From: a virus
Lineage: Duplodnaviria > Caudoviricetes
Length of the DNA: 30,856 nucleotides
Strand: one strand, 5' to 3'
Virus record (IMG/VR): IMGVR_UViG_3300031647_000036
Span: 1 to 30,856 of that record
The notes beneath the pieces are model-generated. The model saw only the letters and a list, made by a program, of their open reading frames with translations. It was not told the origin of the DNA and made no database searches. Shown here one piece after another: positions 1 to 30,856 of the stretch. Position numbers and translations under genes: made by a program. Every line of letters starts with the position of its first letter. Positions within the stretch are counted from its first letter, which is position 1.

Positions 1-2
1 AT

Positions 3-2057
3 TCTTTAAGTATAGACACATCTTCAAACGCAACTTTTGCAGGAGATGTAATAGTTCAAGGGACAAGTGCAGCAGGGTATGTAAAATTATCAGGAGATGG
101 GAATGGAGCAATTTATACCTCTAATGGAGATATGCAGTTTTTTACTAATAATTCTGCTTATGCTACTAAATTCTATTCAGCTAATAAGGGTTCTACATTA
201 GTAACAATTTTAGATAACGGAACTACAACTTTTGCAGGAAATGTAAATACAGGTAGATTATTTGTTGAGCAATCAGGAGCAGATATTATTGATATGACAA
301 GAACAGGTGTTGGAACTTATAGGTTTGCAATATCAGGTAGTGATGCATTCAGTTTATTTGATGTTGGGGCAAATGCTGACAGGTTAACAATTGATACATC
401 AGGAAACGCAACTTTTACAGGAGATGTAACGCTAACAGGAACAGGAGATAAAATCTTAGACATATATAGAGATGGTGGTTCAGGTCATTCAATAAGATTA
501 CATTCAGAGGGTGTTTCTTGGATTGATAATAATAATAATTTTGGTATTGGAACAGATAGTCCATTAGGTAAATTACAAGTTACTTTACCTGCTTATGATA
601 ACGAAGATACTAATTCTCAACAAGCAATTTTTGGAGTTGATAATGGAGGCGGACTTAGGATAGGGTATAATGAAACAAGCAACAAGGGTTATATAAATGT
701 TTTAAAACCCGCGGTTGCTTGGGGGAGTTTAGTTTTACAGTCAGGCGGCGGTAACGTTGGTATTGGAACAACTACACCTACAGGTGATTTGAGCGTAGGT
801 TCTACCACCACTTCATCAGGAGACATTCATTTACGCACATCTAAAACAACAGTAACACTTACTCCTAGCAACGTAGCAGGAGGCGGATTTAATATTGATA
901 CAGGGTTTGTATCAGGTGGTCAAGGACCGATGACTTTAAGTATAGGTGGTGCAGAAAGAATGCGTATTACTTCAGCAGGAAATTTGCAATTAAAGGGAAC
1001 AACTCCAACGTTAGACTTTTTCAAAACATCGGCAGGAGATGTTTTAGCAAATATAAAAGTAGAAAGCGGAGCAGGTACGGGAGGTAAATTTACTATACAA
1101 ACAAAAAGAAACGGAAATACCGCACTAGATGCTTTAGTAATTAATGAAAGCCAAACGGTAGGAATAGGTAGTACAGGTATTTATGCAGGTACTAATGCTT
1201 CTTTAAATTTACCGGGTATAGGTTTGGCTATTAAAAACGATTTAAACGGTAGTAGTAATAATTGGAGTTATATAACAAATACCGATACTGCAAGTTCAGC
1301 TAATTTAAATTTTCATACAGGTAATAATGCATCTGCTTTAACTTTATCTCATAGTGGCGATGCGACCTTTGGGAGTTCTGTGACAATAAATGGAGAGGGA
1401 GATACTTTAACTCTTTCAAAAAGTAATAATCTACCTGTACTTAGATTTAAAGGAGCAGGTACGGATGCAGCATTAATAGAAGGGGGTAATTTTTTAAATT
1501 TTTACGTAGGAGGAACAAGTAAATTTAAAATAGAATCATCGGGTGCTGTTAATATTGGATATATTGGTACGTTAGGTGGTTTTGGTACAGAAGATGTTTC
1601 AGGTATATTTTATAGTGGTGGAAACACAGGAGGTTATACCGCAATAAATAGTAATTCAAATAATGCTCCGTTATATTTAGCGAGAGGTGCAAGTACACCA
1701 ACAGGTATTCTAATTAATATGGCTTCAAATGGAACAGGGGTTGGAAGTATTAGTATCACAGGTTCTGCAACAGCTTACAACACATCTTCTGATTATAGAT
1801 TAAAAGAAGATTTACAAGACTTTGCAGGATTAGATATGGTTTCTAAAATACCTGTTTATGACTTTAAATGGAAAACAGATGAAAGCAGAACTTACGGAGT
1901 TATGGCTCACGAACTACAAGAAGTTTTACCTAATGCAGTTACAGGACAAAAAGATGCTGATGAAATGCAGTCTGTTGATTATTCTAAAATAGTTCCTTTG
2001 TTGATTAAATCAATACAAGAATTAACTGCTAAAATTGAAAGATTAGAAGCAAAATAA
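3..2057 (+). CDS. Tail fibre/spike, C-terminal part, with intramolecular chaperone autocleavage (Peptidase S74) domain; 5'-partial, continues from 28468..30856
   Basis: Frame is open from position 3 (SLSIDTSSNATFAGDV...) into the 132 ORF. Gly/Thr/Ser-rich beta repeats (ATFAGDV, GIGTxxP). C-terminus TSSDYRLKEDL...YGVMAHELQEVLP...VDYSKIVPLLIKSIQEL is typical of an S74 domain. Confidence 0.9.
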   Translation, partial: SLSIDTSSNATFAGDVIVQGTSAAGYVKLSGDGNGAIYTSNGDMQFFTNNSAYATKFYSANKGSTLVTILDNGTTTFAGNVNTGRLFVEQSGADIIDMTRTGVGTYRFAISGSDAFSLFDVGANADRLTIDTSGNATFTGDVTLTGTGDKILDIYRDGGSGHSIRLHSEGVSWIDNNNNFGIGTDSPLGKLQVTLPAYDNEDTNSQQAIFGVDNGGGLRIGYNETSNKGYINVLKPAVAWGSLVLQSGGGNVGIGTTTPTGDLSVGSTTTSSGDIHLRTSKTTVTLTPSNVAGGGFNIDTGFVSGGQGPMTLSIGGAERMRITSAGNLQLKGTTPTLDFFKTSAGDVLANIKVESGAGTGGKFTIQTKRNGNTALDALVINESQTVGIGSTGIYAGTNASLNLPGIGLAIKNDLNGSSNNWSYITNTDTASSANLNFHTGNNASALTLSHSGDATFGSSVTINGEGDTLTLSKSNNLPVLRFKGAGTDAALIEGGNFLNFYVGGTSKFKIESSGAVNIGYIGTLGGFGTEDVSGIFYSGGNTGGYTAINSNSNNAPLYLARGASTPTGILINMASNGTGVGSISITGSATAYNTSSDYRLKEDLQDFAGLDMVSKIPVYDFKWKTDESRTYGVMAHELQEVLPNAVTGQKDADEMQSVDYSKIVPLLIKSIQELTAKIERLEAK
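30..144 (+). repeat. 115-bp exact direct repeat of 30742..30856 (contig-end overlap implying circularity)
   Basis: gcaacttttgcaggagatgtaatagttcaaggg...gatatgcagtttttta is identical at both ends. Bases 1-29 do not match the bases before 30742. Confidence 0.95.
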
Positions 2058-2095
2058 AATTTCGTACATTTACGATTAACTTAAAAACATTTAAA

Positions 2096-2338
2096 ATGTC
2101 AAAGATTACTGAAGCAGAATTAAAAGGATTACAAGAACAAGAGCAAAAAAAGGGTGCAATTTTGCACGACTTGGGATTACTAGAAACTCAAAAGCATAGT
2201 TTAAATCACTATTATGTTGAATTAATGGTAGAGCAAGACAAATCTAAAAAGGAACTTGAAGAGACTTATGGAAAAGTAAACATAAATCTACAAGATGGTT
2301 CTTTTGAATTAATCAAAGAAGATGAAGAAAATAAGTAA
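2096..2338 (+). CDS. Small acidic coiled-coil protein following the tail fibre (possible fibre assembly factor)
   Basis: 80 aa, heptad-like, A-rich leader; position between fibre and lysin. Confidence 0.7.
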   Translation: MSKITEAELKGLQEQEQKKGAILHDLGLLETQKHSLNHYYVELMVEQDKSKKELEETYGKVNINLQDGSFELIKEDEENK

Positions 2339-2786
2339 ATTTATTTCTTATAAGGAAGCAACTCACTCAAATTATGCCAAACAATTTGGTATAACAAACA
2401 AGCCTAAAACTGAACATATTGAAAATATGCAGGTATTAGCTGAAAAGGTTTTTGAGCCTTTAAGAGAGTGGGTTGGCGGCCCTATAAAGGTTAATTCAAT
2501 GTTTCGTTCCGAAAAACTAAATACAGCCTTAAAAGGAAGCCACACCTCTAGCCATTTAGACGGTAAAGCTATAGATATTACATCTATGGACAAAAAGACT
2601 AATTTAGAGATGTTTCACTACATAAAAGACAATTTAGATTTTGATCAACTTATTTGGGAATATGGAGCAGCAAATCCAAAATGGATTCACGTTTCATATA
2701 ATTCCGAAAAAGAAAATAGAAAAGAAATTTTAGTTATAAGAAAAAGAGGTGTTTATAGAATTTATAACGATTGCAAAACCTGCTAA
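2322..2786 (+). CDS. Endolysin, peptidase M15 (Zn D-Ala-D-Ala peptidase fold)
   Basis: Motifs PIKVNSMFRS, SSHLDGKAID and WIHVSY. Confidence 0.9.
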   Translation: MKKISKFISYKEATHSNYAKQFGITNKPKTEHIENMQVLAEKVFEPLREWVGGPIKVNSMFRSEKLNTALKGSHTSSHLDGKAIDITSMDKKTNLEMFHYIKDNLDFDQLIWEYGAANPKWIHVSYNSEKENRKEILVIRKRGVYRIYNDCKTC

Positions 2787-2787
2787 A

Positions 2788-2943
2788 ATGACAAACGATT
2801 ATAAAACTTTATTCCTAAACGCAGGAACATTTGGACTCTCAATGACAAACATAGACGTATTTTTAAAAATAATTTTATTAAGTGTTTCAATTTTATACAC
2901 TTGTCATAAATGGTATTTAATGAACGAAAATAAAAAAGAGTAA
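2788..2943 (+). CDS. Small membrane protein (holin/antiholin-like)
   Basis: ATG at 2788 right after the lysin stop; 51 aa with hydrophobic segment VFLKIILLSVSILY; lies within the lysis cassette. Confidence 0.6.
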   Translation: MTNDYKTLFLNAGTFGLSMTNIDVFLKIILLSVSILYTCHKWYLMNENKKE

Positions 2944-3386
2944 TGCCTAAGAAAAAATTCTCAGAAACTGAAGTTGGAAAATTCCTTACAAAGATAGGTT
3001 CGTCAATAGGCGGAATACTACCGGAAAAAGGATTTCTAGGGGTGCTTAGGCAATTAATAACTAAAGATAAACAACTTACCCCTAAAGATAAAGAAACAGC
3101 CTTAAAACTGCTAGATATGGATATTTCAGAAATGCAAGAAGTATCTAAAAGATGGCAGTCAGATATGGTTTCAGATTCTTGGTTATCAAAAAATACTAGA
3201 CCTTTAACGTTAATATTCTTAACCGTTTCAATGGTCTTATTTGTATTACTAGATTCTATGATTGATACTTTTATTGTAGAAACTCAATGGATTGAATTAT
3301 TGAAGTCTTTATTAATTACAGTTTATGTAGCTTATTTTGGAAGTAGAGGTGTAGAAAAGTTTAAAACTATATCTCAAAAAAAATAG
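2943..3386 (+). CDS. Holin (3TM/GTA-holin-like)
   Basis: RWQSDM..DSWLSKNTRPL, two hydrophobic helices, YFGSRGVEK motif. Confidence 0.75.
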   Translation: MPKKKFSETEVGKFLTKIGSSIGGILPEKGFLGVLRQLITKDKQLTPKDKETALKLLDMDISEMQEVSKRWQSDMVSDSWLSKNTRPLTLIFLTVSMVLFVLLDSMIDTFIVETQWIELLKSLLITVYVAYFGSRGVEKFKTISQKK

Positions 3387-3417
3387 ATTAAAGTACCTAT
3401 GTCATTATTTTTATAAG

Positions 3418-3503
3418 TACTTTTAGATTTAATTTTAATTATATTCTTAGATTTAATTTTAAATGTATTCTTAGAATTACAAGTTCTTAAAAAGTTCAAA
3501 GTT
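3418..3503. repeat. Degenerate 24-bp tandem repeats in an AT-rich intergenic region (candidate origin/iterons)
   Basis: TTAGA at 3423, 3447, 3471; TAGATTTAATTTTAA twice; TATTCTTAGA twice; followed by AAGTTC repeats. Confidence 0.6.
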
Positions 3504-3528
3504 ATTATTTTTTTTTGGAATAAAAAAA
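3497..3528 (-). promoter_or_regulatory. Possible leftward Bacteroidota-type promoter (-7 box TAACTTTG)
   Basis: caaagtta at 3497-3504 is TAACTTTG on the minus strand; the -33 position is only TTTT. Confidence 0.4.
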
Positions 3529-3550
3529 CCTTTTATAATAAAATATAAAA

Positions 3551-3949
3551 ATGGCAACAAAAAAGAAACTTACTAGAAGTAAAATAGTAAAGAAATTAGA
3601 TACAATATTTTCTCAATATATTAGACTGAGAAATGCAGAAAACGAAATATCCACTTGTTTTACCTGCGGAAAAGAGGACCATTGGAAAAAACTACAAAAC
3701 GGCCATTTCCAATCTCGAAAACACTATTCTACTAGATGGGACGAAACAAATTGTCAAGTTCAATGTGCCGGTTGCAATGTCTTTAAATATGGTGAACAAT
3801 ATATTTTTAGTCAAAACTTAGATTCTATTTTTGGAGACGGTACTGCACAGGAATTACAGATAAAAGCAAAGCAAATTATTAAACTAGCAGACTTTGAATT
3901 AGAAGAAATGATAATAAAGTATAAAAAACTTGTGGATGAATTAATTTAA
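3551..3949 (+). CDS. ninG: NinG/Rap-family recombination endonuclease
   Basis: LDTIFSQYIRLR, CFTCG, GHFQSR...TRWDETNCQVQCAGCN zinc/His motifs. Confidence 0.88.
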   Translation: MATKKKLTRSKIVKKLDTIFSQYIRLRNAENEISTCFTCGKEDHWKKLQNGHFQSRKHYSTRWDETNCQVQCAGCNVFKYGEQYIFSQNLDSIFGDGTAQELQIKAKQIIKLADFELEEMIIKYKKLVDELI

Positions 3950-3960
3950 AACTATATTTG
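3929..3960 (+). promoter_or_regulatory. Host-type (Bacteroidota primary sigma) promoter P1
   Basis: CTTG 3929-3932, 20-nt spacer, perfect TATATTTG 3953-3960. Confidence 0.65.
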
Positions 3961-4015
3961 CCTGTTCTGTTTTTCTAGAAGCGTGATTTCCTTAAAAAGA
4001 TTTTACGCTTTTTTT
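3961..4015 (+). ncRNA. Candidate ~50-nt trans-acting small RNA (5' CUGUUCUGUUUUUCU seed plus terminator hairpin)
   Basis: Lies between a consensus promoter and an intrinsic terminator, contains no ORF, and its 5' part is complementary to AAAACAGA(ACA) motifs at many start codons. Confidence 0.5.
3979..4015 (+). terminator. Intrinsic terminator
   Basis: AAGCGTGA...TTACGCTT stem (one G-U pair) followed by a T-tract. Confidence 0.7.
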
Positions 4016-4024
4016 ACCAAAACA

Positions 4025-4056
4025 TTTGGAGTTATCAACAATTCGTTGTATATTGC
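4025..4056 (+). promoter_or_regulatory. Host-type promoter P2 (early operon)
   Basis: TTTG 4025-4028, 20-nt spacer, TATATTGC 4049-4056. Confidence 0.65.
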
Positions 4057-4084
4057 AGATGTATTAATCTTAAAACTATAAAAA

Positions 4085-4234
4085 ATGGAACTACAGGACG
4101 AAACATTAAGGAAGAAAATTTTAAGTCTAGAGCAGCGTTTAGAGCATTCAGTATATCACGGTAATGCTTTTGAGCAAATAGCTTTAAAAAAAGAAATAGA
4201 CATTGCGAGATCAACTTTACCAAACATAAAGTAA
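4085..4234 (+). CDS. Hypothetical 49-aa protein (not in ORF track)
   Basis: MELQDETLRKKILSLEQRLEHSVYHGNAFEQIALKKEIDIARSTLPNIK; downstream of P2; stop overlaps next ATG. Confidence 0.65.
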   Translation: MELQDETLRKKILSLEQRLEHSVYHGNAFEQIALKKEIDIARSTLPNIK

Positions 4235-4344
4235 TGGATAGTGCAAAGGAAAAATACAGGGCCAAACTAGACGCTTTGTTATTACGAATTGGAATCTTAG
4301 AAAACCAATTAAAACTAGAAGAAATTAATCTTAAAAACCAATAA
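4234..4344 (+). CDS. Hypothetical 36-aa coiled-coil peptide (not in ORF track)
   Basis: MDSAKEKYRAKLDALLLRIGILENQLKLEEINLKNQ; TAATG coupling upstream, ends 1 nt before the next ATG. Confidence 0.6.
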   Translation: MDSAKEKYRAKLDALLLRIGILENQLKLEEINLKNQ

Positions 4345-4345
4345 A

Positions 4346-4897
4346 ATGAAAACAGAACAAAATTACTTACAAAATTTATCAACTCCATTATCTATTGAAG
4401 ATATTGACTTTAGGGTCCAATCAATCAATAAAGGCGGATATGCGACAATATTAGCTTATAAAGATGCTAGGGTAGACATCAAAAGACTAAACGAGGTTTG
4501 TGGGGTCCTAGGATGGAAAAGAGAACATACAAGAGACAACAGAAATTGTATTGTTTCAATTTGGGATTCTGAAAATAAACATTGGGTTTCTAAAGAAGAT
4601 ACCGGAACCGAAAGTATGGCGGATTCTCAAAAAGGTTTGGCAAGTGATAGTTTTAAACGTGCTTGTTTTAATTTTGGGATTGGAATTGAATTATATGATT
4701 ATCCTGTAATACAAATAAAACTAAATCCCGATGAATTTAAAATAGAAGGCCAAAAGGTAAAACAAACCTATAATCTTAAATTAAGAGATTGGAAATGGTA
4801 CAGCGAATTTAACGGTAATAAGTTAGTTGCAATAGCCTGCCGGGACGATAAAGGAAAAGTTAGATTTAATATCGGTACCTTTACAAAAAAATCATAA
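4346..4897 (+). CDS. Rad52/Sak-family single-strand annealing protein
   Basis: IDFRVQ...LAYKDAR...RLNEVCGVLGW...WVSKEDTGTES...KGLASDSFKRACFNFGIGIELY. Confidence 0.88.
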   Translation: MKTEQNYLQNLSTPLSIEDIDFRVQSINKGGYATILAYKDARVDIKRLNEVCGVLGWKREHTRDNRNCIVSIWDSENKHWVSKEDTGTESMADSQKGLASDSFKRACFNFGIGIELYDYPVIQIKLNPDEFKIEGQKVKQTYNLKLRDWKWYSEFNGNKLVAIACRDDKGKVRFNIGTFTKKS

Positions 4898-4992
4898 TGT
4901 TAGAATCTGATTGCTGCAACGCAGGACCTTGGAACGGTATAGACATTTGTTCAGATTGTATGGAACACGCAGATTTCACTATAGTAGAATAA
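4897..4992 (+). CDS. 31-aa Cys-rich zinc-ribbon-like peptide (not in ORF track)
   Basis: MLESDCCNAGPWNGIDICSDCMEHADFTIVE; TAATG coupling. Confidence 0.6.
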   Translation: MLESDCCNAGPWNGIDICSDCMEHADFTIVE

Positions 4993-5036
4993 AAATAATT
5001 ATTAATTAATATTAACCTAAATAAAAACAGTAAATT

Positions 5037-5351
5037 ATGAGTACATTAATCAATGCAAGTATTAGAGTAGATAAATTGCCAAAAGAAAAATTTAAAATTG
5101 GTAAAGACGGGGCCGTTTATTACGAATTAACCTTGTCAGTAAATGACGAAACAAAATTCGGGAATAATGTTTGGGTAACAGAATCTCAAACAAAAGAAGA
5201 AAGAGATGCGAAAAAAGCACGCATAACTTTAGGAAATGGAAAAGTTGTTTGGACTGATGGCACAATTACGGTTGCCGAAAGACAGGAGGAAGATTCTCCA
5301 AAGCAACAATATAACCAACCTGCAACTGTAGAAGACGATTTACCATTTTAG
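5037..5351 (+). CDS. ssb: Single-stranded DNA-binding protein
   Basis: Beta-rich 104 aa with acidic tail ending EDDLPF; follows the annealing protein. Confidence 0.75.
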   Translation: MSTLINASIRVDKLPKEKFKIGKDGAVYYELTLSVNDETKFGNNVWVTESQTKEERDAKKARITLGNGKVVWTDGTITVAERQEEDSPKQQYNQPATVEDDLPF

Positions 5352-5359
5352 TAAAATTT

Positions 5360-5386
5360 AAGGGGCTTAAAAACCCCTTTTTTTTT
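5360..5386 (+). terminator. Intrinsic terminator after ssb
   Basis: AAGGGG-loop-CCCCTT followed by a long T-tract. Confidence 0.8.
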
Positions 5387-5440
5387 ATAAATTAGTAAAA
5401 TAGACAATCCCTATTGTAAACATAAATTAAAACGGAACAG

Positions 5441-6280
5441 ATGACAGAACAACAAACAGAAGACCAAATGTTAATGGAATTAATCGAAGAAGATTGTCGA
5501 GTTGATCCAAAAGAAAAAATAGAATATCCGCCGGTATGCCTTTCAATGGGTGAGATAGTTTTAAAAGACGTAACAAAAGGCGATACTTTAATGCCCATTC
5601 CTTTAGGCACATACGGTAATTTATCCGTAATTACTGCGCCTCCAAAAACAAAAAAAACATTTTTCATTTCACTTTTAGCTTCAGTTTATTTAAGTGGTAA
5701 AAATATTTATGGGGGAAAATTAAAAGGCCATAGAGAAAACGGAAGTCTTATTCATTTTGATACAGAACAGGGAAAATATTACGCAGCTAGAGTATTCAAA
5801 AGACCGTATCAAATGGATGCAAATATCGATTCAGAAAAATACCATACCTTTGGGTTAAGAGTTTTAAACCATAAAACAAGATTACAATTTATTGAGCATT
5901 ATTTAAAAACTAAAGTAACAGAACCTAGTTTAGTAATTATAGACGGTATTGCTGATTTATGCGCAGATTCAAATAATATAGAAGAATCAAACGAAGTAGT
6001 GCAAAAATTAATGGAATGGTCAGCAAAATATAATGTTCACATTATAAATGTAATTCATCAATCATTTGGTAGCTCTAAACTTGGTACAGGTCATTTAGGT
6101 TCCTTTCTAGAAAAAAAGGCGGAAATGGTTATTAGTTTAGAATCAAATACTGTAAATCGTGATTGGGTGACGGTTAAATGTGGCAGGAGTAGAGGATACT
6201 CTTTTGAAACTTTTAGTTTTGAAGTTAATCAATTCGGGCTACCTATAATCGTAGGAGATTTGTACGACCCATTAAAATAA
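5441..6280 (+). CDS. RecA-fold P-loop ATPase (AAA_25/RepA-like helicase family)
   Basis: Degenerate Walker A APPKTKKT, IHFDTEQG, Walker B LVIIDGIAD, VIHQ, GHLGSFLEKKAE. Confidence 0.8.
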   Translation: MTEQQTEDQMLMELIEEDCRVDPKEKIEYPPVCLSMGEIVLKDVTKGDTLMPIPLGTYGNLSVITAPPKTKKTFFISLLASVYLSGKNIYGGKLKGHRENGSLIHFDTEQGKYYAARVFKRPYQMDANIDSEKYHTFGLRVLNHKTRLQFIEHYLKTKVTEPSLVIIDGIADLCADSNNIEESNEVVQKLMEWSAKYNVHIINVIHQSFGSSKLGTGHLGSFLEKKAEMVISLESNTVNRDWVTVKCGRSRGYSFETFSFEVNQFGLPIIVGDLYDPLK

Positions 6281-6284
6281 AAAA

Positions 6285-6770
6285 ATGAGTAAAGAGTTAA
6301 ATTTAATCTTTAAAAAACATCAAACGTGGATCGATATAGTTTCTACTTTTGGTGTTTCAAAAGAAACCGCTGAAGATATAACTCAGGAAATGTACATTAA
6401 AATTCACAAATCTATTTTGAAAAATGGTACAGACATAATGTACTGCAAAGAAGAAATAAATTACTATTATATTTTCAAGACTTTAAATTCAATTTTTATA
6501 GATTTAAAACGTAAAAGTAAAAACTTAGTTATGGTTAACATTGAAGATTGCGAGTATAGTTTAGATGCTCAAATTGATGTTGATTTTAACGAAACATATA
6601 ACAGGGTAAAGAAAGCGATTGGAGAATTGGAATGGTGGGACCGATTCGTTTTTGAAAATATAAACTCAGGTGAAAGTATTGCAGAATTTAGTCGTAATTC
6701 AAAAGTACCTTATTACACCGTTTATAATAATTACATAAAAACAAAAGAAGAACTTAAAAAAATAGTATAA
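6285..6770 (+). CDS. ECF/sigma-70-like RNA polymerase sigma factor (probable late sigma)
   Basis: Region 2-like AEDITQEMYIKI...FIDLKRK and C-terminal region 4 HTH (SIAEFSRNSKVPYYTV); 161 aa. Confidence 0.75.
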   Translation: MSKELNLIFKKHQTWIDIVSTFGVSKETAEDITQEMYIKIHKSILKNGTDIMYCKEEINYYYIFKTLNSIFIDLKRKSKNLVMVNIEDCEYSLDAQIDVDFNETYNRVKKAIGELEWWDRFVFENINSGESIAEFSRNSKVPYYTVYNNYIKTKEELKKIV

Positions 6771-7186
6771 TGAGATTTGAAAAACAGACAGATTTGCAAA
6801 GGGAAATGAAAGCTATAAAAGTGTTTACAGATAGTTTTAAGGGAGGTTTTATTAAATTAGGACAGAATGATATAGACTTTAGAGTTCTAGACGCAGATCA
6901 TACCGTAATAGCTTACGCTGAGGTAAAGGGAAGAAACAAAACAATGCAAGATGCTTTTCCCTTGCCAATAGCTGCTAGAAAAATTGTAAAACTTATAGAT
7001 AAAGCAAAAACAGTCGAGCCAATTGTAATTTGGGCCTGCTTAGATGGTATTATTTACGGACGGATAAAGCATTTAGGCGGAGTTTTAAAGGTGGGAGGCA
7101 GAAAACCTAGAGAACACGCAGCAAACGATATTGAAGCAATGGTTTATTATTATGAAACCGCAGACTTTAAAAAAATAAAATATTAA
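6770..7186 (+). CDS. PD-(D/E)XK nuclease-like protein
   Basis: E..IDF...AEVKGR catalytic-motif pattern. Confidence 0.6.
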   Translation: MRFEKQTDLQREMKAIKVFTDSFKGGFIKLGQNDIDFRVLDADHTVIAYAEVKGRNKTMQDAFPLPIAARKIVKLIDKAKTVEPIVIWACLDGIIYGRIKHLGGVLKVGGRKPREHAANDIEAMVYYYETADFKKIKY

Positions 7187-7220
7187 AAAAAAATATTATA
7201 AATTCAAAACTACACCACAT

Positions 7221-7619
7221 ATGAATAGCTTAGAAAAATTAATGGAGGTTTCAAAAGATTTTAACAAAGAAATGGAACTTTACGATATAAAACAAAAGGA
7301 ATACCAAAAAGAAAATAGAAATAATATTATTGAAAAAGATCAAAGAAAATCAACACCAATATTTACGGGTTGTATTAATTATTTTCCTGACGCATTAAAA
7401 GAAGTTTCTAAATGTAGTTTAGCAGGACAAAAACAACACAATCAAGGAGACAAATTATATTGGGACAAAAATAAAAGCAATGATAATACGGATGCTTTAC
7501 TTAGGCATTTAATAGATAGTGAACATACGGCACACGATACTGATGGGGTTTTGCATTTAGCGAAAGTTGCTTGGAGGTCATTAGCTACATTACAAATTTA
7601 TTTAGAAAAAAACAAATAA
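7221..7619 (+). CDS. DUF5664 / dATP-dGTP diphosphohydrolase-domain protein
   Basis: PDALKEV...G..QH...W...DALLRHL...DTDGVLHLAKVAWR motif series. Confidence 0.75.
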   Translation: MNSLEKLMEVSKDFNKEMELYDIKQKEYQKENRNNIIEKDQRKSTPIFTGCINYFPDALKEVSKCSLAGQKQHNQGDKLYWDKNKSNDNTDALLRHLIDSEHTAHDTDGVLHLAKVAWRSLATLQIYLEKNK

Positions 7620-7620
7620 T

Positions 7621-7767
7621 ATGAAACTAGGAGACACTATTTATTACATTACAAAATACACCGGTATAAAATATTTGGTTGATAAATACCATAAATATAA
7701 AGGGACCAAATGTAAATGTGATGACAGAAGAGAAACTTTAAATAAAATAAAAATTAAAAGATGGTAA
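7621..7767 (+). CDS. 48-aa basic protein with CxC motif (not in ORF track)
   Basis: MKLGDTIYYITKYTGIKYLVDKYHKYKGTKCKCDDRRETLNKIKIKRW; fills the gap exactly. Confidence 0.7.
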   Translation: MKLGDTIYYITKYTGIKYLVDKYHKYKGTKCKCDDRRETLNKIKIKRW

Positions 7768-7970
7768 AATTTGAAGAAAATGATTACAAAGATTGGGAGA
7801 AATTTAGATTGGCAACATCAGACGTTATCACGCACGTTGAATTTACATTGGTGTGCGAGTTACACTCAAAATATCACAAACATACATTTTACAAGCCCTG
7901 CACCTGCAGCCCAAAAATAGTGAAACGTTGGATTAAAGATTTGAATTTAATATTTGATAATGAGCGTTAA
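7761..7970 (+). CDS. Hypothetical protein with PCTC motif
   Basis: 69 aa, overlaps both neighbours in operon fashion. Confidence 0.7.
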   Translation: MVKFEENDYKDWEKFRLATSDVITHVEFTLVCELHSKYHKHTFYKPCTCSPKIVKRWIKDLNLIFDNER

Positions 7971-8403
7971 AAAAATTCACAAACTTGAAAAGTCTATTGT
8001 AGAAATTTTAAATATTGACGGATGGGATTTAAAACATACCGGTGAGGGTTCTACTAAATGGGATGCTGCAGGCTTTACCCCTGAAAAAAACGGTAAACGT
8101 TCAAAATGTGTTATTGAAATGAAATTCAGAAACAAATACTATGAAGAAAAAATGCTTGAAAAGGACAAATACGATTCTTTAATGGCCCTAGATAAAGATG
8201 TAATAAAACTTTATTTTGTTGCAGATACAAAAGGTAATTTTATGTATTGGTTAAACGATTTAAAACTGCCTGAGACAGTAAAAAAATATTGCCCTGATAC
8301 AACTATGTGGACCAAAAAAAGATTACTAAAAGATGTTTATTTATTAACTGAAAATATGGCCTGCATTATTAATCTAAATTTAAAAGATGAAAAAATTAAA
8401 TGA
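7960..8403 (+). CDS. PD-(D/E)XK nuclease-like protein
   Basis: ATG at 7960 preferred over TTG at 7954; E...WDA...VIEMKFR motif. Confidence 0.65.
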   Translation: MSVKKIHKLEKSIVEILNIDGWDLKHTGEGSTKWDAAGFTPEKNGKRSKCVIEMKFRNKYYEEKMLEKDKYDSLMALDKDVIKLYFVADTKGNFMYWLNDLKLPETVKKYCPDTTMWTKKRLLKDVYLLTENMACIINLNLKDEKIK

Positions 8404-8411
8404 AAAGAATT

Positions 8412-8501
8412 AAAATAGTTACTAAATAATTTGTTTATAAGTATTATTAATTGTATATTGCAGCTGTAAGCAAATAAGCATACGATTAAAAAACATACAA
8501 A
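8412..8501 (+). promoter_or_regulatory. Host-type promoter P3 cassette
   Basis: TTTG 8430-8433, N20, TATATTGC 8454-8461; homologous to 14067-14156 and 13465-13513. Confidence 0.75.
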
Positions 8502-8819
8502 ATGAAAAATTTAGAGACATTTATGAATACGATGAAACACAAAGATAGCTTAACGGTTAAGTATTTACTTGGTGATGTGTTAGGTAAATATCATTGTTAT
8601 ACTATACAGAAGTACAATGCAGAAGATGGAAACAGTAATTTCTGTATTACTAAAAAAGGCAGTTACGATTCTTACAATGTTGCATCAATTAGCAGGGGGG
8701 GCTTAAATTTATACACCTTTGATATTTTTGACAATAAATTAACGGTTAGAATTAAGTTGAAAGACTTAGAATTAATAGCTGTAAGCATAGGGGAAAATAC
8801 AACGGAAAAAACTATATAA
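8502..8819 (+). CDS. Hypothetical early protein
   Basis: 105 aa flanked by its own promoter and terminator. Confidence 0.75.
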   Translation: MKNLETFMNTMKHKDSLTVKYLLGDVLGKYHCYTIQKYNAEDGNSNFCITKKGSYDSYNVASISRGGLNLYTFDIFDNKLTVRIKLKDLELIAVSIGENTTEKTI

Positions 8820-8827
8820 TATTAACC

Positions 8828-8847
8828 GGGAGGAAAACTCCTTTTTT
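8828..8847 (+). terminator. Short intrinsic terminator
   Basis: GGGAG-GAAAA-CTCCT followed by a T-tract. Confidence 0.6.
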
Positions 8848-8860
8848 AATTCAGAACAAA

Positions 8861-8959
8861 ATGAAAAATGATAACGCAATTATGTGGGCTGACGGTACAA
8901 TTACCTTTGAAACTGCAACCGGAGAAATAATAACAACTACATACGGAGAAAATAATTAA
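8861..8959 (+). CDS. 32-aa hypothetical peptide (not in ORF track)
   Basis: MKNDNAIMWADGTITFETATGEIITTTYGENN; CAGAACAAAATG leader. Confidence 0.5.
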   Translation: MKNDNAIMWADGTITFETATGEIITTTYGENN

Positions 8960-8982
8960 TATTAATTTAAAAACAGAAACAG

Positions 8983-9165
8983 ATGAACGGATTTACAAAG
9001 TACAAGCAGAATTTAAGAATAGAAGGAAATAAAATTTGGAGTTATGCAACGCACGTTGCGACTATAGAAGGCGACAAATTAATGCAATTAGGTTATTGGT
9101 CTATGACTACTCAAAAGCATATTAATTACGCTGCAGCTGAGTTAGGTTTAAATCTAATAAAATAA
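8983..9165 (+). CDS. Hypothetical phage protein
   Basis: 60 aa; SYATHVA...WSMTTQKHIN is a pattern seen in small phage early proteins. Confidence 0.75.
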   Translation: MNGFTKYKQNLRIEGNKIWSYATHVATIEGDKLMQLGYWSMTTQKHINYAAAELGLNLIK

Positions 9166-9344
9166 TGAGAGGCAATTATAATATGCGGATTTCTGAAATG
9201 AAAACCGGCGGCTTAAAAATTAGAATTGAAAACTTAAAAACAGAAAAGGTTTCAAAGTTTGAAGTAAGTAAAAAAGCAATATTAAATGGAAAATTATTTT
9301 TTTGGAAATTTAGTTTTGCTATAAATAAAACCCTAGCCAAATGA
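9165..9344 (+). CDS. 59-aa basic hypothetical protein (not in ORF track)
   Basis: MRGNYNMRISEMKTGGLKIRIENLKTEKVSKFEVSKK...; TAATG and ATGA coupling. Confidence 0.6.
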   Translation: MRGNYNMRISEMKTGGLKIRIENLKTEKVSKFEVSKKAILNGKLFFWKFSFAINKTLAK

Positions 9345-9490
9345 AAATAAATGAAGCGTTATGGTCCGAACTACGAAAGCGAATAGAAAAGCATATTGAA
9401 GACGATGAAAATATTACAGACGTAACTATCAAATGCAAAGTCCAAGAGTCAGAGCAAAAGAATTATTTACAAATCAATTTAACCTTTTAA
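9341..9490 (+). CDS. 49-aa hypothetical protein (not in ORF track)
   Basis: MKINEALWSELRKRIEKHIEDDENITDVTIKCKVQESEQKNYLQINLTF; ATGA overlap. Confidence 0.65.
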   Translation: MKINEALWSELRKRIEKHIEDDENITDVTIKCKVQESEQKNYLQINLTF

Positions 9491-9503
9491 AAACAGATAC
9501 ATT

Positions 9504-10061
9504 ATGAAATTAGCCAAAGAAATACGTAAGACTTTAAAAACCAAATTTGTAAACCTTTTTGAGAAATCAAATAATGATACAGTACTAGCCGGTTATGTAG
9601 AATTTAAATCTGAATATTCAAAAGAAGAACACAAGGAACCTGTTGTTTCTTTAAATTATGTTTTATGGCTAGAAGACCAACTTAAAAAAAGAATGAAAAG
9701 GACGGATGAATTTAGTACAAACCTAGAAAGTCTTTCTGAAGAATATAATCAATTAGATGAAGGCTACAGTTCTTTGTCTCATTTTTATGAAGAAAAGAAG
9801 ACTGAATGTTTAGCACTTCAAGACAGATTAGCGAACGTTTACGATGAAAACAGAACTACTTATATTGCAGATACGGATTCAATTCATTGTATTGATGGTG
9901 AATTTGTAGCTGAACATTCAGACGGAAACATCCTTGTTTGGGATTGTGATAGCTTAATGCGAGACTTACCGTACATTGTGAGACAAGTTGCTGCAGAAGT
10001 TAAAAACACCTCTAAAATGAACCTTAAAATACTTCAGGAATCTTTAAATGATATAACATAA
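9504..10061 (+). CDS. Hypothetical protein with central coiled coil
   Basis: 185 aa, coupled to the exonuclease gene. Confidence 0.8.
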   Translation: MKLAKEIRKTLKTKFVNLFEKSNNDTVLAGYVEFKSEYSKEEHKEPVVSLNYVLWLEDQLKKRMKRTDEFSTNLESLSEEYNQLDEGYSSLSHFYEEKKTECLALQDRLANVYDENRTTYIADTDSIHCIDGEFVAEHSDGNILVWDCDSLMRDLPYIVRQVAAEVKNTSKMNLKILQESLNDIT

Positions 10062-10774
10062 TGATATTATTAGTCGATGCAGATAGTTTAATCTTTGCTA
10101 GTTGTTATAAAAAAAGAGAGACCCCGGAAGACGGAAAATATTATACAGAACTTTCAGACTGTAGAAATAAATTTCGAAGACAATATATGGAAATTGTAAA
10201 CCATTTAGAAAACATTTACAATATTGATAAGGTGATTACTTTTAGCGGTTCGTTAGGTAACTTTAGAAAATTAATAACCCCGGTATATAAAGCAAATAGA
10301 AGCGCGGAAGAAAGACCTCCTTTTTTACAGGAAATGCACCAATTTGTAAAGGAAGAATACGATAGTGTTTTCGGTTACGGAATTGAAACTGACGATATGG
10401 TTGCAAGATATTGGAAAAAACTTTCTACAGAGTTCGGGAGAAATGAAGTAATGATTGTCTCAATAGATAAAGACTATAAACAATTCCCTTGTTTAATGTA
10501 TAATTACCATTATAAACACAAAGAGGTTTTGGACATTTCAGAAGATGAGGCGCTTTACAATTTCTATGAACAAATGATTGCAGGCGATACTGCAGACAAT
10601 GTAAATTATTTTAAAGGTAAAGGTAAAAAATTTGCTGAGAAATATTTTCAAGATTGTCATTCTAAATATTCTTACACTAAAAAACTGTATCAATTATTTA
10701 AAGAAAAATACAAATCAAAAGCAAAAGAAAAATATTCTGAATGCTATAATTTATTAAAACTAAGAACAGATTAA
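10061..10774 (+). CDS. 5'-3' exonuclease (FEN/PIN fold, T7 gp6-like)
   Basis: LLVDADS, NFRK...YKANR, ETDD, SIDKD, GDTADN...GKGKKFA (H3TH). Confidence 0.92.
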   Translation: MILLVDADSLIFASCYKKRETPEDGKYYTELSDCRNKFRRQYMEIVNHLENIYNIDKVITFSGSLGNFRKLITPVYKANRSAEERPPFLQEMHQFVKEEYDSVFGYGIETDDMVARYWKKLSTEFGRNEVMIVSIDKDYKQFPCLMYNYHYKHKEVLDISEDEALYNFYEQMIAGDTADNVNYFKGKGKKFAEKYFQDCHSKYSYTKKLYQLFKEKYKSKAKEKYSECYNLLKLRTD

Positions 10775-10775
10775 T

Positions 10776-11327
10776 ATGAGAAACTTAAACCCTGCAGAAA
10801 TTGCAGAAAAATTAATAAAGGCTTCAGGTATAAATATATTTGAAAATACTAGAAAAAGAGATTATGTAGAAGTAAGGGCTTTAACTTGCTTTTTAATGAG
10901 GGAAAAATTAAATATGAGATTATGTTCTATTGCAAAATTCTTTCAAGATAACGGCAAGCCAATGGACCACGCAACGGTGATCTATGCGGTAAAAAATTAC
11001 CCGTATTATAAAAAAGCAAACCAAACATTGGAAAAATTAGAGTTAAGTTTTCGTTGGGAAGAAGGTTTGAACTTTGAAGAAATGGATAGAATAGAATTTC
11101 TAGAAAGTAAATTAACAACACTACAAAACAAATACGACAAACTAATAGGCAATTTAGATAATCCTCTTATAAAAGCGGTACACGATATTACAGACAGGAA
11201 ACAAATTTGGGAAATGGCAGACCAAATCGTTCTAATGAAAAAAGCGTGGAAATGGAAGTCTAAAGAATTTGTAGATAAATGCGAAGTTATAGAGGCCGGA
11301 GAAGGGATAAGTGGTTCGAGATTTTAA
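10776..11327 (+). CDS. DnaA domain-IV-like helix-turn-helix protein with coiled coil
   Basis: TRKRDYVEVR...FLMRE...SIAKFF...DHATVIYA resembles the DnaA C-terminal signature R.R...R...DHTTV.HA. Confidence 0.7.
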   Translation: MRNLNPAEIAEKLIKASGINIFENTRKRDYVEVRALTCFLMREKLNMRLCSIAKFFQDNGKPMDHATVIYAVKNYPYYKKANQTLEKLELSFRWEEGLNFEEMDRIEFLESKLTTLQNKYDKLIGNLDNPLIKAVHDITDRKQIWEMADQIVLMKKAWKWKSKEFVDKCEVIEAGEGISGSRF

Positions 11328-11350
11328 AACTAATAAAAAAATACGTTATA
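11325..11350 (+). promoter_or_regulatory. Putative late promoter L1 (YAAA-N15-CGTTATA)
   Basis: TAAA at 11325, CGTTAT at 11344. Confidence 0.55.
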
Positions 11351-11799
11351 TGATTATAGAAGTCAAAGTTTCAGACATTTACGAGAATCCGGAAAACCCT
11401 AGGACTTTAAATAAAAAAAGATTTGAAGCACTTAAAAAAAGTATTAAAGAGTTTCCGGAAATGCTCAAGATCAGGCCCATTGTAATTAGTGAGGAAAATA
11501 TTATATTAGGTGGGAATATGAGGTTTAAGGCCGTTGTGGAATTAGGATATAAAACCATACCGGTTTTGTCTGCTGTTGGCTTAAATGATGCTCAAATCAA
11601 GGAATTTGTTATAAAAGACAATGAACACTTCGGTGAGTGGGATTGGGACGTATTAGCAAATGATTGGGATCGTAAAGATTTGGAAGATTGGGGCCTTCAG
11701 GGATTTCCATTTGAAGGTGATCTAGAAGAAGAAAAAATAAAAGAAGTTGAAGAAAATAAAGAAACCTGCGATAAATGCGGACAGATTTTAAAAATATAA
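11350..11799 (+). CDS. ParB/Sulfiredoxin-like N-terminal domain protein
   Basis: NPENPR...LKKSI...RPIVI...ILGGNMR...IKDN...GEWD; ATG at 11350 preferred. Confidence 0.85.
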   Translation: MIIEVKVSDIYENPENPRTLNKKRFEALKKSIKEFPEMLKIRPIVISEENIILGGNMRFKAVVELGYKTIPVLSAVGLNDAQIKEFVIKDNEHFGEWDWDVLANDWDRKDLEDWGLQGFPFEGDLEEEKIKEVEENKETCDKCGQILKI

Positions 11800-11803
11800 A
11801 AAT

Positions 11804-11896
11804 ATGGGTATTATAGTTTTTTTGGTAGGTTTTTTGGTTGTAAAAATTGCAGCTGAAACAATAGAATATTACAGTAATAAAAAAAATAACTTATGA
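11804..11896 (+). CDS. 30-aa single-TM peptide (not in ORF track)
   Basis: MGIIVFLVGFLVVKIAAETIEYYSNKKNNL. Confidence 0.45.
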   Translation: MGIIVFLVGFLVVKIAAETIEYYSNKKNNL

Positions 11897-11952
11897 CAGC
11901 AATTTATTTTTTCATAATTTGGTTTGGTTTATATTTAATTTCTAGGGATTAA
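11893..11952 (+). CDS. 19-aa hydrophobic peptide (not in ORF track)
   Basis: MTAIYFFIIWFGLYLISRD; ATGA overlap with the previous ORF. Confidence 0.3.
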   Translation: MTAIYFFIIWFGLYLISRD

Positions 11953-11966
11953 TTTAAAATAAAATA

Positions 11967-12329
11967 ATGAACGAAAGTAGACACATAAAAAAGGAATCAC
12001 TATTAGCAGCACTCGAAAAATCTTTGGGTGTTGTTACCGTTGCGTGCAGGCAAACAGACACGCCAAGAAGCACGTATTATAAATGGCTTAAAGAAGATGT
12101 TGAATTTGCCGATCAAGTTAAAGACATAGAGAATGTAGCTTTAGATTTTGCAGAGTCACAATTACATAAACAAATACTTGCAGATTCTACAGCGGCAACA
12201 ATATTCTATTTAAAAACTAAAGGTAAAAAAAGGGGTTACATTGAGAGGCAGGAAATTACAGGAGCAGACGGAATGCCGACTAACTTTTTAATTGAAATAA
12301 TTGATAAGACCGAAGATTCAAACCAATAA
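11967..12329 (+). CDS. terS: Terminase small subunit
   Basis: N-terminal HTH (GVVTVAC...RSTYYKW), ATIFYLKTKGKKRGY; directly upstream of terL. Confidence 0.75.
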   Translation: MNESRHIKKESLLAALEKSLGVVTVACRQTDTPRSTYYKWLKEDVEFADQVKDIENVALDFAESQLHKQILADSTAATIFYLKTKGKKRGYIERQEITGADGMPTNFLIEIIDKTEDSNQ

Positions 12330-13464
12330 GGTTTTCAAACATTTAGATAATTCTTCAGCAAAAATTGTTGTTGAGCAGGGCGGAACAAGGTCCGGAAAAA
12401 CCTACAATATTTTATTGTGGATAATTTTTAAATACTGTTCTTTAAATAAAAATAAAGTAGTAACAATTTGTAGAAAATCTTTTCCTAGTTTACGTGCTAC
12501 AGTAATGAGGGATTTTATAACAATACTTCAAGAGTATAATTGTTACTCAGAAATAGCGCATAATAAATCAAATTCAGAATATAGCTTATTTGGCAATTTA
12601 GTTGAATTTATATCTTTGGATCAACCGCAGAAAATTAGGGGCCGGAAAAGGGATTTACTGTTTGTTAATGAAGGTAATGAATTGTATTATGAAGATATGC
12701 AACAATTATTATTCAGAACTCAGGACCGGATAATATTAGACTTTAATCCATCAGATGAGTTTCATTGGATTTATGATAAATTAATCACTAGAGATGACTG
12801 TGACTTTTTTAAAACTACTTACCTAGACAATCCATTTATAGAAGAATCTATAATAAAAGAGATTGAACTCTTAAAAGATACAGATGAGCAGTATTGGCAA
12901 ATTTATGGTTTAGGTGAGAGATCAGCAAGTAGAAGCACAATTTTTCAATATGTAGAAGTAAATGTTATTCCGGATGAGGCTTATTTACTTTCTTATGGAA
13001 TGGATTTTGGGTACTCTAATGATCCGACTTCACTCGTTTCAATTTATATTTGGGGCAATAATATGTATGTAAAAGAACACCTTTACAGAACGCAAATGAC
13101 TACCAATGATATTGCATCATTTTTAAGAAATGAAAAACTAGAATCAAATCCAATTTATGCAGATTCCGCAGAACCTCGTTTAATTGCAGAACTTCGCAGA
13201 ATGGGTTTTAATATTTTCCCAAGCACAAAAGGAAAAGATAGTATTAATGCAGGAATTGATTTATTGAAAAGATATAAATTACACGTATTAAAAGATTCTA
13301 CAAATGCAATTATGGAATTTAGAAATTACAAATGGAAAGAAGATAAAAGCGGAATGCTTCTAAATATTCCGGAAGACAAAAACAATCATATAATCGATCC
13401 CTGTCGTTATGCTGCATATTCTATTTTAAGCAAGCCAAACTTTGGAAAATACGCATTACATTAA
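12301..13464 (+). CDS. terL: Terminase large subunit (PBSX family)
   Basis: Walker A GGTRSGKT, FVNE, DFNP, nuclease GMDFG..NDP, ADSAEP, NHIIDPCRY. Confidence 0.95.
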   Translation: MIRPKIQTNKVFKHLDNSSAKIVVEQGGTRSGKTYNILLWIIFKYCSLNKNKVVTICRKSFPSLRATVMRDFITILQEYNCYSEIAHNKSNSEYSLFGNLVEFISLDQPQKIRGRKRDLLFVNEGNELYYEDMQQLLFRTQDRIILDFNPSDEFHWIYDKLITRDDCDFFKTTYLDNPFIEESIIKEIELLKDTDEQYWQIYGLGERSASRSTIFQYVEVNVIPDEAYLLSYGMDFGYSNDPTSLVSIYIWGNNMYVKEHLYRTQMTTNDIASFLRNEKLESNPIYADSAEPRLIAELRRMGFNIFPSTKGKDSINAGIDLLKRYKLHVLKDSTNAIMEFRNYKWKEDKSGMLLNIPEDKNNHIIDPCRYAAYSILSKPNFGKYALH

Positions 13465-13513
13465 AAATAGTTATCAATATATTTGTGTATAACTAATAAA
13501 AGCATTACATTTG
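13465..13513 (+). promoter_or_regulatory. Host-type promoter P4
   Basis: TTTG 13482-13485, N20, perfect TACATTTG 13506-13513. Confidence 0.75.
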
Positions 13514-13535
13514 TGAAGAACATAAAACAGATCAA

Positions 13536-13673
13536 ATGAAAAATACAATTAAATGCGAGGTATGCGAATGGGAAAACCACGAAGATAATTTTTGCTGCGA
13601 AGGCGAAGATTGCGGAATACCTTTGGACCTAAAAATAGAAATTAATTCTTTCGGGCTACCGGAAATAAAATAA
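13536..13673 (+). CDS. 45-aa zinc-ribbon protein (not in ORF track)
   Basis: MKNTIKCEVCEWENHEDNFCCEGEDCGIPL...; directly after P4. Confidence 0.7.
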   Translation: MKNTIKCEVCEWENHEDNFCCEGEDCGIPLDLKIEINSFGLPEIK

Positions 13674-13688
13674 ATAAAAACAGACATT

Positions 13689-13946
13689 ATGAGTAACGAA
13701 AAAACAACAGTAGAATTACTAAAAGAAAACGGGATTTATTTAACTTATAAATTGACCCATTTAAAAAATGGCTATTTAAACATTTACGAGATTGAAGCAA
13801 AAATTTGTGGTATTTCTGAATGTCGAGAAGATTCTTTATTTATTACAACTATTTCCTGCAGGCCTTTAACCAATAATGAAGAAACTTTAATGGATGAATT
13901 TGCATTGGATTTAATGGATGAATATTTAAGACCGGAGGAAAACTAA
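13689..13946 (+). CDS. Hypothetical acidic protein
   Basis: 85 aa with AAAAACAGACATTATG leader. Confidence 0.7.
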   Translation: MSNEKTTVELLKENGIYLTYKLTHLKNGYLNIYEIEAKICGISECREDSLFITTISCRPLTNNEETLMDEFALDLMDEYLRPEEN

Positions 13947-13958
13947 TAAAATTAATTT

Positions 13959-14050
13959 AAGTAGGTGTAGCTGACTGATAATACTGTCGCAGGTTTAAGG
14001 TATGGCTGCATCACTTTTTATAAGGGTACATATTACTCACGTAATCTTAA
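13959..14050. other. Intergenic structured element (long stem plus second hairpin)
   Basis: AAGT-a-GGTGTAGCTG (13959-13973) pairs with TGGCTGCATC-ACTT (14003-14016); ATTAC-tcac-GTAAT at 14032-14045. Confidence 0.45.
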
Positions 14051-14066
14051 CGAAGGTAAATAAATA

Positions 14067-14156
14067 AAAAATAGTTATCAAATAATTTGTTTATAACGTT
14101 TATTTTCACTATATTGAAATTGTTAGCAAATAAGCTATCACTTAAAAACAGACAAA
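14067..14156 (+). promoter_or_regulatory. Host-type promoter P5 cassette
   Basis: TTTG 14086-14089, N20, TATATTGA 14110-14117; homologous to P3. Confidence 0.7.
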
Positions 14157-14465
14157 ATGAGAACCAAGACAGCGGTAAAACTTTTCAAAGTAAATTCAGA
14201 ATATATTATTAGTATAACGAGCGATCATTTAGATGGGTACAGGGCAACTGAAGAAGATATAAAAAAAGTTAAAGGTTTAGGCTTAACGGATTTTTTTGAA
14301 CTTTATGACGATGACGATATGAAGTATTATTCAGGTTATGCAAACTTAGATTTAATGGCTGAAAAAGATTTAGATGAATTTGACATTTTAAACATTGGAA
14401 TGTCGCACGCCGGATGCACCTATATGAAAACTAGAAGTAAGAACGGGAAAATGGAAATGGTATAA
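14157..14465 (+). CDS. Hypothetical acidic early protein
   Basis: 102 aa; FELYDDDDMKYYSG...AGCT motif. Confidence 0.75.
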   Translation: MRTKTAVKLFKVNSEYIISITSDHLDGYRATEEDIKKVKGLGLTDFFELYDDDDMKYYSGYANLDLMAEKDLDEFDILNIGMSHAGCTYMKTRSKNGKMEMV

Positions 14466-14494
14466 TATAAACTTTTAACTTAAAATATAAAAAT

Positions 14495-14620
14495 ATGGAA
14501 TGGTATGACGATTTAAATCCGGTAGACGAAAAAGAAAACGAATGCGGAATGTGTGGAAAAGCAATTGAGGACGATAAAGATTTTTGTTCAGCCGATTGTT
14601 TTAGAGAAGATAATAGGTAG
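14495..14620 (+). CDS. 41-aa FCS-type zinc-finger protein (not in ORF track)
   Basis: CGMCGKAIEDDKDFCSADC; followed by a terminator. Confidence 0.7.
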   Translation: MEWYDDLNPVDEKENECGMCGKAIEDDKDFCSADCFREDNR

Positions 14621-14647
14621 GTATAAAATTGGGTTACTTACTTATAC

Positions 14648-14678
14648 AGGAGGGTCAGAAATGGCCTTCCTTTTTTTT
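14648..14678 (+). terminator. Intrinsic terminator closing the accessory island
   Basis: AGGAGGGTCA-GAAA-TGGCCTTCCT followed by a T-tract. Confidence 0.85.
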
Positions 14679-14693
14679 GTACCTTTACTTTTA

Positions 14694-14719
14694 TAAAAAA
14701 CAAAATTAAATACGTTATA
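14694..14719 (+). promoter_or_regulatory. Putative late promoter L2
   Basis: TAAA at 14694, CGTTATA at 14713. Confidence 0.65.
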
Positions 14720-14724
14720 TTATT

Positions 14725-15372
14725 ATGATAAAGGTAAAAATTCCAACATCACTAAGCGAGATTACTTTAAGACAGTATAAACACTTTCTTAAAATTTCTG
14801 AAGACGTTAAGAGCGATAACTTTATGAATGCTAAAATGGTCGAGATTTTTTGTTCTCTTAAATTAGCAGAGGTAATGAAATTAGAAGTCAATGCTGTAGA
14901 TGAAATTGTAGAAATGATTTCAAAACTATTTGAACAAAAACCTGCTTTAGTTACTAGATTTGAATTAAACGGGACCGATTACGGCTTCCATACAGGGCTA
15001 GATAATATGAGTCTAGGGGAATATATAGATTTAGATAATAATATCGGTGATTGGCCTAATATTGAGCGAGCAATGAATGTTTTATATAGACCGGTAGTTT
15101 CAACGTTGAAAGAAAAATATAGTATATCAGAATACGAAGTAGGAAACGAAGCAGATATTTTAGATATGCCAATGGATGCGGTTTTATCTTCAGTTTTTTT
15201 TTTGTGGAATTTAGGGATGGAATTATCGCAAGTTATGATGAACTCTTTGGAGGTGGAGGAAACGGAAGCCTTGACGAAATATCTCAATTCTCAGGAAAAT
15301 GGGGGTGGTATCAATCAGTTTACAGTCTCGCTGACGGCCTTATTACAAGATTTGAATTTGTCACTAAATTAG
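14725..15372 (+). CDS. Probable tail assembly chaperone (gpG-like, 0-frame product)
   Basis: Acidic 215 aa; T10 slippery run at 15194-15203 leads into an overlapping -1 ORF. Confidence 0.65.
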   Translation: MIKVKIPTSLSEITLRQYKHFLKISEDVKSDNFMNAKMVEIFCSLKLAEVMKLEVNAVDEIVEMISKLFEQKPALVTRFELNGTDYGFHTGLDNMSLGEYIDLDNNIGDWPNIERAMNVLYRPVVSTLKEKYSISEYEVGNEADILDMPMDAVLSSVFFLWNLGMELSQVMMNSLEVEETEALTKYLNSQENGGGINQFTVSLTALLQDLNLSLN

Positions 15373-15458
15373 GGATACACGAATGCTTGCAGATGCTTAC
15401 TTTCAAAAAAGAAAAGGCAGAGATTGAAAACAAACAAATGAAAAAAAAGTTTAACTAA
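15201..15458 (+). CDS. -1 frameshift extension of the tail assembly chaperone (gpGT-like)
   Basis: The -1-frame ORF begins at the T-run, has no ATG start there, and ends immediately before the next gene's ATG (15459). Confidence 0.65.
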   Translation, partial: FVEFRDGIIASYDELFGGGGNGSLDEISQFSGKWGWYQSVYSLADGLITRFEFVTKLGIHECLQMLTFKKEKAEIENKQMKKKFN

Positions 15459-15938
15459 ATGAGTATAGAAGCAAATATCGGAATCCGGGGATATTATAAA
15501 TTAACGCAGGAAATAAAAAATGCGTTATTAGAAGATATAAATATTAACACAGTCACCACCGGAGACATAACTGACGTAAATTTAAACAAACAGGATATTT
15601 TTCCATTGGGACATATTATTGTAAATAACGTAGTTGATGACAGGCAGGTCCTTCGATTTAGTATAAGTATTTTAGCTTGCGACCTTGTAAATTATTCAAA
15701 GACAGAAACAATAGACAAATTTGTAGGAAATAATAATCTGCAGGACGTTTTAAATACTCAATTATCAGTATTAAATAAATTAACCCAAAGATTAAGATTA
15801 GGCGATTTGTACACAGATATGTTTCAGGTTGAAGGTACTTCATCAATGGTTCCGTTTTTTGATCGTTTTGAAAATCAACTTGCCGGATGGACCTGCACTT
15901 TAGATGTTTTAGTTTATAACGATATTTTAATTTGCTAA
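15459..15938 (+). CDS. Probable tail terminator/completion protein
   Basis: 159 aa, FPLGHI...AGW pattern; inferred mostly from size and context. Confidence 0.5.
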   Translation: MSIEANIGIRGYYKLTQEIKNALLEDININTVTTGDITDVNLNKQDIFPLGHIIVNNVVDDRQVLRFSISILACDLVNYSKTETIDKFVGNNNLQDVLNTQLSVLNKLTQRLRLGDLYTDMFQVEGTSSMVPFFDRFENQLAGWTCTLDVLVYNDILIC

Positions 15939-15939
15939 A

Positions 15940-16482
15940 ATGAACACGAAGAGATTAGAAGCTGTTTTAAGCACTTTTGCTAGCAATGTGGTACAAGAGG
16001 CTAAGAACAACCTTAAAAGTGACGTAAACAAGTACGGACAGAACAAAGCAGGGGGTGATTTGTATAATACAATGACCTATAATGTACAAACTGAAAAAGA
16101 TTTTTTTTTAATTGATTTTTTAATGGAGCCTTACGGTAAATTTGTAGACAAAGGAGTTCAAGGAAAAACTTCGACTTATCCGGCTTCAGCACTTTCTGAT
16201 TTTCGTTATGGAAGTGGAACAGGTCCAAAAGAAGGGTTGAAAAAAGGAGTTACCAAATGGCTTAATAAAAAGAAATTTCAATGGCGTACAGAGTTGGGTA
16301 GATTTATGTCTTACGAAACAATGTCGTGGTTAATTGCTAGGAGCATTTACAATAAAGGTATTGAAGCAAACCATTTTTTCACTAAACCTTTTGATCAACT
16401 TTTAGAAGATTTACCAAAAGAAATGGTAGAGGGTTTTTTCTTAGACGTAGAAGACGCAATAATATTAGGAACAAAAAAATAA
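15940..16482 (+). CDS. Probable neck/tail-completion protein (HK97 gp10-like)
   Basis: Basic; GDLYNT...YGKFVDKG...IARSI..KGI....FF. Confidence 0.55.
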   Translation: MNTKRLEAVLSTFASNVVQEAKNNLKSDVNKYGQNKAGGDLYNTMTYNVQTEKDFFLIDFLMEPYGKFVDKGVQGKTSTYPASALSDFRYGSGTGPKEGLKKGVTKWLNKKKFQWRTELGRFMSYETMSWLIARSIYNKGIEANHFFTKPFDQLLEDLPKEMVEGFFLDVEDAIILGTKK

Positions 16483-16485
16483 ACA

Positions 16486-17499
16486 ATGGCAAATATAGCA
16501 TTAAGAAGTCCACAGTATAAAACCAAGTCTACATCGGCATCTGCTAATTCAATACAATTAACTTTAACAATTGATGGAACTCTAAGGTACACGGTAAATA
16601 AAAATAGAGCAACGGTTTTAAATGGTGTGTTTGAAATAGCTGAATTGTGCAGGGATTACTTGACAATAAGTTATAGTTCTAATAACTTTCCCCAAAAAAT
16701 AAATATTACTACAACCCTGACTGCTTATACAGGTTTAAATGGAGAGGGTAGTGTAGTCGGCAGCCCTACTGTTTTTACAGATGTTGGGTGGGAAGCTTAT
16801 GGCCTTTATATTGACGGTGCTAATCCTGTAAACCCTGTAAATACTTTTCTAGGTACTTGGTTAATTGCACCAATAAAATCAGAATCTTATTTCGTTAGAG
16901 ATTTTGAAATATTTGTACCTATTGGCGAGGGTGGTTTTATTTCAGGAATGAATGGTGGAGGTGTTAGTTCTTCTTATGCTTACACTTCAGCATCGACAAG
17001 TATTTCGGCAGGTTCTGCTATTAGTGAAGATTTAAAAATAACTCGCATAAATTGCAGTAAATACGGAAACGGAAGAAAGATAAATTTTATTAATAAATAC
17101 GGTGTAGCGCAAGACCTTTGGTTTTCTTTAAAAGAAGTTCAAAAACTTAGCAGAAAAAACGAAACGTATCAATCAAACACAATTCGTTTTGATGACCCTG
17201 ACCCATATTACATAGTAAATGATGCACCTGTAAAAACCTTTAATACACAGGCTAAAAAATCTTATACTTTAAATTCAGGTTATTATCCTGAAGGTGCGGT
17301 TGAATATTTTGAACAGTTACTTTTAAGTGAGTACGTTTGGATGGTAGTTTACAATAAGAGAAATCCTGCATCAGAAATTGTAATACCTGTACGTGTTAAG
17401 TCTTCAAATATAGAATTAAAAAAATCTATAAATGACAAGTTAATAAATTACACAATTGAATTTGAAGATGCGTTTGATTACATAAATAACATACGATAA
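16486..17499 (+). CDS. Virion structural protein (distal tail region)
   Basis: 337 aa, beta-rich; located in the tail module. Confidence 0.6.
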   Translation: MANIALRSPQYKTKSTSASANSIQLTLTIDGTLRYTVNKNRATVLNGVFEIAELCRDYLTISYSSNNFPQKINITTTLTAYTGLNGEGSVVGSPTVFTDVGWEAYGLYIDGANPVNPVNTFLGTWLIAPIKSESYFVRDFEIFVPIGEGGFISGMNGGGVSSSYAYTSASTSISAGSAISEDLKITRINCSKYGNGRKINFINKYGVAQDLWFSLKEVQKLSRKNETYQSNTIRFDDPDPYYIVNDAPVKTFNTQAKKSYTLNSGYYPEGAVEYFEQLLLSEYVWMVVYNKRNPASEIVIPVRVKSSNIELKKSINDKLINYTIEFEDAFDYINNIR

Positions 17500-17515
17500 C
17501 ATAGAAATAACATAG

Positions 17516-19666
17516 ATGCAAAAATTACAATTGTATATTGAGGGGCAAAGGTTGGATTTATTCAAAGATGAAAGCGTTTCGTTAACAGAAACAATTCAAA
17601 ATGTCAAAGATGTTTCTAAGATTTTTACATCGTTTACAAAAACATTTTCGCTGCCTGCAAGTAAGGTAAATAATAAGATTTTTAAACACTATTATAATTT
17701 TGATATTGTAGGGGGGTTTGATGCGAGAATTAAAAAAGATGGTAGAATAGAATTAAATACAATTCCATATAAAACAGGTAGAATAAAACTCGAAGGCGTT
17801 GAATTAAAAAACAATGTTGCTCATACTTATAATATTACTTTCTTTGGTAATACGGTAGAATTACCTGATATTTTAGGCGAAGATAAATTAGGTTCTTTAT
17901 TTTTTTCAAGTTCAGATTATAGCATACCTTATACATCTGCAAACATAAAATCATATATGGGTGAGGTTGGTGACAGTAAGATCATAGCGCCATTAATTAC
18001 TCATACGGATGGAATTTATTATAATTCAGGTGAAGACGTAGCAGGAACTAATAATGTTAGTTTTAGTAATGGAGTGGTTAAGGGGCTTAAATGGGACCAA
18101 TTAAAATTTGCTATTAGATTGTATGAATTAATCTTAGAGATTGAGGCAAAGTATAACATTGCAGAGGGTTACTCGACTAACATAGTTTTTTCAAGAGATT
18201 TTTTCAATGTATCAAATCCTAGTTTTTACAACTTATATATGTGGTTACATCGTAAAAGTGGAGCAGTACAACCTGCGCAACAGGTGGCGTCTATTACAAG
18301 TCAAGTTGCTTTTGCAACACCTTCTCCGGCGAATGCTCATTTAATATCAACGGGCGCTAATATTATTACTCCTGCTGATATGTTAACCTATCCTAATAGA
18401 GTTATAACTAATAGCCTAAGTTTTACAACTACAAGTAGTACAGCTTATGTAGTAAATGTAACTTTAAACGGAAGCCCGTATTGGCAATCAACAAGTGCTT
18501 CAGGAAACCAAACTTTTACAAATCAATTTGCTTTAGTAGGAAACGGAGTTTTTAATATTTTTGTTACAGCAGCGGCATCTATTTCTTTCACAAATGTGGA
18601 ATGGGAGTTTGACGGGGTTTATTATTTTGTTCAAGGTGGTAGCGCAAGTTTTTACACAGATACAGTAACTACAACTTCTTTTCAGATTACAAACGATTTT
18701 GATTTTTTAGTAAAAGAACAAATACCTGATGTTACTATAATGTCATTTCTTACAGGGCTGTTTAAAATGTTTAATTTAGTGGCTTATGTAGATGAAATAG
18801 GGACAATAGTAGTGAGACCTTTAGAGGCAGATAGTTCTTCTGTCTATGGAGCAGCAGGGAATTTATCGTATTATACAGATTCAGATATTAGCGGAAATGA
18901 TGCACCGATAAATTATAATATTTCTTCATTTATTGATACTAATAAAAACAAAGTAAACGTAGCTTTACCTTACAATGAAATTGTTTATGGATATGAGGGT
19001 ACAGGTAGTATTTTAGCTAAACAACATAATCAATTAGCAGGTAGCAATTGGGGAGCGTTAAGTTATTCAGGTGACCCACAAGGTCAAACAGGGGGTGTGA
19101 ATTATAATGCTTCTACCGAGATTTATAAAGTTTTAGTACCATTTGAGCATTTTAAATACGAAAGGTTAATTAACGTCACAGGTAGCGTTGACACAACAAT
19201 TCAATGGGGTTATTCTGTAAATGAAAATCAACAACCATACATAGGGAAACCTTTAATTTTTTACGCTATATATAGAATCGGAGGAATGACTCCAATTTCA
19301 TTGGTTACAAGTGCAACTACTGTTACTCAGGTATTAGGATATACGATACCATCAAATAGTATATATATAAGTGCGCAATATCAGGGCAGAGAAAACATAA
19401 ATTTCAATAATGAAATAAACGAATACACTAGAACAAATGAGTTTAGCGACACTTTATTTTCAGCCTATCATTCTCCATATATTATAGATGTTTTTAACTC
19501 TAGCAGGAGAATAACCAAGGTAACATCATATTTACCGTTAAGAATATTATTTGATTTTAAACTAAATGATACTTTTGAAATAAACTCACAAAAATATATT
19601 ATTAACTCAATCACTACAAATCTACAAAGTGGAAAAAGTGATATGGAATTATTAAACAAGGTATGA
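17516..19666 (+). CDS. Tail tip/baseplate hub-like protein
   Basis: 716 aa; N-terminal LDLF...SFTKTFSLPASKVNNKIF; beta-rich insert; precedes the tape measure. Confidence 0.65.
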   Translation: MQKLQLYIEGQRLDLFKDESVSLTETIQNVKDVSKIFTSFTKTFSLPASKVNNKIFKHYYNFDIVGGFDARIKKDGRIELNTIPYKTGRIKLEGVELKNNVAHTYNITFFGNTVELPDILGEDKLGSLFFSSSDYSIPYTSANIKSYMGEVGDSKIIAPLITHTDGIYYNSGEDVAGTNNVSFSNGVVKGLKWDQLKFAIRLYELILEIEAKYNIAEGYSTNIVFSRDFFNVSNPSFYNLYMWLHRKSGAVQPAQQVASITSQVAFATPSPANAHLISTGANIITPADMLTYPNRVITNSLSFTTTSSTAYVVNVTLNGSPYWQSTSASGNQTFTNQFALVGNGVFNIFVTAAASISFTNVEWEFDGVYYFVQGGSASFYTDTVTTTSFQITNDFDFLVKEQIPDVTIMSFLTGLFKMFNLVAYVDEIGTIVVRPLEADSSSVYGAAGNLSYYTDSDISGNDAPINYNISSFIDTNKNKVNVALPYNEIVYGYEGTGSILAKQHNQLAGSNWGALSYSGDPQGQTGGVNYNASTEIYKVLVPFEHFKYERLINVTGSVDTTIQWGYSVNENQQPYIGKPLIFYAIYRIGGMTPISLVTSATTVTQVLGYTIPSNSIYISAQYQGRENINFNNEINEYTRTNEFSDTLFSAYHSPYIIDVFNSSRRITKVTSYLPLRILFDFKLNDTFEINSQKYIINSITTNLQSGKSDMELLNKV

Positions 19667-19800
19667 TAAAAAATATATTAGATTTACTAAAGATTGCAAA
19701 CGGAGAGACTGAGAATATTAAAATTGCTCAGGGAAAATACGGATTACCAACAAATGTAAAAGACGCTTTTAAAAAGATTAAAAACAATATCAAATGGTAG
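19663..19800 (+). CDS. 45-aa hypothetical protein (not in ORF track)
   Basis: MIKNILDLLKIANGETENIKIAQGKYGLPTNVKDAFKKIKNNIKW; overlaps both neighbours. Confidence 0.7.
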   Translation: MIKNILDLLKIANGETENIKIAQGKYGLPTNVKDAFKKIKNNIKW

Positions 19801-21944
19801 AAAAAGATTACACGGTAAAAGTTTCCACGGCGGATGCAGTCAAAAATGTTGACAAACTTACAAAGGCTGTAGAAGAACAAAATGATGAATTGCTGATAAT
19901 GGAAGGGAAATTATTGGATGCGGAAAGGGCTTTATCAAAATTAGGTCCTAAACAATTAAACCGTATTAAAGATACTAAAGATTATATTAAGCAATTAAAG
20001 CAAAAAATAACACTAGAAAAAAAAGGTGCTAAATTACTTTCTGCTTCACAAAAAAAGGCTACAAGAGATTTAGTAAATGCTAAAAAAGCTAGTGTAGATT
20101 ATTCAGGAGTTGTTGGAAAATTAGATGCTCAAACCGGGGGTCTAATTTCAGGATTTAGCGGAATGGTAAAGGGGTTGAAAAATGCAACCAAAGGTTTTAA
20201 GACAATGAAACTTGCAATAATTTCTACCGGCCTAGGTGCTTTAGTTGTTGTTATGGGGGCTTTATACGCTGCTTTTACAAGTTCAGAAGAGGGCCAAAAA
20301 AAGTGGGCCGCAGTTATGGAAGTTGTTGGGGCGGTTGTTTCTGTTTTTAAAGATAGGTTAGCTGCTTTAGGAAGTGGTTTAATTAGCTTATTTACGGAGC
20401 CTATTGAAACTTTAAAAGGTTTTGGTAAAAGTATAAAGGAATTTGTAATGGATAAGGTAGAACAGGCCGTTGAAGGTTTAGGCTTTATGGGTTCTGCAAT
20501 ATCAAAATTATTTAAAGGTAATCTTACAGGGGCCTTAAATGATGCTTCAAAAGGTGTTTTACAATTAAACAGGGCTTTGAATCCTGCGGTAATGATCGTA
20601 GAGGCAATGGTTGAAGGAACAAAAAAATTAGTAACAGAACTTACAAAGGAAGCCAAGGTTGCGCTAATGATTGCAGCAGACAAAAAAAAGGCCCATAAAA
20701 TTGAAAATGAATTAATTACAGAAAGAGCAATTGCAGAAAGAGACAGGCAGTCACTTTTAGATAAGGCAGCAAAAAAAGACATTTATTCTGCAGCACAAAG
20801 AATTAAATTTTTAGAAGAAGCAGGAAAAGTTGAAGATAAAATTAATGAAAAACAAATAAAACTTGCAAAATTAAAACTTAAAACACAACAAGATTTAAAC
20901 GAACAAGGTTTAAGTGATAAAAAAGATATTAAAGCAGAACTTGAATTAAAGGCGCAATTGATAAACTTAGAGACTCAAAGGCTTGTAAAAGCTAAACAGC
21001 TTTCTAGTCAATTAGTATCAGTTAGAAAAGAAGAGGCTGCAAGAATACAACAAATAGATGATGAGGCAGATGCGAAAGCGTTAGCAATTCAAGATTTTAA
21101 AGATAGTCTTAGAATAAAAGACAAAGAAAATAAATTTGCTGATATTGAGGCAGAAAGAGAAGACAGGATTAAGGAATTAGAAGAACTAAGGGTTAGCAAA
21201 ACACTAAAAGAACAAATGCTTTTAGATATTGAAGCCTCTTTTAAGGAAAAGAAAAAGGTAATTGAAGATGAGGCAAAAGTAATTGAAGATGAAAAACTCG
21301 CTGCTTTTTTAGAAAAAGAAACAGAGGAAAAAGAAATTGCTTTAGAAGATGAAAAACAGGCTGCTTTAGATAAGGCAAAAAGGCTAGGCGCGTCCAAAAA
21401 ACAACTGCTTCAGATTGAAACCAATTATGTTAATCAGATTGCAGATGCAGAAGATGCAGCTAATGATGCAAAATTAGAGATGGCTAAAAAAACCCTAGGT
21501 GGAATTGCGGCTGCTTTAGGTGAAAACTCAAAAGCAGGTAAGGCAGCAGCGGCTGCTTCAGCATTAATAAATACCTATCAGGGTATAACCGCCGAATTGG
21601 CTACAAAAACGGCAACACCTTTTGGTTTTGCAATGAAGTTGGTAAATATAGCTACAACTGCCGCTATTGGTTTTAAATCTGTGAAAAGTATTTTAGCAAC
21701 AAACCCATCTTCAGGAGGTGGAAACGCTACTAATCCGGGGGCCGGTGCTGCGATGGCTACAGCAGAACCTGTACCTCCGCAACCGCCTGCTTTTAATGTG
21801 GTGGGGGCAAGTGATACTAATCAATTGGCCGATGCAATAGGAGGCCAAGCACAGCAACCTGTTCAGGCTTTTGTTGTTTCAGGTGACGTTACAACGGCTC
21901 AAAGTCTAGAAAGAAACATTATACAGGGAGCAACAATTGGGTAA
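19794..21944 (+). CDS. Tape measure protein
   Basis: 716 aa, Ala/Lys/Glu-rich helical with hydrophobic segment AIISTGLGALVV. Confidence 0.8.
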   Translation: MVEKDYTVKVSTADAVKNVDKLTKAVEEQNDELLIMEGKLLDAERALSKLGPKQLNRIKDTKDYIKQLKQKITLEKKGAKLLSASQKKATRDLVNAKKASVDYSGVVGKLDAQTGGLISGFSGMVKGLKNATKGFKTMKLAIISTGLGALVVVMGALYAAFTSSEEGQKKWAAVMEVVGAVVSVFKDRLAALGSGLISLFTEPIETLKGFGKSIKEFVMDKVEQAVEGLGFMGSAISKLFKGNLTGALNDASKGVLQLNRALNPAVMIVEAMVEGTKKLVTELTKEAKVALMIAADKKKAHKIENELITERAIAERDRQSLLDKAAKKDIYSAAQRIKFLEEAGKVEDKINEKQIKLAKLKLKTQQDLNEQGLSDKKDIKAELELKAQLINLETQRLVKAKQLSSQLVSVRKEEAARIQQIDDEADAKALAIQDFKDSLRIKDKENKFADIEAEREDRIKELEELRVSKTLKEQMLLDIEASFKEKKKVIEDEAKVIEDEKLAAFLEKETEEKEIALEDEKQAALDKAKRLGASKKQLLQIETNYVNQIADAEDAANDAKLEMAKKTLGGIAAALGENSKAGKAAAAASALINTYQGITAELATKTATPFGFAMKLVNIATTAAIGFKSVKSILATNPSSGGGNATNPGAGAAMATAEPVPPQPPAFNVVGASDTNQLADAIGGQAQQPVQAFVVSGDVTTAQSLERNIIQGATIG

Positions 21945-21950
21945 CAAATA

Positions 21951-21976
21951 CAAAAATAAGTTTTAAATACGTTATA
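21951..21976 (+). promoter_or_regulatory. Putative late promoter L3
   Basis: CAAA at 21951, CGTTATA at 21970. Confidence 0.7.
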
Positions 21977-21981
21977 ATGAT

Positions 21982-22590
21982 ATGCAAATAATAGAATTAG
22001 TTTTAGACGAAGAAAATGAAGATGCAGGAATTGACTGTATAGCAATTGTAGAAAATCCGGCCATTGAGTCCAATTTTGTTGCTTTAAAAAAGCAGGAATC
22101 TATACAACTTGCTGAAGTTGATAAAGAAAAAAGGTTATTAATGGGCGCATTATTAATCCCAAATAAACCAATTTATAGAAATGGCCCGGACGGAGAAGAA
22201 TATTATATTTTTTTCAGTAAAGAAACTATTGCAAAGGCTTCACAAATGTACTTGCAAAATGGCAATCAATCAAATTCAAATATAGAACACGGAGAAAAAG
22301 ATTTACAAGGTTTGACTTTAGTTGAAACTTGGTTGGTGGCCGATGAAAAAATGGACAAATCTAGAGTTTACGGAATCGATGTTCCTGTAGGTACTTGGAT
22401 GGGGGCCGTTAAAGTCAATAATGAGGAAGTTTGGAATAATTATGTGAAAACGGGTAAGGTAAAGGCTTTTAGTATTGAAGGATATTTCATTGATAAAATG
22501 GAACAGAAATCAAAAGTAAAAGAGGACCTAGAATTATCTGAAGATTTAATGATTGACAAAATAAAAGACATTTTAAATAAAAAAAATTAA
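21982..22590 (+). CDS. Prohead serine protease (XkdF-like)
   Basis: EKRLLMGALLIPN, NIEH, VETW, GTW, GKVKAFSIEG. Confidence 0.85.
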   Translation: MQIIELVLDEENEDAGIDCIAIVENPAIESNFVALKKQESIQLAEVDKEKRLLMGALLIPNKPIYRNGPDGEEYYIFFSKETIAKASQMYLQNGNQSNSNIEHGEKDLQGLTLVETWLVADEKMDKSRVYGIDVPVGTWMGAVKVNNEEVWNNYVKTGKVKAFSIEGYFIDKMEQKSKVKEDLELSEDLMIDKIKDILNKKN

Positions 22591-22751
22591 TGGGTCAAGA
22601 AAAAAGAAAACCGGGTTTTATACCAAGTAGAACATCACCCACTAATAGCGGCAGGGCCTGTCTTTGTTGGGACACAAACACTTATTCTAGAAAATGTTGT
22701 GATGGCTCTATTCAAGCGCAAGGCATTGGAGTTATATCTAGAACAGACTGA
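22590..22751 (+). CDS. 53-aa Cys-rich protein (not in ORF track)
   Basis: ...SRTSPTNSGRACLCWDTNTYSRKCCDGSIQAQGIG...; TAATG coupling to the protease. Confidence 0.7.
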   Translation: MGQEKRKPGFIPSRTSPTNSGRACLCWDTNTYSRKCCDGSIQAQGIGVISRTD

Positions 22752-22756
22752 AAATA

Positions 22757-22782
22757 CAAAATCTAAATTAAAAACCGTTATA
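22757..22782 (+). promoter_or_regulatory. Putative late promoter L4
   Basis: CAAA at 22757, CGTTATA at 22776. Confidence 0.7.
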
Positions 22783-22791
22783 TTAATAATT

Positions 22792-23460
22792 ATGAAAAGT
22801 AAATTAAATCAAATTAAAGAACTTCTAAACATTCAGGTTAAACTTGAAGAAATGAAGTTAGAAAATGGTACTATAGTTAGTGCAGATTCTTTTGAAAAGG
22901 ACAGCGAATTATTTATCGTTACCGATGATCAACAAGTTGCTATGCCTGTGGGAGAATATATTCTTGAGGATGGCCGTTTATTAGTTGTTTCTGAAGAAGG
23001 TATTATTGCAGACATTAGAGACGTTGCAGACGAAGCTACACCTAAAGAGGGTGAAGAAGTTACCGAAGACCTAGAAGAAAAAGAAAATTACGAAGGGGAC
23101 CATCCGGAAGACGAAAAGAAAGAAGACGAAAAGGAATTGGAAGAAGAAGCAGATGTTGCAGATTGGAAGGGTATGGAAAAAAGGATCCAAAATCTTGAAG
23201 ATGCAATTGCTGATTTAAAAGGTGATAAAGAATCTAAAATGGAAGAAATGCCGGAAGAGCCTAAAGTTGGTGAAGAGGTAAACGTTTTAAAGTCTAGAAC
23301 CGTAAAAGAAGAATTTTCTGAAGTTTTAGAGCCTGCAGTTTCTTCAATTAAAGCAAACCCTGAATCTAAATCTGTTCAAAAGAAAAAAGTTGAATTTGTA
23401 CACAATAAAATGGGTGCAACTACAATGGATAAAATATTACACAGATTAGCCAATAAATAA
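22792..23460 (+). CDS. Capsid scaffolding protein
   Basis: Very acidic with coiled coil; between protease and capsid; ATG at 22792 preferred. Confidence 0.7.
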   Translation: MKSKLNQIKELLNIQVKLEEMKLENGTIVSADSFEKDSELFIVTDDQQVAMPVGEYILEDGRLLVVSEEGIIADIRDVADEATPKEGEEVTEDLEEKENYEGDHPEDEKKEDEKELEEEADVADWKGMEKRIQNLEDAIADLKGDKESKMEEMPEEPKVGEEVNVLKSRTVKEEFSEVLEPAVSSIKANPESKSVQKKKVEFVHNKMGATTMDKILHRLANK

Positions 23461-23485
23461 TATAAACAGTAAAATAAAAATAAAA

Positions 23486-24463
23486 ATGAGTAATTTAAAA
23501 AATGTAAAATTAGCAACAGCTACAAATATTACTACAACTTATGCAGGAGAATTTGCAGGTGAGTATATTGCAGCGGCTTTATTATCTGCATCAACTATTG
23601 ATGACGGAGGATTAACTGTAAAAGCAAACATCGCTTTCAAAGAAGTAATTAAGAAATTAGCTACAGGTGCTTTAGTTCAAGCAGCGGCTTGTGACTTTTC
23701 ACCAAACAGTTCTGTAACTTTAACTGAAAGAATAATTCAACCGGTAGAGTTGATGGTTAACCTTCAATTATGTAAATATGATTTCGTGAACGATTGGGAA
23801 AGTCAATCAATGGGCTTCGGTTTAGGTCAAACTTTACCTCCTAAGTTTTCTGACTTTATGATTGCACACGTTGCATCAGAGGTTGCACAAAATACTGAGT
23901 TTAATATTTGGCAAGGTGATACAGCAGCAGCTACAAACAATTCTTTTGATGGTTTTGAAAAATTAATCGCAACGGCAGTAGCAGCAGGAGATGTTCCGGC
24001 AGCACAGGCAATTGGTGGTGGTGTAGCTTTAACGGCTTTAAATATTATTGAAAAATTATCTGACGTTGTAACGGCAATTCCTGCACAACTTTATGGTAAA
24101 GAAGATTTGTTTATTTACATCGGAAGCAAAGCAGCTAAATTATACGTTCAGGCGTTAGGTGGATTTGCAGCAAATGGTTTAGGAGCAAATGGTGTTTCTA
24201 ATATGGGTACGCAATGGTGGAACAATGGTTCTTTAACTGTAAATGGTGTAAAAATATTTGTTGGTCAAGGATTATCTGACGATAAAATGTATGCAGCACA
24301 ACGTTCTAATTTATATTTCGGAACAGGTTTGTTAAATTCGACACAAGAAGTTAAGGTCTTGGATATGAGCGATTTAGATGCATCAAATAACGCGAGAATC
24401 GTTATGAGGTTTACAAGTGCAGTTCAATTTGGAATCGCTTCTGATATTGTTTCTTATACTTAG
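23486..24463 (+). CDS. Major capsid protein
   Basis: 325 aa, Ala/Gly-rich; after the scaffold; followed by a strong terminator; IWQGD...FDGF pattern. Confidence 0.85.
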   Translation: MSNLKNVKLATATNITTTYAGEFAGEYIAAALLSASTIDDGGLTVKANIAFKEVIKKLATGALVQAAACDFSPNSSVTLTERIIQPVELMVNLQLCKYDFVNDWESQSMGFGLGQTLPPKFSDFMIAHVASEVAQNTEFNIWQGDTAAATNNSFDGFEKLIATAVAAGDVPAAQAIGGGVALTALNIIEKLSDVVTAIPAQLYGKEDLFIYIGSKAAKLYVQALGGFAANGLGANGVSNMGTQWWNNGSLTVNGVKIFVGQGLSDDKMYAAQRSNLYFGTGLLNSTQEVKVLDMSDLDASNNARIVMRFTSAVQFGIASDIVSYT

Positions 24464-24483
24464 AATTAATTAATATTAAAAAC

Positions 24484-24516
24484 AGGGTAGGTGGTTCGTC
24501 TACTTACCCTTTTTTT
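24484..24516 (+). terminator. Intrinsic terminator after capsid
   Basis: AGGGTAGGTGG-loop-CTACTTACCCT followed by a T-tract. Confidence 0.88.
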
Positions 24517-24569
24517 ATTCAATACAACTTGTTGAAAATCAACAGTTTAACTAAAAAAAAATAAAAATT

Positions 24570-25112
24570 ATGGCTTGTTTATTAACTACCGGTAGAAAAA
24601 TTCCTTGTAAAAGTGGATTTGGAGGTATTAAAACCGTTTATTTTGCGGATTATGGCACAATTGCCTCAATAACACTTGACGCAGACAATTTAGCAACTAT
24701 TGTTAATGGTTCACCTGCACCTGTTTGGTTTGAATATAATGTTAAAGGGGCTTCTAGTCTTGAAACTACTGTTACCTCTAGTAGAGATAATGGTACGACA
24801 TTTTATACCCAAACATTAAATTTAACATTAACTTTCTTAGACTCTAAAACGCAAGCAGAATTGCAATTACTTGCAGTATCTAGACCTTATGCGGTAGTTG
24901 AGGACTACTACGGTAACAACTTCCTTTTGGGCCTTGAAAATGGTATGGAATTAACGGGGGGAACAGTAGTGACAGGAGCAGCTGCAGGAGATTTAACAGG
25001 TTTCACTTTGACGTTCGAAGGAATGGAAGAAAGAGCGCCTTATTTCTTAGCGGCAGCAGTTACGCCTTCAACAGATTTAATTGACCCAACACCTGCCGGA
25101 GTACCTGCTTAA
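24570..25112 (+). CDS. Major tail tube protein (probable)
   Basis: 180 aa, Thr/Gly-rich beta protein; GTTFYTQTL, GFTLTFEGME; has its own terminator. Confidence 0.7.
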   Translation: MACLLTTGRKIPCKSGFGGIKTVYFADYGTIASITLDADNLATIVNGSPAPVWFEYNVKGASSLETTVTSSRDNGTTFYTQTLNLTLTFLDSKTQAELQLLAVSRPYAVVEDYYGNNFLLGLENGMELTGGTVVTGAAAGDLTGFTLTFEGMEERAPYFLAAAVTPSTDLIDPTPAGVPA

Positions 25113-25134
25113 AAAGCAATGTATTCTTTTAAAT

Positions 25135-25168
25135 AAAAAAGCATCCAAATATGGGTGCTTTTTTTTTT
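25135..25168 (+). terminator. Intrinsic terminator (possibly bidirectional)
   Basis: A6-GCATCCA-AATA-TGGGTGC followed by a T-tract. Confidence 0.85.
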
Positions 25169-25182
25169 GCTTATTGATTTTA

Positions 25183-25208
25183 CAAATTGCTTGTTTTTTA
25201 CCGTTATA
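25183..25208 (+). promoter_or_regulatory. Putative late promoter L5
   Basis: CAAA at 25183, CGTTATA at 25202, right after a terminator. Confidence 0.7.
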
Positions 25209-25214
25209 TAAGTA

Positions 25215-25646
25215 ATGATTATATTAAAGACATCAACAACGGCACAAACAATATCAGTAATTCCAAGAGAATACTCGGATTCGTTTACTATGACTATCAG
25301 AGATGACAGTACCAATGTTACTAAACAATATGATATAACAGGTGCTACAACCTCGAATAATTACTTAAATTTTGACAATATATTTAATCCTGTCTTAGTT
25401 AAAAATCATTACTTTGACTTAAAACTTTATATTAATTATAATTTTTGGAATACAAATTACAGTTTTTGGAATTTTTATGAGGTTAAATGGAACACAGACG
25501 ATGGCCAAAATATAGATATTTACAATGACAAAATTTTCTGTACAGACCAAGACATAAACCAATTAAATGGCAATGATCACTATCAATTAAATAAAGGCGA
25601 ATACGTACATTATAACGGATTTGATAATACATACCAAGTACCATAA
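25215..25646 (+). CDS. Virion structural protein (head-tail region, function uncertain)
   Basis: 143 aa upstream of the portal. Confidence 0.6.
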   Translation: MIILKTSTTAQTISVIPREYSDSFTMTIRDDSTNVTKQYDITGATTSNNYLNFDNIFNPVLVKNHYFDLKLYINYNFWNTNYSFWNFYEVKWNTDDGQNIDIYNDKIFCTDQDINQLNGNDHYQLNKGEYVHYNGFDNTYQVP

Positions 25647-25648
25647 AT

Positions 25649-27817
25649 ATGGAAGATAAAAGACTAAGGAATAACAAAGGTCAATTTAAAAAGGCTTCAA
25701 AAAGTTCAGAATTTGGATTTGTTAATTTAAGCACTTACACAAGCCCCGAAATTGTGGAGGTAAAAGGTGAGGATTGGATTCGTTACGGTAGTGATAACAA
25801 CTATTTTCAGTTTTTAATCGATAGATTTAATGGCAGCCCAACAAATAATGCTGCAATTACCGGAATTTCTCAGGCTATCTACGGTAAGGGATTAAACGCC
25901 ACAGATTCTAGTAGAAGACCAAATGAGTATGCTCAAATGGTTTCGATATTTAAAAAAGATGACGTTAGAAAACTTTGCTATGACTTGAAATTAATGGGTC
26001 AATGTGCAATACAAATAATTTACACTAAAGACAGAAAAAAAATAGCAAAAGTAGAACATTTCCCAATTGAAACACTTAGGGCTGAAAGAGCCAATAAAGA
26101 TGGTGAAATAGAGGCTTACTATTATTTTGCAGATTGGCCAAATATAAAAAAGTCAGATACACCATTAAGAATACCTGCTTTTGGAACATCAAAAGAAAGT
26201 ATTGAAATGCTATACGTAAAACCTTACAAATCAGGATTTTACTACTATTCTCCGGTAGATTATCAGGGTTGTTTACAATATGCTGAATTAGAAGAAGAGG
26301 TATCGAATTACCATATCAACAATATACGCTCAGGTTTAAGCCCTAGTATGCTTATAAATTTCAACAACGGAACACCAAACGAGCAGGAAAGACAATTAAT
26401 CGAACAAAAAATAGCGGATAAATTCGCCGGGACCAACAATGCCGGAAAATTCATCATTGCTTTTAACGATTCTAAAGAAAGTCAGGCAGAAATTACACCG
26501 GTACAATTATCCGATGCGCATAACCAATATCAATTTTTAAGTTCTGAATGTTCTTTAAAAATACAGGTGGGCCACAGGATCGTTTCTAGTTTTTTACTAG
26601 GAATACCAACAGCAACAGGTTTTTCTTCAAATGCAGATGAGATTAAAGTATCTTCTCAATTAATGGATAATACCGTTATTAGACCTTTTCAGGAACTTTT
26701 AATAGATTCCTTTGATATCATACTCGCTTACAATAATGTTGCCTTAAACCTGTACTTTACGACCTTACAGCCCCTAGAATTTACTGAAGTAGACAGTAGT
26801 ATTCAGGATAAAGAAACTATTGAAGAAGAAACGGGTGTTGAAATGGCAAAGTTAAGTTTAAATAAAATTGACGGTCAAGAGGTTTATAAAACAAAAGAAG
26901 AGGCTATTGCACAGGCAAAATTAATTGGATGCGAAGGTTTTCACGAAATGGAAATTGAAGGCGATATTTATTTTATGCCTTGTGAAAATCATACAGAATT
27001 AAAGGCACCTTGTTGGGACGGTTACGAACAAATAGGCACAAAAGAAAAAGATGGTAAAGAAGTACCAAATTGTGTACCATTATCAAAAGAATCTTTGTCT
27101 AGAACAGAAGAACATAGTTGTTCATTATCTAGCGATAAAACTCAATTTCTTTTAGGTTCTTTATCTTCTACCGGTAATAAAATTGGTGAAGATTGGATTC
27201 AGGTTGACGAATTGGAAGAAGAATCTAATTTATCAAATGAAGATTGGGCCAATTATTTAATACAGGAAAAACCAAAAAGTACTTTAAATAAAATAAAAGA
27301 TGTTTTAGGTTTAAATCAAGATTACGTAACTAGCAAAAATAACGGGTCCGCTTATTCAGATATTGATTCTAAAAATGGGCTTTATAAGATAAGATATAAA
27401 TATGCTTTAGGGGCTTCAAAAGGGAAAAATACTAGAGACTTTTGTTCTAATATGATGGATATGTCAGATGCCGGGATGGTTTGGAGAATTGAAGATATTG
27501 ACCAAGCAAGCAGAGGTGATGTTAATGTAGAATTTAGACATAAGCCAAGTATTGAGTATAATATTTTTGAACTAAAAGGCGGTATTTATTGCCATCACAA
27601 ATGGAAAAGAGTATTGTATCGAAAAGAATCGAATACTGAAGTTTCAAAGAATTTGTCTAATTACAAAAAAACTAGAACCATTCCTAAATCGCAACAAAGA
27701 TTTCCTAGAGGTTCTGCAAAAGCAGCAATTGCAACAATAAAACAACCGGGTCAAGGTAGGTACCCATTATCTAGCGTTTCATTAAATGACAAAGGGCGAC
27801 GAAATGATAAGACATAG
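25649..27817 (+). CDS. Portal protein with C-terminal Cys/His-rich and MuF-like extensions
   Basis: N-terminal ~390 aa portal-like (YG.DN.Y, SPTNNA, YY..VDY, G..PS..I, G..NAGK); tail with TRDFC...GGIYCHHKW. Confidence 0.75.
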   Translation: MEDKRLRNNKGQFKKASKSSEFGFVNLSTYTSPEIVEVKGEDWIRYGSDNNYFQFLIDRFNGSPTNNAAITGISQAIYGKGLNATDSSRRPNEYAQMVSIFKKDDVRKLCYDLKLMGQCAIQIIYTKDRKKIAKVEHFPIETLRAERANKDGEIEAYYYFADWPNIKKSDTPLRIPAFGTSKESIEMLYVKPYKSGFYYYSPVDYQGCLQYAELEEEVSNYHINNIRSGLSPSMLINFNNGTPNEQERQLIEQKIADKFAGTNNAGKFIIAFNDSKESQAEITPVQLSDAHNQYQFLSSECSLKIQVGHRIVSSFLLGIPTATGFSSNADEIKVSSQLMDNTVIRPFQELLIDSFDIILAYNNVALNLYFTTLQPLEFTEVDSSIQDKETIEEETGVEMAKLSLNKIDGQEVYKTKEEAIAQAKLIGCEGFHEMEIEGDIYFMPCENHTELKAPCWDGYEQIGTKEKDGKEVPNCVPLSKESLSRTEEHSCSLSSDKTQFLLGSLSSTGNKIGEDWIQVDELEEESNLSNEDWANYLIQEKPKSTLNKIKDVLGLNQDYVTSKNNGSAYSDIDSKNGLYKIRYKYALGASKGKNTRDFCSNMMDMSDAGMVWRIEDIDQASRGDVNVEFRHKPSIEYNIFELKGGIYCHHKWKRVLYRKESNTEVSKNLSNYKKTRTIPKSQQRFPRGSAKAAIATIKQPGQGRYPLSSVSLNDKGRRNDKT

Positions 27818-27858
27818 AAATTCAAGTTTAAATATTTGTAATTAATAATATATAAAAA

Positions 27859-28368
27859 ATGGCAACAGTACTATTTATAAACAGAACTGATCTTGTTCGT
27901 AATTCAATTATGGACGGAAATGTAGATACAGATAAATTTATTTTCTTTATTTCTACGGCGCAAAAAATACATATTCAGGAGTATTTAGGTACAAAAATGT
28001 ATGATGGATTAACGGCTGCAATAGTTGACGGAATAGATAAAGCAGCAAATGCTAGGTGGAAGCTATTATTAGACGATTACGTAGTAGATATGTTAATTTG
28101 GTTTACTCAGGTAGATTACCTTCCGTGGGCTTCTTATCAATTACGTAATGGAGGTATGATGAAACACCGATCTGAAAATGCAGAAACAGTTTCAAAAGAA
28201 GAAATTGATTTTCTAGTAGAAAAAGCTAGAACAAATGCAGAATGGTATTCTAGAAGATTTATCGATTTTATGGGTTTTAATCAAACTTTATACCCGGAAT
28301 ATACAAATAATATCAATGACGATATTTACCCTAGTTATGATGCAACTTTTAACGGTTGGGTATTATGA
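27859..28368 (+). CDS. Head-tail adaptor/head completion protein (probable)
   Basis: 169 aa, helical, AQ..HIQEYLGT..Y; follows the portal. Confidence 0.55.
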   Translation: MATVLFINRTDLVRNSIMDGNVDTDKFIFFISTAQKIHIQEYLGTKMYDGLTAAIVDGIDKAANARWKLLLDDYVVDMLIWFTQVDYLPWASYQLRNGGMMKHRSENAETVSKEEIDFLVEKARTNAEWYSRRFIDFMGFNQTLYPEYTNNINDDIYPSYDATFNGWVL

Positions 28369-28484
28369 TTTACAAACCAAAAGAAAAAACTTTAGAAAAG
28401 CTAAGGGCTTATTTGAAAAAAAAGAATAGCATTAATAAATCAATAAATAAAACAAAAAAATTAAAGAATGGCAACTCTATTTAA
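28365..28484 (+). CDS. 39-aa Lys-rich peptide (not in ORF track)
   Basis: MIYKPKEKTLEKLRAYLKKK...; ATGA overlap. Confidence 0.45.
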   Translation: MIYKPKEKTLEKLRAYLKKKNSINKSINKTKKLKNGNSI

Positions 28485-30856
28485 TACTAAAATATCTGCT
28501 ACTTACGAGGGCTTATTAAAAACCATTGACAATGCGGCTATTTCTGCAACGTTAAGGGAACTTACAGATGGTTCGGGAAATCAATCAGGTTTGTTTTTAA
28601 ACACATCAGGGGACTTTAAAGTTACAAGTGTACTAGAATGGGGTTCGCTTAAAGATACAGGTACAGGGGTTACGATTACACAATTTGTAACTGCTGCAAA
28701 TGGTATTGAAAACTTTAATAATGATACAACACTACCGACAAGTGCTGCGGTAAAATTATACGTAGACACTAAATTTGCTACATCAGATACTTTACAGGAA
28801 GTTTTATCTTTTGGAAACACAACAAGCGGAAATAATATTGTAGTTTCTGCAAGTGATGACATTACGTTTACTGATTCAAGCAAAGCGTTATTTGGAAGTA
28901 GTCAAGACTTAGAAATTAACCACAATGGAACGGATAGTTTTGTTACTGACTTAGGAACAGGTGATTTAAGATTAAGAAGCGATAATTCTGTAAAAATTCA
29001 AGCCTCAACAGGTGGTAACAATTTAGCTACATTTACAAAGGGTTCAGGTGTCGATTTATATTTTAATAATGCAAAGAAATTAGAAACTACAAATACAGGT
29101 ATTTCAGTTACAGGAATAATATCAAATTTAACAAATCCAATTGATGCTCAAGATGCTGCAACAAAATCGTATGTAGATGCTTTAGATGCAGGAAGTGATT
29201 TGGATATAACAGATGGTACAACTACAGGTGATGTAAACTTAAACACTCAAACGTTAAGCATTTTAGGAACTACTAATGAAATAGAAACGGTAGTAAGTGG
29301 GCAAGGTGTAACGATAGGTTTACCAAGTTCAATAAGTACTGACTTAGTTGGTAATGTTACAGGAAACTTAACAGGAAATGTAACAGGCGATTTAACGGGG
29401 AATGTAACTTCAACTTCTGTTCTTGCTAATGGAGTTACAGCAACAACACAAGCATCAAATGATGACTCAACAAAAGTAGCAACAACTGCTTATGTAAAAG
29501 GCTTAGATAATGCTTCTGATTTAGATTTTAGCGGAGATAGTGGAAGTGGGGATGTTAATTTAAACACACAAACTTTAGCGGTAACAGGTACAACAAATCA
29601 AATAGAATCGACTGCATCTAATCAAGGGTTGAATTTAAAATTTCCAACCGCAGGAGTTACTTTACCGAATGGTTCTTTAGCTACTACACAATCGGCAGGA
29701 GATAATAGTACAAAAATTTCTACTACTCAATACGTAGATAGTTCTGCAGCTTTGTATTTACCTTTAGCAGGTGGAACAATGAGTGGAAACACTATCCATA
29801 ATGATAACGTAAAGTCTGTTTATGGAACAGGTAGCGATGCTCAGGTTTATCACGATGGTTCTAATTTTTATGCAAATAATACAACAGGTCAATTAAATAT
29901 AGACCAATCGGCAGTAACACAATCAATAGTATTTAAAGTATCAAATGCAAATGCTCTAGATACAACTGCATTGATAATCAATAGAGAAGGAGATTTAATT
30001 ACAGGTAAAGATGTAACCATTGCAGGAGACCTAACAGTAAATGGAACGACTACAACGGTAAATTCACAGACTTTATCAGTAGATGACCCTCTTATATCAC
30101 TTGCAATTAATAATGCCGCAAATAGCCTTGATATTGGTTATTACGGTAAATACAATGACGGTACTACAAGGTATTTAGGTTTATTCAATGATGCTTCAGA
30201 TAGTAATAAATTCAAGTTATTTAGAGGTACAACAGTAGAACCTACAACGACAGTTAATATTGGCGGTGCAGGATATTTAGCAGCAGATTTAGTTGTAGCA
30301 GGATTAGAAGGAACTTCAGTAGTTTCAACAGGAAGTATAATTGCAGCATCAGGCAATAGTGGGCAAATTACATTATCTGCAAATTCAATAGGAAGTACTA
30401 ATAATCTTGTTATTTCAACAGCAGGTGGAGGTTCTAATATTGAGATGTATAATACTGAAATGTATTTTGATGGGAATACACAATATTTTAGACCTGCAAA
30501 TGCATCATCAACATATTTAACTCTTAATTCTACAAGTGCAACTTTTGCAGGAGATGTAACAATAGAAACAGGAATTGATTTAGAAAGCGGAACTTTAGTA
30601 ATTAAAAATTCCACAGGCGATGCTAGTGGTTTAAAAATATTTCAAGATTCATCAGATGCTTCTAAAATATACAACAATTATAATGGAACACTACAATTAG
30701 GTACTAATAATGTCACAAGGTTAACCATAGATTCAACAAGTGCAACTTTTGCAGGAGATGTAATAGTTCAAGGGACAAGTGCAGCAGGGTATGTAAAATT
30801 ATCAGGAGATGGGAATGGAGCAATTTATACCTCTAATGGAGATATGCAGTTTTTTA
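28468..30856 (+). CDS. Tail fibre, N-terminal part (3'-partial, absent from ORF track; joins 145..2057 to give ~1430 aa)
   Basis: ATG at 28468 (MATLFNTKISATYEGLLK...), open to the window end; DAATKSYVD, GNVT repeats, STKVATTAYV, YLPLAGGTMSG; in frame with the window start through the overlap. Confidence 0.9.
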   Translation, partial: MATLFNTKISATYEGLLKTIDNAAISATLRELTDGSGNQSGLFLNTSGDFKVTSVLEWGSLKDTGTGVTITQFVTAANGIENFNNDTTLPTSAAVKLYVDTKFATSDTLQEVLSFGNTTSGNNIVVSASDDITFTDSSKALFGSSQDLEINHNGTDSFVTDLGTGDLRLRSDNSVKIQASTGGNNLATFTKGSGVDLYFNNAKKLETTNTGISVTGIISNLTNPIDAQDAATKSYVDALDAGSDLDITDGTTTGDVNLNTQTLSILGTTNEIETVVSGQGVTIGLPSSISTDLVGNVTGNLTGNVTGDLTGNVTSTSVLANGVTATTQASNDDSTKVATTAYVKGLDNASDLDFSGDSGSGDVNLNTQTLAVTGTTNQIESTASNQGLNLKFPTAGVTLPNGSLATTQSAGDNSTKISTTQYVDSSAALYLPLAGGTMSGNTIHNDNVKSVYGTGSDAQVYHDGSNFYANNTTGQLNIDQSAVTQSIVFKVSNANALDTTALIINREGDLITGKDVTIAGDLTVNGTTTTVNSQTLSVDDPLISLAINNAANSLDIGYYGKYNDGTTRYLGLFNDASDSNKFKLFRGTTVEPTTTVNIGGAGYLAADLVVAGLEGTSVVSTGSIIAASGNSGQITLSANSIGSTNNLVISTAGGGSNIEMYNTEMYFDGNTQYFRPANASSTYLTLNSTSATFAGDVTIETGIDLESGTLVIKNSTGDASGLKIFQDSSDASKIYNNYNGTLQLGTNNVTRLTIDSTSATFAGDVIVQGTSAAGYVKLSGDGNGAIYTSNGDMQFF
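30742..30856 (+). repeat. 115-bp exact direct repeat of 30..144
   Basis: Direct comparison of the two ends. Confidence 0.95.

Follow-up and report, generated by a model that had tools for sequence, protein, structure and literature searches.

Behind ninG, the phage genome analyzed here carries a short promoter–terminator unit that is probably a stand-alone gene (3964–4015) for a trans-acting small RNA of ~52 nt. As judged from its sequence, this RNA would be made from a predicted host-type promoter and would block, by pairing, the translation of several of the phage's own presumed early genes, whose start regions share a short tag complementary to its 5' seed. We infer that the unit is transcribed as a discrete RNA and that the pairing takes place in the cell. 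The core claim of the first-pass annotation, namely one trans-acting RNA with a common tag at many early starts, is supported by tag enrichment, conservation of the unit and seed/tag covariation among relatives.

The window (the whole stretch of 30,856 nt that was analyzed) is the entire record G000 and represents a near-complete phage genome. Its ends overlap within a repetitive tail-fibre-like gene, though the overlap does not begin at base 1: the ORF exits at 28465–30856 and continues in 1–2057, and the end overlap is imperfect (122/144 bases), so repeat units of this ORF may be missing. All curated genes lie on the plus strand, in the order endolysin, holin and ninG, then Rad52/Sak, an ssb-like gene, an AAA_25 ATPase, a sigma-like gene, an exonuclease, a DnaA-type HTH gene, ParB, terminase and the structural genes; the label 'early' is assigned from position and annotation. 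Between the terminase and structural genes, at 13536–14630, there is a cassette of small genes, presumed to be early, that have tags and host-type promoters. A host among the Bacteroidota is suggested by the TAnnTTTG promoters and A-rich leaders, by the occurrence of relatives in genome bins of Flavobacteriaceae, and by Nonlabens phage P12024S, a cultured but distant relative whose major capsid protein is 24% identical. A Pfam search with the sigma-like gene returned no match. The motif CGTTAT is found 6–16 nt 5' of the late-gene ATGs at 11344, 14713, 21970, 22776 and 25202, and may be the promoter that the phage sigma-like protein recognizes; the late genes of P12024S have a similar CGTTAAT.

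No integrase was found among the phage proteins scanned, and no integrated prophage among the relatives present in three genome contigs (≤31 kb) and in 2/401 host-family genomes; classical lysogeny is therefore unsupported, and a plasmid-like carrier state is possible. The earlier remark that the phage has no recognisable repressor requires a caveat, as a Bac_DnaA_C HTH protein is encoded at 10776–11327 (the family is present in 58 loci) and four predicted early promoters overlap or adjoin DnaA-box-like 9-mers (4032, 8432–8440, 13484–13492 and 14088–14096). Such 9-mers occur at 46/80 first early promoters versus 4/80 sRNA promoters, in a comparison made without composition matching. Control of early transcription by a protein repressor or by host DnaA is possible.

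The unit comprises, in this order, a promoter, a free U-rich 5' stretch, a hairpin and a T-tract reaching 4015, and contains no ORF; its promoter is placed in the last ninG codons and just past the ninG stop (Table 1). Since the TAnnTTTG box of F. psychrophilum is reported at −12..−5 (PMC9723704), the predicted transcript begins at 3964–3965, at the first seed base. None of 200 shuffled sequences matches the −12.5 kcal/mol of the hairpin. The first-pass annotation had cautioned that this hairpin may simply terminate ninG. Indeed, the hairpin and the T-tract behind the gene have the make-up of an intrinsic terminator, which accounts for the 3' half of the unit, but not for the promoter, the seed or the covariation. 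An Rfam scan with 4,227 families gave no match in the unit region at E up to 1, and the sole hit in the entire window was a sub-threshold Phe_leader at 25108. Two other readings of the region were rejected: a leftward gene with the seed as its own leader, as a reverse ATG exists only in TACATTTG boxes, and a protein decoy, since the RNA is antisense to the tag.

Table 1. Features of the predicted small RNA unit, its candidate target sites and two genes of reference in the window
Feature	Position	Strand	Details
ninG (NinG/Rap endonuclease)	3551..3949	+	Pfam NinG E 1.7e-11; PHROG 5034
Predicted Bacteroidota housekeeping promoter (−33/−7): TTG 3930–3932, 20-nt spacer, TATATTTG 3953–3960	3930..3960	+	
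Predicted 5' end (3964–3965) and single-stranded seed GTTCTGTTTTTCT	3964..3976	+	unpaired probability 0.91–1.0, stand-alone RNA
Hairpin and T-tract, predicted intrinsic terminator common to the unit and ninG	3977..4015	+	−12.5 kcal/mol, z −3.6
Site over start of first early gene (4085, 49 aa)	4084..4102	+	12 bp with G-U pairs and a 2x2 loop, −14.0 kcal/mol
Site, codons 1–5 of Rad52/Sak	4346..4359	+	10-nt perfect complement, −13.5 kcal/mol; Pfam Rad52_Rad22
Weak site before ssb-like gene, may be chance	5023..5030	+	8 nt, −6.6 to −7.8 kcal/mol
Three overlapping/adjacent sites at AAA_25 ATPase start (5441)	5429..5461	+	−12.6 kcal/mol
Sigma-70-like gene, candidate late activator, non-target	6285..6770	+	ESM Atlas feature score 0.99 to clusters named sigma-70 family
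Site, codons 4–7 of PDDEXK gene (6770)	6779..6788	+	10-nt perfect complement, −12.1 kcal/mol
Double site before gene 8983	8969..8983	+	10-nt perfect complement
Site before gene 9504	9489..9497	+	9-nt perfect complement
Weaker site before DnaA-type HTH gene (10776)	10762..10770	+	−8.7 kcal/mol; strict rule 0/48, not conserved
Site before gene 13536, first after predicted early promoter	13524..13531	+	8-nt perfect complement
Site before gene 13689	13676..13684	+	9-nt perfect complement
Site before gene 14157, first after predicted early promoter	14144..14152	+	9-nt perfect complement

Using four viral scans, we collected 151 sequences with a ninG hit including the window, of which 102 remained after duplicate removal. 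Three distant gut-type ninG loci (L027–L029, 35–39% identity), from which the unit is absent, were dropped before counting, leaving 99 family loci. All 99 possess the box, the U-rich stretch, the hairpin and the T-tract behind ninG. The box is exactly TAnnTTTG in 83 of them and a TTG is located 19–21 nt 5' of it in 96, while the distance from the ninG stop to the box varies from 10 to 19 nt; the box count is biased, as the script took the best TA-starting 8-mer near the stop, and the TTG falls in ninG codons. The 5' stretches of the relatives begin with three or four variable bases, followed by the conserved seed, and at least 10 of 12 seed bases are predicted to be unpaired in 75/99 loci. The stem sequences are unlike each other and yet all fold (mean −14.7, weakest −8.6 kcal/mol). 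RNAalifold with 16 sequences produced a register-slipped stem with double changes in 2/9 pairs, so the support for the hairpin comes from the individual folds. A held-out set of 81 further loci (49 duplicates, one too short and 31 new) contained the unit in 31/31 new variants, in one of which the box was mis-picked by the script. Therefore, the unit is conserved in relatives, a point on which the first-pass annotation had made its proposal depend.

A strict scan did not find the unit in 25 other loci, comprising 21 Rad52 loci outside the ninG set, three capsid loci and P12024S. Some clades (L005, L006, L009, L010, L012 and L108–L111) are characterized by a longer RNA of 70–88 nt, mostly with an extra hairpin, or by HTH_17 as the first early gene. 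P12024S has a box, a U-rich stretch and a strong hairpin behind its holin gene (L178:10174–10246), as well as a 12-nt complement before gp24. The pairing of this unit is not better than that of shuffled seeds (p 0.25 and 0.70), and P12024S was left out of the family; its unit could be a tractable distant analogue or a mere leader.

All 16 motifs listed by the first-pass annotation are present in the window where it had placed them. In windows of −25..+20 around the start codons, AACAGA occurs at 9/24 presumed early versus 0/21 late starts (Fisher p 0.0015; shuffle control: mean 0.84, maximum 7 in 3,000), hence the proposed enrichment of early over late starts holds against an A-rich background. 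In windows of −22..+18 the motif is found at 8/24 early, 0/21 late and 4/285 Flavobacteriaceae starts, the last being crude ORF calls in ~350 kb of two genome bins. By comparison, AAAAA alone (19/24, 14/21 and 123/285, respectively) does not separate early from late genes. Of the 30,844 12-mers on the plus strand, the one at 3966 is the most complementary to early starts; the seed also performs better than shuffled seeds in this genome (p 0.008). The predicted seed–tag duplexes consist of few base pairs, rich in A-U, and range from −8.5 to −14 kcal/mol. The strongest of them is formed at the start of the first early gene (4085), one of two sites missing from the first-pass annotation, the other being AACAGA before 10776. 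Conversely, the sites at ssb (5023) and 8861, previously listed among the targets, give only weak predicted duplexes (−7.8 and −8.4 kcal/mol), and just 1/66 relatives have a hit in the ssb family.

To classify the targets across the family, we required an 8-nt perfect complement of the seed with two G/C. By this strict rule, targets include 72/163 promoter-proximal genes (44%) and 150/1,355 internal genes (11%), as compared with 3/44 genes that have the late-type motif and 4/675 upstream genes. The families hit include the first early gene (33/66), the ATPase (21/71) and the 8983 family (17/24), along with small accessory genes; no hits were found for the sigma-like gene (0/75) or the terminase subunits (0/24 and 0/27). 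Long loci contain from zero to eight strict targets (mean 3.2), with none in 5/50. The recombinase slot alternates between Rad52, ERF and an unnamed 133-aa family (L002–L021 versus others), each tagged in some genomes (3/9, 4/14 and 9/57). Thus, the RNA appears to read a subset of genes, chiefly the first genes of units, and the proposal that the whole early/replication regulon is silenced was too wide.

We further analyzed seed/tag covariation, which gave the most telling result, in 82 loci with at least 10 downstream genes, which collapsed to 68 after removal of near-copies and contain 36 distinct seeds. ATG ORFs were called by a simple script, and every seed was scored against the starts (−22..+18) of each genome. 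The genome's own seed beats foreign seeds at downstream starts in 59/68 genomes (mean z −1.11; 0/20,000 permutations) and is not favoured in the other nine, whereas at the upstream late genes used as a control there is no preference (own-seed z +0.08, p 0.70; 52 loci). This locus-level test makes no use of seed classes, and it substantiates the covariation that the first-pass annotation had proposed to look for. When seeds are grouped into nine classes, the diagonal arrangement is equalled by 22 of 362,880 orderings; both the classes and the contrast motifs below were defined post hoc, after seeing the data, and the relatives are not fully independent. A quick tree of the ATPase (86 rows) shows members of the common seed class scattered and places the derived classes on branches of their own. 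The genome analyzed here belongs to class A.

The clearest contrast with neighbouring common-seed clades is provided by class F (L108–L111; seed GTAAGTTTTT), which has AACTTAC at 9/48 versus 0/94 starts and AACAGA at 0/48 versus 22/94. Classes D and E likewise show reciprocal tag shifts in both directions, whereas classes C, H and B are significant one way only, their weak contrasts being p 0.087 for C, p 0.26 for the loss of the A motif in H and p 0.79 for B. The first codons of the ATPase track the seed class: in class F they encode K-K-L-T and form a 12-nt perfect complement, and in four class E genomes a threonine codon is ACT where most relatives use ACA. The held-out set shows the same trend, with strict sites at 19/153 downstream versus 2/135 upstream starts. 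Blind k-mer enrichment placed the seed complement at the top in classes B and F and in the top ten in A, D, E and H, but outside the top ten in C and G, a ranking confounded by orthologue repeats. The first-gene leaders of class D (L225, L237, L238, L240 and L253) pair with both seed ends and leave the middle looped out, which suggests a bulged pairing overlooked by the strict rule.

The orientation and position of the tags, together with their placement in predicted leaderless genes, favour pairing between RNAs. Perfect AACAGAAC was found at 80/769 starts in 32 gene families versus 1.8 expected (50 common-core loci). Within start regions AACAGAA has 181 sense and 0 antisense copies, compared with 165 and 34 outside them. 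Among 62 sites 5' of promoter-proximal genes, 48 begin at −12..−9 and thereby cover adenines equivalent to A-12 and A-13, which stimulate translation in F. johnsoniae (PMC6847099). In the ATPase gene a −7-like box ends 3–5 nt before the ATG in 33/61 distinct starts (e.g., in relatives L050, L065 and L085), hence the mRNA is predicted to be leaderless, and in these cases the tag is located in the first codons. The site positions are only somewhat more tightly tied to the AUG (SD 4.6 nt) than to the predicted transcription start (SD 8.1 nt). In a comparison aimed at G-U wobble, C>T and C>A variants are equally frequent (27 each) and A>G variants are few, which lends the pairing no further support.

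Several other explanations of these observations were considered. The seed might belong to the ninG mRNA and act from its 3' end, either in place or as a cleaved fragment, with the same targets and pairing and with ninG timing. The unit hairpin is the first terminator behind ninG, and an RNA-library contig of one relative covers ninG, the seed and part of the hairpin (3522–3984), though a contig shows no single transcript. We nevertheless regard this origin as unlikely, given that the −7 box and the TTG 19–21 nt upstream are kept while their distance to the stop varies, that the seed begins at the predicted transcription start, and that in the ninG context it is predicted to be buried (unpaired 0.29 versus 0.90, lower in 85/85; 0.39 in a generic coding window). 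It is quite unlikely that the RNA serves as a guide acting with a protein in cleavage, termination or activation at tagged 5' ends, rather than by plain ribosome occlusion: Cas-like, TnpB-like and Argonaute families were not found among the 31 and 41 proteins scanned, which represent part of the ORFs, and the sites sit on known positive determinants of initiation. Such a role would fit the predominance of promoter-proximal targets, the weakness of duplexes that may need a helper, and the precedent of the P4 CI RNA, which causes termination by pairing (PMC4825925); Bacteroides is described as lacking an obvious Hfq or ProQ (PMC7366714).

Alternatively, the tag could be bound as double-stranded DNA by a phage protein whose specificity drifts; the seed would then be one inverted copy of this site, and the hairpin would serve only to end ninG. 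A shared protein site would likewise covary within genomes, many tags are near early promoters, and the equal C>T and C>A counts are compatible with it. However, the complete sense bias in start regions, the presence of tags in the opening codons of genes that are internal or predicted to be leaderless, and the location of the sole inverted copy at the predicted +1 of an ORF-less promoter–terminator unit in every relative make this a very improbable reading. Least credible is a chance match between A-rich Bacteroidota leaders (PMC6847099) and the U-rich flank of an ordinary ninG terminator, as might be suspected from the similar unit of P12024S, which pairs no better than shuffled seeds. The rarity of AACAGA at host-family starts, the excess of perfect AACAGAAC and the specificity of covariation for downstream genes contradict it, and for the ninG-unit phage family chance is already refuted by covariation, enrichment and clade contrasts, unless the covariation vanishes with curated starts.

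Most of the known regulatory RNAs of phages have a single phage gene or operon, or else host mRNAs, as their targets. By sequence and conservation, the unit described here has the attributes of a trans-encoded sRNA: its own promoter and intrinsic terminator without an ORF, a conserved seed predicted to be single-stranded (mean unpaired probability 0.90), and short complementarity to several distant initiation regions that is kept by compensatory change. The closest mechanistic parallel is GibS of Bacteroides thetaiotaomicron, which represses mRNAs without Shine-Dalgarno (SD) sites via a single-stranded 5' seed over the start-codon region (PMC7366714), so such pairing can work on SD-less mRNAs. 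GibS differs in being host-encoded and in having a 30–50-nt seed region and two verified direct targets (PMC7366714), whereas the phage RNA is phage-encoded, is ~52 nt long, reads a tag common to the phage's own genes, and changes its seed and tags together.

In purpose, the phage RNA resembles P1 C4 and P4 CI, without being a member of either family: neither matched the unit in the Rfam scan described above, and its targets, rather than sharing an operon with it, are spread over several predicted units beyond the terminator (4085 to 14157). C4, an RNA of phages P1/P7, likewise uses short pairing to repress phage genes, but it controls one operon, c4-icd-ant, in which C4 itself sits (PMC8198154). 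P4 CI is an RNA that silences the phage's own replication genes, but it arises by processing of a primary transcript and acts by termination, via the flanking seqA and seqC (PMC4825925). The phage RNA, in contrast, has a predicted promoter of its own, which argues against its being cut out of a longer precursor, and it is directed at translation starts. Other phage RNAs (sar, OOP, aQ, STnc6030, PreS, VpdS and 24B_1) also tune lytic development, lysogeny or superinfection exclusion, but in the accessible part of PMC12197685 they either work in cis as antisense RNAs of a single gene or target Hfq or host mRNAs, and none is described as reading a tag common to many phage start codons. No description of the unit/tag system was found in the openly accessible literature searched. 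Six supplementary files of PMC10690425 contain no seed match; the hairpin may have been catalogued without function in that work, whose IMG/VR alignments probably lie outside the searched files. One preprint (10.64898/2026.09.22.753630) was set aside as unrelated, judging from its accessible part.

The available transcript data consist of four RNA runs (shares 0.05–0.13) with assembled contigs of close relatives, which carry no start, end or strand. In the mechanism that we propose, host polymerase would make the RNA from phage entry onward, and its free 5' seed would pair over the tags at early-gene start regions. This pairing would exclude the 30S subunit from tagged starts, as the sites cover the A-rich −14..−11 determinant, the AUG or the first five codons. 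Because the targets are mostly first genes, their blockage would result in polar damping of whole early units. The accumulating RNA would thus work as a delayed brake on first-wave genes, its most likely role, and would spare the sigma-like gene and the late genes with CGTTAT, as expected for an early-to-late brake.

A superinfecting phage that shares the seed type would be silenced by this RNA as well. P1 and P7 owe their heteroimmunity to differences in the seed. The joint change of a seed and multiple tags suggests selection for escape from silencing by relatives: repeated seed switching costs many tag changes and is easier to explain if the switch frees a phage from its kin. It can be speculated, as a tentative and broader picture, that a widespread family of marine Bacteroidota phages bar-codes the starts of its first-wave genes, including leaderless first codons, that one 50-nt RNA reads the code, and that seed and code switch together between clades to define RNA-coded immunity groups, combining repressor-free early shut-off with exclusion of same-seed superinfection.

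In the system described here, a single minimal RNA seems to govern a scattered phage regulon through a common tag, in a phylum whose mRNAs lack Shine-Dalgarno sites. If true, this would answer how phages without a CI-type repressor shut off their early genes. The family would also provide a naturally occurring set of orthogonal RNA/tag pairs. The mechanism can thereby be tested directly by swapping, and such pairs may serve as compact translational repressors in Flavobacteriaceae.
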